Shown here one piece after another: positions 1-64,000 of a DNA stretch of 64,000 nucleotides. Below the pieces are notes generated by a model. The model had not been told where the DNA came from, ran no database searches, and worked only from the letters and a program-made list of their open reading frames with translations. A program made the position numbers and the translations under genes. This stretch comes from Eledone cirrhosa (lineage: Eukaryota). Location of the stretch: NCBI GenBank assembly GCA_964016885.1, contig OZ024743.1, positions 192,448,001 to 192,512,000 of the forward strand, written 5' to 3'. How positions within the stretch are numbered: the first letter of the stretch is position 1; every line of letters starts with the position of its first letter.

Positions 1-692
1 AGTAATCCCAGTAGAAGGCAGCCACAGTAGAGGAAGACCCGAATGAAGTGGTGAGAGCTGATCTCAGATTGCTAAAGCTTACAGAGATAAAGGAATGCAA
101 CAAATGGAGAGATGCTGTACTGAGAAGGACCAGTCCAACCATGCAAGCGTGGAACAACAGATATAAAATGATGATGATGATGATAATGATGAGTTCAACA
201 AAAAAAACCTATCATAGAGCAACTAATATTTTGATAGCTTGTGACTGTCAGTCGGGTAATGGAACCTGGGTTTGACAATGATTTTACCAAGTTGCTTCTG
301 GCGAAAGTACCATTGCAGGATAAGGGGTTTACCATCTTGAAACAGGAAGCTTGTGATAATGTCTAGCCTTTTGCCATCATGCGGTCCTTTTTGAAACAAT
401 GATTTACAGCTGAATGTCCGTCTTACAATCTGCAGATATACAGTATTACTATTCTAAACCAGATACACATGGTAGAAGCTAACACCTGATTTAGCAAGGA
501 AAATGGCTTTAAAACACTTGTTGTTACACAGAAATTCAGACTAATTCGATTACTATATTTTAGTTATTTTCCTTGATTTTGTTTTAAAATTTATGCTGTG
601 AATTTTCCCAACTGAACTAAAAAAGTATGTCCCTTACTCTAAAGTCCATCATGTCACCCATTAACATGCATAGTCAATAAATCATCTCTTAC

Positions 693-807
693 CTCAGTTT
701 TCAGGTACTCGCCAACATTACTGATGTAAAGTGTTATTGCTACAAGTTGGAATGTGTACAAAACAAGCATTGCAAGCCAAAAGGATTTGGATGTTTGCTG
801 TATCCAC
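693..807 (-). CDS. PHTF: PHTF coding exon 5 (WIQQTSKSFWLAMLVLYTFQLVAITLYISNVGEYLKTE), first transmembrane segment; gene continues beyond the left edge
   Basis: ttttctag|...|gtaag, 115 bp, phase 2/0; matches PHTF WWLQVTS...LLVLYLLQ. Confidence 0.93.
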
Positions 808-1266
808 CTAGAAAAAACAAATTGTTAAACAGTAAATTCACCATTCATATTTATACAGAAGGACACATATTTAGAGTAGAATGTAATGTCATGAGAAACA
901 TGATTTTCTCAAGACATCATTGATGAACATCTTATTGTAACATTACTGAGATAGGAAATGAATTTGTATGTGTGTAAATTATAAAGAGTTACAAACAGAT
1001 ATATATATAAATAAATTGGCATCAGGAAGAGCATCCAGCCATAGAAACCAAGCCAGAATCAGTTCTGTATGAGCAAGACACGGTCATCTGATCTGGTTTA
1101 TCTCACAATGGGACAACTTGTCTAACCCATGCTAGCATGGAAAAAAGGACATTAAATGATGATGCTGATACAAACACACATGGCATATTATTATGGTGGA
1201 TGCTCAGCCTGAGTGAGAAATTGAAATTAATTCTGTATTATAGAAATGAATACCAAGACAACTCAC

Positions 1267-1363
1267 CATTTGTAATAGAGTGGGAAAAACATTACTCGTA
1301 AGACAGCACGTTGGGTAATCCTTGTCCAAGGAACCTGGGGCTTAGCTTTAGTGAATGTAGAGC
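1267..1363 (-). CDS. PHTF: PHTF coding exon 4 (GSTFTKAKPQVPWTRITQRAVLRVMFFPLYYKW)
   Basis: catacag|...|gtgagt, 97 bp, phase 1/2; matches PHTF GSAFAKAKPESPW...RVVFFP. Confidence 0.95.
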
Positions 1364-2002
1364 CTGTATGGAAATTAAAATTAAACAATAAGAATTTTTT
1401 AAACTATTAACTTCATCTTTAAAAATGAAAAAGATTTCAGAATTACTTAAATATTGTTTCGATTTTGATTGATCTACTTGATTTTTTAAAATAAAATCAT
1501 GTTTGTAACATAAATCATAACTGTTCAATTAACGATTAACTACCATTCTTTTACACCTGATGGAAGGGGCATCACCTATTGGTTAGAATGCTGGACTCAT
1601 AGTCATAAGGTCACGAGTTCTGTTTCTGGACTAGGCAGTGCATTGTGTTCTGCAGCAAGATGCTCCATTTCACATTGCTTCTCATGATAGGACTATGGCT
1701 CCTATCATTAAAATATCCGAGAAACCTTCTATAAGAAGCCAGCTAAATCTACATAGGTATAAGCTGTAAATTTTGTTTTTTCAATATATTTTACACCTTG
1801 ACTGCCATGCCTAGCAATTCTTCCTTCAACAATCATCATCCATATGCATAGCATGTCTATACCAGCACAAACCTCTTGCAGATTACATCTGATTTGCCAA
1901 ATGTCCAGTTTTTCCTTCAACTCATCTGTGCTTCTTCATTCATGTACACTAACATTACACATACAGCATAACTAATTCCTTTTAACTTTAAATTACTCTT
2001 AC

Positions 2003-2072
2003 CTCGCACCAAGTCAACATCTATGAATTCCGTCTTCATCCGACCAATTCTTCGAGGAACATTACTTATTGA
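2003..2072 (-). CDS. PHTF: PHTF coding exon 3 (SISNVPRRIGRMKTEFIDVDLVR)
   Basis: tttttcag|...|gtaag, 70 bp, phase 0/1; matches the PHTF IDVDLVRG motif. Confidence 0.95.
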
Positions 2073-3216
2073 CTGAAAAAATATAGAAAAAATAAATCAT
2101 ATTACATAATCATAAAATGTAGGATATGTAGAACAAATGGAAAGTTGTAATATTTAAGCCTATTCCAAGGGTATAAGGAATGTAGCAATAAAATATTTCC
2201 AACTGAGGAAGAGTGCTGAATTTGCATATATAAACACAAACATGCATTAATTGGAGATGTATATAGTGTACACGTGGAGTCTAAGTCTAAAGTCTGTCTT
2301 AAGCCAGAAGGCTCGTTAAGCTGGAACTTATCCCAGTTTCATGGTGTGAAGCAACTGAGAGTACAAGACTCCCCCACTGGACAGGACGCCAGTCGCATCG
2401 CAGGGTTAAACTCCCAGTTATTGCTGGTACTCATTTTCAGCTGAGTATACTGGAGCAACGTGAAATGAAGTGTTTTACTCAAGAACACAACACACAACCC
2501 AGCCCAGGAATCGAACCCATGACATTATGATCGTAAGTACAACACCCTTACCACAAGGCCGCACGCCTCCACTATATGTGTAGACAACTTCAGAATGTAA
2601 AAACAATGCACCCATAGATATGAATTAACCATATATCTCTTCTGAGATCATCATCATCATCATTTTACATGTTATTCCATGCTTCCAAGGGTTGGACGAG
2701 TCCTCAGTACAGCATATCTCCATTTATCATGTCCCTTTATTATCTCCTCCGTGAGCTTTAGCAGTCTAAGATCAGCTCTCACCATTTCCATCCAGATCTT
2801 CTTCTTCTTACTCTACTGCAGCTTCCTCAAGAGAATAAATCCCAGATAAAGTAGTTGGCTTGATATAATCTACTAAAACACTTGAATATGGCTGCAAACC
2901 AATGGCTGACTTGGCAGCATGTACAGTGCTTTCATCGTGGATTTTAAGTGCTTATGTAGTTGTGAGCAGAACCCAACACCCTCTAAACCTACTCACAGTT
3001 GATTCAGCAGAATATCCAAGATGCTACAGCTGGAAGGGGAGGAGGCTGCACTAGGCTCACACTTTCTTGACTGACACCAAAAGGATAAAAAGCAAAGTAG
3101 ATCTCAGCATTTGAACTGAGAGCACAGAAAACTGAAACAAATATTCTATGCTCTAATGTCTGCCAAAATAAATATCAAATATGTGTGCATGTGTATATAT
3201 ATATATATATATATAA

Positions 3217-3710
3217 CTGACTGGCACAGCAGTGTCATTGTAAATTGCTACAAGGACAAAAGAGATGCTCTAGAGAGAAGTAATTTCAAAGCAGCATCAA
3301 ATTGATAAACCTGGTCATGAAAGTTACTGAAACAGTTACCGTGCAACTAATTAAAGACAGAAACAAGTTAGATGAGACGCTGTTTGACTTTATGTCAGGT
3401 AAAGGTACTGTTGATGCCTTCTTCCTAGTGAGGCAACAGCAGAATTACTTGAGTAAACCTCTGTATCTGGCTTTTGCAGATTTGGAGAAGGCCTTTGGGA
3501 GGGGACCTCACTCTGCAAGAAAGCTAGATGTAGGTAAATAGCTCATGAGGGCTGTGTAAGCCATGTAAAAAGGTCAACCAGCAAGATGAGAGTTGGCCAT
3601 AGTTACTGTGATGTATTTGAAGTGCATGTGGGGGTCCACCAGGGTTTATTCTTCAGTCCATTTCCGTTTACCATTGTCCTTCAGCTCATAACTGAGGAGT
3701 TTAAAATTGG
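3217..3710 (+). mobile_element. RTE LINE RT fragment
   Basis: GKGTVDAFF, LYLAFADLEKAF, GVHQG; multiple frameshifts. Confidence 0.8.
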
Positions 3711-6700
3711 AAAAAGATTCTTCTAACTAATGCAAGCATGTAAAAGCGGATGTAAAACAATGATGATGATGTGTGTATGTGTGTTTGTGTGTGTATTATA
3801 TATGTACTAAAATCTTTTTCAACACGCAGATGCATATCTGTATATGTGTGTGCATGTGCATATGCATACATTTATATGTATGAGTATATAAATATAAATA
3901 CGCAAACACAGACACACTTACAAAAATACACACTCAGACATACATTCACACAAATACACAAACATTCACACAAGCACACACACACATACACAAACATTTA
4001 CACAAACACACACTCACACAAAGCGTAGCAAATGGAACGCCAGCTGCTATTTTGCTATAGTTTTTTCCCCATCCCTTTTCTTCCTTTCACACACACATAA
4101 ATTCACACAAACATACACACACAAACATGCTGTGACAGATGGAAGTCACTCAAATTTATATATAGATATATAAATGCAATGAAATATTTTTTTTAAATGA
4201 AGGGTAGACTGTATGATGCCTGTGTACGAACTACAATGTTACATGGCAGTGAAACATGGGATGTAAAGTGATTGGTGATAGGAAGGGCATCCTGGTGTAG
4301 AAAACCTGTCAGACAAAGGGTTGGGAAGACCCTCCAGTCATGTCAATGACCTGACAACCTCCATAGTGTTGGTGATTTACATGATAAACACACCCAGTAC
4401 ACACTGTAAAGTGGTTCGTGATAGGAAGGACATCCAGCCATAGAAATGATGCCAAACAAAGGGTTGGGAAGACACTCAATTGTGTCAAAGCCTCTCTTGT
4501 GTCAAACCTCTCCTGAGCACTGGATGGACCATGAAACCGTACATAAGTGAGACACAGATCCCTGGCTTGCTTGGGAGATCAGTGGCTTTGTGGGAAAAGC
4601 AGACGTTAAAACAACAATAATGATGATGATTACTAAATCAGGGACAAATTATTGAACAGTCATCAAATGCTATTAAACTATTAATGAAATCATTATTATT
4701 TGCAGTTAAACAATAAATGAAGTACATAAGTTTTTATACATAGACTAACATAATCTACAGAGTAAATCTAGATTTTAAGTAAAACTTTATCTTTCAATGA
4801 TAAGCTACAAAAACAAAATTGAGAAGAACGAACCCCTCTGATACCATACAGTCTGACACTGCACTTGATTCTACAATACAAAGCTGCTTGTTTTAAAGTG
4901 TTCATAATTATATTAAAATTTTCCATCATAATTTTATGTAAGAACTTTGTTAAGTTATGCTCCGAACAACTTAAAAACGAAAAACTTATTTTACTATATC
5001 CTCCCACCCACCAAAATAGTTCATTATTTTCAAAATTTATTGAAAATCATATGCAGTGTATTTCATTAGAAATATGGTAACTAAATGATTAACCCTTTTA
5101 ATATGGAACAAGCTGAAACTGCCTCTGGTTCTATGATAAAACAAACAAAAAGATAAATGCGTATATATTTATCTTAAACCCCTCCACCATAAGTTTATGT
5201 AAAATTAAATTATGTTCCAAACACCAGCTTAATAAAGTTATTTATATTACTAAACCCCTCCAAATTCTTGATTATTTTCTAAATTAATTGAAAGTTATAG
5301 GCAGTATATTTCATTAGAATGAAAAGGTTACAGTGACTTTTATGTACCTATAAACAATTCTGTTCATACAAAATATTCTCATTCTGCATAAACTAATACA
5401 CACATGCAAACTTGTCATAAAATATGTGACGATAATTTCTAAATGATTTTTGCTTTCATTTTTTGTTCCTAAATTGTCTTTTTTTTTTAAACAAAAATGA
5501 AATTAAGAAATGCAAACCTACCATGAATGAGTTTACCTTCATATTTAAGACATTTATGTTAACTTAAATATATACATATATATCTCAAAAGTGTTACTGA
5601 CTAACTAACAAAAAATAAAAAAAAGAAACAAAACAATTCAGGAAATGGTGATAGTGGTCAGATAGAAAAAAACAGGACACGGATAAATATTTGTCATTTG
5701 TTTTTGAATATTTAGGTTTTTCCTGTGAGGACTCCACAAGTTTCAGTAAGAGAATAAATAGTAATATAGAGCAAGAACGGAAGGAAGAGAGCATAAGTGG
5801 GACATGTGGAAAATGAGACCAATAGAGAGTGGCAGAGAGGGAGGGAGGAAGGAATATTACGAAATTAGAATGAGAGTTATTCACAACACTACAAGAGGAG
5901 TGTATAGCAAACAACATCAACACCATCATGTCCTACAAATAAAACGTCATTTCAGGCTTAAACTATCGTCATATAAAACATATATCTGCATTTACATAAA
6001 TATATACATAAGCCTACGAACATCCTAGATACATGTGTATTTATACAAATACATACATAAGCACACAAACACATACATGCATCTGTTTTTACACAAATAC
6101 ATACATAAACACACAAACCTATACATACGTCTGTACATAAGCACACGAACATATGCAAACATCTGTAAATACACAAACATATACATAAGCAAACAGACAT
6201 CCTACACTTGACCTGCTTCTTCTCTTTAAGATTTTAGGATAGATCAGTCAGATAGAAAGCAGCAGTAATATTTGATAAATCCTCCATAGTTTGTTTATAG
6301 TTATAAATACTTGCTTTTTTTCTTCTTTGTTATTTAAAATATTTCAACTTAATTTAAATGGCAGTGCAAATAAATTCAATAATTTCAAAGGGAACAAGAT
6401 ATAGGCAGTATCTATTTCATATATATCATCATCATCATCATCATTTATTGTCCATCTTCCATGCTAGCATGAGTTAGATGGGTCGTCCCATTTGAGGCAA
6501 GTTGGGTCAGATGACCGTTTCTTGCTCATACAGGATTGTTTCTGGCTTGATTTCTCCGGCAGGGTGCCCTTCCTAACGCCAACCACATTTACAGTGAGTG
6601 CTGGGTGCTTTTTGTTGTGACACCTACACAACCATTTTACAGTGTGAGCTGGGTGCTTTTTGTCGTGACACCTACACGACTACTTTACAGTGTGGGCTGA

Positions 6701-7667
6701 TATATTTTGTTCATAGTGTAAGGGTGGTGTGGACAGGAGTGGGTGGGTTGTGGTATATATGTATATATATATTCTCTATCTGTCCACTGCCACCGCCTCT
6801 CACACTCTCATCTGCAAGAAAATAGCTTCTAATTAGATGTTGAATGATAATTATACAAGAACAACACACAACAGTGTTTTAAGGTCATTTTCCCGGTCAA
6901 TGCAGGGGTTAGCCCTGCAGGCCCCATGACAGGCTTCATACTCATCAATGGAGTCCTTTCTGAGGCAATGTTTCACAGATGGATACCCTTCCTGGCACCA
7001 TCCCGTTTAGTCACCTCTTACAATATACAGGAATAAGGTGAACCTATTCTAACCCAGACACACTCGTTGAATAATAATAATAATAATTGTTTCTACTTTT
7101 GGCACAAGGCCAGCAATTACCCAATGCATTACTGATACTTATTTTATCGACCCCGTAAGGATGAAAGGCAAAGTTAACCTCAGCGGCATTTGAACTCAGA
7201 ATGGCAAGAGCCATAACTCTATGCATGGCGTCCGACCCTCTACCAATAATAATAAAAATGTGGAATAACAATTTCTCAAGATAATTTTTGTTATCAATTT
7301 ACAGTAGTGGCAACTAATCCGATAAAAACTAGTGTCAAGGTAACAACCTAACATTCAAATAAGTTATACATACGTAACTGACAGAGGAAATAGCACATTG
7401 GATTTTTTCTAGTGGAAGGAGTGTATATCGTTGACATTAGGTCAGACCTAGATAATAGACAGCAACAAGAACTGATTTTTTTATGTAGCAGATATATTTA
7501 GTTCATAGTAGTTACTAGGTAACTAGTAGTGAAAGCACATGGTCTAGTAGTTAGTGTGTTGGGCTTCTGATCAGAAGGTCGTGGGTTTGATTAACATTGC
7601 TCCACTTCACTCAGCTAAAAATGAGTACCAGCGGGAGCAGGGGTTAGCCCCAAGATGGACTGGCACA

Positions 7668-8767
7668 CGCATTTCACAATGCAACAGCCAATTCTCCATT
7701 TCAAAAAATGCTTGCTGAGTACATAACAAGGATCTGTTCTTGGTCCCCTTTTGTTTGTGGCATATATTAATGACATAGATGCCAACTTAAAGAATGCCAC
7801 GGTACTGAAATATGCAGATGACATCAAGCTGTACCTTGAAATCAAAAGGACTGATCCTGAAATCTACAACTCTTTCCTACAATCAGACCTGGACACAATG
7901 CAGCAATGGATCACAGACTGGCAACTGAAGCTGGCTGTGGACAAGTGTACCACCATGCATTTTGGGAGGAAAAATCCAGCGTCCACATGCTCCCTCCAAA
8001 ACACTGATATCAAGAAGTCCTCTTGTGAATGTGACCTGGGCATTACTGTCAGCAGCGATTTGCGTTGGACAAAGCATGTCTCTAAGATTGTCAAGAAGGC
8101 CGAGGGTGTCTTGGCATCACTCATCAAGACCTTTGTTAGCCGCTCTCCAGCCATCTATTTAAAGCTGTATACAGCTATGGTATGACCACACATGGAATTC
8201 GCATCATCAGTCTGGAACCCCTATCTTGCTCAGAACATTGACCTCCTGGAAACTGTTCAGAGACGTGCAACCAAGCGCATACCCTCCATCAGACACCTAT
8301 CATACTCTGAACGCCTTGTTTTCCTGGGCATGGATTCATTGAAGCTCCGACGTCTGGCAATGGACTTGGTAAACACCCACAAAGTTATTAACCATCTCGC
8401 CAACAAACAACCCTGAGCACCTTTTTGATCTCCATGTGTCTAACACATGTGGACATGCCTACAAAATCAGAAAACAGCACAGCTCCCATGACTTTCGTAA
8501 ACATTTTTTCACGCTCAGAGTTGCTGAAGCATGGAACAAACTGCCTGCGTCAGTTGTTAGCTGCCAAGACACTGCATCCTTTAAAACCCTCATGCTTCCC
8601 AAAATACGCCAAAACTACACCTGATGTACCCCTTTCATACACATGACTCGTGCACTGTTCATTTTCCTTACGTTTGTACATTACCCTATGTACTATACAT
8701 ACACTTTTTGATGAGTTGTAGTGCACCTGAGCACTGTACACAATATTTCATTATTATTATTATTATA
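7668..8767 (+). mobile_element. 5'-truncated CR1/L2-group LINE (RT C-terminal half, 3' UTR, (TTA)n tail)
   Basis: QGSVLGPLLF, YADD, KCTTMHFG, WNPY, LETVQRRATK, FFTLRVAEAWNKLP; broken by stops. Confidence 0.9.
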
Positions 8768-9907
8768 TACGATTTGAGTTCAAATCCCGCCGAGGTTGAC
8801 TTTGCCTTTCATCCTTACGGGGTCGATAAAATAAAGTACCAGTAATGCACTGAGTAATTGCTGGCCTTGTGCCTAAAGTAGAAACAATTATTATTATTAA
8901 TATTATTATTATTTTATAATAACCCCTCCAGTGGTAGAGCTGCAATAAAATGCACTCAGTACACTCTGTAAAGTAGTAGTGCTTATACCACAATAAAATG
9001 TATCCAGTACACGCTGGAGAGTGGTAGTGCTACTGCCATGATGAAATTCATGTAGTACACTCTGTAAAGTGGTAGTGCTGGTGTGTATGATAAAATGCAC
9101 CTAGCACACTCTGTAAAATGGATGGCATTAGGAAGGGCATCTAAAAACCATGCCAAAATATAGAAGGTTATTGTTATCAAACCCATCTTATCACCCAGCC
9201 AACCCATGCCAATATGGAAAGCAGGCATAAAGTGATGATGATGAAGCGTCACATTTTAAGTCCTTAACATTAAGACAGCATAACCAGAGAATAAAAGAGT
9301 AAAGGATAGAATATCAATCTAACAAAGTCTGACTAAAGTAGACTCCAGAAAAATGAAATCAAAGAATCAACAACAAACATCTTAAGACCATTTTCCCTGC
9401 AAAAACTGGGGTTTGCCTTGTGCAGAACCCATGACAAACATCTTCATTTTGCCCTATCAATTGCATCTCTCCTCATCAATCCCCTAATTTTCATTTCTTC
9501 CTCCATCATCTTTAGCCATGTCTTTCTGGGTCTTCCCTCTACTTCCTTCCACATTCATTTCCAACCTCAACACATGATCCAGCCATCTGATTTCATTTCC
9601 CTTCAAAACATTCATTACTGACTGTTTTCCCATTATCCTTTGCAATTCGTTATTTGTCTTCTTCTCTCTGAGCAATACACTGCTCATCCACAAAACCATT
9701 CTTATTTCCTTTCTTTCCAATCTTCTCTGCTGCTCAATGTTTATCATCCATAATAATCCTGAAGAATGATGTATGGAAATAATTACAGTAATATATATTG
9801 TTTGGTGTACTACTGTTTCAGTCAACTTCATAAGCTGTCATTATAGACCAAATGTTATTAGCATCATTTTAGAATTATCAGATAAACAAACTAAGATAAA
9901 TACATAC

Positions 9908-9964
9908 CTTATAAAGTTTTTGTTCCACTGATCGTTCCCACAGCTGCTTATCATAAGAGCCAAT
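9908..9964 (-). CDS. PHTF: PHTF coding exon 2 (IGSYDKQLWERSVEQKLYK)
   Basis: catccag|...|gtatgt, 57 bp, phase 0/0; matches PHTF IGAYDQQIWEKSVEQ. Confidence 0.95.
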
Positions 9965-10402
9965 CTGGATGAAGAAAATTAAGCTTAGTATATACATAAT
10001 TTATAACACAGGCACAATGTGTTGGAAGGCAGCAAAACAATTGATTAAATCAACCCTAGTACCTGACTGGAACTTATTATCCCTAGTATCTGACTGGTAT
10101 ATATTTTATCAACCCCAGTAGTACCTGTCTAGTGCATATTACCCCTAGTATTTGATTGGTACATATTTTATAAACCCCAGCACTTGACTAATACTTATTT
10201 TATCAACCAGCATAAAAAGAGCAAAGTGAACCCAAGTAGGATTTGAAATCAATACAGAAAGGGTTAAATTTATGCACAAAGAGATATGTGGATGGTAATA
10301 TCAGAAGTGCTGACTAAAATATCTTTTTATTATAAAAAGACATTTTGATACCAAACTGCCTGAAATCACTTCCTGGTTCTACAATATAAAACTTTATTTT
10401 AA

Positions 10403-10622
10403 CCCTTTAGCATTCACATTACTCTATATATACTATTATATTTTCATGGTAAATGCTTTATTTCACATAATTATCTCACATAAAATCGAATCTATGAGAT
10501 TTTGAAAGTATTTATTTTGAGAACAATACCTTAACATCAGTTTGAGTGACCAGTTACAGCCAGTTTCAACTGAAAAAGGTAGAGAATTCTGGCCAGTTTT
10601 GACCGGTTTGAACATTAAAGGG
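10403..10622. mobile_element. piggyBac-type MITE, same family, nested in an older AT-rich MITE (about 10340-10825)
   Basis: TTAA|CCCTTTAG...TAAAGGG|TTAA; internal similarity to 31051-31258. Confidence 0.8.
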
Positions 10623-11263
10623 TTAATGTGTTCATACCTATAAACCTTCCATCAGAAGGTTATGTTAGAACATTTCTTATATTATATTCTGATCACTAGC
10701 TTATTAGTTTGTTAATGAGAAAGTTCATCATATTACTAAAGCCTTCCATATTCTTGATTATTTTCAAAATAATATGTACCTATAGGCAGTGTTTCTCATA
10801 AGAAATATGCTAATGAAAAGGTTAAGAAAGTACATGGACTCGCATCAAATGAAATTTTTACAAATTAAGTTTATTAAAAATATGTGTACTAGGAATTAAC
10901 TAAAAAGCTGATCAAGCAAAATTTGTAAACCAGAGAGTAACAAATTTAATTAATTTTTTTAATAGCCTGTACCACATGAAACCACATTGGTAAAACATTC
11001 TTGAAAAGTACAAAACAACATTATGACTGCATCACATTAAAAATTCATCTTGATTTTAGTTTACTGCAAATTTTCACAATGATCTGTCCACCAGTAAAGA
11101 TACTATAAACATTTGAATTAACAAACCTGTTTTTAGATAATTTCTGCTAAATAATTATATGATGTTGAAAGTTAAACTAGTTACACAAAATATGGCACTT
11201 GGAAATATTAAGAATATTGATTTCTAGGGCAGCAAATTTGTGGGGGAAGGCAAAGTTGATTAA

Positions 11264-11809
11264 CCCTTTAATATTTAAACCAGCCATATCTGGCCAGAAT
11301 TCTCTCACCTCTTCCTGTTCAAACCGGCCATAACTGACTACTTATACTGATGTTAAGGTATTGTTCTCAAAATAAATAATATCAAAATCTCATAAAATGT
11401 TTACTGTGAAAATATAATGGTATATAAATAAAAAATAAAGCCCCACTCGGTCACGAATGACCATGGTTTTGCACCTAGAAAGTTTCCCTTTGAGGCACAA
11501 GCCTGGGTAAGGTTCGTTTTGTGGAAAACCAGTCGTCGCCCATGCATACCAGTCTCCCCTTTCCATGCCACCTATGTTGTCCAAGGGAAAGGCAATGACT
11601 GATACAGCTTGGCACCAGTGATGTCGCAACTCATTTCTACAGCTGAGTAAACTGGAGCAACATGAAATAAAGTGTCTTGCTCAAGGACACAATGCATCAC
11701 TCGGTCCAAGAATCAAACTCACAACCTCTCAATTGCAAGCCTAATGCTCTAACCACTAAACCATGCACCTTCATAATAGTATATATAGAGTAATGTAAAT
11801 GGTAAAGGG
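11264..11809. mobile_element. piggyBac-type MITE interrupted by a SINE (about 11436-11772) and itself inside another SINE
   Basis: TTAA duplication with CCCTTTA/TAAAGGG ends; the flanks rejoin into a SINE body. Confidence 0.8.
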
Positions 11810-13257
11810 TTAAATCAACCCCAGTATTTGACTAGTACTTTATTTTATCAACCCCAGAAGGATGAAAGACAAAGTTGACCATGGCAGGATTGATCTCAGA
11901 ATGTCAAAGAGCCAGAACAAATACTGCAATGACATTTTATCTGATGCTCTACCAATTCTGCCAATCCACCGCCCAAATGAAAATATTGAGAATATTGCAA
12001 ACAAATATGGTGTTTTTTAGGACTTTGATCTACTTCCAATATCAAGTTTGTATGTACTATAGAACAATACTTAATTCATAAACAGTTCCATTTTTTAAAG
12101 TGAAGGCATATGAAGGCACGTAGCCTAATGGTAAGGGTGTTGGACTTACAATCATAGTGTCGTGGGTTTCATTCCCATGCTGGGTTGCATGTTGTGTTCT
12201 TGAGCAAAACATTTCCCATTACTCCAGTACACTCAGCGTAAAATGAGTACCAGCGATAGCTGGGGATTTAACCCTGCGATAGACTGGTATCCTGTCCAGG
12301 GGAAGTCTTGTACTCTCAGTCACTTCACGTCATGAATCCAGGATAAGCACCAGTCTAACGAGCCTTCTGGCTTAAGACAGACTTTTAGACATGTGTGGCT
12401 TGGTTGTTAGGGTGTTGGGCTTATGAACATAAGTAGTGGGTTTGATTCTCAGACCAAGTAACGTGTTGACTCTTTGAACAAAGTGATCCACTTAGCCAAA
12501 CATGAATACTAGCAGCAGTTGGGGCTTAACTCTGAGATGGACTGGCATCCCATCCAGGTGAAAAGGTGTGTACCCTCTTATTGAATGACCTTGAAAGCAG
12601 AATAAGCTCGGAGCTTTGTTCACCTGTGCAAGCATGCAAAATCTGAAGTATGTTCACACTAACATTAAAAAAACAAACAAAACAAACAAAACAATCATCA
12701 TCATCATTTAACATTTGTTTTCCCTGCTAGCAAGTGTTGGACAAGTCAAATATCAAGTCAGTATTTGTCACTACAGACCTCTTAAAGAGGCCAGGGGTTA
12801 CATCTCCTTTACATGTTACCATACTCGATCAAGCTCACCAAGTATATTTTAGCAAGGCACAAACACTAAGGAGGTTGTTATGCCTTTGACTGAAGAATCC
12901 TCTTGACACTTTGTTTGGTAAGTTTTCTATGGCTGGATGCACTCCCAATCATTCATTTAGATACTATATTAGCTATTTTACATTACTATATCCTAAAAAA
13001 TTCTGAAAAAATGTGTATATTAGGACCAGAGGACCTTTCAATTATGTCAAGGGTACCACAACCTCTCTAGTGTTGGTGCCATCATAAATGCACCCACTAC
13101 AATCTGTAAAGTGGTTGTAATAGGAAAAGCATCCAGCCATAGAAAACTTGCCAAACAAAGGGTCAAGAGAACTCATCAGTTGTGGCAAGAGAATAACAAT
13201 CTCTTTAGTTTTAGTGCAACAATAAAATGCATCCAATACACACTATAGAGTACACTA

Positions 13258-13600
13258 TGAAGATGCATAGCTTAGGGATTAGAGTGTTGGGCTTGCAATC
13301 ATAAGGTTGTGAGTTCAATTCCAGGACCAAGTAATGTGTTGTGTCCTTTAGCAAAGCACTTTATTTTACATTGCTCCAATTTACTCAACTGTAGAAATGA
13401 ATTGCGACGTCACTGGTGCCAAGCTGTATCAGTCATTGCCTTTCCCTTGGACAACATCGGTGGCATGGAGAGGGGAAACTGGTATGAATGGGTTACGACT
13501 GGTCTTCCACAAACAACCTTGCCTAGACATGTGCCTCAGAGGGGAAATGTCTAGGTGCAAATCTCATGGTCATTCTTGACCGAAAGGGGCCTTTATTTTT
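13258..13600 (+). mobile_element. tRNA-type SINE, family B
   Basis: tRNA-like head followed by a conserved ttgagcaagacactttatttcacattgctcca-type core. Copies at 1563-1700, 2290-2572(-), 7530-7665, 11436-11772(-), 12112-12590, 18385-18655, 26925-27070(-), 30260-30400, 32617-32760(-), 50655-50770. Confidence 0.8.
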
Positions 13601-14069
13601 TACACACTATGGAGTACAAAAACATATGTGAGATCCACCCTGGTCTGTCTGAGAGGTCTGTGGCTCCCGCTAAGTACTGACTAGGATTATGATAGCTGCC
13701 CAACCTTTGTAATCAGAGAGAACAAATGTTAAATGATTATGGTGATAATAATAGCTATATTAGTTACCATAACTAATAATAAAAAATAGGTATATCAACA
13801 TGGATCAACCTATATGGAATTTATGAGAAATACATGCTGTGGTAATATTGATTTTTTTATTCAGTACAAAGCTATTTTTTTTAAGGTGGGTTAGCTATTA
13901 CATAACTTTCATCGAGTAAGATTAAGAATTTTTAATGAAAATTTCAAGGATTCCAACTTTAAACCAAGTGGCACCATTCATGTATTTAGTTTTGTGAGCT
14001 ACTTTTATACAGAGAGAGAAAGAAAGGTGAGAGTGAGAGTAAGAGAGAAAAGGAGAGAAATACTCTTAC

Positions 14070-14132
14070 CCTTTTTTGATAACAAGCTATTATATCATGG
14101 ATCTTGAGCATGGCTCCCAGTTTGGGTACCAT
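14070..14132 (-). CDS. PHTF: PHTF orthologue, first coding exon (MVPKLGAMLKIHDIIACYQKR); whole exon 14070-14181
   Basis: Acceptor ttttatag ending at 14182 and donor AGG|gtaag at 14069. An in-frame TGA lies upstream of the ATG at 14132. IIACYQKR matches the PHTF N-terminus (AIVWYQKK, recalled from the vertebrate protein). A second in-frame ATG is at 14111. Confidence 0.85.
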
Positions 14133-14556
14133 GGAGAAAATTCCACTCTGCCACCAAAAATTTCAACAATATATACTTTCCCTATAAAAAAAAAGAAAGA
14201 AAGAAAATAAAACGCTATTTGAAAGGGGGAAAATGTATTGGCATATTTTAAAATTTTATTTCAAAAGTTGCATTTCGAATACATTAAAAAATAAATAAAT
14301 AAATTAATTAAACAAAAAAAAATACTGAGGATAATTTTTTCATTTTTTTTTATAGAAACATAAGTGCAAGTAGACAACCTACATATATACACACACTAGC
14401 TCACCCGTTTACAAATCCTTACAACTGTCTTGACTCAAACAAAAGTCGTCACTTTGTTAGTGACCAGTTTAAATTCTGCAAATAACTTAACTAAATCACA
14501 AATGCACGCATGCATGTCGCCCACTCAAACACATGCATACCTATATACATGAAGGC

Positions 14557-14840
14557 ATGCATAATAGTGGAAATCAGCTGCCCACCAGATGTCAATGTAA
14601 TGCTAAAGATTAGTAAAAAGGAAACAGTTATGCTGAGCTAATAAGGAAACTGCAGATACTCCACCCTGACTATACCTTTAGATATTTACCTGTGGTCATT
14701 GGGGCTCTTGGATATGTTACTAACTACCTCAGTACAAATCTTGAGAAGCTGGGCTTCACAGAGCCAGAAAGGCATGGACAGTTAAGAAGTACAGTAGTCC
14801 ATTAATGGAACTGTAAAACATTTCACAATTCAGCATGTAA
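14557..14840 (+). mobile_element. R4/Dong-like non-LTR element, restriction-like endonuclease C-terminus
   Basis: IVEISCP.D.N....KKE / YAELIRKLQILHPDY...PVVIGALG; one frameshift. Confidence 0.7.
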
Positions 14841-15277
14841 TAACTGCATATATACATGTATAGCTACAGAAACATATGCACGTGCACACATATAACTCAA
14901 AACCTACAGATCTACAGATGCAACATCCATACCGGCACACACAAACACAAACTCATATAGATATACATACGTATAAATTTCAATGAAAGAGTCTTATATC
15001 TGTTAGAAACCAGCTCTCTCTCTATTAGTGAAATGTATAAAATAATAAAACCACCAGAACATACATACATACATACACTCCTAAGTACATACATACATGC
15101 CTAAGTACATACATACATTTCATACACATACACACACTAACCCATAATTCTTCTAATTATCTAATAGTGTTTTAATAGTTTTGTGGGCCATTATTATGTG
15201 GATGTATTGTCTACAACTGTGTATGCATAATAGGATTGTTGTACTTGACAACTAAAACAACAATGAAAATAGATTAC

Positions 15278-15420
15278 CTTGATGAATATCAAGAATTACT
15301 CACAGATCAAACGGATCGATTACTGTCAATATATTACGTATATTACTTTATCACCTATCAGACTCCAAGTTGATAACCATACGTGACTCGTAAACGACAA
15401 CGATAGAAATACGGAGAAAA
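15278..15420 (-). promoter_or_regulatory. Probable 5'-UTR first exon / proximal promoter of PHTF
   Basis: Two candidate donors on the minus strand (gtgagt at 15303, AAG|gtaatc at 15277) in unique, relatively CpG-retaining sequence upstream of the ATG exon, which has an acceptor and needs an upstream exon. The 5' boundary is a guess. Confidence 0.45.
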
Positions 15421-16199
15421 ACAAATTTATAATTCAATGAAATATAAAAATTCCATGTTCAATAAATGGATTTTTAAAACTTTTACTCCTATCAGATAAG
15501 AAGATATCACGAATGGAGATAATTAAAAAATTTGAAACGCATTTTTTTAAAAATAAATTTCAGAACACAAATGTTTGATTTAAAATGATTATTTTAAATC
15601 CGTAGTGAAACGTTTCAAAAGGAGGTTAATTTACATTACAATATAAATGGCAATGCGGAAACGAAAAAGATAGAGAAGATGAAGAAAAAAGTAAATTAAG
15701 GGCTTCGTTTTTTTTTTGTTTTTTTTTTTTGTTGTAGCAACAACAGTAATACACACGCGGAAAAGATGAGAATTTTAACCTTATTAGGAAGACAGTAATA
15801 AGAACGTACTATTTCTTGTACTTTTTTTCTATATGAATTATACTGATTTCTTATGTAATTGAAGTGGGATAAAAGTGAAAGCTGAACTTTTAATTCAATT
15901 ATGCACAACCGAAAAATTGAATGTAACGAAATATAATAGCGAACTTCTGTTGAATAATCTTTATCAGGGGTATATTTTTTTCAATTTTCAATATCGAAAG
16001 GAAGAGTTATCTTCTCATAAATTTTCATAAAGGGGAGAAAACTCGACAATCAAAATTTTTTTTTTTTTTTTTAAATTCACCAAAAATAAAATATGAAACT
16101 ACAGAGAAATTATAATAAAATAAATATAAGTGCTAAATATTTAGTACTGGACTGCTTGTAAAGAAAAATTACGAACAATAGTCAAAATAGGGAAACATC

Positions 16200-16460
16200 C
16201 CTGACCACATCCTTGCTCATTGCTATCGGAGCAGAGCTGGCTACCCGCAAGTGCGAGCCCCGTGAGATGGAGTGGCTGTTCCAGCGCGTCTCCCTCACCG
16301 TCCTCTGAGGCAATGCCTTCTTCATCCTGTCGGCCGGAACCACGAGACGCCTAATCCCTTAAGATATGCTGTTTGTATACTTTCCACCATCTGGTTTGTG
16401 TTGTTACTGTTAGTAATTCTATGATTGTAAATTACTTCTCATACTTGACAGTTGAATATT
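16200..16460 (+). mobile_element. CRE-like non-LTR element 3' end
   Basis: EPREMEWLFQRVSLTVL*GNA resembles the FQRLS...RGNA terminus of CRE-clade elements; CGA>TGA stop. Confidence 0.65.
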
Positions 16461-19375
16461 AAAATATTCAAAATACAAATATTGAATATAAAATTATATA
16501 GTGTCACGCAGACTAAAATAGAGAATGTGGACAGAGCTGGCGATTTGAATTACAGGTTTAGTCCATCAGTTTTTGCCTAGCCAATTTCCCTCACAAGGCT
16601 CTAGCTGCCTTTACACACAAAGTAAGCAAGGGAGAGAACTTTTGGTCTTTTTTTATTTTTTTAATCAATTTAAGACAATGAAATGTGAATGGGCCTTGTT
16701 TATAAGCCATTTTGTGAAAGCAACGGAATGTTTCTGTCTTAGCTCTCCTCAGTGAAGAATATCTATCTAGAAAATTGGATAGACTAAGATATAGATATGA
16801 GAAAGATAAAAATACTGCATTGATTATGTGTGTCAATAAAGTGTGAGGCAAAAATGCCTTAGGGAAGCGCTATGCATGAAGTGTACACATACAAATAATC
16901 TCGCAGTTTGAATATGACAAGTTGGGTGAAACTGAAACCAACTGAGGCTATCTACGCAGTTTGAGGGGTGTTCAAGTAGTAAGTAGAGGACGATGGCAAC
17001 GATGATGATGTAGAAAAGAAACTACTTCATGGTATCTCACACCAGCAAGTTTTCTTTTTGTAACCAATTACTTTTTCCCACAGGCATGCAGATTCCCTCT
17101 TCCTCTCTCTCTTCCATACTTCATCTATAAAACAAACAGACACACACACTGATTTGCTGTCAGTCACTTTGCTATACTTCAACTATAAAACAGAGAGAGA
17201 AGAAATTCGTTCTCCGTTTGTCTTTCACACATCAACTATAAAACACAGAGAGAGAGAGAGATTTTCTCTCAGTCTCTTTCCTATACTTCAACTGAGAGGG
17301 AGAGAGGGGGGAGTCGTTTTTCTACTCTTCCATGCTTCTACTATAAAACACACATATATACACGCAATCTTTCTTTTTCTCTCTCTCAATAACTCACTCA
17401 CTTCAACAAAAACATACAACTGTATGCTACAACCCACTCGCATACACTTATCAATGCTCTCAGGCCACCATTTCCACATCCTACTCTACCCCATCCTTTA
17501 CATGCTTGTTATCCATACAGAGATCCTAATTAAAGATAATAACAATGACAATACACAGAATGGAAGTATGTTTCAATGATTTATCTAAACACACGACAGA
17601 CAACACAGAAACTGAATGAAAATACAAACACGAATTTCAATCAACCCATCAACCAACCAACCAGTCAACCAACAAACCAAGAAAATATAACAATACCAAC
17701 AACAAAAGGTAGAGGAGTATTTAAATATGGCTAGATGAAGACAGTTAATACAGAATAGTATTATATCTTTACGCAATGAACAGATTAAAAGCGGAGGAGA
17801 AAATGTAAATGTCTTTTGTAGCCAGAGGCTGTTCTTTAAGACTAGGATTTGTTTCAAGTGAATGAGAGATCATTATCATCGCTATCTAGGTCGTTGTCAT
17901 CATCATTTTTACAACTTCTTGCTGGTATGGGTTGGCCAAGACATTTTGAGGCAGTTTCTTTCTTTTCTTTTTTCTACTGGAGTTGTAACTGATAACTAGT
18001 AACAGTAATGTAAAGACCAACGGAAACAGCTTACTTATCCAGTCTGAAGGTTGGCCCCTTTTCCGCTTTTGTTTCTTTTCAAGAGCCAGGGACCCTTCCT
18101 GACAACAGGAAATATAAGTATGACAAGGTATACACCTCTGACCCTCGTCAAATCCCTGAGTAGCAGAATGATGTGAGACCTAGATAAATGTTATCACTTT
18201 CTTTAACTGTGTGGAGATGAAGATATACATGAAGACATGATATTTATATACTTTTATTGGTTTGAGTCATCCAGCTGTAATCCTCCTGAAGCACAACCAT
18301 GAAGAGTTTAATCCATCAGATAAACTCCAGTACTTATTTTGAAGTCTGGCACTAATTTTATCAATCCTATTTGTTGAACTTGTGGGGGCACGTGGCCTAG
18401 TGGTAAGAGTGTTGGACTTATGATCATAATGTCTTGGGTTCAATTCCTGGGCTGGGTTGTGTGTTGTGATCTTGAGCAAAACTTTTCATTTCATATTGCT
18501 CCAGTACCCTCAGCTGAAAATGAGTACAGCAATTGCTGGGGGTTTAACCCTGTGATGTACTGGCATCCTGTCCAGGGAGAAGTCTTGTACTCTCAGTCAT
18601 TTCATGTTAGGATAAGCACCGGTCTAATGAGCCTTCTGGGTGAAGACAGACTTTATTTGTTGAACCACTAAGTTATGGGACACAAGGAATCAACACAGTT
18701 TTTATTTTTATTGGTGTCAACATAGACACATAATTTTCCCTTCACAGACATGTATTAATCCTTCTGTTACCACATTTCTTGTTATTTTAATTAATTTTGA
18801 AAAGTATCAAGAGATAACTTTCTTATCAAGTTTGGAACAAAACTTACCAAAAGTTCTGACATAAAATTATGATGGAAGGTTTTTCTGGGAGACATAAACA
18901 CTTTAAAATAAGCAGTCTAGTATCATAAAACCACAGGTAGTATCAGACAGTTTGGTATCAAAAGGGGTAATTATTCAGTTTTTCAAACACACAGGGAGGG
19001 GTGTATGTTTGTCTCAGTGTCTCATTTAATAACATCACAACATTAATGACCCACGTGCCAAGTATTTTTAATAACAGCCCTGCAGGTACCACTTAATTCT
19101 TTTTGACAACAAAATTCACCTTTACACCATCTAAAGAAGATATAATTAACTTCATTATACTTAATGAACACATACAGTGGTGGGAGTTGGTGCACAGAAT
19201 ACAAAGACAGACAAAATATAATGAGGCACTTATGTCTGGCTGCCAATGGTTCATTGCTTAATTAAAAAATCATTACTGTTATTGTTATCATCCTCATAGA
19301 ATTAGTGCTTCTCCAGATTTGATTGCATTTTCAGCTGAATTTAGTCTCTCTAACTCTCTCCCTCATTTATTTATT

Positions 19376-19411
<36 letters not shown>

Positions 19412-19553
19412 GTTAAAGTCTGTCTCAAGCCATCAGACTTATCTCTGGCTTCAATTTTTGTTCAGCATTAAGCGACTGAGAGTATAAACGAAGTGATATA
19501 TATATATGAAATTTACTGCTAGAAAACACACCCGCTGAGGCTATAGAACGCAA

Positions 19554-19745
19554 GACTTGTTGACAAAGTAAATCCTTTGTTCTGTCGTCAAAGGCCATTA
19601 ACTTGCAGACCCCTGCAAGCGGAATTAGTCGATCTCGGATTTACAGAAACCTAGCATGGATGTTGTATGTTATATGTGATGTATATTGTATGCTATACGA
19701 TATGCGTTATATGTTGCATTCGATCTCCGCACGATGGTCCAGGTC
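19554..19745 (+). ncRNA. Type I hammerhead ribozyme, U3-A8 core variant with expanded stems II and III
   Basis: Stem I GACTTG(19554)/CAGGTC(19740); core TTGACAA (19560-66); A.A mismatch then stem II GTAAATCC/GGATTTAC; GAAA 19646-49; stem III ACC/GGT; GUC site at 19737-39. Confidence 0.65.
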
Positions 19746-20677
19746 AGTCCAAATCTTTCCCTGAGTTCAGTCTTTTTCGTTGCTATGGCAATGCGGCTGG
19801 ACTGCCGGTCACTATATTTGATTTGCAAAGCTGTCTAAACGTATTGTTATAACTCTGGGGTATTATTCTCCATCGAGTGCTAAGCTGCATTCCGAATCTG
19901 CATTCGTTAGCTTAGCCGCAGCCTAAAGCTTCGTTAATGCTGTACTAAAATTTGTATATATATATTGTTATACTTTGGGAGGGTCATGTTGCCAATAAGA
20001 AACACACGCACCAGTTGCTTTCACTTCAATTTATTATATTGGCAACATGACCCTCCCAAAGTATAACAATATCGGTTTCAACACACGATTTCAGATAAAG
20101 AATCTTGCTAAACAAATTCAGAAACGATATATATATATAAGCTGTATAACAAAGTGCAGGGCAATAAAGATAGACGGTAGCCACGGAATAGGCAGACCTA
20201 GAAAAACATGGGATGAGCTGATAAACTCTGACCTCACACACTTACACCTCTCCAAGACAATGTCACTGGACCGAGACCTTTGGCGGTACTCAGTAACAGA
20301 GAAGACCCGCCTTGCCAGTAGGCATCTCTAACAAAATACACCCCGTCCCGCCACCACCCCCACCCCATCCACACCACCCCGTTCTATGTAAAGTTATGTT
20401 GGTGCCGCGCCATCCAGGCCGAAACAAATGAGATCGTGTAGGTGTCACGACAAAAAAACACACAGTCCACGCTGTAATGTGGCCGTGTAGGCAACACGGT
20501 AAAAACCTCCCAGACCCACACTGTAAATGTGGTTGGTGTTAGGAAGGGCATCCAACTGTAGAAAACCTGCCAGGCAGTCCTATGCGAGCAAGAAAATCAC
20601 TCTTGCCTCAAGTGGGACTACCCCCGTCCAAACCCATGCAAGCGTGGAACACGGACGTTAAACGTTGATGATGATGA

Positions 20678-20726
<49 letters not shown>

Positions 20727-20867
20727 GTAATAATAGTAATAATAGTAATAATAATAAATTTGAAGACTAAAATCCAAAGAGGGCTCGATAAGGATAAATA
20801 TATATCAAATATATAAGGAATATATATCAAATGTATAAGAACCGTAGAGCAAAAATCTGTTATTTTA

Positions 20868-20927
<60 letters not shown>

Positions 20928-21126
20928 ATTTATATAATCTGTTATTTTAATAAATATATATATATATATATATATTTTTTTTTTAACATGTCTATTGAGC
21001 ACTCTAATTCGATATGTGTATTTCCACATTCACTCGAATTGTTTTCGCGGATATAGGGGTCATCTCCCTTGTCTAATGCCATGTGCGTTTTTCACCGCTA
21101 GTTGACTCCTCTGCCGCCAGGAAAAA

Positions 21127-21261
21127 ACTCGTTGATAACGTAAACTCCATTCCACTTACTCTAGTAGGCTTTTATATTTATATGTGAGCTGATAGAGTAC
21201 AGTCTAAGGATTTACAGAAACCCATGAAGCTAGATTTAACACCTTTCTAGTGGGTCCGGGT
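21127..21261 (+). ncRNA. Type I hammerhead ribozyme (U3-A8 variant), copy 1 in the 615-bp unit
   Basis: Stem I ACTCG/CGGGT; core TTGATAA 21132-38; C.A mismatch; stem II GTAAA(C)TCC/GGATTTAC; GAAA 21217-20; stem III ACCCA..CTAGA/TCTAG.TGGGT; GUC with predicted cleavage after 21256. Confidence 0.75.
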
Positions 21262-21741
21262 ATGATTTTACATTCATTTAAATTATTGACGTATTGTTTT
21301 ATTGATATTTTTTATCTGTTTGGCCCGAATCTTCCTTTATCGATTTTAAATCGTATGGTTGATTGTAGACTTGTTCTATATGTGACGGTATTTTAACGAT
21401 AGTTATAGCTCTGATTCATCTGAATTATTGAGCCCTCTGCCGCTCATATCGAATTTCGTTTATCGTGAACTCGTGCGCCGATTTTTCGATACTCGATCTT
21501 TCTAATATATTTAGCTCTGGACATAGCTATCCACCAGTTAATTTTATTGCTCATTTTTTGTCGTTTCTATTGAGTGATGAATAGCTTTTGTTTTATTTTA
21601 ACATGTCTATTGAGCACTCTAATTCGATATGTGTATTTCCACATTCACTCGAATTGTTTTCGCGGATATAGGGGTCATCTCCCTTGTCTAATGCCATGTG
21701 CGTTTTTCACCGCTAGTTGACTCCTCTGCCGCCAGGAAAAA

Positions 21742-21876
21742 ACTCGTTGATAACGTAAACTCCATTCCACTTACTCTAGTAGGCTTTTATATTTATATGT
21801 GAGCTGATAGAGTACAGTCTAAGGATTTACAGAAACCCATGAAGCTAGATTTAACACCTTTCTAGTGGGTCCGGGT
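21742..21876 (+). ncRNA. Type I hammerhead ribozyme (U3-A8 variant), copy 2 in the 615-bp unit
   Basis: Same sequence as 21127-21261 shifted by 615; predicted cleavage after 21871. Confidence 0.75.
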
Positions 21877-22159
21877 ATGATTTTACATTCATTTAAATTA
21901 TTGACGTATTGTTTTATTGATATTTTTTATCTGTTTGGCCCGAATCTTCCTTTATCGATTTTAAATCGTATGGTTGATTGTAGACTTGTTCTATATGTGA
22001 CGGTATTTTAACGATAGTTATAGCTCTGATTCATCTGAATTATTGAGCCCTCTGCCGCTCATATCGAATTTCGTTTATCGTGAACTCGTGCGCCGATTTT
22101 TCGATACTCGATCTTTCTAATATATATATATATATATAAATAACCTTTTTTCCTTTCAG

Positions 22160-23680
22160 GTACAAAGAACCTCTCAACCCAAGGAAATAACAGCTACTGT
22201 CAAGGTACAAATCTCAAGACTGCCACCCTCAATGTTGGCACCCTGAAAAGTAAATCAGGTAAAATTGTGGAACTGTTAGAGAGAAGAGAAGTAGATGTAT
22301 GATGTGTACAAGAAGTGAGAGGGAGAGGTACCTCAGTGAGACTAATCACAGACAAACAACAGAGATATAAACTTTACTGGATAGGTAATGACGATGGAGT
22401 AGGAGGTATAAGCATCTTACTAGCTGAGAAATGGGTAGATAAAGTGATAGAGGTATTAGAGTAAGTGACAGAATCACCAAGCTTAGAATAGCTGTAAGAA
22501 ATAGACTGGTGACAATTACATCTACCTATGCTCCACAGGCAGGACTAAGTAAAGACCAAAAGGACAGGTTCTATGAGAAACTTCACAGACAACTTCAGGG
22601 ACTGATGAAAGAGACCTCATCTTCCTGGCAGGCGACTTAAACAGACATGTGGGACAGTACCAAGACGAATTCTGTGGAGTTCACAGCAGCTATGGCTATG
22701 GCTTAAGAAATGAAGAGGGTTGGAGACTCCTGGAATTCTATGGCACGAATGAACTAACCATTTGCAACAAAAATTTCAAGAAATCAGCCAGCCACCTGAT
22801 CTCATATGAATCAGGTGAACACACAAGCCAAATTGATTACTTACTCATAAGAGGAGATTAACAGATTGTAATAAATACTAAGCCCTTCCCTGGGGAAGAA
22901 TACACTGCCCAACACAAGTTAGTTATTAGCGCCATCAAAATAAACACAGAGCAGAACAAGATATGCAGGAAAATATGGAGACGGAGGGTTTGGAGGCTAA
23001 AGGACCTTTCAGTTGAATATAAGTTTAGAAAGGCACTACAGGATGCAGTAAATGAGAGGGGTGAGAGCTGGGTATATATTACATAGAAGACAACTAAAAA
23101 TTCCTATGTGACAACCTTTTGCAATCTACTGATGAGACTTTTGGCTGGAGTAAAGCACTAGCCAGACAGGGTGACTAAATGGTGGAACAGCACAGTGGAT
23201 AGACCTATTAGAGCCAAGAGACAGGCATAGAAAGACTGGAAAAATGGTGGTAGCAGAGACCAGTATTCCCACTGTTGACAGCAAAAGACTTCTCCCCACA
23301 TACAAAAGGCTGGCTGTATAACACCTGTGTGCAAAGTGTGATGCTGCATGGTATGAAACATGGACAGTGACTGCAGAAGACATGTGTAGACTGGAGAGAA
23401 ATGAAGCAGCCATGCAATGTAAATGTGAGAGAAAAGCAGAGTTTGGATGAACTGAAGAAGTTGGGTTTAAGAGGAATCAGGGGTGGTGTGCAAGAGAGAA
23501 GACTGCATTGGTACAGACATGTGATGCACATGGAGAAAGACCTGAGCAGAGGTAGTGAGAGCTGACCTTAAATCACTGAGACTCACAAAGAAGATGTCAA
23601 AGAAACACAGTGAGTAAAGAGATGCTGTGCTGAAAAAAACCCATCCAACTCTTGCAAACATGGAAAAACAGCTGTAAGAT
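22160..23680 (+). mobile_element. RTE LINE remnant: AP endonuclease region joined by an internal deletion to the 3' end
   Basis: ATLNVGTL, VQEVR, YAPQ, AGDLN, GYGLRNEEG, QIDY; after about 23265 it switches to C-terminal motifs (ETWTV, RLERNE). Confidence 0.85.
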
Positions 23681-25138
23681 GATCTTGGTAGTGTACAGAG
23701 GAGGAAGAAATCTCAATATTGATAATAGAGTATATGTAATTTTATTCATTCAGTTTCTTACATCATAGTTATAGTAAGTTCACTAAGCTTCTTCAGAGAA
23801 GAGCTGTAGTTTTATCCAGGTTTCTCAGCTATTTAGTTTTATACTATCCACACAAAATATATACATGCACACATAAGTTACTGTTTTTTTTTTTTTTTTT
23901 TTTTGTAATTATTATTATTATTATCATGTGTGAAATAATAGTGATGCAGAGATAATAGTGATGATGATAGATCCTCTGTTGGTTTTGATGGGAAGTACTC
24001 AATTTTCCAATCAACTAGACATCTAACATATAAATGAATGTACACTTGTACATTCATAGATACATGTAGTCTCATCATAACTTTTCAACTGAATCAGCAT
24101 AATATAATTGTTTCTACTTTAGGCACAAGGCCAGCAATTACCCAGTGCATTACTGGTACTTTATTTTATCGACCCCGTAAGGATGAAAGGCAAAGTCAAC
24201 CTCGGCGAGATTTGAACTCAGATCATAAAGGGACGTAACTATGCTGGAAAGCATGGCGTCCGACCCTCTACCGATACTGCCAATCCACCGCCCTTAGCAT
24301 AATATAATATGTGACAATATGATACAGGTACAAACCATCCAACAGGCTTCTACACTGTTGATGTCTATCCAATTTTCTCACAAGGCTTCGGTTGATTAGA
24401 GATTATGGCAAAGAAATTTGTTCAAGGAGTCGCATGGTGGTATTGAACCTGGAACCTCATGACTGCAAAATGAACTTTTTAACTACTCAGTCATGCAGAG
24501 AAAATAATACATATTTGATATACAGAGATGTGCAATAATGTAAGACCAATCCCAACTTATAATAACTGAAAAACCAATCCCAGTTTATAATAATAACAGA
24601 CATGGGAAAAAAAAAAAAAGTGACTGCTCCACAAATCTTTTCATACAAATTCTTGACCTCATCATCATCATCGTTTAACGTCTATTTTCTATGCTAGCAT
24701 GGGTTAGATTGGTTTGTCCCATTTAGAGGTAAGTTGGATCGGGTGTCTGTGTCTCACTCATATAGGGCAGTTTCTGGCTGGTTTTCTATGGGGTCGATAA
24801 AATAAAGTACCAGTAATGCACTGGGTATTTGCTGGCCTTGTGCCAAAAGTAGAAACAATTATTAGGGTGGAAGAAAATTTAAGGAAAGATTTTAAGAAAA
24901 AAATATATTAAAGCTACTAACAATATTTATATTTGTTGATTATTCAAAGTTGACGTTAGAAAGGGCATCCAGCTGTAGAAACCAAGCAAGAATCAGTCCT
25001 GTATGAGCAAGACATGGTCACCTGACCTAGCATAGCCCACAACAGGACAACCCGTCTAACCAATGCTAATGTGGAAAATGGACGCAAGATGAAGGGTGAT
25101 GATGATGTATGTATATACACACAAATATACACACACAC

Positions 25139-25208
<70 letters not shown>

Positions 25209-25339
25209 GTGAGGTTTTTTTTACAAAATGAAAAATAACCGAGGTGTCCTACACGAGTGAAAGTATAAAGAAAAAGAGATGAAATCGAAAATGCAACTGG
25301 AGTCTTATTTTTTTTTAAAATATATATATTTATTTGGTT

Positions 25340-25377
25340 CCTTTACCGGTTTCGCAGTTCTTCTGCTTTTCAAAAGG
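25340..25377 (-). ncRNA. Minimal type I hammerhead (U3-A8), minus-strand arm of the palindrome
   Basis: Exact reverse complement of 25453-25490. Confidence 0.8.
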
Positions 25378-25452
25378 TGAGTTGAGATGGAGGGTCTGTG
25401 GTTTTTCTCACATCTGATGTGAGAAAAACCACAGACCCTCCATCTCAACTCA

Positions 25453-25490
25453 CCTTTTGAAAAGCAGAAGAACTGCGAAACCGGTAAAGG
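25453..25490 (+). ncRNA. Minimal type I hammerhead (U3-A8)
   Basis: CCTT-TTGAAAA-GCAG(aagaa)CTGC-GAA-ACCGGT-A-AAGG: stems I and II, palindromic stem III, GUA site. Confidence 0.8.
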
Positions 25491-25560
25491 AACCAAATAA
25501 ATATATATATTTTTTTAAAAAAATAAGACTCCAGTTGCATTTTCGATTTCATCTCTTTTT

Positions 25561-25629
<69 letters not shown>

Positions 25630-25661
25630 TATATATATGTGTGCATGTATGTATATATATA

Positions 25662-26172
25662 TATATATACATACTACTGTACGTCTGTATACATATATGT
25701 ATGTACGTGTACATACTTATATTTAAGTAACAGCCGTACTAAGAGTGGGAAATTAAATTTCATTTCATTTTTTCCGTTTATCGTTTTCGGTGCACCCGGC
25801 CGATTAACCCACTCGATATGCAAATTGGGCTACTCAGCCGTTAATATGCATAAGGTAAGTATATACGTTCAACAATCTGGCAGGAAGGTATACGTTGCTG
25901 ACGATAGCTAATAAGCTTGAAACTAGTACAGCGTTCCTTTGTCAGTGTTGAACAAACGAGCAACGATGGTTGCTAGACACTACGGCTTAATACGGGATGT
26001 TTGTTTACAAACACACCGAGCATTATAATAAATGTTCGGTGAATCCAAACGTTATATATACATACTACTGTACGTCTGTATACATATATGTATGTACGTG
26101 TACATACTTATATTTAAGTAACAGCCGTTCTAAGAGTGGGAAATGAAATTTCGTTTCATTTTTTCCGTTTAT
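25662..26172 (+). mobile_element. Retrozyme-like element: 391-bp unit plus about 120-bp partial tandem repeat in (TA)n
   Basis: 25662-25781 recurs at 26053-26172 with about three substitutions; one central HHR. Confidence 0.75.
25892..25934 (+). ncRNA. Minimal type I hammerhead ribozyme
   Basis: ACGTTG-CTGACGA-T-AGCT(aata)AGCT-T-GAA-ACTAGT-A-CAGCGT; palindromic stem III; GUA site. Confidence 0.85.
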
Positions 26173-27596
26173 ATATATATATATGTGTGTGTGTATATTT
26201 GTGTGTATATACATACATCATAGAAATATATATATATATATGTGTGTGTATATACACATACAGGACTGATTCTGGCTTGATTTCTACAGCTGGATGCCCT
26301 TCCTAATGCCAACCTCATTGACAGTGAGTACTGAATGCTTTTTGTCGTGACGCCTATATATATATTAGATATTAGTTCAACAATGATAATAATAACAAAG
26401 GCAAGTTATTGATTTCCAAAGAAGACAGTATGATCGAACTCATATACTATGTCTGATAGTATACAGTTCTCTAACAGTCAATATATCAATATGATCAACC
26501 CTCCGAAACGATCGTAAAACAATAAATGAAATATGTAAAATAACTTGCCTGTTATTATTATCATTGTCAAACAAATATCTAATATATCAGACTCTGTATA
26601 TGAAGGATTGACTCAGTGAAACACGGAACCAAACTCTGGATCTCACTGAAAAACTTGCTAATGGATTACATTGAGTTCTAACTACGGTATTAGACCCTAC
26701 CACAAAAGGTAGACCACATTCATCATCATCATCATCATCATTTCATTTTACGTCCGTTTTTCCCTGCTTGCAAGGGTGGGACAGGAACTGATTCTGGCTT
26801 GATTTCTACAGCTGGATGCCCTTCCTAACACCAACCTCATTTACAGAGAGTGCTGGGTGCTTTTTTGCCGTGGCACCTCCACGATCACTTTGCAGTGGAA
26901 TGATATGGACCCCAGTCCCTATCATCTCATTTCTACAACTGAGTAAACTGGAGCAATGTGAAATAAAGTGTCTTGCTCAAGGAAACAACACATCACCCGG
27001 TCAGAGAATTGAACTCACAACCTTTCGATTGCAAGGCCAATGCTCTAACCACTAAGCCATGTGCCTCCATTATATATATACATATGAGTTTTTTACTCTA
27101 TGACACAAATGTTAGTATTAGTAGGTTAGTTAAAATAACTGTAAAAATAATATTTACCTAAGTAATTAATACAAAATCAAATTAATTAAACCAGCATAAT
27201 TGTCAGTGATAGTGTTTCAATTCATATATGTATTATATATATAAACCCGGATGTGTGTATCTGTCTATAACTCTCTTTACATTTTGTAGTCAAAATTGAT
27301 GTGAATATAATTAAATTTCTCTCTTCATGGGAACATGTGTATATATATATTGCGAGCAAGACAATCACTCTTGCCTCAAGTGGGACTACCCCCGTCCAAA
27401 CCCATGCAAGCGTGGAACACGGACGTTAAACGTTGTTGATGATGATGATGATGATATATGGAACCCTTGCAAGCAGGGAAAAGCGGACGTAAAATGATGA
27501 TGATGTATGTATGTAAAAGGTAAACAGAAATAACACAATTGGTACAGTATATGGAAGGAATATATTAGGTTAACGCTTGAAATAGCAGGAAGAGGG

Positions 27597-27632
27597 TCTT
27601 AACGTTTCGGATGCTAGTCCTTCATCAGAAGA
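27597..27632 (-). ncRNA. Minimal hammerhead, Penelope pseudo-LTR type
   Basis: Minus strand TCTT-CTGATGA-A-GGA(ctagca)TCC-GAA-ACGT-T-AAGA. A decayed copy of the same repeat family is at about 37390-37580 (core 37495-37526). Confidence 0.65.
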
Positions 27633-28668
27633 AAGGATGAGAAATAAGATAGATTGAAGGGACGGGCAGGGTGGAATTGGAAAAAATATTTTTATAGAAT
27701 AATAACAGGTCCATTCATGTTGCCATCTCAACAATCATAAAACAATGAAATGAATATTTAAAATAACTTGCCTTCGTTATTATTATTATTGTTAAACTAA
27801 TATCTTTATATATATATATGATTAAGAAATATATGTTAGTATTTTAAGAGAAATTAATATATTTATCACAAGAAATTTTATCTTCAAGCAACAAATTCAA
27901 TTTGATATGTCAAGGCATAAATTGCTCAATCATTGCCTTTCAAACAGAAGAATGGAGATTGCTACTCACTTCCCTTCTTCAATACAATACAGTGGCAGTC
28001 TTCATTCACCTATTTATTATTTACCATATTAGCCACCCCATTAACCATATCATTAACATATATCTAAAAAAAAAAAATGACACTACCTATAATTTTCAAA
28101 TACTTTTGAAAATAAACAAGAATTTGGAGAGATTTGGTTGATATAACTAACTTTCTCATTACTAAATATAATTTATCAAAAGATTCTTACATGAAATTAT
28201 GATGGAAGGTTTTAATTTAAATATAAACACTTCAAAACAGACAGTATTATACTATAGAACCATGGGTGGTCTCACGCAGAGTTACTATCAAAAAAGTTAA
28301 AAGCAGGAAAAAAAAACATCACTTTTACATTCATTTTTCCATGCTTGCATAAGTTGGACAGAGACTCTTAGACAAATTTTCTTCAAAAAAGTTTATCAAA
28401 GAGATTTTATATCATAAAACCAAGTTGTTGTTTTAAACTGTTTGAGAAGGATTAATCTAGAACAAGCAAGATCGTAGAAATAGAAAAATGTCTGGCAAGA
28501 ATCTTAAAAGCTACTGTCACATATTTCTGCATGCAAATTTATTGGCTCTCAGTTTCTTTAATGACCCTTAGGGGAAATAATATAGACAGCAATTGACTAA
28601 TATATATTTGTTTTAATGTACCAAAATAAAAAGAAATATTTATTTTCTTCACTTTGTAATATATTTAA

Positions 28669-29064
28669 CCCTTTAACGTTTATATTACTCTATATTTATT
28701 ATTATATTTTCACCAGAAAAGCTTTATCTATTGGCAGTATCGGTAGAGGGTCGGACGTCATGCTTTGACACATAGAGTTACGGCCTTTGCCATTCTGAGT
28801 TCAAATCCCGCCGAGGTTAACTTTGCCTTTCATCCTTACGGGGTCGATAAAATAAAGTACCAGTAATACACTGGGTATTTGCTGACCTTGTGCCAAAAGT
28901 AGAAACAATTATTATCTCACATAATATTGAATCTATGAGATATTGATGTTATTTATATTGAGAACAATACCTTAACATTGGTGTGAGTGACCGATTATGG
29001 CCGGTTTGAACAGAAAGAGGTGAGATAATTCTGGCCGGATAATGTCAGTTTAAATGCTAATGGG
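28669..29064. mobile_element. piggyBac-type MITE interrupted by a SINE (about 28730-28913)
   Basis: TTAA|CCC...GGG|TTAA; ttatct duplicated around the SINE. Confidence 0.8.
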
Positions 29065-31050
29065 TTAATTTAATTCTTTCGTTACTATATTTCTAATAAA
29101 ATACACTACCTTTTATTTTCAAATAATTTCGAAAATAATCAAAAATTTGGCAAGATTTACTTACATAATTTTCACATTATTAACACTTTCATTATCATAT
29201 TTCTAATGAAACACACTATAATTTTTAAAATAAACCAAAAATTTGGTGGTATTTAATAATATAATTAAATTTCTCATTTTTAAGTTGGTATTTGGAACAT
29301 AAAGAGTCTTACAAAAAATTATGATGGAAGCTTTTTAGATAAATATAAACACTTTAAAACAAATGATTTTCTATTATTGAACCAGGATGTTAGGTATGAA
29401 AAAGTTAAATGACAAATTTATCCAAGAAATATAGATCAATATTTTGTAACTTATTGTAGTAACTAAAAGGGTGGAAAGATAAGATTATAATGGATTTACT
29501 TGCGGATGTCATGATTCATGGCACATTTGTAGAATGAAAGGAATCGTAGAGAGAGAAGACATAAAGGTAGCGAAGAAGAGAGAGCAATGGGGGGAACTAG
29601 TGTATAAGAAAGGAGGAGGGAAGCCAAAAGAAAGCTGTGTGTTCCTGTGAGGAGCAGGGGAGTTTAAATAGAGAGAAGACATAGAGGTAAGGAAGAGAGT
29701 GAGGGTGGACGATGCTAATAAGAGAGAAGTAGAGTGAAACCAAGAGAGACTGAGCATGTATGTGAGGAGCAGGCAGCAAAAGGGAGAGAAGGAAGACAAA
29801 GGAGGAAAAACAAGAATGCAAGAAGTGGGGAACAAAAGTATGAGAAAGGAAATACACAAATAGTAAAGAAGCTGAGGGGGAGAGAGAGAAAACAGGAGTG
29901 AGAGAAACAGAGACAGAAAGGTGAGGGATAAATAAAAAGAATTACAAAGGATGTAGAAAGAGATGAAATAGAAATATGTGAAGTAGGATAGCAGGCAAGA
30001 AAAGTGAAACTACCCCTGGTTCTATAATCCAGAGCTGTTCATTTGTTAAAGTGTGAATGTGCATGGCTTAATAGTTAGGGTATTCAGCTGCTGATCTTAA
30101 TGTCATGAGTTCTATTCCTGAGCAGAATATTGAATAGATGTAACATCAAGAAAGGTAAACAGAAGCAGGTGTTCTTGGTATCAATGGCATCAAAGCTTTG
30201 TGAATATGGATCAGTGAACAAACAGTAACTAGTATGTGTACGTGTGACTGTATTTATATATGGCCCAGTGATTAAAGTATTGAGCTCATGATCATCAAAT
30301 TTGATTGCAGGACCCAACAGTGCATTGTCCTTAAGCAAGACACTTTATTTCACATTGCTCCAGTCCACTCAGCTGGAAAAAATGAGTTGTACTTTTATTT
30401 TAAAAGACCAGCCATATCACACACTGTCATGCTTAATCTTCTTGAAAATTGTATTAAATGTGCATTTTGTTAGTGGAATGCTTGCATGTTAATTCCATAA
30501 ATAGGCTGTTCCATTGTTTGAACAACTGAAAGACTCATCATCATCATCACAACACACACACACCTTTTAAAGTATTTATATTTATCTTTCATCATAATTT
30601 AATGTCAAAGAATATTTGTTAATAAGAAGAAAATTAGTTATATTACTAAATCCCTCAAATTCTTGATTTTTTTCAAAATAATTTTAAAATGATGGTCAAT
30701 GATAAAAGAGTTAAAAATAAACATTCAAATAAAAGGGAGTGAGGGGGAGGGGGGAGGGGAATCCCAAACAGAAAATAAATAAAAAATAGTGGGAACCTGA
30801 TGTATATTTAAGCATGTCAGTTGTGGGATGGGGCAGGGGGGTATAAAAATAATTAAACCAAATGATTAACACTCATCTTTTTGTTAGATTTCAGATAGAG
30901 GCCTATAACTTGATACTCCTCTAACTTGTGCACTACATATGTATGTGTGTGTATATGATTAACAGTTCTTTGGTTACATTATATTACTAAATTCTTTCAT
31001 TATTCTTTGATTATTTTTTTTCATTAGAAATATGGTAAGGAAAGAGTTAA

Positions 31051-31258
31051 CCCTTTAGCATTTAAACTGGCCATATCTGGCCAGAATTCTCTCACCTCTT
31101 CCTGTTCAAACCGGCCATAACTGGCTGCTCATACTTATGTTAAGGTATTGTTCTCAAACTAAATAATATCAAAATATCATAGATTTGATATTATGTGAGA
31201 TAAAGTGTTTACTGTGAAACTACAATAGTAAATATAGAGTAATGTAAATGCTAAAGGG
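31051..31258. mobile_element. piggyBac-type MITE
   Basis: TTAA|CCCTTTAGCATTTA...TAAATGCTAAAGGG|TTAA. Confidence 0.85.
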
Positions 31259-32125
31259 TTAAACAAACAACTTGTATATGATAGTGCTTGCTTGCACATA
31301 TCTGATCAATTAATAGACCTTGAAAGTATGCATGATAGTATTTGTATGTGTCTGAGCCTTGTAATCCTCCTTCTATTGGTCACATTACCTTGAATAGAGA
31401 TAACATAAACAAGAGAGGTCTTTGGTCTTGCAAAGGACAACGCAGCCTTTTTAGTATTGGTGCCACAAGATGTATTCACTACACTGTATAAAGTGGTTGG
31501 CAAATGAACAGAGGCAACATTAGATCAAGAGGCATCTTTAGTTTTGTCAAGGACATGACAACCTCTCTAAGGCTGGTGCCATGATAAAATGCATCAAGTG
31601 CTCTATAAAGTGGTTGATGTTAAAAAGAACATCCAGCCATAGAAACCAAGCCAAAAATGGATTATACGAACAAGATGTGGAGCAGTAACTCCAAATAAAA
31701 ATCCAGCCAACACAATCAACATAGAAAGTGAATGTAAAACGATGTGTTCATCATCATCATCTGCAACTTATAACATGTTTTTCCATGCTGGCATAGGTTA
31801 AATAGATTGTCATAGACCAAGTCATTACTTAATCTGAGCTACTGTCCTCCTAGACAGGCTTGAAGCTATGTCTGCTAACAAACATTTGATTTTGGTTTCT
31901 ACAGTTTGATGTCCTTCCTAATGCCAATCACTTTAGAGAGTGTACTGAATGCATTTTATCGGGTCACTATATATATATTTGATAATAATGGTATTAATAT
32001 AAAATATTACATTAACATTATATACAGTATACGAGTTCTTAATTCAGTGCCTGTTTAGTGTATTTGTCACTATCATATAAACCCTTAAAACAAGCATATA
32101 TATATATATTACAGATTTGTATATA

Positions 32126-32204
32126 CAGGGTGTCCCAAAACAATGTATACACACTTTTATTAGAATGCTGTTGAAGTGTTTATACATTTTTTGGGGACAC
32201 CCTG
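32126..32204. mobile_element. 79-bp Tc1/mariner-type MITE
   Basis: TA|CAGGGTGTCCC...GGGACACCCTG|TA, with imperfect pairing through most of its length. Confidence 0.8.
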
Positions 32205-32289
32205 TATAAATATATATGCTTGGTGGTCACCTATCTGTCCAACTCATTTGTCTACCATCATATCATGGAAAAATTATACATCTCATATG

Positions 32290-32367
32290 TATTTTGTCTG
32301 AAGAGGACATGTTTTGGTTTATGTTATACATAAAATTTTGCATCTCCGAAATATATATAATAAAATA
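32290..32367 (+). ncRNA. Type I hammerhead with long stem II
   Basis: TATTTTGT-CTGAAGA-GGACATG...CATCTCC-GAA-ATATATAT-A-ATAAAATA. Confidence 0.75.
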
Positions 32368-32759
32368 AATAGAGATGATATAAAGTATATATCTTTCGTT
32401 TATTACTATTAATATTATTATAATATATATCATCATCATTTTACATCCACTTTTCCCTGCTTACAAGGGTGGGGCGGGAACTGATTCTGGCTTGGATTTC
32501 TACAGCTGGATGCCCTTCCTAACACCAACCTCCATTACAGTGTGGGCTGGGTGCTTTTTTGCCGTGGCATCTCCACGACCACTTTGCAGTGGAATGATAG
32601 GGACCCCAGTCCTATCATCTCATATCTACAGATGAGTAAACTGGAGCAATGTGAAATAAAGTGTCTTGCTCAAGGAAACAACACACCATCCGGTCTGAGA
32701 ATTGAACTCACAACCTTTCGATTGCAAGCCCAATGCTCTAACCACTAAGCCATGTGCCT

Positions 32760-32796
<37 letters not shown>

Positions 32797-32800
<4 letters not shown>

Positions 32801-33498
32801 ACTATTAGCCACTCAAGGGTTCTCCCTAAAAATGAAAGGCAGGTTGTATGATGCCTGCATACGAACAGCAATGTTGCATGGCAGTGAGGCCTGGGCATTG
32901 TGTGCAGAGGATATACGCAGACTAGAGAGGAACGAAGCTTGCATGCTCCGCTGGATGTGTAATAGTAACATACGTGAACGGCAAAGCATAAGCGAACTAA
33001 GGAAAAAATTAGAAATAAGAGGGATCAGATGTTGTTTACTCGAGAGAAGGCTACGTTGGTATGGTCACGTGATGCGCATGAAAGATGACAGCTGTATAAC
33101 AAAGTGCAGGCCAATAAAGATAGACGGTAGCTACGGAGTAGGCAGACCCAGAAAAACCTGGGACGAGCTGATAAATTCCGACCTCACACACTAACACCTC
33201 TCCAAGACAATTTCACTGGACCGAGACCTTTGGCGGTACTCAGTAATAGAGAAGACCCGCCTTACCTAAATACAAAGTAAAACCTACTACAGTCTGTAGG
33301 CAACACGGTAAAAACCTCCCAGCCCCACACTGTAAATGTGGTTGGTGTTAGGAAGGGCATCCAGCTGTAGGAAACCCGCCAGACAGTCCTATGCGAGCAA
33401 GACAATCACTCTTGCCTCAAGTGGGAAAACCCCCGTCCAAACCCATGCAAGCGTGGAACACGGACGTTAAACGATGATGATGATGATGATGATGATGA
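32797..33498 (+). mobile_element. RTE LINE 3' end with 3' UTR and (GAT)n tail
   Basis: KGRLYDACIRTAMLHGSEAW, RRLRWYGHVMRM, GRPRKTW. Related pieces at 1-190, 2650-2830(-), 4190-4265, 9420-9750(-), 20140-20680. Confidence 0.9.
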
Positions 33499-36400
33499 TA
33501 CACACACACACATGCAATCCATCAGCTCAAGGTATGATCAGTTACAATTGGGTCAGAATCAGGCCTAACTCTTGAATTGTTATCTCATCTACATAATAGC
33601 ATTAAGTGCTCAAATTAGTGTGCCACCAGTAACTGAACATTATGCACCAAACAACTATATCAGCAATGAAAACATCATATCTGTATATTCCCTTGTCTTT
33701 AGCTTTAGATTGGATTGCTTTTGGATGCTTTTTGATGATGTAGCATGACCAGTTTCATAATCAAACCATCACGTAGTTGTGATCACCAATGAAATATGTA
33801 TCACAGCTTTATTAATAAAGGATTTTTAAACATCTACACCAAACTTCGCATTTATCTTTATTCTACATATACTCCGTAGCAGACTGACAAACTATAGTTG
33901 GAAGAAAACACATGATGTTGAATGCTTAAATCAAATTGTATCATTATTCATTGATTGGTGTGTTGCATAAACAAACCCAATTAGTCAACATGTTTATCAT
34001 AAGTGTGTGTATGTATATATATATATATATATAGGTTTTTTGCAAGGTATTTATTATTATTTTTCTGCCCAAATTCTACACATTGTCTATGACTTTTGTT
34101 CACAGTCCTTTCAAAATCAAATTATTAGTTGCTACTCTGAGACAATGAACTCATTTCAAGTATCACTGAGTGGTATATATATATATGTGTGTACAGCAGC
34201 AATCATTTAAAGACCATTTTCCCTGCCAAAGCAGGGGTTAACCATGCAAACCCCATGATAGGCTTCATACTCATGATGGGGTCTTTTTGAGATACTGTTT
34301 TATAGCCAGATGCCCTTCCTGGTACCAACCCATTTATTTGCCGTTTCCAACATATAGGGATATAGGATAACCATTCTAAACCAGATACACAGAGAATAAA
34401 TATGTGTATCAATATATATGTATGTAAAATGTGAACAGAAATAAAAGCAAATGACAGTACAATGAAGAAATATATTAGTTTAATGTTTATATACTTATAT
34501 GTGTGTTATATGTGTGTGTGTGTGTATAACAGCATATCCAATAAACTACATTTCATTTTGTATTCCTGCTTCAATGTTTTTCTACTCCAAGTCAAGAAAG
34601 AAGTGAATCTCAGACTACTTTTTTCTTTCTATCTTTGCTTTGAAGCAGGTGTTTCATATCTGTAGATTTCTCTTCCTAATTCATACCATCTCAGAACTAA
34701 GATTAAATAGCTACTCCCCCTCCCTTGGATACAGCTGAGAGTTTTAGTTTTTGTTGTTTTTTTTATCATTATTTCCATTTACAGTAGAGTACAAAACGTC
34801 TTGAACATATTTCCTTTATTTATCTTCATTGCATTGAATTCTATATATGGCTGACATTGAGACAATTATAGAATTTGGTCTCTATCTACAAACAGAGCAT
34901 CTTTAGTTTCTCTTTTCAGACAGATCTGAGGAAAAGTACAAGCTAAGCATTTAATGTGGTCAGTTTGAGAGAGCTGATTTAAATTTTATTAAAAATTGGT
35001 TGTTGTTATTGTTGATGCTGCTGTGTCATTTCTTGTAGATGAAATATCTTAACTCTGTCAGTTGTAAACTATGGTAAACCCATCGACATATTTCCTTTGT
35101 CATACTCACTGTCATTGCATTGAGTTCTACCCATGATTGGCATTGATACTATTTTAAAATCTGCTCTCTCTATCTGCTACTGGGGCAGCCTTGGTTTCTC
35201 ACTCCAGATATATTCTCCAGATTTTAAAGTCACCACCATAAGTTCAGTGTTTGATGTGGTCAAACAGTTGATTTTAATTTTGATTAAAAATTGTTGATTG
35301 TACCATTTCTCATAGATGTCAAAAGATCTCCCACATGTTACAATGACAAAAATCACTACGTTCACCCTGTATGCTGATCTGATGCCACAACAAAAAAAAA
35401 AACCCAGTCCATTCTGTAAGGTGGTCATGCTGGTGACACGACAAAAAACATCCAGTCCACTCTGTAAGGTGGTCATGCTGGTGACACGACAAAAAGCACC
35501 CAGTCCATCCTGTTAAATGGTAATTTCAGAATCCCGATAAAAAGCACCCACACTGTAACATGCTAGGCATTACAAAGGGCTTAAAGTGTAGAAACCAAGC
35601 CAAAATACAGATCCGCATGAACATGATGTGGCCTACGGACCTGACTGGTCTCCTAACGTGACAACCCGTCTAACCCACGCAAACGTGGAAAATGGATATT
35701 AAATGATGTAATATTGTAACTCTATTATGAGAATGCCTACATGTGCCTGAGTGAATGACTGATAGTGTTTGCAAGCATACACAATAGTATGAAGTAGCAG
35801 TCGTTAGAATGTCAGATGAAATACTTTTCAGTGTTTGCTCTGGCTATCTGTGCTCTGAATTCAAACCCTAACAAGGTCAACTGTACCTTTCATCCATCCT
35901 TTCAATGTTGATAAATAAAATACCAGTTCAATAGTTGGTTTGATATTTGCTCTATATTTATTTTACAGTCGGCTGAGTAAGGTATGGTGTGGCCAATCTT
36001 GTGTCTGACTCATGCAAGCACGCATGGGTGGGGGGTGGACGTTAAGTGGTGATGATAATGATGATGATGATATATATATATGTGTGTGTGTGTGTGTGTT
36101 CTCTGGATAGAGAAATATCAGCTGTGATGGATATACTCCGCAAGGTTTGAATGCAGCAAGACAAGTTGTAATGTTACAACACAATGGCACCCCTATGACT
36201 CCATCTGGAGTTAGGGATCAATGCATGCAACTGTAAACTAAGGCATACTTTGTACCTTGTATTGTTTATTATAGATGGGGAGGAGGGAGAAACTGACTTT
36301 AATTTTGACTTCTGAGTCATACAAAATACTTCTGACTACAGCCCTGTGTGTGTTGTGTTGTGTGTGTGTATGTGCGTGTTGTGTTGTATGTTGTGTGGCT

Positions 36401-37644
36401 ATCTTCAATAAATAGCATAGACAGACAAAACAATACAGACAATAGCTTTTATCTTAAAACACATTTTAAAAAATAAATATTAATGTTTTCTCTTTGTTGG
36501 TGCTTATAATAATGAAACAGAAATGGGAGTAATAGTGAAAGACAACACGTCTGTATGTGTGGTTGTAGTAGTTGGGGTGAGGAAATAATTTTTGGGAAGC
36601 CAGGAGATGATTTGTGGCAACCAGGTAGAGACTAAAGGGGGCATTCGGCTGATGAAACATAGAACTAACAAATGAATAGTTAAATAAATACTTGTTTTAG
36701 GGGTGTGTGAGATAAACACATTAAACATGCAACAAATTAAGGACTTAAACGCTGTATATAGAATATATAATTAAACTAGTGGGCCTGCGCCATCAATGGT
36801 TGCTAATTTAGACACAGGGCCAGTTGTAGTTTTATTTTTTGTTTTTGTTGTTTTTTTGTGCGAATTAAATAGCCCCAGTATGTGACTGGTACTTTTAATT
36901 TTATCCAACTTGGAAGGATGAAAGGTAAAATTCACTTTAGTGGGATTTGAACATTTCTCCAAGGCTCTAACAACTCTGGCAATCCCCTGCATTACTGCGC
37001 CATCAATAATTATGGCAATAATTGAGCATATTTAAATGTTAGTGTCTGAGATTGGTATACTATATATACCAGATACATGAACACAGTCATGCACACTGGG
37101 AAATTTGCGTTTTAATAAATTAATGGCTTGCATAAGAGTAACCCTATAGTTTATGTTAATTACTGGCACATGGAAATGATTAATGATATGACTGATACTT
37201 TAATCATACATTTCTAGAATATAATTATACAAATGTTCAGAATTAAATATACAAGTGACTTACAGGATTAAATATACAAGTAACTTTGGAGACAAATGTA
37301 GCATTAGAATCCAAGACCTTATGATTGGAAAATCAAATGTAGTAACATGAATGGAATAGGAAACGCATTGTGTGTGTGTGTAAATGCTAACGAGCTACAG
37401 ATATATATGTATGCAAAAAGTAAACAGAAATAACAAAGCAAATGACACAGTACAATTAAACAAATATATTAATTTAAGGTCTGATATAGTAGGAAACGTT
37501 TCGGATACTAGTCTTTCATCAGAAGATAGAATGCAAAGTAAAAGAGGAAATTGAAAAATACAGGATGACAAGAGAAAGGACGAAAAAACAGTGTTTGATA
37601 GAGGGATTCAGTGGGTTTATACACCTCGTTATTATTAGACTATT

Positions 37645-37830
37645 GGATTGGCAGTATCGGTAGAGGGTCGGACGCCATGCTTTGACGCATAGAGTTACGG
37701 CCCTTGCCATTCTGAGTTCAAATCCCGCCGAGGTTAACTTTGCCTTTCATCCTTACGGGGTCGATAAAATAAAGTACCAGTAATACACTGATAACTGCTG
37801 GCCTTGTGCCAAAAGTAGAAACAATTATTA
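37645..37830 (+). mobile_element. Young tRNA-type SINE, family A (about 190 bp)
   Basis: A-box-like TGGCAGTATCGG and B-box-like GAGTTCAAATCC; 14-bp TSD attattagactatt. Near-identical copies at 7085-7245(-), 8772-8890, 24105-24295(-), 28730-28913, 52676-52863, 59390-59500 (19-bp TSD), 61600-61790. Confidence 0.85.
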
Positions 37831-39569
37831 GACTATTACTTAGTCAAAGTTACAGCTGGCGAAATCTAGTTCAATTTTAAAATTCCACTTGCAAGTATTG
37901 AATAAACACACAAATACATGTATGTATATACACATTCATGTAGTCTAGGTTAATCCAGTACTTATATACGTATTTACTCGATATAGCGTATTTATACTTA
38001 TTTATACACATTTACTGTATATAGCGTATATCAAACAGTGGATATTTAAGTGTGTTTATCACACAAGCCAATAAAACAATCGTTTATTAATTTATGTTCT
38101 GTGTGTATCATCATGTAAGGTCAGCGAAACTTCAAAGCAGACAGCCAGCGTATCGGTAGAGCGTCGGATAACATGCTTTACGGCATATAGTTACGAACCT
38201 ATACGTTCTGAGCTCAAATCCCATCAAGGATAGCTTTGCCTTTCAGCCAAAAGGAATTGGTCTTGTACCTAAATCAGAGACCCTTTTTGAAGAGGACAGG
38301 CAGGCGGAATGACCGATCGGTAGAACGACCGAATGATAGACAGACAGACGAACAGAGACAGATAGATAACTAACTAAAATGGGGGAGGGTGATAATGATG
38401 AGAAATAAGATAACCATGTTCGTGGAATGAAGGCGGGGTGCATAAACAGTTGGAGCCAATGGGTGCAAATGAGGTGGAAGAGTTACACGTCAGTTAATAG
38501 GAACTCGTATAGAAATCCATTGTGTGTGGTCACTCATGCGCGAGTTTGTGTGTATGTCTGCGTGATTTGCATTTGTCTAGAAGCTAGACTATCTGCAATA
38601 ATCGCTCATGATGTTTGGTAATTGTATTTAAGTACAGAACCAATTATGAGATGGGTAAAAAATTAAAGATTGGTGACGAGTGGGCAATGAATATATATAA
38701 CAAAAGAATGGTTATAAAAAAACAACACATTTGTTGTTCTGAGTCTGAACATAAAATAAAGTAATAATTTTGTTTTTTAAATTAGTTCTTCAGAAACGTA
38801 ACGATAAAAAGAATAACGTAAACACAAAGAACCAGACATTTTGGAGAGAGAGAGGAAGAACGGAGACAGAATAAGGAGAAAACAAATATGGATAAAAAAA
38901 AAACTGTTGTCTCTGGTATATGAGAGAAAGAGGGGGGATGCATACGTACAGAATGAGAGTGGTGGGAGGGATGTAGATGAAGAACAAAAGCAAAGAATAG
39001 GGGGAAGGAAGAGAAAAATAAAGAACTCTACTCTGATATGGTGGAAAGGAACGTGGGGGTGGAAGGCTTGAATTCTTTTCCTTTTGTTAAATGCCAATAA
39101 TGTTATTAGAGATAGATATCGTTGTGGAGGTGGATATAGGCAGATATTTTCTTTTTAAAAGGGCCAAGAAGGAAAAGAGAAGAAACAAAATTTGAAGATA
39201 CAATAAATAGATTCTATTCACAACAGATGAGGTTTAGTTACTCTACTTTAAAATGTAGGGGGCTTTTGGTTCTAGCCGTCCTTGGTAATTCTTTCATTAA
39301 TCAAACATTTTAAACCCTTTTCATACCAAACCCTCTAAAACCACCCCTGGTTCTACAATATAAAACTGATTATTTCAACCCTTTCATTATCATACTTCCA
39401 AAGAAAGACACTGCCTGTGTGTTTCAATTAATTTTGAAAATAATCTAGAATGTTGAGGGATTTAATAAAATAACTTTATCACCATTACATTGGTGTTTGG
39501 AACATAACTTAACAAAGGTTTCTTAACTATAATTAAAGTTGTTTTTTTTAATATAAGTATAAATATTAG

Positions 39570-40040
39570 AATTTCCAAAGTCTGGCCTGCAATGAACAAA
39601 ATGGAAAGGATATGGAAGTCAGATCTACTCAGAAAAATTAAAATATTCTTCAGAGTATCTGTTGAATCAGTATTGTTGTATGGATCAGGTACATGGACCC
39701 TGACACAAGCAACACTTAAGAAGAAAGTAGATGGTGCATACACTAAAATGCTCAGGGTTGTACAAAACATAAACTGGCATCAACATAATACAGAAACTTG
39801 TCCAAGATAACAACTACCATTTGCAGGATATTGCTAGAGAAGTAAGCAGGAAGTTATACACAAACTACTATTGTGGGAACCAACTCGCGGGAGATGCAAT
39901 ACAGTAAAACCTGCTCGAACCTTTATTGATCAACTCTCAGACGATACAAACCTCAGTATGGAGCAGTTGCCAGGAGTAATGGAAAATTGTGAATTGTGGA
40001 GAGACTTTGTCAGGAATGTTCAACTGTGAATGATGATGAT
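39570..40040 (+). mobile_element. LINE (RTE/RTE-X-like) 3' fragment with (TGA)n tail
   Basis: VESVLLYGSGTW, DGAYTKMLR. A related piece is at 60120-60260. Confidence 0.75.
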
Positions 40041-40342
40041 AAATATTCTAAATGGCCCATTTTGTATCACAGAATCAGAGTGATATCAGGCTGTTTAGTA
40101 TCAAAAGAGCTAAAGTGTTGATACCAAACCAGCCAAAACTGGCTATGGTTCTATGAAAAACTATTCCATTTTAAAGAGTTTCTAATTAAATTGAAATCTT
40201 CCAACTTAATTTTATATAAGAACCCTTATTTTAAGTTACTGTCTTAGTAATGAAATAATAATTTTAGTAAAACCATAAAAATTCTTCATTAATTAAATGT
40301 AATACAGTGTATTTCATTAGAAATATGGTAACGAAGAGGTTA

Positions 40343-40994
40343 TTTATATATATAAAACTGAGGATGTCTGTGTGTCTGTCTGTGTGTGTGTCTATCTGTG
40401 AGTTTGAATCCCTAAAACTCGAGAAGTACCCAACCGATCTTTTCCAAACTTTACATGTATATTACTTATGTTTCAGGGAGTGTTATGCACATAAAAAATT
40501 CAACTTTTTGATCCCCTAGGGCCCGCATTAGGTGAAAAATTGCGTTTTTTTCAGCTTTTTATGGGTTTTTTGAGGCGTTACGTCAGACCAATTTCCTTGA
40601 AATTGTAACTATACATTAGTCAGTCTCTTCTTCATACCGTGAGCAAAGAAAATCCAACTTTTTTATGGCCTAGGGCCCGCATTAGGTGAAAAACTTCATT
40701 TTTTCACCTTTTTAGGGCTTTTTTGAGGCATTACGTCTAGCCGATTTTCCCAAAATTTCAAGGCATATTATGCACATAAAAAAATTCATTTTCTTGATCC
40801 CCTAGGGCCCGCATTAGGTGAAAACCTGTATTTTTCCTGCTTCATTGAGGAAAATCTTAAAGATTATCCAGCCATCAGAGTATTTGGTTTTTCTTTACAT
40901 ATCTTCCGGGCATGCAGTTTTTCCACGATTAGGTCTGTTGGCGGCCCGCATTCCAAAATACCTTATCCCGTGCAACGCCGGGTACCACTGCTAG
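40343..40994 (+). mobile_element. Non-autonomous Helitron
   Basis: 3' hairpin CCCG(tgcaacgc)CGGG then CTAG|T; 5' tatataaaa with (GTCT)n-like tract; internal repeats of cctagggcccgcattaggtgaaaa. Confidence 0.8.
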
Positions 40995-41466
40995 TATCTT
41001 ATAATTCATGTAAAAACCTTGCATCATAATTTGTAAGAAACTTTAGTAAATTATTCTTCAAATAACAGCTTAATAAATTACTTGAAAATCATATGCAATG
41101 TCTCATTAGAAATATGGTAATGAAAGGATTAATTTAAATTGAAGCTTTGGTTAGATTTAATGTTCTAAATACTTTGACATAAATTACTATGTGGTGCCAT
41201 TTATATTCTTTTTTTTTTTTTAGTTGTTATACATCATTTACATTTATTTATTCAATAATAATATTTGCAGTTATTTGGTTTGCTGGAATTGTTTATTCCC
41301 TGGTTTATCTTGATAAAACAAACCTATGATGAAAGGCATTATAACCCAGCCGTGACCACTCAATCGTTTTTTCCCATGCAAAATGCACTGAAGCCCACAA
41401 ACAAATCCAGGAAAAAGGCCAAACAATAAAAAAGAGTAATTTATTTTAAACAGAACGAGTTAAATA

Positions 41467-43330
41467 TAATTAGTTACAACAGTGTACTGGTACTTAAGTT
41501 TTGTTGGGTTGTTTACCTCAAATCATTCAGTATATCATAAAAAGAAAAATGGTTTCCCACAATGGAGATTTTATAAAAATATAGGTGAGTTCTAAGGGTA
41601 GATAATCCCCATTATCTAGAAACCAACAAATACCTTACATAATGTAAGTGAAAAAAGAGATAACAATAAAAAAAAAGGTTATTAGAGAACACTCCAACCT
41701 TAATCGGTGGGATAATAGTCAAGTAGTCATGGATTAGTTTAATGTCTTCAAACACTCAAAGAATGCTAAGTTTACACAATTTGATATAGTTGACTTTTAT
41801 CTTTCCTTACCCAGGACCTTGGATTTCGCTAGCAATTTCACCATATATATACGAGTTAGTAATATCCCACTGTAGGAAAACCCTCCTCTTTAAAATAGAA
41901 ATCCACTAAAAATTACCTATTCGATGTGGTGATGGGATTATTTGACAGTACTGATATATGTGATTTGGGGGACCTTTTTATCTTAGACACACTACGTAAG
42001 AATTCCTTGACTTCCATATGGGCCTATATCGTGATGATGGTCTGGGACTATCGAGCCATAACCTCAAAACGTTTAGAAAAAAAATCTAATAATTACCTTC
42101 AACAACCTAGACTAAAAATGACCATCTCTACCAACTTCACCAATGTTAACTTCCTAGATGTTAACTTAGACCTATGTCTACGCACATACATACCATTCCC
42201 CCACAAACCCAGTGAAAAACTTAGGTATATTCATAAGGACTCTAGTCCTCCCACCACCAACATAGTTTTTATAAATCTCATTAATAACATCAGCAAGAGG
42301 GTATCTAGCAAAGCCATCTTTGACAGGGCAGCCCCCAACAACAACAACTCAGCCCCAGCATTAGTGGCTTCTTCGAGAGAATCTCTTACTCTCCAGATCA
42401 CTGCCCTATAACTAGCAAGAAAAAATCTAGGCATAAAGCCATAATGTGGTTCACACCACCATTCGTGCTCAATATGAAGACAATGTAGGTAGAAAATACC
42501 TAGCCTTCTTAGGTTTTCGCTTCCCTGTAGCCTACAAATACCAGCAAATATTTAACTGCTACACAATGAAAATAGGTTACTCATGTACCAAAAATATGAA
42601 ATCCCACATCACCAACAAACACAAAAGTCTTCCACCTTACGGATGCTCATGCAGAAGGCCAGAGGCATACTCCCTGGATCAACAGTGCACACCCCTCCTG
42701 TGGTGATACATTAAGCAGAAGTTACCTCCACCAACCAGAACCACTAAACTGAAGCCTGGACTTCTGTAGGAATGTTTGAGAGCCGGTTCAAAAGCCATTT
42801 CCTGAACCACGAAACAACGTTCTGACCACTCAGCTTGCGAACCATATATGGAACCTCAAAGATAACAGCACAGTATTTTCCATTAAATAAAGGATACTGG
42901 AAAGATCCACTCCTACGTCAATGGGATGGCATGTTGGTAGCTGTGTAACTCGAAGAAGTGGAATATACTCTCACAACAGACTTCAGGCAAACATTGCTTA
43001 AATATACGCTTCCCCTGCTTCAATTGCTGTCATCCTTAAGCAAAATTTATTCTGAATAAATGGTCTAAAACAGATTAATTGAATTTATTTTTTTGAATTT
43101 TCAATTCAACCCCTGGGCTCGCTGTGAAACAGTTGCCTACCAAGGATTTTTTTTAATAGTTACCTTCCTTTTCACTTACATTATATAAGGTGTATTTGTG
43201 TATTTATAGATAATTTCGGGTTTACCTACACTTAGAACTCTTCTATACTTTCTAAAATCTCCACGTTGGGAAGCCAAACAACCCAACGAAACCTAAGTAC
43301 TTGTACATGTTGTAACTAACTAATTTTATA
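41467..43330 (+). mobile_element. Decayed, 5'-truncated Penelope-like element (RT + GIY-YIG) with inverted pseudo-LTR termini
   Basis: Frameshifted motifs QFDIVDFY (41777), FDVVMG..D..DICDL, GLYRDDGL (42021), VNFLDVNLDL, WFTPPF..NVGRKYL, HIWNLKD. About 41467-41665 is a diverged reverse complement of about 43160-43330. Confidence 0.85.
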
Positions 43331-43339
43331 TATATATAT

Positions 43340-44698
43340 CATCATCATCATCTTCGTTTAACGTCCATCTTCCACGCTAGCATGGGTTAGACGGGAGTTG
43401 TCCCACTTGAGGCAAGGTTGGTCGGGTGACCATGTCTCGCTCATATAGGACTATCTGGCAGGTTTTCTACGGCTGGATGCCCTTCCTAACACCAACCACA
43501 TTTACGGTGTGGAACTGGGAACTTTTTACTGTGTTACCTACACGGCCACATTACAGCGTGGACTGTGTGTTTTTTTGTTGTGACACCTACACGATCTTGA
43601 TCTCATTATCTCATTTATTTGGACTGGATGTTGTGGTACCAACTTTACAGAGACAGGGTGGTGTTGGTGGGAGTGGGAGGATAGGGTAGGGATAGTGGAT
43701 TGCGGTATATATTTGGTTAAGAGGTGCCTACTGACTGTAGGTTTTGCTTTGTACATAGGCAAAGCGGGTCTTCTGTATTACTGCGTAGCGCCAAAGATCT
43801 CGGTCCAGTGACATTGTCTTAGAGGTGCAAGTGTGTAAGGTCGAAATTTATCAGATCGTCCCAGGTTTTTCTGGGTCTACCTACTCCGTAACTACCATCA
43901 ATTTTGATCGCCCTGCACTTTTTTATACAGCTATCGTCTTTCATGCGCATCACGTGGCCATACCAACGTAGTCTTCTCTCCAAAGTAAACAGCATCTGAT
44001 CCCTTTATTCATAATTTCTCATTTAGTTCATTTATGCTTTGCCGTTCACGTATATTACTATTACACATCCAACGGAGCATGCATGCTTTGTTCCTTTCCA
44101 GTCTGCGCAGGTCCTCTGCACGTAATGCCCATTTGTATACAGGCATCATACAATCTGCCTTTCATTTTTAGAGAGAAACCTTTTGTGGCCAACAGCAGTA
44201 TAAGCTCTCCGAAACTTTTCCATCCCGTTCTGACTCTGGCTACTGAACTTTCAGAACACCCTCCACCACTGCTGATTTCGTCACCCAGGTAACGGAAAGT
44301 GTCCACTATTTCTATAGAACCATCTGGGCAATAGGAGCTAGTATCCTGTGGACACTTGCTACTGAGCATCGGCCACATATAAAGTCTACGTTCTTAGATA
44401 GTTTACCTGTGATCCCACTACATCTTTTATGCACCCATACTTTGCATTTGGGACATAAAATGGAATTTCTGCCTACACACTGAGCATGGCCATTTCCCTG
44501 AGGGCACCTGTGCCCTATTTTCCTTTCTACAAACTAGAACTTTAGTCTTAGACAAGTTAACTTTAAGGCCTTTTGATTCTAGGCCATGCTTCCATGTTTG
44601 GAATTTCTTCTCTAGTTCAGCCATTGATTCAGCTATGAGCGTTAGATCATCTGTATATAGGAGTTCCCATGGGCAGCCGGTCTTGAACTCTTCTGTTA
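43340..44698 (-). mobile_element. RTE LINE 3' half, minus strand
   Basis: WELLYTDDL, KVNLSKTK, VDTFRYLG, KGRLYDAC, RLRWYGHVMRM, followed by the 3' UTR and (GAT)n tail. Confidence 0.9.
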
Positions 44699-45590
44699 TA
44701 TATATATATATATACATATAGTAATAATATGGTGAGATGCCCGTTTCATGATTCGTACATATGCATGTGTGTGTGTATGAATGTTTGACGTAAGCTAAGC
44801 AAGATAAATATCTGAATCACTCATAAGTGACCTGACAGGAGAAACATATGAACATGACAGCCATTTGATGTGTCTGACTAGCCGCAGAATGTGACTACCT
44901 ATCTAATCCATGCACGCAGGGAAAAATAAATTCAAAATGGTGACACTGATGATGATGATGATATCATCATCATCATCATCATCATCAGGTTTAGCGTCCG
45001 TGTTCCACGCTTGCATGGGTTTGGACGGGGGTTTTCCCACTTGAGGCAAGAGTGGTTGTCTTGCTCGCATAGGACTGTCTGGCGGGTTTTCTACAGTTGG
45101 ATGCCCTTCCTAACACCAACCACATTTACAGTGTGGGGCTGGGAGGTTTTTACCGTGTTGCCTACACGGCCACATTACAGCGTGGACTGTCTGGCGGGTT
45201 TTCTACAGCTGGATGCCCTTCCTAACACCAACCACATTTACAGTGTGGGGCTGGGAGGTTTTTACCGTGTTGCCTACACGGCCACATTTACAGCGTGGAC
45301 TGTGTGTTTTTTTTTGTGATATATATATATATATATTTCTGTTTCTGGCAGGTTTTCTATGGCTGGATGCCCTTCCTAACATCAACCACATTTACAGTGT
45401 GAACTGGGAGCCTTTTTACCATATCTCCTACACGACCACTTTACATATATATATCCATATATATGTAGGAGGTGAGTTTTATTGTAGTACAATAAAGCAA
45501 TGCAGATATCGGATAAGCAGCACTCTACAGTTTGTAGGACTGGAGTATAAATAATATATAAGATCAAAAGATGGTTAAAAGAGTTCCATG

Positions 45591-45661
45591 TATTTTATTA
45601 TGCGCATTTCAAAAACAAATATCATCACGCAATGACATTTGCGTTTTCGTCAGATAAAATA
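45591..45661 (-). ncRNA. Type I hammerhead, minus arm of the fold-back
   Basis: Reverse complement of 45733-45803 (one change in distal stem II). Confidence 0.8.
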
Positions 45662-45732
45662 GGGAGACATGATATGAAGGTTAAAAAACACTTGTGAATA
45701 GTGCAGTTTTAAATCAACATATCATGTCTCCC

Positions 45733-45803
45733 TATTTTATCTGACGAAAACGCAAATGTCATCGCGTGATGATATTTGTTTTTGAAATGCGCATAATAAA
45801 ATA
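45733..45803 (+). ncRNA. Type I hammerhead, canonical core
   Basis: TATTTTAT-CTGACGA-[AAACGCAAATGTCATC gcgt GATGATATTTGTTTTT]-GAA-ATGCGCAT-A-ATAAAATA; 8-bp stem I; AUA site. Confidence 0.85.
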
Positions 45804-46204
45804 CATGGAACTCTTTTAACCATCTTTTGATCTTATATATTATATCCATATATATATATATATATTTATTTATCCCTCTATCTCTCCCTCTCCCTCTCAC
45901 TCTCTTTCTCTCTCTCCATCCCTCCCACTATAAACAATTTAATTCTCTTTAACTCACTACACTCTAAATCTACATATGTCTACATATATCAAAACTGATC
46001 AAAGATTCCTTCCACATCTACCCCTCCCTCCATATCAGTTTGTCACCTACTTCCTAATTCTTCTCCCCCTTCCTCTCTCTCTCTATACTACTCCCTTTGT
46101 CCCTCCACTTTCTAATTCTTCTTCCTCTCTCTCTATACTAGCAAATACAATTCCAAAAAATGTTTTTCTATATATTAAGAACTTGTTAAGAGTAACTTAT
46201 TCAC

Positions 46205-46305
46205 TATTTTGAAAATTTGGACGCGTTCAACAATTATTATTGAGTGGCTGCTATTTGCAGTATAGCAATATAAGGTTGCACTTACCAATGAAACGGTCGT
46301 AAATA
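46205..46305 (+). ncRNA. Type I hammerhead, U3-A8 variant with expanded stem II
   Basis: TATT-TTGAAAA-T-TTGG...(64 nt)...CCAA-T-GAA-ACGGTCGT-A-AATA. Stems are short, so chance is not excluded. Confidence 0.55.
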
Positions 46306-47040
46306 CCTGGATAAAATCCTTTTTTTAATGCTTACCTGTGTTTTCTCTTTTATCCTTTACACTCCAAGATTGAACGTGATTCTTACAAACTTGTGGAGTT
46401 ACCCCTAACCATACGTTGAAACCATCCATGAAACTGGCTTTCTTAACCACGAACTGGATTACAATAAGCAATTTTCTGCTTCCCTAACTATATAGATCGC
46501 AGATATAAAAGACAGCGAGAAGCGAAAACCAACCAAACAGTGAGTGTGTTCTGTTATTAATTCTGGCAATATTACACAAATATGACCCTCCCCAAGTATA
46601 ACAATATATATATATATATATAACATCATTATCATCACCGTTTTACGTCCGTTCTTCTACACTAGCATGGGTTAAACGGGTTGTCCTGTTGTGGGCAGTG
46701 TCCCGTCCACTGACCTTGTCTTGCACATACGGGAACTGATTCTGGTTTGATTTCTACAGCTGGATGCCCTTCCGAACACCAACCTCATTTACAGTGAGTG
46801 CTGGATGCTTTTTTTTCGTGGCGCCTACACATCCACTTTACAGTGTGGGCTGCGCGTTTTTTTGCCGTGGCACCTCCACAACCACTTTGCAGTGGGAGGG
46901 GGTGGGCGCATATTGTCTGTATGCTTCAGCTTCAGTTTGTACCCGTGGAAAGTCGGGTCTTCTGTATGACACCAGAGGTCACGGTTGTGTGTCATCACCC
47001 TTGAGAGGTGCAATTGGGTAAGGTCGGCTTTTATATATAG

Positions 47041-47095
<55 letters not shown>

Positions 47096-49819
47096 CATAT
47101 GTATATATATACATATATATATACATACATATATATATATATATATACTTTTCCATGTTGTCATGGGCGGACTAAATATTTGGAGGCAATGTTTTGCAGT
47201 TAGATACTCCACTTGCCATCAACCCTTTTAGTCACTTCTTACAACATGCAGGGATACAGGATACTATTTTAAACCATCCCTGGTTTTATGATACAAAACC
47301 ATATATTTTAAAGTGTTTATATTTATCCTTTAAGCTTTCCGTGGTATGGTATGTTATGGTCCTGTAACTCCTGATTGAGTTGTCGGGGCACCATAATAAC
47401 ATACAGCAATACTTGGACATTTTAAACTTGGTGACGCCCATCCCTCTCCAGGTCTGAACACAACAGATTTCCTCCAGGAAAGAATAAAAGGTGAGAGAAG
47501 GAGTGAGAAAGAGATATAGAGGAAGACTCAAACCCAGTAGTAGATTGGTACTTTTTTTTATTGACCTCAAAAAGATGAAAGGCAAAGTTGACCTCAGCAG
47601 GATTTGAGAACAGAGAGCTGGCATGAATACCACAAAGCACTCTATCCAACATTCTAACAACTTTAAACAAAAATATATTTGTATTCCTTTACATTCTTGG
47701 CTTCAGTAATTAGACTATGAACAGGATAGGGCTCCACCTTCTAGAGCAGAGTTTTCCATATAAGTGACACACTTTTAAAAATATCTTTTGTGACTCATCA
47801 AATTTTGTTAGTAACACAAAATATTTCAAAATTACGATTAAATAGCATATATGTCATAAATCTAACATATATATCTAGCATATATGTCATAAATCATAAA
47901 TCTAAAGGTATTATACAAAGTTATTAAATCTCAAATATACATCACATTCAAATAAATAACTACAAAGATTGATCAGGTTTAAGTTAACCCATTTGATACC
48001 AAACTGCCTGAAACCATCTATAGATCTATGACACAAAGTCATTTATTTAAAGTATTTATATTTATCTAAAAACCTACAAAAAAACCTACAAGCAAAAGTG
48101 TCCACATTTTACATAGTTGTAAAAAATCAGCAGCATATAATTATTGAGATTAAATTTGTAAAAAAAACTACAAACATGTTTTTAATAAGCACATATTTAG
48201 CCTCACTATGAAAATAGACCCCAACATTAAACTACAAGACTTTCAGTAACCAGGATGACTAGTTATAATTTTTCTTAAGCCTCATCAAGGCTCACTTACT
48301 TTTTTGCAGCTGGTACAATAAAAAAGAAACAAAAAAAAAACAACCAAGTCAACTCTGTAAAGTGGTGGCACTGGTGCCATGGTAAAAAGCAGCCAATCTA
48401 CCCAGTCAAGAGGTAGTAGCAGTGCCACAATAAAATGTACCTGTACACACCCTGAAGTAATTGACATTAGGAAAGTCATCCTGCAGTAGAAGCTATGCCA
48501 GAATGAAATGTAAGAGTGAAACATAGTCATCTGTCTAGCCTCAAAACATGGAACATAGACGTAAAAGGGTGATAACAATTCATTAGAGTCGACTTTTGAT
48601 AACAAACTGCCTGAAACTAACTATTGCTCTACAATATGAATCCATTTATTTTAAAGTGTTTATATTCATTGAAAAACCTTCCATAATAATTCTATATAAG
48701 AACCTTTGTTAAATTATGCTCCAAACACCAAGATCCCTCCAAAATATTAATTATGTTCAAAATTATTTGAAAATCATAGGCAGTGTCTTTCATTAGAAAT
48801 AAGGTAATGAAAGGGTTAATTTCCCTAGCACACTAAAGTGTTGTGACACAATCTGGAAATCTGTTTTAAGATATACTTGATTACAACAAATCCAGTATTT
48901 CATTCTACCACTTCTGTTATTTATGTACCATATGTGTTTGTGTGTTTTTCCAGATACATACATACATGTTGGCTGCCAACTCGTTTTCGAGTACAGCCAC
49001 TACTTTATATCCATGTAGGAGAACCCCTACCTATGTGCTGAACAAGTGTGACTTTTTAGTCCAGCCAGCGACTTGAAAACTCTGGTACAAACACTACACT
49101 TGCGACAATTATTGACACATAGTGCTGGGCCCATGGTACCATGTGACGACAAGTGCAGAGAGATCTCCAGATATAAAGCAATGCCTGTGCCGTGAAGCTT
49201 TTATAGTGAGCAAAGGCACTCCACAAAGCCAGTCCCACTCTCTTAACCAAGATGATATTTACCAAAAAGAAGAACAAGTCAACATCATTGGATACCATCA
49301 GGGTTGCAGGTGTTATATCAGAGTTTTCCTTCTCCTAGAATTCTGCCTTGACAAAGGCTAAGGGGTCATCTCTCCCGGCGATTTTGGATGGCCATTGACT
49401 CTTAAGAGCTCCTTTGACAGGTTTTGTTTTTAGTCCCGTAGGATGTCCAAAGTCACCCTCCTCACCAAGAAACCTTGGTGGGGTTGCCAGTTTAGTCGCC
49501 AATGACCCGACCATGAGACAGGTTGTACATACATATACATACATACATACATACATACATACATACGTGTGTGTGTGTGTGTGTAATACATATTATATAA
49601 ACATATGAGTATGCATATATCAGAGTTCCCATCTATCAAATACACTCACAAGCCATTGGTTGGCCCAAGCCTACAGCAGAAGACACTTGCCCAAGGTGTC
49701 ACAGAGTTTGACCAAACTCAGTACTATATGCTTGAGATGTGAACATCTAAACCATGCAGTTATGATGACTGTATATGTATATATATATATATATATATAA
49801 ATATATACATATATGTGCC

Positions 49820-50510
49820 CTGGAGCCCAGCCCACAATAGTGGTCATGTTGGTGTCATGACAAAAGTGAGTGCCCAGTCCACACTGTAAAGTGGTTGTGT
49901 AGGTGTCACGACAAAAAACACCCAGTCCACGCTGTAAAGTGGTCAAGTAGGTGACACGGCAAAAAGCACCCAGTAAACACTGTAAATGTGGTTGGTGTTA
50001 GGAAGGGCATCTAGCCATAGAAACCAAGTCAAATCAATTCTGTGTGAGCAAATCACAGTCCCCTGACCTGATCCCTCATAAAGAGACAGCCAGTCCTACC
50101 CATGCTAGTGTGAAAGATGGACGTTAAACAATGATCATCATCACAGTTTTACATCTATTTTCCATGCTTACAATAGTAAGCATGCACACAGATATAGACA
50201 CACCCACACACACATCATCATCACCGTTTTTTTCCACGCTAGTATGGGTTAGACAAATTATTCTGTTGTGAGACAGGCCTGGTCAGATGACCGTATCTTG
50301 GTCTGATTCTGGCTTGGTTTCAACAGCTGGATGCCCTTCCTAATGCCAACCACATTTACATTGTGTACTGCGTGTTTTTTGTCATGACACCTACACAACC
50401 ACTTTATCAGTGTAGGCTGGGTGCTTTTTGTTATGACACCTACACGACCACTTTACAGTGTGGGCTGGGCGTTTTTTGTTGTGGCACCAAAATAACCACT
50501 TTACAGTATG
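49820..50510. repeat. Two oppositely oriented RTE-3'UTR-derived repeats with internal ~41-bp minisatellite arrays
   Basis: Unit ccactttacagtgtgggctgggtgctttttgtcgtgacacctacacga next to ggatgcccttcctaa; also at about 6585-6700, 8950-9130, 35395-35510, 46790-46895. Confidence 0.8.
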
Positions 50511-52223
50511 AACTGGGGGCTGGGGTGAAACATACATAACTGGTTGATAATCAATAAAAACATTAATGTGAAACTTCATCTTGTTATACTTCATCTATAT
50601 ATACCAATATATATGTATATATAAATATATATATGCTGGTATATATATATACTGTGAAGACACAGCCTAGTGGTTAGAGTGTTGGACTCATAAGGATAAG
50701 CTTGTGAGTTTGGATCCTGGACTGGGCACCATGTTGTGTTCTTATAAAATGCTTTAGTTCACATTGCTTTTCATAGTAGGACTGGAGGTCTGATTATTAA
50801 AACACCCAAGAAACCTCCTATAAGATGCAACCTCGTAAGAGACCAGCTAAACCTGCATAGGTGTAAATTGTAATTTTCCATTTTTTTTTCATGTATGTAT
50901 TAAAATGTGCATATGTCAATATATATTTATATATATATATATAAATGCATGTATGCATCTATGTGTTTAGAGAAGCAAATTTCTGTTTGTTGGTAAACAT
51001 GAAATTTTCAATCACCAATTCTTTAATAAAGAAGCAGATAGATAAAATTATTCAAGTTCACAATAGTTATTAATATGAGAAGTCAGAATGGATTAAAAAA
51101 GAAAACATGAGAACAAAAGAAAGAAAAGCAGAGTGAGGGATGGAGAAGAAGAAAGACAGAAAGAAAGAAGGAAAAAGAGACCAATAACAATAACTCACCT
51201 TAGAGGAATCAACATCCAGGTAAAGCTGTTCTCCAGGCTTGAAAACAATCCAACACGTCTGTCTGGAAAGACAAGATGTAGTACTTTAGAATAGAATATC
51301 ATAAGGTGTGTGTGTGTATAGATATATGTGAGTGTGTTATGTTAAAAACATCATGAATGAAGAGTTCAATGAGAGGACCCAGCTGAGTCATCTACGAGAT
51401 GCCATCATCATAAAGCCGTGGAGAATGTTCGGTCATGTATTATACATGCCCATGAAGAGAAAAGCCAGAAGTGAGAGGGGCATAGGAAGCCAAGCAAACC
51501 TGTCAAGAACTGGAAGCAGGCTCATGGCATAGCTTCTGACTAAGCTGGATGGAGATCTCTCATCGTTCAATGCTCCACATAAAGCAGGAGAAACTAACAA
51601 CTAACTAAAAACAGGAATGTGTACAAATTTGATCTTTTTTATTAAAGAATTTTCAAATCTCCTTGTTAGTTCTTTGGTTTCAATCCATAGTTTTTATATC
51701 CATAAGTCTATTGACATTTTAAGACCTTAACAGCCCTCAACTTCAGAATAAGAATGATTGTAGTATTAGCATGTTGAACTCCATCCAGGTAGGTCAAAAG
51801 CCCTCCCACTTTTAACTTTTCTTTTCATGGGCAAGCATAGCAAACCAATAAGGAGGTACAAAAAGTCCTTAATAAAAATGACGAAATTTATTTAAATATA
51901 GCTGCTCATTTAATATAACATGTTTGAAAAAAAAAGTTGTTACCAATTTATACAATGTATATATAAATATATATATTGTTATACTTGGGGAGGATCATAT
52001 TGTTGTAATAATATTGCCAGAAATAATTGTTTCTACTTTAGGGACAAGGCCAGCAATATTGCCAGAAATAATAACAGAACACACTCACCGTTTGGCTGGT
52101 TTCCGCTTCTGTATCTTTTATATCTCCACAGTTAATTCATTCGGTCCTCAATGTTTACCATTGACTGACCAACGGTCAAAAATACCGATATAATATAGAT
52201 ATCATAAATACATATATATAGTC

Positions 52224-52267
52224 TAACAAAGTTCTTTCGTTGCACATCTGCAACATCATCAGTGGTA
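52224..52267 (-). ncRNA. Minimal hammerhead, slightly decayed
   Basis: Minus strand TACCA-CTGATGA-T-GTTGCA(gatg)TGCAAC-GAA-AGAACT-T-TGTTA; one mismatch in stem I and an imperfect stem III palindrome. Confidence 0.6.
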
Positions 52268-52920
52268 CTATTATGTTCCTTCTGTTGTATTGTATATCTA
52301 CGCCATTTTTATTTTATCTGTTTATTTATTTATTTATTTTTGTCTTCTTCTCTGCCATATGTGTTTGTGTATAGTGTTTGGCGTGTGTTCGCATTTGGGT
52401 GACTGTGTTTTGGTTATTGTATTCTATTTTAGTTTACTAGTGTGTGTTTATATGTGTTTGTTGTTATTGTGCTTGAGTATATATTTATTTATTTATTTAT
52501 CATCATCATCATCATTATCGTTTAACGTCCATCTTCCATGCTTGCATGGGTTTGGATAAGATATTTCTCTTAAGTCAATATTGTTTGTTTGGGTGTTGTT
52601 ATTCCATTCATTTTTTTCTGTTTAGCTTTGGCCTTCTAAGTTCTATTTCACTTGCCTCTCTGATTTGCCGTCATTCGGTGGATTGGCAGTATCGGTAGAC
52701 GGTCGGACGCCATGCTTTGATGCATAGAGTTACGGCCCTTGCCATTCTGAGTTCAAATCCCGCTGAGGTTAACTTTGCCTTTCATCCTTACGGGGTCGAT
52801 AAAATAAAGTACCAGTAATGCACTGGGTAATTGCTGGCCTTGTGCCAAAAGTAGAAACAATTATATATATATATATATAGATATATAGATAGATAGATAG
52901 AAAGATATATAGATATAGAA

Positions 52921-53115
52921 GAAATAGAAGCTTTTGACATATTTTTGACTAAAGAAATTTTAGCCTAATAGTGGCGTTTAAAACCCTCTAAAAATGGAAA
53001 AGAATGAGTATTAACATATGTCAATACTCATCCTTTTCCATTTTTTAGAGGGTTTTAAACCCCACTATTGGGCTAAAATTTCTTTAGTCAAAAATATGGC
53101 AAAAGCTTCTATTTC
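52921..53115. repeat. Imperfect 195-bp palindrome centred on catatg (53015-53020)
   Basis: About 97-bp arms with a handful of mismatches, next to a (TA)/(TAGA) tract. Confidence 0.9.
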
Positions 53116-55293
53116 TATTATGCTTGCTGTTTCAAAACAAACTTACATATATATATACATAAACGTTTAGAGAACTCTTCTGTTATACCAAGGGCAGGAC
53201 AACCTTTCTTGTGTTAGTGTTTTACACAATAAACTCACCCAGCACACTCTTTAAAGTAACTAGTGATAGGAAGGGCATCCAGCCATAGAAAATCTGCCAA
53301 ACAAAGCTTCGGAAGGGCTCTTCATCTGTATCAAAGACGTGATAGGTTTCAAGTTGTGGTGCCATGATAAAATTTACCCGGTGCACTCAGTAGAGTGCAG
53401 GAATGCATGTGAGATGCAGGCTGCTGGCCTATCCAAGAGGTCTGTAACTCCATTTAAGTTCTGACTTAGTTTGTGATAACCCACCCAACTCTTCTTAGCA
53501 TGGAAAACATACGTTAGTTGAAGTCATCTTTAAATTTCTAAAAGCTTTTAGGATGACTCCAACTAAAGACTATGCTTTTCAGAATCTGACTCTTGTATGT
53601 CCAACTGTTAAGCAATGCTAAAAAGATTCTGGCATGGAAGAAAACAAAACAAATTTCATAGCAATTCACATGAAAGTATTCTCTGATTGAAATATACTAT
53701 CAAATACATTTGAAATACAACACTATGTTTTAATTGTTTATATGCATTGTTTGGGCTTCTGATCATTTAAAATGTATGTCTGTGTGTATGTGTGTGCATG
53801 GGTGCCAGTGAGGGAAGCATCTATAATGCAACTTGATCTGATAGGAATATCAGCCAAATCATATCCTACTTTTTATGAATTGGGAGCGATTTGAATGAGC
53901 CATGGCTACTATTTCTATCAAGTCAAGATATGTAGAGGCTCCCATGTTAATTCATGTATACACAAGGCTCATACATATATGTATCTATACATATTTCTAT
54001 GAAATAGTAACCAAATCACACACACATATATATATAAATGACTCTGTAGATCGTGTAGGATTTTTGAGAGAACCTTATGCAATGAGAGCCTACTACAAAA
54101 ACTATAGCACTCAGTCTAATCTCATTGAAAAAATCTCTTGAAAGCTGCATTGAGTTCTAACAATGTTATCGGTCCCACCATAAACAGGCGGATACCTATA
54201 TACACATACATGTATGTGTGTGTGTAAAAGTGAACTGACCGTACAAGCAATGCTTGGTAGGACGCATGACTGGGTAAAAAAAATTCATCTGAAAAAGTGT
54301 CACGATTGACTGAGGTCATAGCCGCTGCACAAAGATTGAAGCGAAAATGGAAGGCGCAGTTAAAACACGCCTCTGGTCCTCTGCAGTCCGTCAGTCAGTC
54401 CATACTGAGTTGCTTTCCTATCAAATATTATCAATAGTTAGTTTATAGCTCTAGCTAACCACAGTCAATTTATTATCCAGTTTTTGTAGTCATGATTGTA
54501 TGAATTATCTCCCCTATATCACATACACACACACATACGCACACCGCCATTGTGTAACCATAACAATTAGGTTCGGTTTGGGGGCTTTTTTTCTAAAAAC
54601 TTCTATTAATGTTTAATCTCTTTTTACCTTTGTAGATACTAAAGTTAACCGACTCATATTTGATAGCCACATTTTATTTTATTTTATTTTATTTCCTAGT
54701 CTCTCACCTAGGTTTGCACTTACGTTCTTAAATTAAAAACTTTAATAACAATGTATGCATAATAAAGAGTATTAACACCATTTCCTTTTCTTCTTGCTTT
54801 CGGAATTTTTGTTAAGAAAATTTCCTCTATCACATCCTAAAAAAATTTCCGCTAATAGTGCCACAACTGTTCATATAACTTTACATCTATCATTCTCACA
54901 TTCTCAGTCTATCTCGTTATCTACAAACTCTATACCCTTCCTTTTACTACTTTCACTTTCATATATAAGTTCTAAATATCTCTTGTTTCACCTTCACAGT
55001 TTCACAGACTACTCGCAAGGAAACTTCGAAAACAAGACTACGTTTTGAATTTTTTTTTTTTTTTGTAGTTGTATTCGGTGTTTTTAATTATAAGAACACA
55101 TACCAAATGAGTGTCTGTGTGGGATGTCTCCCAGTTTATCCATGCATGTTAAAGGAGATGATTAAAAGCCTTGGCAGCAGAAAGTGCATCCGACCATAAA
55201 ACAATGCCTGAAAAGGGAACCAAGACTCTCATCAGGCCTACATGTCTACTTTAGAAGAGAAGTGACTTTAAAACGTTTACTGTTGTCTCTCTC

Positions 55294-55354
<61 letters not shown>

Positions 55355-58094
55355 TACAAACACAAGTTTTGAAATGTGAATAAAAGTCTAAATGAAGTTA
55401 GTGAAAATAAAGATTTAATAAGTACACAGCTGAATGAGTTGACTAGACAAATAAGAGAGAGTGGGAAGTGGAACGAGGAGGAATGATTATGCTTTTTAAT
55501 CATTGTCATTATCCTAGGTGAAAATGCTTTACCATTCCATCCCACCCCCATTATTAAAATAGAAAACGACAAATATCTTACAATGGTAGATGAAGACATA
55601 CATTCATATATAAAGATTACTCATATACATTCTTCTCTTTTAGCACAGACGACGGGGTGGGAGGTTTTATAAGCAGCGGTTTCACTTCGCAGTCATGGTC
55701 ATTTCACTTCCCTTGAAGTTGCAATCAATTGTTCTTTGGGGAGTTATGAACACCATAGTCTTATTCTATCCACTCTATAAATATGAAAAACAGTGTGCAT
55801 GAAACCAATATAAGAAGTAATTATGTTGTAAGGAATTATTTTTACTGGATGATTTCAATAAAAAAATTTCTGGAGTTAATACAGCACCAACAATTTACTT
55901 GAATTTATTAGACTGTGTTCTTTTGTCAATATTAAAAAACTATTATTATACCGGATCAATAAGACAACCTTTGCGTGGTCGCTCGTCTTGCTAAAAATAG
56001 TAATCAAATTTCCTTCAACTCACACCCGACTGACTTTAAAAGGGAATGAGATTGCATAATGCGTAAGACTATGTTCAGACAATTTTTATATACTTTTCTT
56101 ACAACTGAACTCTTCAAGGGCTATGCAATTAAGAAATCCACAATCAAATACTTGGAGAGATATTGGTTTCTGATTTAGGCACAAAGCCAAATAGAGAGAT
56201 ATTAACGATCTAACTTACTCCTTTGCATTTTCAAGCATTGTACCTTTTTAAAAACCACTATTAATATCTATCAAGTTTCGTTGTCGAATATTAAGACAGC
56301 TCTTAAGTTCAAATGAGATCGGAGTTAACTTTAACTTACAACACCTGAGATCGATAATGCAATCGACTATACCCAACCACCACCATGTCGAGTGCATAAT
56401 AAAAAGAAATCAATTTAAAGCAACTCACATTTTAGTTTAAAAAATTCTAGCGGCACTAAAGGAACAAATAAGCTGCGAACACTTTGGTCGCTTGTCTTGA
56501 TGGAAGATAAATCGGTTCCTTTTGTGTTGCAGTAGATATGTAGATGCTAGCTGGAGATAGTAGTGGTGGTAGCGTTCGTTTGGTTGACGATAAAGTGACC
56601 AGCAAACAGGATCGAAGATTGAAATGTAGCAGGATTGTTTCCATGCTACCTGAAGCAGCACTGTTTGTCCAGGGATAGTGGGAATGGCGCAAGCGATTAC
56701 CGGCAGCATCACCATCTTCATTTCTTCTTTCTCTCTCAGCTCCTTCTCACTGGTTCCATTGGGTTATTTGCATCGACCAGCCGTCTGTCTCTCATTGTCA
56801 CACTGACACTTCAAACATCTTTTTCACTTTATGCAGAGCTGCACATATCGTTTTCCTTTTTATCGCCATATCCATATCACTCCGTCTAAACTTTCGTCTT
56901 TTTTTCTCTCTAGTTGTCTTTCTTTTCTTTTATAAATTACATTATACATTAAATTATTACTTGATAGAGATAGCAAAAAAAAAAAAAAAAAAAAACACCC
57001 GGCTTCTTCCAGTTTCCAAAAGCAAAGTGGAAATAAAAGATATAAGAAAACGATAACAACGATTTCTTTGGCAACAATAATTTTACAATAATAATATTGA
57101 GAAAAAGAATTTTTATTGAAATTATTCACCAAAAAAACTCTGTATAAATATTGCGTATAAATGCACACATTATTTATGCGTGTGTGCATTATAGCTGCGA
57201 ATCTGTACCAGTGACTCGAGGACCAAGAGTTTTATACTTAAGTGTGCACTCTTCAAAAGAGAGCTAAGCACGAAACTTCTGTCTTTTGAGTCACTCGAAT
57301 AGCTTCACATCTATTATATAATATACATCACCCTATTCATGTACGGAGTTTTGTTTCTCCTGTTTCCACAGCCAAACCTAATCCTATATATATATATATA
57401 TATATAAATGAAAAGTATAGAAATTTATAATATAATATAATATAATTTAATATAATATATATAATGTGCAGGCGTATGTGGTTAAGGAACCATGTAATTG
57501 AGAAAGAGGAAGAATAAAATATTCGTGAAAATATATTATCGTTCGAAAGTTGTATTAGCTGATTTACAAACAAATATTTCATGATCATGTTTTGTTTTGT
57601 TGATGTTTAGGAAGGGAAAATGGGAAAGAGAGTAGTTTCCGAAAATTGTTTATGAGAAAAAATATATATATATATATAAATCTTACATTTTAAGGTAGTC
57701 GTTGTGCGAATAATCTGTAATCTCTGACTGACCAATTCCTTCAACCTGGACATCGAACGAAGCCGGCGATGTTTGTATTCTGATAACAATTACACGTTAT
57801 ATGCAAGGTACTCCAATGTCGTCTCGTCTCTGGCACTAAGGTGAAAGAGAGGGGGACGAATGGTAAAAAGAGAAACCTTGGTTATCTCCCTTGTTTAGTT
57901 ATTAATTAGCCTTTCTTTTTCTTTCTATCAGTTTACTCTTTACGCTCTTTATCTTACTCTTTCTCTTGCTTTTAAAATCTTTCTAGTATGTATTCTTATC
58001 CCTTCTTTTAATTTCTTCAATCTCGTTGTTTCTTTATTTGTTTTTCTTTAGTTTCCTGCTCTTTCCCTCTCCCTCTCTCTCACTCCCCTCTCGT

Positions 58095-58127
<33 letters not shown>

Positions 58128-58946
58128 GGGGTTTTTTTTATCTTGTTTATTTCCTTTTCGCCTTTTTCTCATTCACTCACTGACCTTTTCTTTATTTTTA
58201 TACCACCGCTCGCTCGTTCATTGACTCTCAGGAATCACCTTACTCTCGCTATAGTTTTCTACTCTCTCTCTCTCTCTCTCACTGTCTCTCTCTCCCCCTC
58301 TCTCTCTCTCTCTCTCTCTTATAATCCTTTTAACTTTAACTCTTACATTTTCACTTTCCATTACTAACCCACCTCTCTAACTATTTCCTTTTCACATTTA
58401 TAATCATTGCCCTTCCTCGATTTCTCATATTTTCTTTTCGCCGTTTTGTTTCATCGTTTTACCCAATTCAAGTTCTATTCTTTTCTTTAAATCTCTGTTA
58501 CTTTTTCTTCCCCTCCCCCTCTCTCTCTCTCTCTAATATTTACGCATGTCTTTATTTTATTATTATTATTATTTTAAATATTGCTTCCTCTCACATTCTT
58601 TCCTTTCCTTCCCACCTTTATGTTCTAATTATTGATATCTAGGCCACTTCTGCTACACAACATGCCTCTCACTCCTCCAGCAAATGTTTATTTTCGATTC
58701 CATCCTTGTAGTTTTTTTCTATTATTTTCTTACTGGTTTCATTTTTACCATATACTGCCTGGTTTAATTGCTGTCTAATCTACATCCTATAGTTTTGTTG
58801 TCGTTTATTAACTAACATCTTTTCTTCGTCTATCCATATAATTGTAATTCTTGCACATGAGGCAACATCCATCTGATGTTTTGCAAAAGATAAAAATTAA
58901 AGGTTTGTTTGTTTGTTTGTTTTTCCATTTCCAGATTTGTTTTAGG

Positions 58947-58950
<4 letters not shown>

Positions 58951-59038
<88 letters not shown>

Positions 59039-59105
59039 AGAAATGACTGGAACTGAATGAAATAATCAGGAACATTCCTGATTTTATATATATATATATA
59101 TATAT
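58951..59105. repeat. (CT)n and (TA)n microsatellites (representative; many more across the window)
   Basis: Directly visible dinucleotide runs. Confidence 0.95.
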
Positions 59106-60308
59106 ATATGTTATTCCGGGTTCAATCGGGGGTAACCAAAGTAAGTAAGGTACTCAATACATAGAGTATAAATGTTTTAATATAGAAAAGCTTCTACAGG
59201 ACTAGAACTGTTTCATTCGTGAGAAATTATCAGGAAGCTCCTGAATGAAACAGTTCTATCATGTAGAAGCTTTTCTATATTAATATATATATTAATATAT
59301 ATATATACGAAGGTCAGCTGAAAAGTTCACAGGCTGACGACGAAGGAATGAAATCTTGCATGCATTAATTTCAACTCTTGTTGGCAAAGTCAAATCCCGC
59401 CGAGGTTGACTTTGCCTTTCATCCTTACGGGGTCGATAAAATAAAGTACCAGTAATGCACTGGGTAATTGCTGGCCTTGTGCCTAAAGTAGAAACAATTA
59501 ATTTCAACTCTTGTTAATAACTACCTTGTTTCTTTTCAGGGACTATGCTGAAAAATAAACCTCATTTGGTCATTCTATGAAAGTATCTTGGTCAGTCTAT
59601 GAACACTATTGTGTTAGGGAAGGAAAGGCAGACTCTATGACCATTTTAAGAGCATCCAAGAGGAGGGAAGTAGCTACTTTAAACCGGAGGCTTAGCCTAA
59701 ATGCTTACAAAAGAGTGGATTCCGCTAAAGATACCCAGGGGGCAGATGGTGGTGTTAAATCCGGCGAGGGATTAAGCCTAACACTCGAGTAAGCCACAGC
59801 ACAGCGGGATTTGAACTCAGAATTCAATGAGCCGTGACAAATACAGGAAAGCAATTCGTTTGACGTTCTAACTATTCCGCCAATCCACCACCTTGGATTG
59901 GTACTTCATTTTAATCAGCCCAGAAGGGATGAAAAGCAAACTTCATTTCTGAGCGAAGAGAGTTGAAACTAACACCGTAAACATTTCGACCTTCGGATTT
60001 CTGTTTTAAGCATCAGCGATTACGATTCTGAATTAAAAAGAAATAATAATTCCATCGTTTCCATTTGGAACCAGACACAACCAGACACAAATTCTTTTTA
60101 TTTTCACTTTTTTATTGTAGGAACCAACTCACGGGAGACGCAGTAGAGAAAAACTTGCTCGAACATTCATCAAACCTCAGTAAGGAGCAGTTGCCAGGAG
60201 CAATGGAACATAGTGAATTGTGGAGAGACTGTCAGAATGATCGACCGCGGTTACACTGAGGATATATATATATAAATTAAAATATAGAAATTGTTGTGAG
60301 CGTGAAGC

Positions 60309-60364
<56 letters not shown>

Positions 60365-60403
60365 GAAATTAATAAATGGAAACTATATTTATAAAACCAT
60401 ATT

Positions 60404-60468
60404 TATTTCATTATACATATTTCAGGGATACCATATTAAATTATGGTATGCCTTCATCAGACAAAATA
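60404..60468 (-). ncRNA. Type I hammerhead with long stem II, between two (TA)n tracts
   Basis: Minus strand TATTTTGT-CTGATGA-AGGCATACCATA...TATGGTATCCCT-GAA-ATATGTAT-A-ATGAAATA. Confidence 0.75.
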
Positions 60469-60541
60469 CAATATATAACAGTTTTACAAATAGCTTTGAC
60501 GTACCCTTTTAAAATACAACCATTAATTTCGGAGGCTGTCT

Positions 60542-60617
<76 letters not shown>

Positions 60618-61214
60618 GCACAGTGAAATTCCGTCATGACGAAATTCACGGAGTATAAAAAAAATTCATTGTAACGAATAATTCTTTATAACGAGATCGA
60701 CTTAACACATCGAGCGAGTGGGGGGGGGGGTATATATGTGTGTGTGTATAAAGTTCTGGTGTATCAAATTAATATCATTGAACAACCTTGAATCATAGAC
60801 AACCTATGTATTTCTAGGGGTACCTAGTATCCTTAGACATATTAACTTCATTCATTATCCTCCGTTATGTTGAGAACAAATCTGTTGTTCTATTTAGCTG
60901 CTATTCTTTTTAGTAGTAATTGTAGACAGCAAGTCTTTGATTTTCCCGCTTTTACTTCGGTCCAGTTTACATACGGGTCACTTTTACGACCTTTCAGACC
61001 TTTATTTGCTGGCAGGAGGTCATATATTTTGTCGTCCCTAGGAAAGGAAAATGCTTCTCTGATGAGCTTTGGTTTTCCATCAGAAATCCATCGGATTTAT
61101 GAGGTTTTACAAAGCGAAACTGATCAGTAAGGGCTACTAGGAGAGGTAAATATTTATATTATATTTTTAAATGTATTTTAAAGAATTGATTGAATTTTAC
61201 TTGTTATGCTTATC

Positions 61215-61269
<55 letters not shown>

Positions 61270-61819
61270 TCACTGCGACTACGGTCGATAACAACTTCTT
61301 TTTCAGTCTTTTAAGGGTCACCGACCTATTTTATAAGCTATCTTTGTAGCATTTCTGCGCTTGAACACTTTTATTTATACTTATATATACACATATATTC
61401 TCAATGCTCCAAAAGCCGAAAATTTGTATATAAATATATATATTTATGTATATATTTTTCAATATATACATAAATTTTTTTTAAAATGTTAATTTTTTTC
61501 ATACCCGTCCCCGCCCTTACCGCTCCCTCGTTACGGATTGTGCAACCGACTGTAATGAATTATGTAGTTCTCTGTAACACTTATTATTAATCAGTAGACC
61601 ATCGGACGACATGCTTCGTGGCATAAAGCTAATCCTTTACGTTCTGAGTTCAAATCCCAGCGAGGTTAGCTTTGCTTTTCATCTTTGCGGGTCGATAAAA
61701 TAAAGCACCAGTAATGCACTGGGTCGATTTAAGCGACTTTCCCCTACCCCTCAAATTGCTGGCCTTGTGCCTAAAGTAGAAACAATTATTATTAACCGGT
61801 AGAACGTCGGACGACATAT

Positions 61820-63590
61820 TATGTGCATAGGAAGTTGATGTCACGAGAGCAATTAAAGAGCTCTCTTGGCAAGGCTGCTGGAGAGGATGAAATTCGGCCC
61901 GAGATGTTAAAAGCCTCAAATAGAGAAGGTAATCTCTGGCTGACTCGTATGTGTCGGGTAGCCTGGATCTCTGGAAAGGCACCTAAGCAATGGCAATCGG
62001 AAGTGACAATCCCAATTTTCAAAAAAGGGGACTAGAAAAATTGTTCCAACTATAGAGGTGTAGTGACCTACATTCCGCGGGCTCACATACATTCTCTGTG
62101 CGTGATTTGGCTCAGTTCAGCCAATCAGCGCCAGTAGAAGAGGATGTATCCCTATGCGCCCTGAGGAAGAAATTCCCCGCGAAGATTTGAAGAATCTCTC
62201 TCTTGTACCAGAAACTTCGAGCCAGCAACACGCATAATGTAACAGTGAGATATTGCACCCCTAGCCTCGCCGGCTTAACGGCGCAATGGCACATTCCCTT
62301 TTGTAACCTCTTTTTATCTGTAACTTCAACCATATAAGTAAACAAACATTTCATCTCTAATTACTGCGGTTGAAATCATTATTATGTTACTCGTGTCTCA
62401 ATAACATCTTTAATCCATGCTGCTGGAATTGGCGACCTGACGAGAGGAATATTGAAAATGGATGGTAAATAGATCGAGGGACCTTCCCTCACGTCTATGT
62501 CAACAAGATAATCCAACGAGGATACTATCACTTACCACACTGGCAACTAACGACCTTCAATCATCTACCCTGTTAAAGTAACGACCACTGATTCTACCAC
62601 CCTGCTAAAGTGGCGACTACTCTATAACCAATAAAGTCTCCCTCGTAAAGTCTATGCTAAGTGTCTGGAAAAGATACGTAGGGAGGTTTTCAAGTCCATG
62701 CTAGCTGATGAACAGTGTTTTTTGCCTCGGACGCAGCATAGCTGACCAAATATTCACACTGTGACAGGTCTTTGAGAAATCGTGGGAGTGGTGTCAAGAG
62801 GTGTATTCTTGCTTTGTAGACCTCGAAAAGGCATATGGCCGCGTTACACAGGATTTGCTATGAAAGGTTCTGCAGGAGTATGGGATTGATGGTCAGCTTC
62901 TTGTTACCTTGATGTCTCTATACGAATGCCCAAATTTTTTTGTCTTCGGATAAATGGTGCTAAATCGAAGCCATTCAATCCGGGAGTCGGACTCCACCGA
63001 GGATGCGTACTGTCACCTATCCAGTTCATTATTTTCATGAACAGGATTGACATGCGCAGCCGGGTTGGAAGTGGTATCACGACTGGCAAATGTATCAGTC
63101 GACTGGAATTTGCAGACGACGTGGTATTTCTTAACTCGACAGAAGGTGATCGCCGACTTGCACTTGATAGGTTTGATGCCGAGTGCTGCATGGCTGGAAT
63201 GAAAGTCAGTGCTTCGGAAACTGAAACACTCCTCCTCTCAAGGAAGTCTGCACAATGCACTCTACGTGGAGTCCCACTAAAGCAGGTGACGAAGTTCAAA
63301 TATCAGAAGGGAGGTAGGGGTAAAAGCGTATTCATGCAAATTCTTACCTATGCTCATGATTCTTGAGTAATGACCAAAAGAATACGATCGCGAATACAAG
63401 AGGCCGAAATGGGGTTCATCCAAAGGGTCTTTGAAGTAACGTTACTCGATTGAGTGCGTTGCTCGGAGATCAGAGAGTCGCTCCAGGTAGAGCCGCTACT
63501 TCTCCAAATTGAGAGATCACAGCTCCGGTATTATAAACCGCTAGACAGATGTTACGGGCAAAACCAACTGGCAGGAGACCCGGAGCTTGG
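61820..63590 (+). mobile_element. RTE-type LINE RT region interrupted by an insertion at 62059-62630
   Basis: GKAAGEDEI, PIFKKGD, NYRG | KVYAKCLE, FVDLEKAY, GCVLSP, EFADD. Confidence 0.85.
62059..62630 (+). mobile_element. Possible truncated LTR-retrotransposon 5' part nested in the LINE
   Basis: Starts with TG immediately after the NYRG codons; PBS-like TGGCGACC at 62430; no second LTR and no clear TSD. Confidence 0.4.
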
Positions 63591-63736
63591 AAGAAGAAGA
63601 ATATTATACTACTGGATACATCTACGATGAATGATCTGCATAACTTGGAGAACCTTAATTTATTGCATCATCGTTTACTAACCGGCCTCACCAGTTCCAC
63701 CCATTGGTAAACAACGCAACATAAATGGTATATATA

Positions 63737-63818
<82 letters not shown>

Positions 63819-64000
63819 TAAAAACGATGAAGTTTCGTTTACATGTATTTAGTTTTTATCGTGTATCGACCTGTTGTGCACGTTTCAACAGCAATGGTCT
63901 AACCAGTTCCAAACTAACTCTATCTGTCTCTGTCTGTCTGTCTCTCTCTCTCTCTCTGCCTCTCTCTCTCTATCTATCTCCCTATCTATTTATCTATCTA

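Follow-up and report, generated by a model that had tools for sequence, protein, structure and literature searches.

The insert at 19508..19955 (+ strand) of the window, the whole stretch of 64,000 nt that was analysed, is read as a 5'-truncated copy of a non-autonomous retrozyme of about 653 nt, which is predicted to be self-cleaving and was likely mobilised into (TA)n by a Penelope element. We assign a probability of about 0.72 to this reading. The predicted ribozyme would combine the core YUGANRA...GAAA with an A.A mismatch, a stem II of 8 bp, a rod-like stem II arm of 73-81 nt and a long stem III. The 5' flank of stem I would pair with an internal loop of arm II, and the resulting pseudoknot of 4-6 bp would stand in for the usual loop-loop contact, so that the monomer could be cleaved. 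Both the pseudoknot and the retrozyme nature of the element were overlooked in the earlier sequence-only reading of this DNA.

The insert and its repeat family

The 448-nt insert lies between a 5' (TA)n target tract (19496..19507) and a 3' (TA)n target tract (19956..19965), both seen in the window sequence; most sister copies likewise start in (TA)n. An insert of ~450 bp between TA tracts with retained CpG had been reported before. Its place and its CpG content were confirmed, with an observed/expected ratio of 1.0 for the insert versus 0.48 for the window, and the retention is due to the youth of the family, here called family Q. The insert is not self-contained. Comparison with genome homologues identified it as positions 206-653 of the family Q monomer, the 3' 448 of ~653 nt. 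The first ~205 nt of the monomer, including the GGTTACCTCCCTT motif, are absent from the window copy. The 3' region (19746..19955, + strand) extends to the fixed 3' end of the family, the putative priming site, 216 nt past the predicted cleavage site. At the ends of the element no terminal inverted repeats of a DNA transposon were found. Directly behind the element, at 19963-20070, lies a fragment of a different TA-associated repeat in fold-back form, an inverted duplication; its weak matches to miRNA precursors, far below the gathering score, reflect only the hairpin.

A search of the window's own genome revealed full-length matches with 93-100% identity for the best 40 of 3064 first-look candidates. 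Family Q showed one fixed 3' end, followed by (TA)n, and variable 5' ends at 60 loci. Most copies reach further upstream than the window copy and many join the 3' end of another copy; these head-to-tail junctions therefore define a monomer of ~653 nt. Copies extending beyond the monomer start enter another monomer or (TA)n. Most copies comprise less than 1.4 monomers and partial tandems predominate; one locus (L156) contains more than two monomers. PMC8557442 describes Penelope-like elements (PLEs) as having these same features, namely a fixed 3' end, truncation at the 5' end, partial tandems and insertion into (TA)n.

The scaffold pattern of the motif gave 1701 matches in the genome versus one in the control. 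With a second pattern, from which those stem II sequences were excluded, 2889 matches versus 393 in the control were obtained. Many of these are a LINE coding stretch, and 39 of the first 100 of the 2889 matches listed were read by eye as further families. The genome thus holds a group of related elements with thousands of motif matches, which includes a 615-bp unit also present in the window. The elements of the group are non-coding and about 609-655 nt long. At the family level the properties of a non-LTR retrozyme were found: a non-coding unit with one type I hammerhead motif, occurring both dispersed and head-to-tail. A metagenome scan for the scaffold yielded 69 matches, none of which combined the extended stem II with stems I and III; the best-looking match was rejected on reading.

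The window copy itself has one hammerhead motif, whereas Li et al. expect at least two consecutive complete hammerheads in an active copy. Since it carries a single predicted ribozyme, lacks the upstream motif and has a decayed stem III, it is probably a dead end and an inert locus. Read-through RNA of this copy might still be cleaved.

The 615-bp family is represented by a separate insertion of ~1.9 units at 20976..22120 (+ strand), with two hammerhead motifs whose cores are located at 21132 and 21747. This family forms pure, long and perfect head-to-tail arrays with 99-100% identity and a fixed 3' end. It is very young, younger than family Q, and is the best candidate for present-day expression. 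The sequences TTGANAANGTAAA and GGATTTACAGAAACC occur three times each in the window, once in the element and twice in the 615-bp unit; 0.15 and 0.12 occurrences, respectively, were expected, and 0/100 shuffles reached three. As claimed earlier, the two elements share essentially only the ribozyme scaffold, one 15-mer scaffold word being the only notable shared word in BLASTN (E 0.001). They had also been regarded as independent evidence for the ribozyme. This had to be abandoned, because family Q and the 615-bp family are linked by intermediate families, a common upstream motif and a similar distance to the 3' end. Both elements descend from one common ancestor.

Some further observations concern the surroundings and relatives of the 615-bp insertion. 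An internal loop in which AGAA or AGUA faces UGAC or UGAU recurs in the stem II arms of the 615-type families (e.g. L296, L033). Read by eye it resembles tandem G.A pairs, a possible candidate for a protein-binding site. The insertion is followed by a broken LINE coding sequence (22160-23000), and the window is filled with several tRNA-derived and 48-bp-repeat-containing SINE-like families.

Hammerhead motif, predicted pseudoknot and comparative tests

All core elements of a type I hammerhead are present in order on the + strand, with stem I open and a variant at positions 3/8. The core U3 U4 G5 A6 C7 A8 A9 is located at 19560..19566. It is preceded by the 5' strand of stem I (19554..19559), in which pairs 1-4 from the core were paired in 30/30 representatives; the 3' strand is 19740..19745. 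Stem II of 8 bp is formed by 19568..19575 and 19637..19644, in agreement with the pairing tests. The stem III arm of 90 nt (19649..19738) consists of a 3-bp base, a damaged helix and a long G.U-rich hairpin. According to hammerhead numbering, cleavage is predicted on the 3' side of C17 at 19739. The positions reported before for stem I (GACTTG/CAGGTC), stem II (GTAAATCC/GGATTTAC), the 3-bp base of stem III and the site after 19739 were all reproduced.

Right after A9/G12 no R10.1-Y11.1 pair was found; the G-C pair is separated from the core by an A.A (or C.A) mismatch. The A at 10.1 is position 19567, and A 11.1 followed by G12 A13 A14 A15.1 is found at 19645..19649. Position 10.1 was A in 28 and C in two of the 30 representatives (A or C was demanded by the search pattern), with C in the 615-bp family, and A 11.1 was present in 29/30 family copies. 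For PLE hammerheads, File S2 of PMC8557442 provides precedents of a 1x1 mismatch between core and stem II, with U.U in many Hydra families and C.A in PLE-X1_cBra, a Chara element; a further U.U case at this place has been described.

Positions 3/8 are U-A in the window copy and U.G or C-G in family Q. In 28/29 sister copies 19565 (position 8) is G, and contigs from two runs of one sample, which cover the element and inform on its variants and not on starts, ends or expression, showed family variants with G at 19565 in nearly all of the depth. Of 158 genome matches, the first 100 had G at position 8 in 94 cases, A in five (all in CpG context) and T in one; U3.G8 was found in 77 and the canonical C3 in 16. 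The core of family Q is YUGANGA, and A8 of the window copy is a private CpG decay. The proposal of TTGAYAA as family core is thereby superseded, and the A8 that the element has in common with the 615-bp unit is a coincidence of this decay. Family Q has been amplified with C3-G8 and, more often, with U3.G8. Over the 30 representatives of the whole group, U-A was counted 17 times, U.G eight times, C-G four times and C.A once. A hammerhead with U3-A8 is natural and active (PMC3088659; PMC11300833); a rate for a U3.G8 hammerhead was not found in the literature search.

For the comparison, 427 motif instances were clustered at 90% to 34 clusters, of which 29 were aligned and, together with the window copy, gave the 30 representatives. 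Clusters with truncated 5' flank (L128, L168, L256) or internal deletions (L142, L321) were left out, and L300, L316, L317 and L334 were set aside as non-members. Since the letters of the core, the A in front of GAAA and the initial G-C pair were prescribed by the search patterns, their invariance is no evidence. No demand was made on pairing of stem I, on pairing of stem II in new families or on the pseudoknot. At a mean column identity of 53%, the own partner strand was better than swapped partners for stem I and for stem II (0 of 20000 permutations each, kinship ignored). The second pair of stem II was T-A in 14 and C-G in 14 of the 30 representatives. Two-sided changes were detected in 11/23 pairs, a result reached by 1 of 500 shuffles (unedited MAFFT alignment, kinship ignored), and in the MAFFT alignment 87% of the proposed pairs were paired versus 24-49% in slid controls. 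These results support purifying selection on one ancestral motif and agree with the earlier proposal of a selected variant hammerhead.

An unsupervised all-against-all covariation test with a tree-based null, the kind of check suggested with that proposal, covered 7021 column pairs, none of which reached significance (best E 1.6); a stem II pair ranked third with E 1.9, and the pseudoknot was not significant. The alignment used contains few independent changes, and the pseudoknot is misregistered in it; the negative outcome nevertheless holds. On the same alignment RNAalifold found almost no consensus structure and preferred a 4-bp pairing of ACC(U/C) with the 3' strand of stem I. This pairing of the ACC(U/C) after the core (A1 columns 130-133 with 225-228) is kept in 30/30 with one two-sided change. 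It could be an inactive conformer protecting circles, or a by-product of stem I covariation. In free MFE folds all three core stems were formed in 3/30 representatives, with gaps of 0-9.5 kcal/mol; for the window copy the hammerhead fold lies within 1.3-2.3 kcal/mol of the MFE, the pseudoknot not counted. In Rfam, which misses the hammerhead motif of the whole group, no hammerhead match was obtained for the element, either at the gathering score or at E up to 10 (19400-22200).

The missing Rfam match, the lack of significance in the unsupervised test and the matches of looser patterns to unrelated sequence, namely the LINE coding stretch and the 69 metagenome matches without full motif, would also be expected if the likeness to a hammerhead had arisen by chance in an ordinary satellite-like or SINE-like repeat. 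The ordered core elements and three stems in 30 divergent representatives, and the two-sided changes in stems left free by the patterns, make this explanation very improbable.

The pseudoknot was noticed on comparing families: the sequence just 5' of stem I can pair with loop II, as GAAC/GTTC in family Q and as GGAA/TTCC in the 615-bp family. For a third family, which has GTCC, an upstream GGAC was predicted before it was seen there, giving GAAC/GUUC, GGAC/GUCC and GGAA/UUCC by family. In the window copy the predicted 5' strand (AGAACG, 19545..19550, + strand), known from family comparison, faces the predicted 3' strand (TGTTCT, 19578..19583, + strand) on the 5' side of the internal loop of the stem II arm. 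With columns anchored on conserved letters, pairs 1-4 were paired in 30, 29, 30 and 30 of 30. Pair 2 was A-U in 18, G-C in nine and G.U in two representatives, with four parsimony steps on each side. When own and swapped partners were compared, 1 of 20000 permutations was as good (kinship ignored), versus 7754, 10882 and 19413 of 20000 for three control windows. The predicted pseudoknot is thus the best-supported extra feature of the motif in targeted tests.

The stem II arm had a length of 73-81 nt in all 30 representatives (the script allowed 60-90). With the pseudoknot strand left free, it folded as one irregular, unbranched rod in most of them; in the window copy the extension (19584..19633, + strand) comprises the helix 19584-19587/19630-19633, internal loops and an apical hairpin at 19602-19619. 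The motif was first drawn with a branched stem II with two extra hairpins and no pseudoknot. One of these, CTTGCAG/CTGCAAG, is indeed kept, in 8-10 of 10 lineage representatives per pair and with one two-sided change. For the other, CTTTG/CAAAG, each pair is formed in 28-30 of 30 close copies, but the hairpin is lost in sister subfamilies (outer pair C-G in 2/10 lineage representatives), occupies the pseudoknot strand and lacks a counterpart in the 615-type families. Together with the rod in most representatives, this makes the branched structure improbable and leaves the description as a 'branched' subclass unsupported.

Stem III is more variable, with arms of 35-90 nt across the group. The helix TAGCAT/ATGCTA that had been placed there can pair in close copies (as TAGCGT), but it is not kept in the lineage (3-8 of 10 per pair) and loses to a hairpin of ~32 bp in the MFE fold. 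The 3-bp base, named before as the weak point, is a smaller concern than feared: in sister copies a further helix with 7/8 pairs follows it after a 1-nt bulge. Two private G>A changes at 19656 and 19731 damage a stem III helix of the window copy.

A likely Penelope-like partner and the proposed mode of spread

One family copy joins the end of a frame with RT and GIY-YIG directly, with no TA tract between. This chimera (L031:4670-8146; 1/40) consists of an inverted pLTR, a 5'-truncated PLE ORF, one full retrozyme monomer and (TA)n, and is best read as a putative template switch during one insertion. Within 232 retrozyme loci and the window, a PLE ORF is joined to the long hammerhead at one place (three overlapping loci). 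An endonuclease search with 54934 candidates, 150 of which were scored, assigned the frame to an abundant family. Its member L124 (G000:C5:35075000-35083000) is a near-complete Hydra-type Penelope whose open frame is 927 aa long; its pLTRs are direct, and a piece at the 5' end is inverted. The frame carries RWK, DKT, YxDD, CxCx5C, IY..YIG, CxxC and CxH and has 494 scored homologues. RWK, DKT, the CxCx5C linker, a C-terminal GIY-YIG with CxxC and CxH, and (TA)n targeting are given as marks of the Hydra clade in PMC8557442 (section 11); by its motifs rather than by an RT tree, L124 shows these marks, including the hammerhead-bearing pLTR and the insertion into (TA)n. In Pfam no match was found for the 927-aa protein, and one homologue weakly matched RVT_1. 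A Naiad PLE as partner was rejected, the endonuclease being C-terminal rather than N-terminal. The window itself contains a diverged Penelope-type RT fragment at 41920-42333 with 33% identity to L124.

The retrozyme shares the target, the end structure and one short motif with this autonomous Hydra-clade PLE of the genome. Unlike the PLE it has no ORF, and its hammerhead is not of the minimal type of the autonomous pLTR. The latter, with U3-A8 core and palindromic stem III, was detected in 25/30 loci of the L124 family, whose pLTR is unlike the retrozyme; the exact core was present in 23/30 related loci. No long homology between retrozyme and autonomous pLTR was found. The shared motif, (GG)TTACCTCCCTT or a variant, is located upstream of the core in 16/23 untruncated representatives and in the autonomous pLTR. 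GGTTACCTCCCTT and its variants lie 50-75 nt upstream of the core in retrozymes and 114 nt in the autonomous pLTR. A promoter or an RNP signal are guesses at its role; the interpretation as U1 mimic or splice site was rejected, as the TTACCT part varies while CTCCCTT stays. On account of the same target, the shared motif and the one chimera, a Hydra-clade Penelope element is the likely mobiliser of the retrozyme.

The locus with a PLE ORF running straight into the monomer could also suggest that the element is a solo or truncated pLTR of an as yet unfound autonomous Penelope family, the more so as 150 of 54934 endonuclease candidates were scored and other families were unseen. Several results speak against this. 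In 29/30 endonuclease loci of the L124 family the 3' pLTR is a different one, for which reason the element was also rejected as a regular pLTR of that family. The ORF-joined place is one in 232 retrozyme loci and the window, copies past the monomer start enter another monomer or (TA)n, and the 615-bp family is found in pure arrays. A pLTR origin is therefore considered unlikely.

For the preferred reading, mobilisation of a non-autonomous retrozyme, the following course is proposed. Multimeric transcripts would be cut to monomers and then ligated into circles, as in the retrozyme model (PMC7229834, PMC4209133). At the target, (TA)n would be nicked by the Penelope endonuclease, and reverse transcription primed by this nick would begin at a TA-like site inside the template, ~215-250 nt downstream of the cleavage site. 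Products from partial monomers up to long arrays could arise as the enzyme copies around the circle or follows an uncut multimer; in the window copy, reverse transcription would have stopped after 448 nt. In representatives where it was readable, the fixed 3' end is located 208-319 nt, mostly 215-250 nt, downstream of the predicted cleavage site. This position downstream of the cleavage site instead of at it is consistent with priming within a circle or on a longer transcript. Genomic 5' ends showed no pile-up where cleavage is predicted (1/18, 1/~15 independent sites and 1/12; the listings are redundant and hold only about 33 independent sites). This fits circular or uncut templates and lends no support to cleavage.

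The same absence of a pile-up would be expected if the ancestral ribozyme was active, while the U3.G8 subfamily cleaves poorly or not at all and arose from read-through multimers that stayed uncut, the fold now serving mainly in protein binding or packaging. Such a loss of function would agree with the predominance of U3.G8 (77 of the first 100 matches listed), a wobble where a Watson-Crick pair is expected, with family Q copies of mostly less than 1.4 monomers, with the alternative pairing that competes with stem I and with the low in vitro activity of metazoan PLE minimal hammerheads (PMC4209133). On the other hand, positions 3/8 stay within pairing states in 29/30 representatives across families at 53% column identity, the pseudoknot is placed where a contact of stems I and II is needed, and circular templates equally predict no pile-up. 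We regard a mainly non-catalytic role as rather unlikely.

Comparison with known systems and implications

The literature already describes retrozymes, pseudoknot hammerheads, PLE hammerheads that have U3-A8 and a long helix II, and mismatches at the stem II base. The element would be a structural variant of a PLE-dependent retrozyme. Like it, the animal non-LTR retrozymes (PMC7229834; Li et al. 2026, 10.64898/2026.07.22.740005) occur as non-coding dispersed monomers and head-to-tail arrays. They likewise have one type I hammerhead per unit, a GC content below 45% (42% here) and co-occurring Penelope-like elements. The monomer is longer here, with 609-653 nt versus 220-390 nt (PMC7229834; variable lengths are reported by Li et al.). 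Stem III is long, in contrast to 1-2 bp with palindromic loop in animal retrozymes, and the stem II arm of 73-81 nt with predicted pseudoknot takes the place of the canonical loop-loop contact. For animal retrozymes RNA expression and circles were shown; for the element described here they are predicted.

The PLE hammerheads of Schistosoma (PMC8557442) resemble the motif in U3-A8, a helix II of 7-8 bp and a short helix I, and those of fungi and protists (PMC8557442) in the large helix III. In contrast to the motif, in 34 rows of File S2 of PMC8557442 every core starts with C3, no A.A mismatch occurs and the longest loop 2 has 35 nt; for the PLE hammerheads in the available part of PMC8557442 no pseudoknot is described. 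In pseudoknot-stabilised hammerheads (PMC3088659; PMC11300833) a pseudoknot of 4-6 bp keeps stems I and II parallel, similar to the arrangement predicted here. Perreault et al. (2011) predicted a pseudoknot in ~40% of representatives of all three types and reported loss and rescue by mutation (PMC3088659). In the solved pseudoknot hammerhead stem II is very short (PMC11300833), while here the 3' strand of the pseudoknot is located on an internal loop of a long arm atop the 8-bp stem II. The motif further differs from published pseudoknot hammerheads as a high-copy animal retroelement with a natural series of C-G, U.G and U-A at 3/8. A description of this combination was not found in the literature; the supplements of PMC7229834, PMC4209133 and PMC3088659 and bioRxiv papers may hold similar motifs.

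We tentatively consider, as a possible though less probable extension, that the motif is a distinct animal hammerhead subclass which present models fail to see. An internal-loop pseudoknot on a conserved arm of ~77 nt would allow fast monomeric cleavage and ligation and would tolerate U3.G8, and the arm might be a second domain for protein binding or switching that lets circles of ~650 nt parasitise Hydra-type Penelope enzymes. If so, the catalytic core would be present in the genome as a natural series of mutants that came through rounds of amplification.

Because of the fixed internal 3' end, the arrays and the chimera, the proposed Penelope retrotransposition from circular templates can be tested, and a candidate enzyme for it can be named. 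The natural series of C3-G8, U3.G8 and U3-A8, three pseudoknot sequences and stem III arms of 35-90 nt is suited to ask how a tertiary contact buffers changes of the core. Should the motif prove to cleave, thousands of hammerheads in such genomes escape descriptor and Rfam searches, and the counts of animal retrozymes as well as statements of 'no hammerhead' on retroelements would be lower bounds.

Follow-up and report, generated by a model that had tools for sequence, protein, structure and literature searches.

A tandem non-coding insertion between (TA)n tracts

The window analysed here comprises 64,000 nt of the Eledone cirrhosa genome (assembly GCA_964016885.1, contig OZ024743.1, positions 192,448,001 to 192,512,000 of the forward strand) and contains, at 20981..22125 (+), an insertion of 1145 nt flanked on both sides by (TA)n tracts. 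The insertion consists of 1.86 tandem units, is truncated at its 5' end and closes with the fixed 3' end of its family. A 5'-truncated unit of 530 nt (20981..21510, +) is followed by a full 615-nt unit phased to the family's 3' end (21511..22125, +), and self-comparison found zero mismatches between 20981-21510 and 21596-22125 at an offset of 615 nt, confirming the 1.86-copy, 615-bp non-coding repeat that a first-pass annotation had described between (TA)n tracts. The 5' target tract consists of (TA)n and a short T run (20868..20980, no strand assigned), the 3' target tract of (TA)n spans 22126..22138 (likewise unstranded), and a target-site duplication is not readable within these flanks. The fixed 3' end does not coincide with the predicted cut site but is set back from it by 254 nt, where the unit contains a short TA-like stretch (22118..22125, +) that would be the internal start of reverse transcription.

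The predicted cut-to-cut monomer (21257..21871, +) is a non-coding segment of 615 nt with a GC content of 36%, from which a circle would be formed. In any frame of the circularised unit the longest stop-free stretch is 62 codons, and, unlike autonomous Penelope-like elements, the unit has no reading frame for a reverse transcriptase with GIY-YIG domain. A tRNA scan returned no match, nor did a promoter scan, the consensus of which was bacterial and not apt for this animal DNA. Contigs of three public runs (X7, X9 and X10) join back on themselves at 615.

To the right of the insertion, the window carries a LINE endonuclease-type reading frame, degenerate and interrupted by stops and shifts of frame (22140-23500, +), which we take to be RTE, and at 19963-20069 the inverted ends of a TA-flanked repeat form a long hairpin, on which Rfam microRNA matches fall far below gathering scores. 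Hammerhead-like motifs with the canonical CUGANGA core occur elsewhere in the window at 25898 (+), 32298 (+), 45741 (+)/45653 (-), 60460 (-) and 61059 (+); several lie in TA-flanked repeats, one as an inverted pair, and relatives recur in many of the fetched loci.

A variant hammerhead motif in each unit

Both copies carry a type I hammerhead motif, the first (21127..21261, +) with a predicted cut after C21256 and the second (21742..21876, +) after C21871. The GUC triplets end at 21256 and 21871, one unit apart, and the helices were located as previously claimed. On the plus strand, motif 1 comprises stem I (21127-21131/21257-21261), the core UUGAUAA from U3 to A9 (21132-21138), stem II (21140-21215), G12 to A15.1 (21217-21220) and stem III (21220-21255). 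One base is unpaired on each side of the stem II foot (C21139 and A21216), and pair 10.1-11.1 does not sit directly on the core, with A or C following A9 and an invariant A preceding G12; beyond the unpaired bases, stem II begins with G-C in 16 of the 17 aligned sequences. For 21120-21270 the structure of minimum energy is the one with three helices, with a z of only -1.70 against shuffles, 11 of 200 of which were equally stable, so that folding energy alone is weak support; judged from the sequences, the real evidence for a hammerhead is conservation more than folding energy. Predicted stem I has a pair probability of 0.74-0.80 in a 151-nt context, at most 0.09 in two longer linear contexts and 0 in the circle, a modelled loss that may protect the circle from recutting or may reflect slow cutting. 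An Rfam scan of 19000-24000 gave no hammerhead match even at E<=10, and the earlier statement that a CUGANGA search would miss the motif also proved correct.

Conservation was assessed on the window motif and 16 relatives hand-picked from the first 100 of the 5,388 genome matches to a U3-A8 search pattern (control 18), with sister subfamilies serving for the covariation test. Core and GUC are invariant in 17/17 sequences (G5, A6, A9, G12, A13, A14 and GUC throughout), while N7 and the stems vary; the search pattern fixed U3, A8, GAAAC and GUC, whose invariance is therefore partly by construction, and left free the stems and the extra A before G12. On a structure drawn by RNAalifold from the same alignment that was scored, 92.4% of 355 cells are paired, compared with 25-54% in slid-partner controls, and 10 of the 21 pairs show changes on both sides among the 17 sequences. 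These double changes sit in stem II and outer stem III, and stem I varies on one side only. Covariation is almost absent among young copies of the 615-nt family, so the check for it that had been proposed lacked power there and found its answer in the sister subfamilies.

Across the fetched loci the canonical C3-G8 core is absent. When the search left both positions 3 and 8 open, U was invariably seen at position 3, and position 8 was A in 456 units and G in 39, with no other base (counts that include overlapping fetches). The 39 U3.G8 units come from 14 fetched loci, 12 of them distinct, and this core is fixed throughout arrays, among them one with at least 16 units; the U3-A8 pattern is matched by 339 of 361 full units, and U3.G8 accounts for 18 of the 22 misses. 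From these sequences, a 3-8 pair seems to be kept, and the spread of U3.G8 indicates either that the wobble works or that cutting is dispensable. An A8G change alone, which had been put forward as a null control for cleavage, is unsafe, since U3.G8 is fixed in whole natural arrays. Such arrays were seen in both a young and an older subfamily (L238, L276, L180, L197, L201, L207, L208, L268 and others), and the one at L180 has its 5' end exactly at the cut site.

A young and dispersed family

Within the genome examined (3.0 Gb, 1,796 contigs), a DNA search with the unit gave 189 matches from the 37 scored of 665 candidates, those listed being 99-100% identical and spread over many contigs. The copy number asked about in the first-pass annotation can now be given from exact patterns, each with a control of 0: 1,028 core copies and 751 canonical 3' ends genome-wide, the latter on both strands, and hence a family of at least 751 insertions. 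A further pattern, also with a control of 0, matched 3,262 hammerheads of the wider clade. All but one of the 37 best arrays (36) have an identical terminal base next to (TA)n, with 5' ends at scattered phases, and the fetched loci hold 116 canonical 3' ends and 2 others. Fixed 3' ends combined with truncated 5' ends are a mark of target-primed reverse transcription. Two-armed insertions are rare in the 615-nt family (L034; 2 alternative ends versus 116). Sister subfamilies have units of ~575-625 nt that are ~66-78% identical over alignable parts, and a matching 3' end position was read by eye in at least 8 sister copies among those listed.

A sample of 99 consecutive loci on contig 1, of which 7 were censored by gaps or fetch limits and 8 had lengths taken from coordinates, has a median length of 798 nt; 36 loci are shorter than one unit, 38 hold at least two units and 11 at least ten, the last at ~98% identity to the window unit, and the longest arrays reach ~19 units. 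Taken from its copies in the assembly, the element is real, young, abundant, dispersed and mobile.

TA tracts act as insertion hot spots, as observed at L057, L033, L143 and L163, where different retrozyme subfamilies and Penelope ends are stacked in shared tracts. In public data, the runs listed as containing the unit include none from RNA, and contigs of seven runs provide the presence of the unit and unit-length joins only. The single 645-nt contig of run X2 fits tandem DNA as well as it fits a circle, and run X14 (word share 0.18) holds short pieces only. Ten coded organism labels in runs X1-X13 carry 0.2-0.8 of the unit's words, although these labels may not correspond to hosts. For organism G, contig run X9 contains the unit and the raw Hi-C run X17 gave 0 reads in the ~1% of the run covered.

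Penelope-like elements and a candidate partner

The genome contains 10,596 GIY-YIG candidates (150 scored) and long Penelope reading frames of several types, with Neptune-like and other Penelope families also present. The U3-A8 pattern additionally matched a family in which hammerheads lie 3,118 bp apart around an ORF of 718 aa that carries DKT, YRDD, CxCx5C and, at its C terminus, a GIY-YIG-type motif. Copies of this family are 93-99% alike, and its hammerhead combines a U3-A8 core and a GUC site with a stem I of 5 bp and with stems II and III that are long. A Pfam search with the ORF returned no match, and its assignment was made by motifs. According to 10.1101/2021.04.23.441226, all families of the Hydra clade insert in (TA)n, a target that other Penelope clades also favour; the 718-aa element was assigned to the Hydra clade because its motifs and (TA)n targeting match the description of that clade. 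An apparently intact, young Hydra-type element with U3-A8 hammerheads and tandem pseudo-LTRs occupies L147 2660-7040 (G000:C1:11227660-11232040), with its ORF at G000:C1:11229082-11231238; its 5' arm is inverted, and its 3' end occurs at two alternative places ~80 nt apart.

No DNA similarity was detected between the 615-nt unit, or three sister units, and five Penelope elements tested (of 10,596 candidates), and the unit and the Hydra-type element share ribozyme architecture only. Because the ribozyme plan is shared but DNA similarity is not detectable, a Hydra-clade Penelope-like element is the likely, rather than the proven, mobiliser of the 615-nt unit.

At L048 (60-1392, -), an inverted Hydra-type Penelope fragment adjoins the 5' end of an array in a direct fusion. 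This co-insertion was rejected as proof of partnership, since the fragment is only 91-94% like the candidates scored (40 of 4,690), and the canonical-core hammerhead motif of its family counts further against it. The other non-TA 5' junctions adjoin unrelated repeats.

Copy ends at the predicted cut site

Sub-unit copies at the contig-1 loci cluster at 230-254 nt. On the reverse strand genome-wide, with each locus counted once, 80 TA-joined 5' ends fall within a 30-nt window comprising the cut and the positions behind it, compared with 6 in a more AT-rich control window downstream and 12 in one upstream. Of 68 modal units, 67 contain the anchor for the cut window, 61 that for the downstream and 59 that for the upstream window, and after correction for them the excess at the cut is 12-fold over the downstream and 5.9-fold over the upstream control. 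In four of five boundary-pattern matches the copy begins precisely with the base that follows the cut; the remaining one was rejected as a truncation, being a C17A point variant. In a zone of 226-254, which was fixed after part of the data had been seen, the 99 contig-1 loci have 12/89 ends in pass 1, 3/49 in pass 2 and 2/190 in later passes (Fisher P 3e-5, first pass versus third and later). Most piled-up ends lie 8-24 nt behind the cut, with exact-site starts numbering only 4, and the pile-up is explained either by trimming of the cut 5' end during joining or by a first-pass stall at folded RNA. Arrays of several units show a slight excess of 5' ends within the final 120 nt of the unit (window 21411-21510 and the corresponding part of every unit), a region with short TA-like stretches.

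Uniformity within arrays

The 68 fetched arrays with at least two full units (361 such units in total, with double counting of up to four arrays that were retrieved as two pieces) traverse the cut site repeatedly and do not stop there. The difference between units is 0.51 inside an array and 9.0 from one array to another, and the 68 arrays represent 39 distinct modal unit types. Private variants, absent from the modal unit of every other array, are fixed in all full units of 16 arrays, and at L054 and L058 they extend into partial and terminal units, whereas the 63 within-array variants are mostly confined to a single unit. Given this uniformity and the private fixed variants, each array looks as if it had been copied from one monomer.

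There are exceptions to a single-monomer origin. One variant is common to L043 and L046, in both of which it occupies the third-last unit; this is the sole same-rank sharing seen, and together with the 3/49 stops at the second cut site it means that multi-unit linear templates exist. Unit types are interleaved within the arrays at L189 and L252, where some local recombination or assembly mixing has occurred, and variants are shared by neighbouring units at L237, L239 and L266. The same-rank variant, the second-site stops and the interleaving at L189 and L252 therefore suggest that mixed templates and some local recombination are likely.

Proposed cycle and alternative explanations

We consider it probable that the 615-nt family is a young non-coding tandem element with a U3-A8 hammerhead, the self-cut monomers of which would be partly circularised and copied into (TA)n by a Penelope-like enzyme. 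In this cycle tandem arrays would be transcribed, the predicted ribozyme would cut after GUC to release 615-nt monomers, and a host ligase would close part of them, following the model of PMC7229834. A Penelope protein, probably of the Hydra clade, would then nick (TA)n and begin cDNA synthesis at an internal point of the RNA that lies 254 nt behind the cut. With a linear cut monomer as template, the cDNA would run off after at most 254 nt and yield the copies of 230-254 nt, and on a circle it would go round until drop-off and yield near-identical arrays of up to ~19 units, with partly cut dimers and trimers as likely minor templates. More tentatively, the copies may be a fossil record of both templates, that is, of cut linear monomers (230-254 nt) and of circles copied up to ~19 times round. 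If true, they would constitute genomic evidence for germ-line cutting by an animal hammerhead with a U3-A8, and even a U3.G8, core, and a Hydra-clade enzyme would reverse-transcribe an RNA circle that is not its own by a rolling-circle mode, beginning at a fixed internal site.

The same ends and arrays could arise without a circle if a slow ribozyme maintained two pools, with long arrays stemming from uncut read-through transcripts and short copies from cut monomers. The variant that L043 and L046 have in common at the same rank and the second-pass stops (3/49) fit such templates, as does the disfavouring of predicted stem I in long contexts, and PMC11167929 reports unprocessed RNA to be the predominant template of an anole element in vitro. 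We nevertheless hold this to be unlikely: with 39 modal types in 68 arrays, private fixed variants in 16 and a within-array difference of 0.51, every array would need a single-unit bottleneck, same-rank sharing was seen for one variant only, and beyond pass 2 copies cease to end at the cut site instead of doing so at a constant rate. It is improbable, in our judgement, that the hammerhead cuts little and owes the retention of its fold to a structural or protein-binding role, with the pile-up produced by stalling of reverse transcriptase in the first pass. The placing of most ends 8-24 nt behind the site, the spread of U3.G8 arrays, the unpaired bases flanking the stem II foot and the lack of an Rfam hammerhead match would all suit such a fold, but catalytic positions and GUC are invariant in 17/17 sequences while N7 and stems vary, four copies begin exactly at the cut, and U3-A8 ribozymes are reported to be active in vitro (PMC3088659).

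Arrays might also have grown in place like satellites, by insertion of one or two units followed by unequal crossing-over, as modelled in 10.64898/2026.07.22.740005. Interleaved types at L189 and L252 and neighbouring shared variants at L237, L239 and L266 are what such growth would leave, yet most of the 63 within-array variants sit in a single unit, private variants reach terminal and partial units, and 11 of 99 loci already hold at least ten units at ~98% identity to the window unit, making this origin quite improbable for the family. The identity of the two window copies over 530 nt could finally have pointed to an assembly artefact or to chance, a concern raised when the locus was first annotated. 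For the family this is refuted and practically out of the question: hundreds of dispersed tandem loci have distinct flanks, the best genome matches are 99-100% identical, and contigs of other public runs, X7, X9 and X10, contain unit-length joins at 615, so that the duplication is genuine. Copying of cut and partly circularised monomers remains our preferred account.

Comparison with known systems

The best reading of the sequence-level features, namely tandem hammerhead units that are non-coding, dispersed and accompanied by Penelope elements, is that the element is a non-LTR retrozyme, a known class. As a whole, the first-pass interpretation held as regards retrozyme identity, with copy number, covariation and the pile-up of 5' ends at the cut site supporting a retrozyme-type element with a U3-A8 hammerhead, and the points of novelty that it attached to the core and to the length were weaker than claimed. 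The U3-A8 hammerhead is described as natural and active in vitro in PMC3088659, and PMC4209133 had already published about 1,300 hits with this core in Penelope hammerheads of Schistosoma mansoni. A unit of 615 nt exceeds the 170-400 nt of PMC7229834, but it does not lie beyond the known animal retrozymes, falling within the 51-972 bp reported in 10.64898/2026.07.22.740005.

Like the animal non-LTR retrozymes described in PMC7229834 and 10.64898/2026.07.22.740005, the family has non-coding tandem units of low GC with one type I hammerhead each, dispersed as dimers to multimers alongside Penelope-like elements. It differs in its U3-A8 core (U3.G8 in some lineages), a 78-nt stem II region, a 36-nt stem III and a 1x1 loop at the stem II foot. 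Expression and circles have been shown for animal retrozymes and are predicted from DNA sequence for the 615-nt family. Circle-templated reverse transcription by Penelope enzymes is a published model for these elements (PMC7229834; PMC4209133), and 10.64898/2026.07.22.740005 both proposes a Penelope origin of retrozymes and reports that 8 of 9 Xenopus retrozyme dimers showed no cleavage in vitro. In the literature searched, neither the 615-nt family nor the ending of retrozyme copies at the cut site was described; supplementary material to PMC7229834, PMC4209133 and 10.64898/2026.07.22.740005 may list similar elements.

With the Penelope pseudo-LTR hammerheads of PMC4209133 the unit shares, besides the U3-A8 core, an extra base after A9, a short stem I and a proposed circle model. 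Those motifs are described there as minimal and dimer-dependent, whereas the 615-nt unit has a full stem III and an extra base also before G12, and it lacks an ORF. The (TA)n targeting and hammerheads are in common with the Hydra-clade Penelope-like elements of 10.1101/2021.04.23.441226, but those are autonomous, with a ~3.1-kb unit and a 718-aa ORF in this genome, compared with a unit without ORF here, and they often have the inverted 5' arms that are rare in the 615-nt family. More than 3,000 hammerhead motifs of one clade, together with those of the Hydra-type family, escape canonical-core searches in this genome.

The Poseidon element of Anolis resembles the family in starting reverse transcription inside the RNA in vitro and in its AT-rich targets (PMC11167929). 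For Poseidon, the same source reports two start sites, insertion in vitro that did not require hammerhead cutting and an absence of RNA-seq reads beginning at the cut, whereas the 615-nt family has one dominant end (116 versus 2). Whether Penelope and retrozyme hammerheads cut in vivo during transposition, and whether the circle is the template, can both be tested on copy ends here, because the family is young and large enough. For in vitro assays it also supplies a defined RNA with a fixed start site, together with a candidate enzyme, and an enzyme able to copy RNA circles processively into (TA)n sites would have possible use as a tool. Ultimately, set beside these systems, the element class itself is known and the value of the family lies in its end statistics.

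Follow-up and report, generated by a model that had tools for sequence, protein, structure and literature searches.

A head-to-head hammerhead palindrome in Eledone cirrhosa, likely one of thousands of short insertions of an abundant Penelope-like element

Described Penelope-like elements and the palindrome at 25264-25567

Inverted copies, one-sided tails and a bias towards (TA)n targets have been described for Penelope-like elements (PLEs) (PMC8557442), and the pLTR and tail architecture of the EN+ members, as presented in PMC8557442 and PMC3846280, includes a head-to-head inverted copy, a tail at one end, a palindromic junction and a hammerhead ribozyme (HHR) within the pLTR. Minimal hammerheads of the U3-A8 type are likewise documented in PLEs, with pairs on opposite strands lying 100-700 bp apart (PMC4209133). 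Inverted pLTRs, tails, U3-A8 cores and opposite-strand hammerhead pairs are, in other words, already published. With regard to the insertion reaction, the Anolis Poseidon PLE is reported in PMC11167929 to cut and extend both DNA strands in vitro, with an RT that uses two adjacent internal start sites whose spacing equals the tail, a protein predicted to be a dimer and a template that is mostly uncleaved RNA. Short non-coding HHR repeats linked to PLE pLTRs are also known as non-LTR retrozymes (bioRxiv 10.64898/2026.07.22.740005; PMC7229834).

The window analysed here, i.e. a stretch of 64,000 nucleotides of the Eledone cirrhosa assembly GCA_964016885.1 (contig OZ024743.1, positions 192,448,001 to 192,512,000), contains an insert with the architectural features named above for the EN+ members. 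A first-pass annotation made from the letters of the sequence had described a palindrome of about 300 bp with a 1-nt loop and arms of about 150 bp, placing a U3-A8 minimal hammerhead on each strand, and both statements are confirmed: the arms at 25264-25414 and 25416-25567, the longer being 152 nt, flank the single central T25415 and differ by only two substitutions and a 1-nt gap, all located in one T/A run, while the motif and its key positions are found in both arms. Overlooked at that stage were a 62-nt tail past the left arm, (TA)n at both ends and the high copy number.

Numbering the element from the hammerhead U3 as position 0, the first arm is a tailed 'long end' copy on the minus strand (25202-25416, element -43 to about +172/+177) which matches the upstream pLTR and tail of the parent element described below by 100 %. 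Its tail (25202-25263, minus strand) is found in this arm only and consists of the ~62 nt with which the element body begins downstream of the pLTR, lying between the pLTR and the ORF start in the full-length copy L033. The second arm is a tail-less 'short end' copy on the plus strand (25416-25567, element -41 to +109), with a 98 % match to the parent pLTR. Both hammerheads are of the minimal type I, one located at 25340-25377 on the minus strand (U3 at 25373, A17 at 25344) and the other at 25453-25490 on the plus strand (U3 at 25457, A17 at 25486), the latter with a stem I of 4 bp, a stem II of 4 bp, a palindromic stem III (ACCGGT) and a predicted cut at 25486/25487, i.e. +29/+30. The arms are joined head to head through C-T-G at 25414-25416, likely reflecting an overlap between the 3' ends of two cDNAs in which the middle position is a T:T mismatch, and the whole is embedded in a (TA)n target microsatellite (25140-25201 on the left, 25568-25623 on the right). 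At almost every locus, the arms run into (TA)n.

Compared with the published EN+ PLEs, as far as these are covered in PMC8557442 and PMC3846280, the whole insert consists of two stumps of ~150-220 nt, the tail measures about 62-68 nt instead of 30-40, and the 5' ends pile up at one point, whereas those of the published elements are randomly truncated. A further observation concerns the boundary between the T run and the A run (25510-25525 and 25305-25320; +50 to +64 in the family), which is unequal between the arms of most palindromes. The total length of the two runs is nearly constant and the boundary shifts even when the arms are otherwise identical, possibly by micro-inversion through template switching.

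The parent element and its hammerhead

Exact pattern searches of the 3.0-Gb genome itself returned 10,850 copies of the 34-nt hammerhead core (control 0), 14,614 copies of a 29-mer further downstream and 499 copies of the exact junction found in the window, the latter in both polarities. The proposed origin from a PLE is borne out by the finding of non-inverted coding copies. One of them (L032) harbours an intact ORF of 770 aa with RVT_1 (5e-7) and C-terminal GIY-YIG (7.6e-5) matches above the Pfam cut-offs, and its translation shows C-x4-C-x2-C immediately before the GIY-YIG region, which fits the CX2-5CxxC linker given in PMC8557442 as a criterion for the Neptune and Nematis clades. L033 shows the order pLTR-tail-ORF-pLTR, with a 484-bp direct repeat (98 %) and a hammerhead in each copy. 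Judged by its RT, GIY-YIG domain, linker motif and pLTRs, the parent is classified as a Neptune/Nematis-type EN+ PLE. On the element map, the cut lies at +29/+30; the short end follows at +109, the long end is reached at ~+177 and an ATG first appears near +205. The tail of the family comprises the ~62-68 nt that directly follow the upstream pLTR and lead up to the ORF start, and both 3' ends adjoin TATA-like sequence in the element. Taken together, the palindrome is likely one of thousands of short stumps of this very abundant element. A PDB sequence search with the parent ORF returned 0 matches. Separately, L033 harbours a frame of 332 aa without a Pfam match between the pLTR and the RT frame (4513-5508, minus strand), which may form the N-terminus of a single long ORF or stand as an ORF of its own.

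Each arm reads CCTT-TTGAAAA-GCAG/CTGC-GAAA-CCGG-TA-AAGG, with the core boxes, a Watson-Crick 3-8 pair (U3-A8), G10.1-C11.1, stems I and II, and a cut site G-U-A of the NUH type. A relaxed hammerhead scan gave eight matches in the window, compared with an average of 0.017 per 64 kb over 60 shuffles; the Rfam search at the gathering threshold did not detect the hammerhead. The metazoan PLE hammerheads of PMC4209133, including that of the Schistosoma element Cercyon (U3-A8), share the 3-8 pair, the short stem I, G10.1-C11.1 and a palindromic stem III for dimer folding. In contrast to the motifs described there, stem II is only 4 bp long, A9 is directly followed by G10.1 with no extra nucleotide in between, the sequence varies very little (10,850 exact copies) and U3 has A17 as a possible pairing partner.

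The earlier reading of a minimal hammerhead that folds as a dimer through its palindromic stem III finds support in the predicted co-fold of two monomers, in which the minimum is a swapped dimer with a 6-bp ACCGGU helix (-22.5 kcal/mol). The best predicted folds also pair U3 with A17, and 3-17 pairing inhibits hammerhead cleavage. Therefore, the ribozyme is predicted to be weak, probably even when unmasked. The main texts of the mainly open-access literature searched gave no activity test of a U3-A8 hammerhead with A17.

Natural variation at the core is limited: genome pattern counts gave 0 copies of C3-G8 and 42 of C3-A8, no covariation was found between positions 3 and 8 within the genome, and one subfamily has a broken fourth pair of stem I without compensation. 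In the reads of another species, C instead of U is found at hammerhead position 3 (L033:5680) in nearly all of the depth. As an observation in its own right, C3-A8 occurs in both arms of the head-to-head pairs at C7:64038876-64039404 and C22:8519585-8519730, a pattern compatible with both arms deriving from one template or one source copy.

Proposed twin priming and its rivals

We consider it probable that the palindrome is a short insertion of the Neptune/Nematis-type PLE into (TA)n, built in place by twin priming. According to this model, the endonuclease would cut both strands of (TA)n, and each target 3' end would prime reverse transcription in the 5' leader of the RNA, one at +109 and one at +177, with both priming sites adjoining TATA-like matches to the target. 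Both sense cDNAs would run off the RNA 5' end near -43, whereupon their 3' ends (..CTG) would anneal as C:G, T:T and G:C, and fill-in would leave a centre of 1 nt, either T or A. The hammerhead would thereby be a passenger from the pLTR, carried on templates that are mostly uncleaved, a small fraction of which is likely cleaved at +30, and hairpin RNA from any read-through would be a by-product. The first-pass annotation had invoked inverted 5' copies generated by PLE insertion; the inversion by a PLE stands, and the label is too loose, since each arm is a short copy of the RNA start and equivalent to the other.

The copies were surveyed at 155 loci around the first matches of two exact patterns, merged into 111 segments of contig C1. 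Because the loci were chosen by retained exact motifs, the sample is non-random and biased towards young copies. Of 207 arm matches, 17 were dropped as microsatellite, leaving 190 arms, whose 3' ends lie near +177 (110 arms), near +109 (69) or elsewhere (11). Starts fall within -45 to -38 in 79/190 arms and beyond -100 in 51/190; the pile-up near -43 is likely the RNA 5' end, as judged from the DNA ends. The same start, at -43 to -39, is seen in single uninverted arms that are joined to (TA)n, and 75/190 arms have no close inverted partner. A spliced template was also considered as the cause of the -43 edge and rejected, since the CAG is retained and there is no common upstream exon. Among the 58 head-to-head pairs listed by script, one was a duplicate, and 56 of the remaining 57 distinct junctions combine one tailed with one tail-less arm, the longer arm being tail-less in 29 pairs and tailed in 20, with equal lengths in seven. 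Twin priming is supported by the fixation of the 3' ends at two sites, by the 5' pile-up and by the rule that one arm has a tail and the other lacks it.

Several observations weigh against the twin-priming model. Many pairs are near-symmetric away from the hotspot (e.g. -148/-148, -27/-27 and -62/-66), which two independent cDNAs could achieve only by coupling or later trimming, and the long tailed arms that extend kilobases upstream call for tandem transcripts or a jump between templates. These symmetric arms are in turn expected if a cDNA primed at the tail end reached the RNA 5' end, snapped back, copied itself to +109 and joined the other target end. Two further points favour such a fold-back. 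Firstly, some junctions (L014 and L044) fit a 4-nt hairpin loop. Secondly, in 30 fetched loci with the junction of the window plus the window itself, the central T belongs to the tailed arm in 21/31, to the tail-less arm in 6/31 and is ambiguous in 4/31, a polarity of 21:6 that departs from 1:1 (p=0.006). Against the fold-back, 29 of the 49 pairs with unequal arms have the greater length on the tail-less side, a loop of 1 nt is improbable on steric grounds, and the run-off end lies on the tail-less arm in six clear loci, where a pure fold-back fails because the tail of the partner is not copyable from a tail-less first strand. Two end-to-end sense cDNAs therefore fit the copies better, and fold-back as the sole route is disfavoured and appears unlikely. 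Considering the symmetric arms off the hotspot and the skewed polarity, some fold-back or length coupling is nevertheless likely, and fold-back may have contributed to a part of the copies.

The published reading of head-to-head PLE palindromes, namely self-priming on an antisense transcript (PMC3846280), accounts for the head-to-head rather than tail-to-tail polarity. It leaves the single uninverted arms starting at -43 to -39 without account; moreover, the two fixed 3' ends match the RT starts observed in vitro on sense templates and the minor +30 class discussed below sits at the sense-strand cut site, so that we regard this route as improbable for the present family.

Even less probable is that the palindrome moves as a unit, in a MITE- or retrozyme-like manner, or constitutes a selected self-silencing or dsRNA device. 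The 499 identical junctions and the perfect hairpin formed if transcribed would fit, as would the heavily edited PLE copies in lizard and the wealth of dsRNA-linked editing in octopus described in PMC5625713. The identical junction, however, is found in both polarities and in several subfamilies, and has therefore formed repeatedly instead of being copied as a unit; junctions vary widely over the 57 pairs, the arms lacking a close inverted partner speak against a fixed unit, and the ORFs scanned (see below) gave no sign of a host transcript. Divergence amounts to 2.5 % between the arms of a pair as opposed to 5.3 % between loci, with subfamily marks common to pairs; gene conversion could also be a source of variants common to both arms. 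MITE-like transposition of a unit was accordingly rejected, as neither junction, polarity nor subfamily is fixed across copies. The same applies to a non-LTR retrozyme: the retrozymes of bioRxiv 10.64898/2026.07.22.740005 are direct tandems, whereas the copies here occur as head-to-head pairs, as single stumps or within coding elements, and map onto an autonomous parent.

A fold-back chimera of the assembly or library, which would leave the palindrome absent from independent reads, is hardly credible, because the arms differ, the tail is on one arm only, the junction type recurs at 499 sites and, at the level of the family, two Illumina raw-read runs contain reads that change strand at this position of the element (21 and 24 reads, which derive from no more than two and one start places, respectively). 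In the raw reads, the strand switch falls at -41/-42, and loose ends in (TA)n lie at -42, +105 and +177.

Twin priming of this kind has its closest experimental counterpart in Poseidon, which belongs to another clade, Penelope/Poseidon, described as being without the Zn-finger linker (PMC8557442). The RT start of Poseidon is given as not homologous to the target (PMC11167929), whereas both starts here adjoin TATA-like matches to it, and some genomic ends in the present family fall at the ribozyme cut, a position at which PMC11167929 found no RNA-seq ends. No report of a twin-priming model for PLEs was found in the main texts of the mainly open-access literature searched.

A second, unrelated family in the window obeys the same end rules. 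Its head-to-head palindrome at 45465-45843 has a tail on the left arm only and carries canonical C3-G8 minimal hammerheads at 45741 (plus strand) and 45653 (minus strand), with a long stem II and a palindromic stem III. A 30-mer of this family has 904 exact copies, there are two fixed 3' ends, starts lie at -68 to -70 in 10/28 loci, and pairs are clearly of the tail-plus-short kind in 10/13 and ambiguous in 3/13. No coding parent could be linked to the family; two tblastn matches, both downstream of the arms, have the appearance of separate inserts.

Several other features of the window are noted here. Its SINEs and microsatellites have the look of octopus DNA. A retrozyme-like unit in the right flank (25662-26172) has 120-bp direct repeats 391 nt apart and encloses a C3-G8 hammerhead (25898-25928) with a 6-bp stem I and a palindromic stem III; relatives were seen at about 25 fetched loci, frequently adjoining (TA)n. 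Hammerhead-like motifs are also present at 60390-60540 (minus), 32298-32359 (plus), 27601-27628 (minus) and 29086-29122 (minus), with the one at 60460 within a short insert that has (TA)n on both sides. A degenerate frame at 41899-42411 (plus) resembles, by eye, the PLE reverse transcriptase of another clade, presumably Naiad-like, and has no Pfam match. Finally, two further repeats are present, one inverted (19962-20072; 36 bp, spacer of 39 nt) and one direct and exact (20976-21890; 300 bp, 615 nt apart).

Possible ribozyme cleavage, possible hairpin RNA and the role of the family

A minor class of arms starting at +30 may record cleavage of the template. The pattern for arms broken between +21 and +34 gave 821 matches, and among the 100 of these listed, 47 were true ends by eye, nine of them at +30. 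As one of the nine is a local duplication, 8/46 remain (p=0.015; among the matches listed), and +32 ends are as frequent among the same matches (nine, mostly with microhomology). A second pattern, specific for +30 ends, gave 85 matches, 30 of which were checked by script: six are mutants or deletions, three local duplications and nine single arms, while the inverted partner starts from +28 or later in nine and upstream in three. This last ratio is reversed at neighbouring break points (2 versus 11; Fisher p=0.005 against the +30 class). Ends joined to (TA)n were found by eye, within the 100 matches listed, at about 25 distinct loci for +28 to +32 compared with five for the T run at +21 to +23, the positions carrying a phase ambiguity of 1-2 nt. 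Stalling of the RT at the folded ribozyme is an alternative cause of the +30 class. On balance, the genomic ends somewhat favour rare hammerhead cleavage in vivo, and cleaved templates would probably affect <1 % of copies.

A fuller reading, which we hold tentatively and rate slightly below even, would combine these elements: a dimeric RT-endonuclease would prime both (TA)n strands at two fixed leader sites with the ends joined head to head, the copies would constitute a fossil record of this reaction, and the +30 run-off class, whose arms usually have a partner also starting at or beyond +30, would be the first in vivo trace of cleavage by a metazoan minimal U3-A8 hammerhead. In a variant of the same reading, the template would be a pair of RNAs held together by the palindromic stem III.

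With respect to silencing, the first-pass annotation had proposed that read-through from either direction yields a long dsRNA in which the antisense arm is made first and masks the ribozyme. The geometry is right: the arms point outward, so that any read-through produces the antisense arm first, and the 304 nt are predicted to fold into one hairpin (-247.8 kcal/mol). Masking of the ribozyme by read-through would thus be geometrically correct. A self-silencing configuration found no support as a function, given that the layout is a routine insertion product of the family, repeated many times, and the palindrome more likely arose as a by-product of insertion than as a device for gene silencing. 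The scan of 100 of the 218 candidate ORFs, which short exons would escape, revealed no host exon; it recovered only RT fragments and, among RT-like fragments, one PHD-finger match (44315-44533, minus strand), which is probably LINE-borne.

By analogy, ADAR or siRNA targeting of the family is plausible. Antisense small RNAs on rotifer Penelopes have been published, and PMC5625713 describes PLE-derived editing in lizard and a high dsRNA potential in octopus. The PLE family may likewise contribute to dsRNA and editing in Eledone cirrhosa, without this copy being singled out. Extrapolating from 57 pairs in 37 Mb, roughly 4,600 hairpin-forming inserts are expected genome-wide, which, where transcribed, could feed bulk A-to-I editing.

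Taken by itself, the locus is a single copy among the many of a common repeat, and the family matters modestly. The origin of the inverted ends and tails of PLEs is stated as open in PMC8557442, and the copy statistics presented here favour sense-RNA twin priming over the antisense self-priming published in PMC3846280. If the +30 class is real, weak U3-A8 hammerheads would indeed cut in vivo, albeit rarely. For an in vitro test, the family yields exact sites (-43, +30, +109 and +177) together with an intact RT-endonuclease frame.

Follow-up and report, generated by a model that had tools for sequence, protein, structure and literature searches.

Hammerhead-bearing repeats of Eledone cirrhosa likely form a non-LTR retrozyme family whose insertions share their end signature with coding Penelope-like elements

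We describe a large family of noncoding, hammerhead-bearing repeats in the genome of Eledone cirrhosa, one damaged copy of which lies in a 64,000-nt stretch of assembly GCA_964016885.1 (contig OZ024743.1, positions 192,448,001 to 192,512,000 of the forward strand; hereafter the window). We hold with good confidence that the family is a non-autonomous non-LTR retrozyme, likely mobilized by the target-primed reverse transcription (RT) of Penelope-like elements (PLEs) into (TA)n. The retrozyme class and its link to PLEs are already in print, as set out in the accessible text of PMC7229834 and 10.64898/2026.07.22.740005; the return of retrozymes to DNA has, however, previously been a hypothesis drawn from co-occurrence and pseudo-LTR (pLTR) similarity. 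Here, retrozyme insertions and the coding PLEs of this genome share a countable signature, in which the two arms each use one of two fixed internal start sites.

Results

The copy in the window

The locus was first noticed for a pair of ~120-bp direct repeats with about three substitutions and a period of 391, surrounding a CTGACGA hammerhead motif with an ACTAGT stem III. Both observations hold: 25662–25781 and 26053–26172 share 120 nt with 3 substitutions at a spacing of 391, and the hammerhead core at 25898 is accompanied by GAAA-CTAG-TA. The features of the locus are as follows, where unit positions (q) are counted from q1 = window 25662 and S and L denote the two 3′-terminal sites defined below:

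25203..25566, no strand: separate neighboring insertion, a head-to-head, 5′-truncated 3′ end of coding PLE family B
25564..25622, no strand: (TA)n tract, the probable target, containing the 5′ junction of the element (sequence, alignment)
25623..25661, + strand: 5′ partial unit, the TA-rich end of the ~420-nt unit, left edge approximate (alignment to L002)
25662..25781, + strand: repeat copy 1 (q1–120), with the S site (~25722) and the L site (25781) both read through
25882..25938, + strand: type I hammerhead, the sole one of this copy (sequence, pattern; cleavage predicted)
26052..26053, + strand: 29-nt deletion at the unit junction, removing part of one arm of a long TA-rich hairpin
26053..26172, + strand: repeat copy 2, ending at the L terminus, the putative RT start
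26114..26172, + strand: ~59-nt "tail" between the S and L termini
26173..26185, no strand: (TA)n at the 3′ junction (sequence)

Comparison with the family overturns the reading of the locus as a 391-bp monomer. Alignment to the unit of L002 shows a 29-nt deletion at the internal unit junction of the window copy and places its left edge at ~25623, ~39 nt outside the originally annotated span; the segment found at this 5′ start is the same one that is absent from the internal junction, and counting it the redundancy of the copy is really ~158 nt. All 29 other fetched loci have 25–51 additional nucleotides at the unit junction relative to the window copy, the family unit measures ~420 nt, and the 391 period is private to this one copy. 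A 391-nt circle, suggested as its source, would lack the very 29 nt that the copy holds at its 5′ end, so that RT around such a circle could not have made it. With its 1.3 units, one hammerhead and L-type 3′ end, the copy is proposed to consist of one arm that ends at L and that annealed at its 5′ end via the unit's own TA-rich stretch. Having one hammerhead only, it could not release a monomer and is therefore likely a dead end for further spread: the flagged copy is an ordinary damaged member of its family. The locus is flanked by copies of two other dispersed repeats, which we take to be SINE-like (26265–26343 and 26787–26865; 24104–24240, 24787–24864 and 28776–28914).

A large family of short noncoding units

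The query 25720–26052, searched against the 3.0-Gb assembly, returned 431 candidates, the 40 scored of which are 96–100% identical across the query. An exact 30-nt hammerhead core occurs 10,575 times in the genome versus 0 times for its reversed control, and a general hammerhead pattern, through which sister hammerhead units of 466, 311 and 484 nt were found, occurs 63,193 times versus 4,020 for the control. The unit is 37% GC and noncoding, with no long open reading frame (ORF), and divergence from the majority sequence is 1.9% in a young subfamily and 2.6% in an older one. Most loci hold one or two units; the multimers anticipated among genomic copies are present, with up to seven units in one locus (L067). 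A variant, q93 G>T, shared by 27 loci was discounted as a search-selection effect.

Two further observations concern array structure. The 466- and 311-nt sister units form head-to-head arrays of up to ~30 near-identical units (L195–L196, L197–L199), and two loci of the main family (L123, L067) show a two-unit higher-order period in which alternate units are identical, a pattern that may stem from a dimer duplicated later, from a circular template that was itself dimeric, or from the assembly.

Our literature search found no paper on octopus or cephalopod retrozymes; the supplements of PMC7229834 and 10.64898/2026.07.22.740005, as well as Repbase/Dfam, may list the family. The main text of the O. 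vulgaris repeat paper PMC13282606 contains none of the words "hammerhead," "ribozyme" or "retrozyme," and that of PMC7229834 does not mention octopus or cephalopods.

Hammerhead and RNA fold

The motif is predicted to form a type I hammerhead of canonical size, in which stem III is palindromic. In the window copy, stem I pairs 25882–25886 with 25934–25938 and 25893–25897 with 25929–25933 (5+5 bp) around a 6-nt bulge; the CTGACGA core occupies 25898–25904 and the GAAA element 25919–25922; stem II (25906–25909/25914–25917) has 4 bp, sits over a U-U mismatch and is closed by an AAUA loop; and in stem III (25922–25927) one pair is capped with a palindromic tetraloop, the cut being predicted after 25928. 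In a set of 13 hand-picked variants spanning sister families, both partners vary in 8 of the 11 pairs, and none of 500 shuffles attains the score, a result that is not a probability because the variants are related to one another. An Rfam search gave no hammerhead match. Taken by itself, the 71-nt motif is no more stable than its shuffles (z −1.3). Folding of entire units in circular form, each compared with 30 shuffles, yields minimum free energy (MFE) z scores of −5.5 to −10.4, with −6.6 and −8.1 for two units that are intact; antisense strands score −3.8 to −6.5 as well, and the MFE structures contain stems I and II, without the active core.

The hammerhead motif first described is real, but it is not "minimal" in the sense used for PLEs, whose min-HHRs combine a helix II of 7–8 bp with a short helix I and a helix III that is small or absent (PMC4209133). 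Judged by these features and by the bulged nucleotide before stem II, the ribozyme here is of another kind, with a stem II of 4–5 bp (4 bp in the window copy), a bulged 5+5-bp stem I and a palindromic stem III tetraloop.

Two fixed 3′ termini, one per arm

Termini were mapped at 62 of the exact-core loci, chosen by their order along the chromosome. Their 103 arm 3′ ends comprise 38 at q55–66 (S), 43 at q105–121 (L) and 22 elsewhere, placing 81 of 103 at one of two sites ~59 nt apart and mostly running into (TA)n; exact junctions with (TA)n number 1,396 for S and 3,310 for L genome-wide, counts that take in different subfamilies and hence yield no S:L ratio. Contrary to what had been supposed, unit ends are not freely permuted, in that the 3′ ends are fixed at these two sites. 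Contigs from four sequencing runs show these S and L loose ends again and nothing beyond them. The 5′ ends, conversely, are scattered: the 105 internal ones show no significant cluster, and 31 of 136 fall within the unit's own TA-rich stretch, the window copy being of this type. An apparent 5′-end cluster at q230–239 was dropped, as it lies in the set selected for an intact core (8/55 vs. 2/50; scan p 0.08). Few 3′ ends lie in the TA-rich stretch of the unit, though a (TA)n primer would match it best, which makes it likely that the RT start sites are chosen by RNA structure or by protein; the predicted fold places S in a small hairpin loop, with L directly behind a hairpin. At four loci (L253, L254, L030 and L144), an arm with an S end and a short inverted q1–61 piece lie tail to tail on either side of the TA tract.

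Fixed TG..CA ends with a TSD would have pointed to a TRIM-type LTR element. The ends of copies are not TG..CA, and a non-TA TSD of at least 7 nt is absent in 25 of 25 single-arm loci; the TG..CA LTRs and type III hammerhead that, with a 4–5-bp TSD, define TRIMs and LTR retrozymes are likewise lacking, and the ends together with the type I topology exclude both.

Head-to-head insertions combine one S arm with one L arm. The 62-locus set contains 34 such insertions, of which 11 are unclassed and the 23 with both ends classed are all S+L; the best-match set gives 13 of 14, with a single L+L exception (L020), and 19 further loci give 6 of 6, for a pooled count over the three sets of 42 of 43. When the genome-wide end lists are paired, 9 of 9 insertions are S+L where both lists are complete (2 of the 9 were counted before), and an S+S exception, L252, lies outside that range. 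Five inverted arrays of the 466-, 311- and 484-nt sister units, read by eye, are also S+L. One locus, L029, was excluded from the array, end-pairing and 5′-end sets, being covered by L067. The end classifier applied to the best-match set misassigned the window copy (L001), which ends at L. We found no counted end rule in the literature, where the supplements of key papers may differ: the accessible text of PMC8557442 and PMC3846280 describes the tail as optional or often one-sided, without counts. In vitro work on a PLE identifies the tail as the interval between two internal RT start sites, reports extension of both target strands and predicts a dimer (PMC11167929).

Coding Penelope-like elements in the same genome

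The same pairing of ends is seen in a coding family. Family C, with many intact 784-codon frames carrying RVT_1 and GIY-YIG among the 150 scored of 17,245 candidates, has inverted insertions that are S+L in 12 of 12 cases with both ends seen (7/7 and 5/5). Its linker reads CX4CxxC, which marks Neptune or Nematis (PMC8557442) and suggests that family C is of one of these types. The family is very young, with 0.5% pairwise divergence among the top matches (e.g., L162, L167, L177 and L192). It also has a separate upstream frame of ~430 codons (L192:5357–6670, G000:C5) that starts just after the tail and overlaps the 784-codon RT-endonuclease frame in the −1 frame; the overlap contains T TTT TTA and may represent a −1 frameshift, and no strong hairpin is predicted downstream of that motif.

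The insertion next to the window copy belongs to family B and has its long end on the left arm and its short end on the right; its 151-nt arm used as a DNA query gave no match, and a longer query led to family B. Pattern search finds no canonical hammerhead in families B and C, both of which form partial tandems nonetheless. Units A, A2, D and E show no similarity to the 3′ ends of either family. Family B was considered as the partner and rejected, as its look-alike pyrimidine-rich end is not significant against shuffles, and family C likewise. At least four other PLE families are present, seen as fragments.

No frame with RT and GIY-YIG, as an autonomous PLE would have, is joined to the repeat in the loci scanned, and no copy among the loci read is attached to a coding PLE, contrary to what would be expected if these repeats were always part of one. 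Since the units resemble neither B nor C, the partner is assigned by class: the common insertion anatomy makes a PLE enzyme the likely mobilizer.

Elsewhere in the window, 41899–42333 weakly matches a Penelope-type RT (30%, E 1e-9), and other hammerhead-like cores, from different repeat families, occur at 27628, 37522, 52262 and 60460 (all on the − strand); a core like that at 52262 lies ~290–340 nt behind the GIY-YIG frames of another PLE family.

Circle or uncut multimer as template

Genome copies read through the predicted cut. The segment just 3′ of the cut has 13,094 matches, and 10,396 of them extend exactly across it; as the 3′-side control (7,588/13,094) is weakened by subfamily variation, the first 100 matches were inspected directly, and 79 cross the cut exactly, 19 cross it with mutations and 2 stop at q268–273, i.e., 98 of 100 read through. 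Internal 5′ ends at q262–275 number 3 of 105 versus ~4 expected. A cut linear monomer, whose cDNAs would stop at q268, is therefore rejected as the template, which must have been either a re-ligated circle or an uncut multimer, and between these two we see about even odds.

The terminal redundancy of the window copy had been taken as the trace of a circle or of a partial-tandem pLTR. The partial tandem stands; as proof of a circle the redundancy fails, given that coding PLE families with no canonical hammerhead form partial tandems here too. Nor is a circle step needed to explain the DNA, considering those partial tandems of families B and C and the use of uncut RNA by the anole PLE in vitro, where hammerhead mutants still insert (PMC11167929). 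Within our best explanation, then, we give somewhat less than an even chance to the same PLE insertion proceeding from an uncut linear read-through multimer with no circle at all, a version with which the mixing of subfamily alleles in one arm of L126 also agrees. What speaks against it, indirectly, is that the hammerhead and the closed fold are kept with compensatory changes in four families and, by analogy, that coral, mussel and axolotl build up their retrozyme RNAs in circular form (PMC7229834). Variants within arrays were tried as a test between rolling circle and multimer and rejected: units inside one insertion differ by 2.8–4.2% versus 3.5–4.8% between loci, and the excess sharing inside arrays comes mostly from later duplication (L067, L123 and L019).

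Other origins

More distant from our reading is the proposal that the units are orphan pseudo-LTRs, i.e., 5′-truncated ends of a hammerhead-bearing coding PLE that were later duplicated in tandem. Of the 57 retrozyme families in Xenopus, 24 match known TEs, and for 21 of the 24 the TE is annotated as a PLE (10.64898/2026.07.22.740005); by analogy the same might apply here; some arrays did grow by later duplication (L123, L067 and L019), and our comparison covered part of the PLE families of this genome. Set against this, the loci scanned have no PLE frame upstream of the unit, the hammerhead is bordered on its 5′ side by the previous unit, the unit itself has no long ORF, and the 3′ ends of B and C do not resemble it, so that we consider such an origin improbable.

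LINE enzymes also yield 5′ truncations and 5′ inversions, which a SINE-like element mobilized by a (TA)n-targeting LINE would share; LINE twin priming, however, leaves one 3′ end per insertion, whereas in these insertions both arms possess a complete 3′ end, the two differing by the PLE-type tail. Although LINEs are named as possible partners in PMC7229834, we regard this route as very improbable. A satellite or a TRIM/MITE-like DNA repeat spread without PLEs, its hammerhead incidental, would fit the missing Rfam match and the exact later duplication in some arrays, and is already largely refuted by the polar structure (fixed 3′, scattered 5′ ends), the lack of a TSD and of TG..CA ends, the covarying hammerhead and an end rule identical to that of coding PLEs, leaving it barely tenable.

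Discussion

The assignment as a retrozyme with a PLE link, already put forward in the initial annotation, is upheld by the features of the unit and by an insertion anatomy like that of coding PLEs. Metazoan non-LTR retrozymes consist of 150–450-bp tandem units with one type I hammerhead each, a GC content below 50% and no LTR, PBS or PPT (PMC7229834). The present family has a type I hammerhead in each unit (core, stems I–III and covariation); short noncoding tandem units within the 150–450-bp range, occurring as dimers to multimers, with GC below 50%; no LTR, no short fixed TSD (in a scan for non-TA duplications of at least 7 nt) and no TG..CA ends; and a circular RNA predicted to be strongly self-paired. 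Its insertions display the partial tandem, head-to-head arm, tail and two 3′ ends of PLEs, the same as in coding families B and C.

We propose that loci with at least two units would be transcribed and that their hammerheads would cut as dimers through the palindromic stem III, with the released monomer ligated to a circle. A PLE RT-endonuclease, likely a dimer, would then cut both strands of a TA tract, and each 3′-OH would prime cDNA at an internal RNA site, one at S and the other at L, with a match to the target of merely 2–4 nt. Microhomology would finally join the pair of cDNAs to each other, or a single cDNA to the target.

A bolder version, which we offer tentatively and are inclined to doubt, has the units as viroid-like circular RNAs that are not derived from pLTRs and parasitize hammerhead-less PLE enzymes by mimicking their start-site pair. 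If this were true, one dimeric enzyme would prime both strands of the TA tract at two sites of the same circle and roll round it, and the genome would hold tens of thousands of in vivo records of an asymmetric two-RT mechanism.

The end signature ties retrozyme mobility to PLE enzymes and agrees with the two start sites and both-strand extension observed in vitro. A ~420-nt RNA and an intact 784-codon RT-endonuclease frame in one genome make a compact system for addressing both the circle-template question and that of two-site choice.

Comparison with known systems

With the metazoan non-LTR retrozymes of PMC7229834 the family shares the unit type, the lack of LTRs and the strongly self-paired predicted circle; it differs in being known from DNA sequence and in holding mostly one or two units per locus, and its insertion ends are mapped here, as they are not in the accessible text of that paper. 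Its ribozyme matches the "canonical," dimer-dependent metazoan type (PMC4209133 and PMC7229834): the stem III, with one pair and a palindromic tetraloop, resembles that of the axolotl HHR_Amex1, and the U-U at the base of stem II that of HHR_Amex2 (PMC7229834). The PLE min-HHRs have in common with it the type I topology, the palindromic stem III region and the expected cutting as dimers, although it is the "canonical" metazoan description in PMC4209133, and not that of the min-HHR, which the motif fits.

The dependence of non-autonomous retrozymes on PLEs, and their occurrence as monomers, dimers and multimers, agree with 10.64898/2026.07.22.740005. There, however, the link consists of pLTR similarity and co-occurrence, mostly in vertebrates, whereas here it consists of a common insertion anatomy, and neither of the coding families compared, B and C, shows pLTR similarity to the units. 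That anatomy is shared with EN+ PLEs of the Neptune/Nematis type, including the partial tandems, the head-to-head inverted 5′-truncated arm and the often one-ended tail, as well as the microsatellite targets and the two internal RT start sites (PMC8557442, PMC3846280 and PMC11167929). Unlike EN+ PLEs, the element described here has no ORF, a tail of ~59 nt instead of 30–40, and a hammerhead of canonical size in place of a min-HHR.
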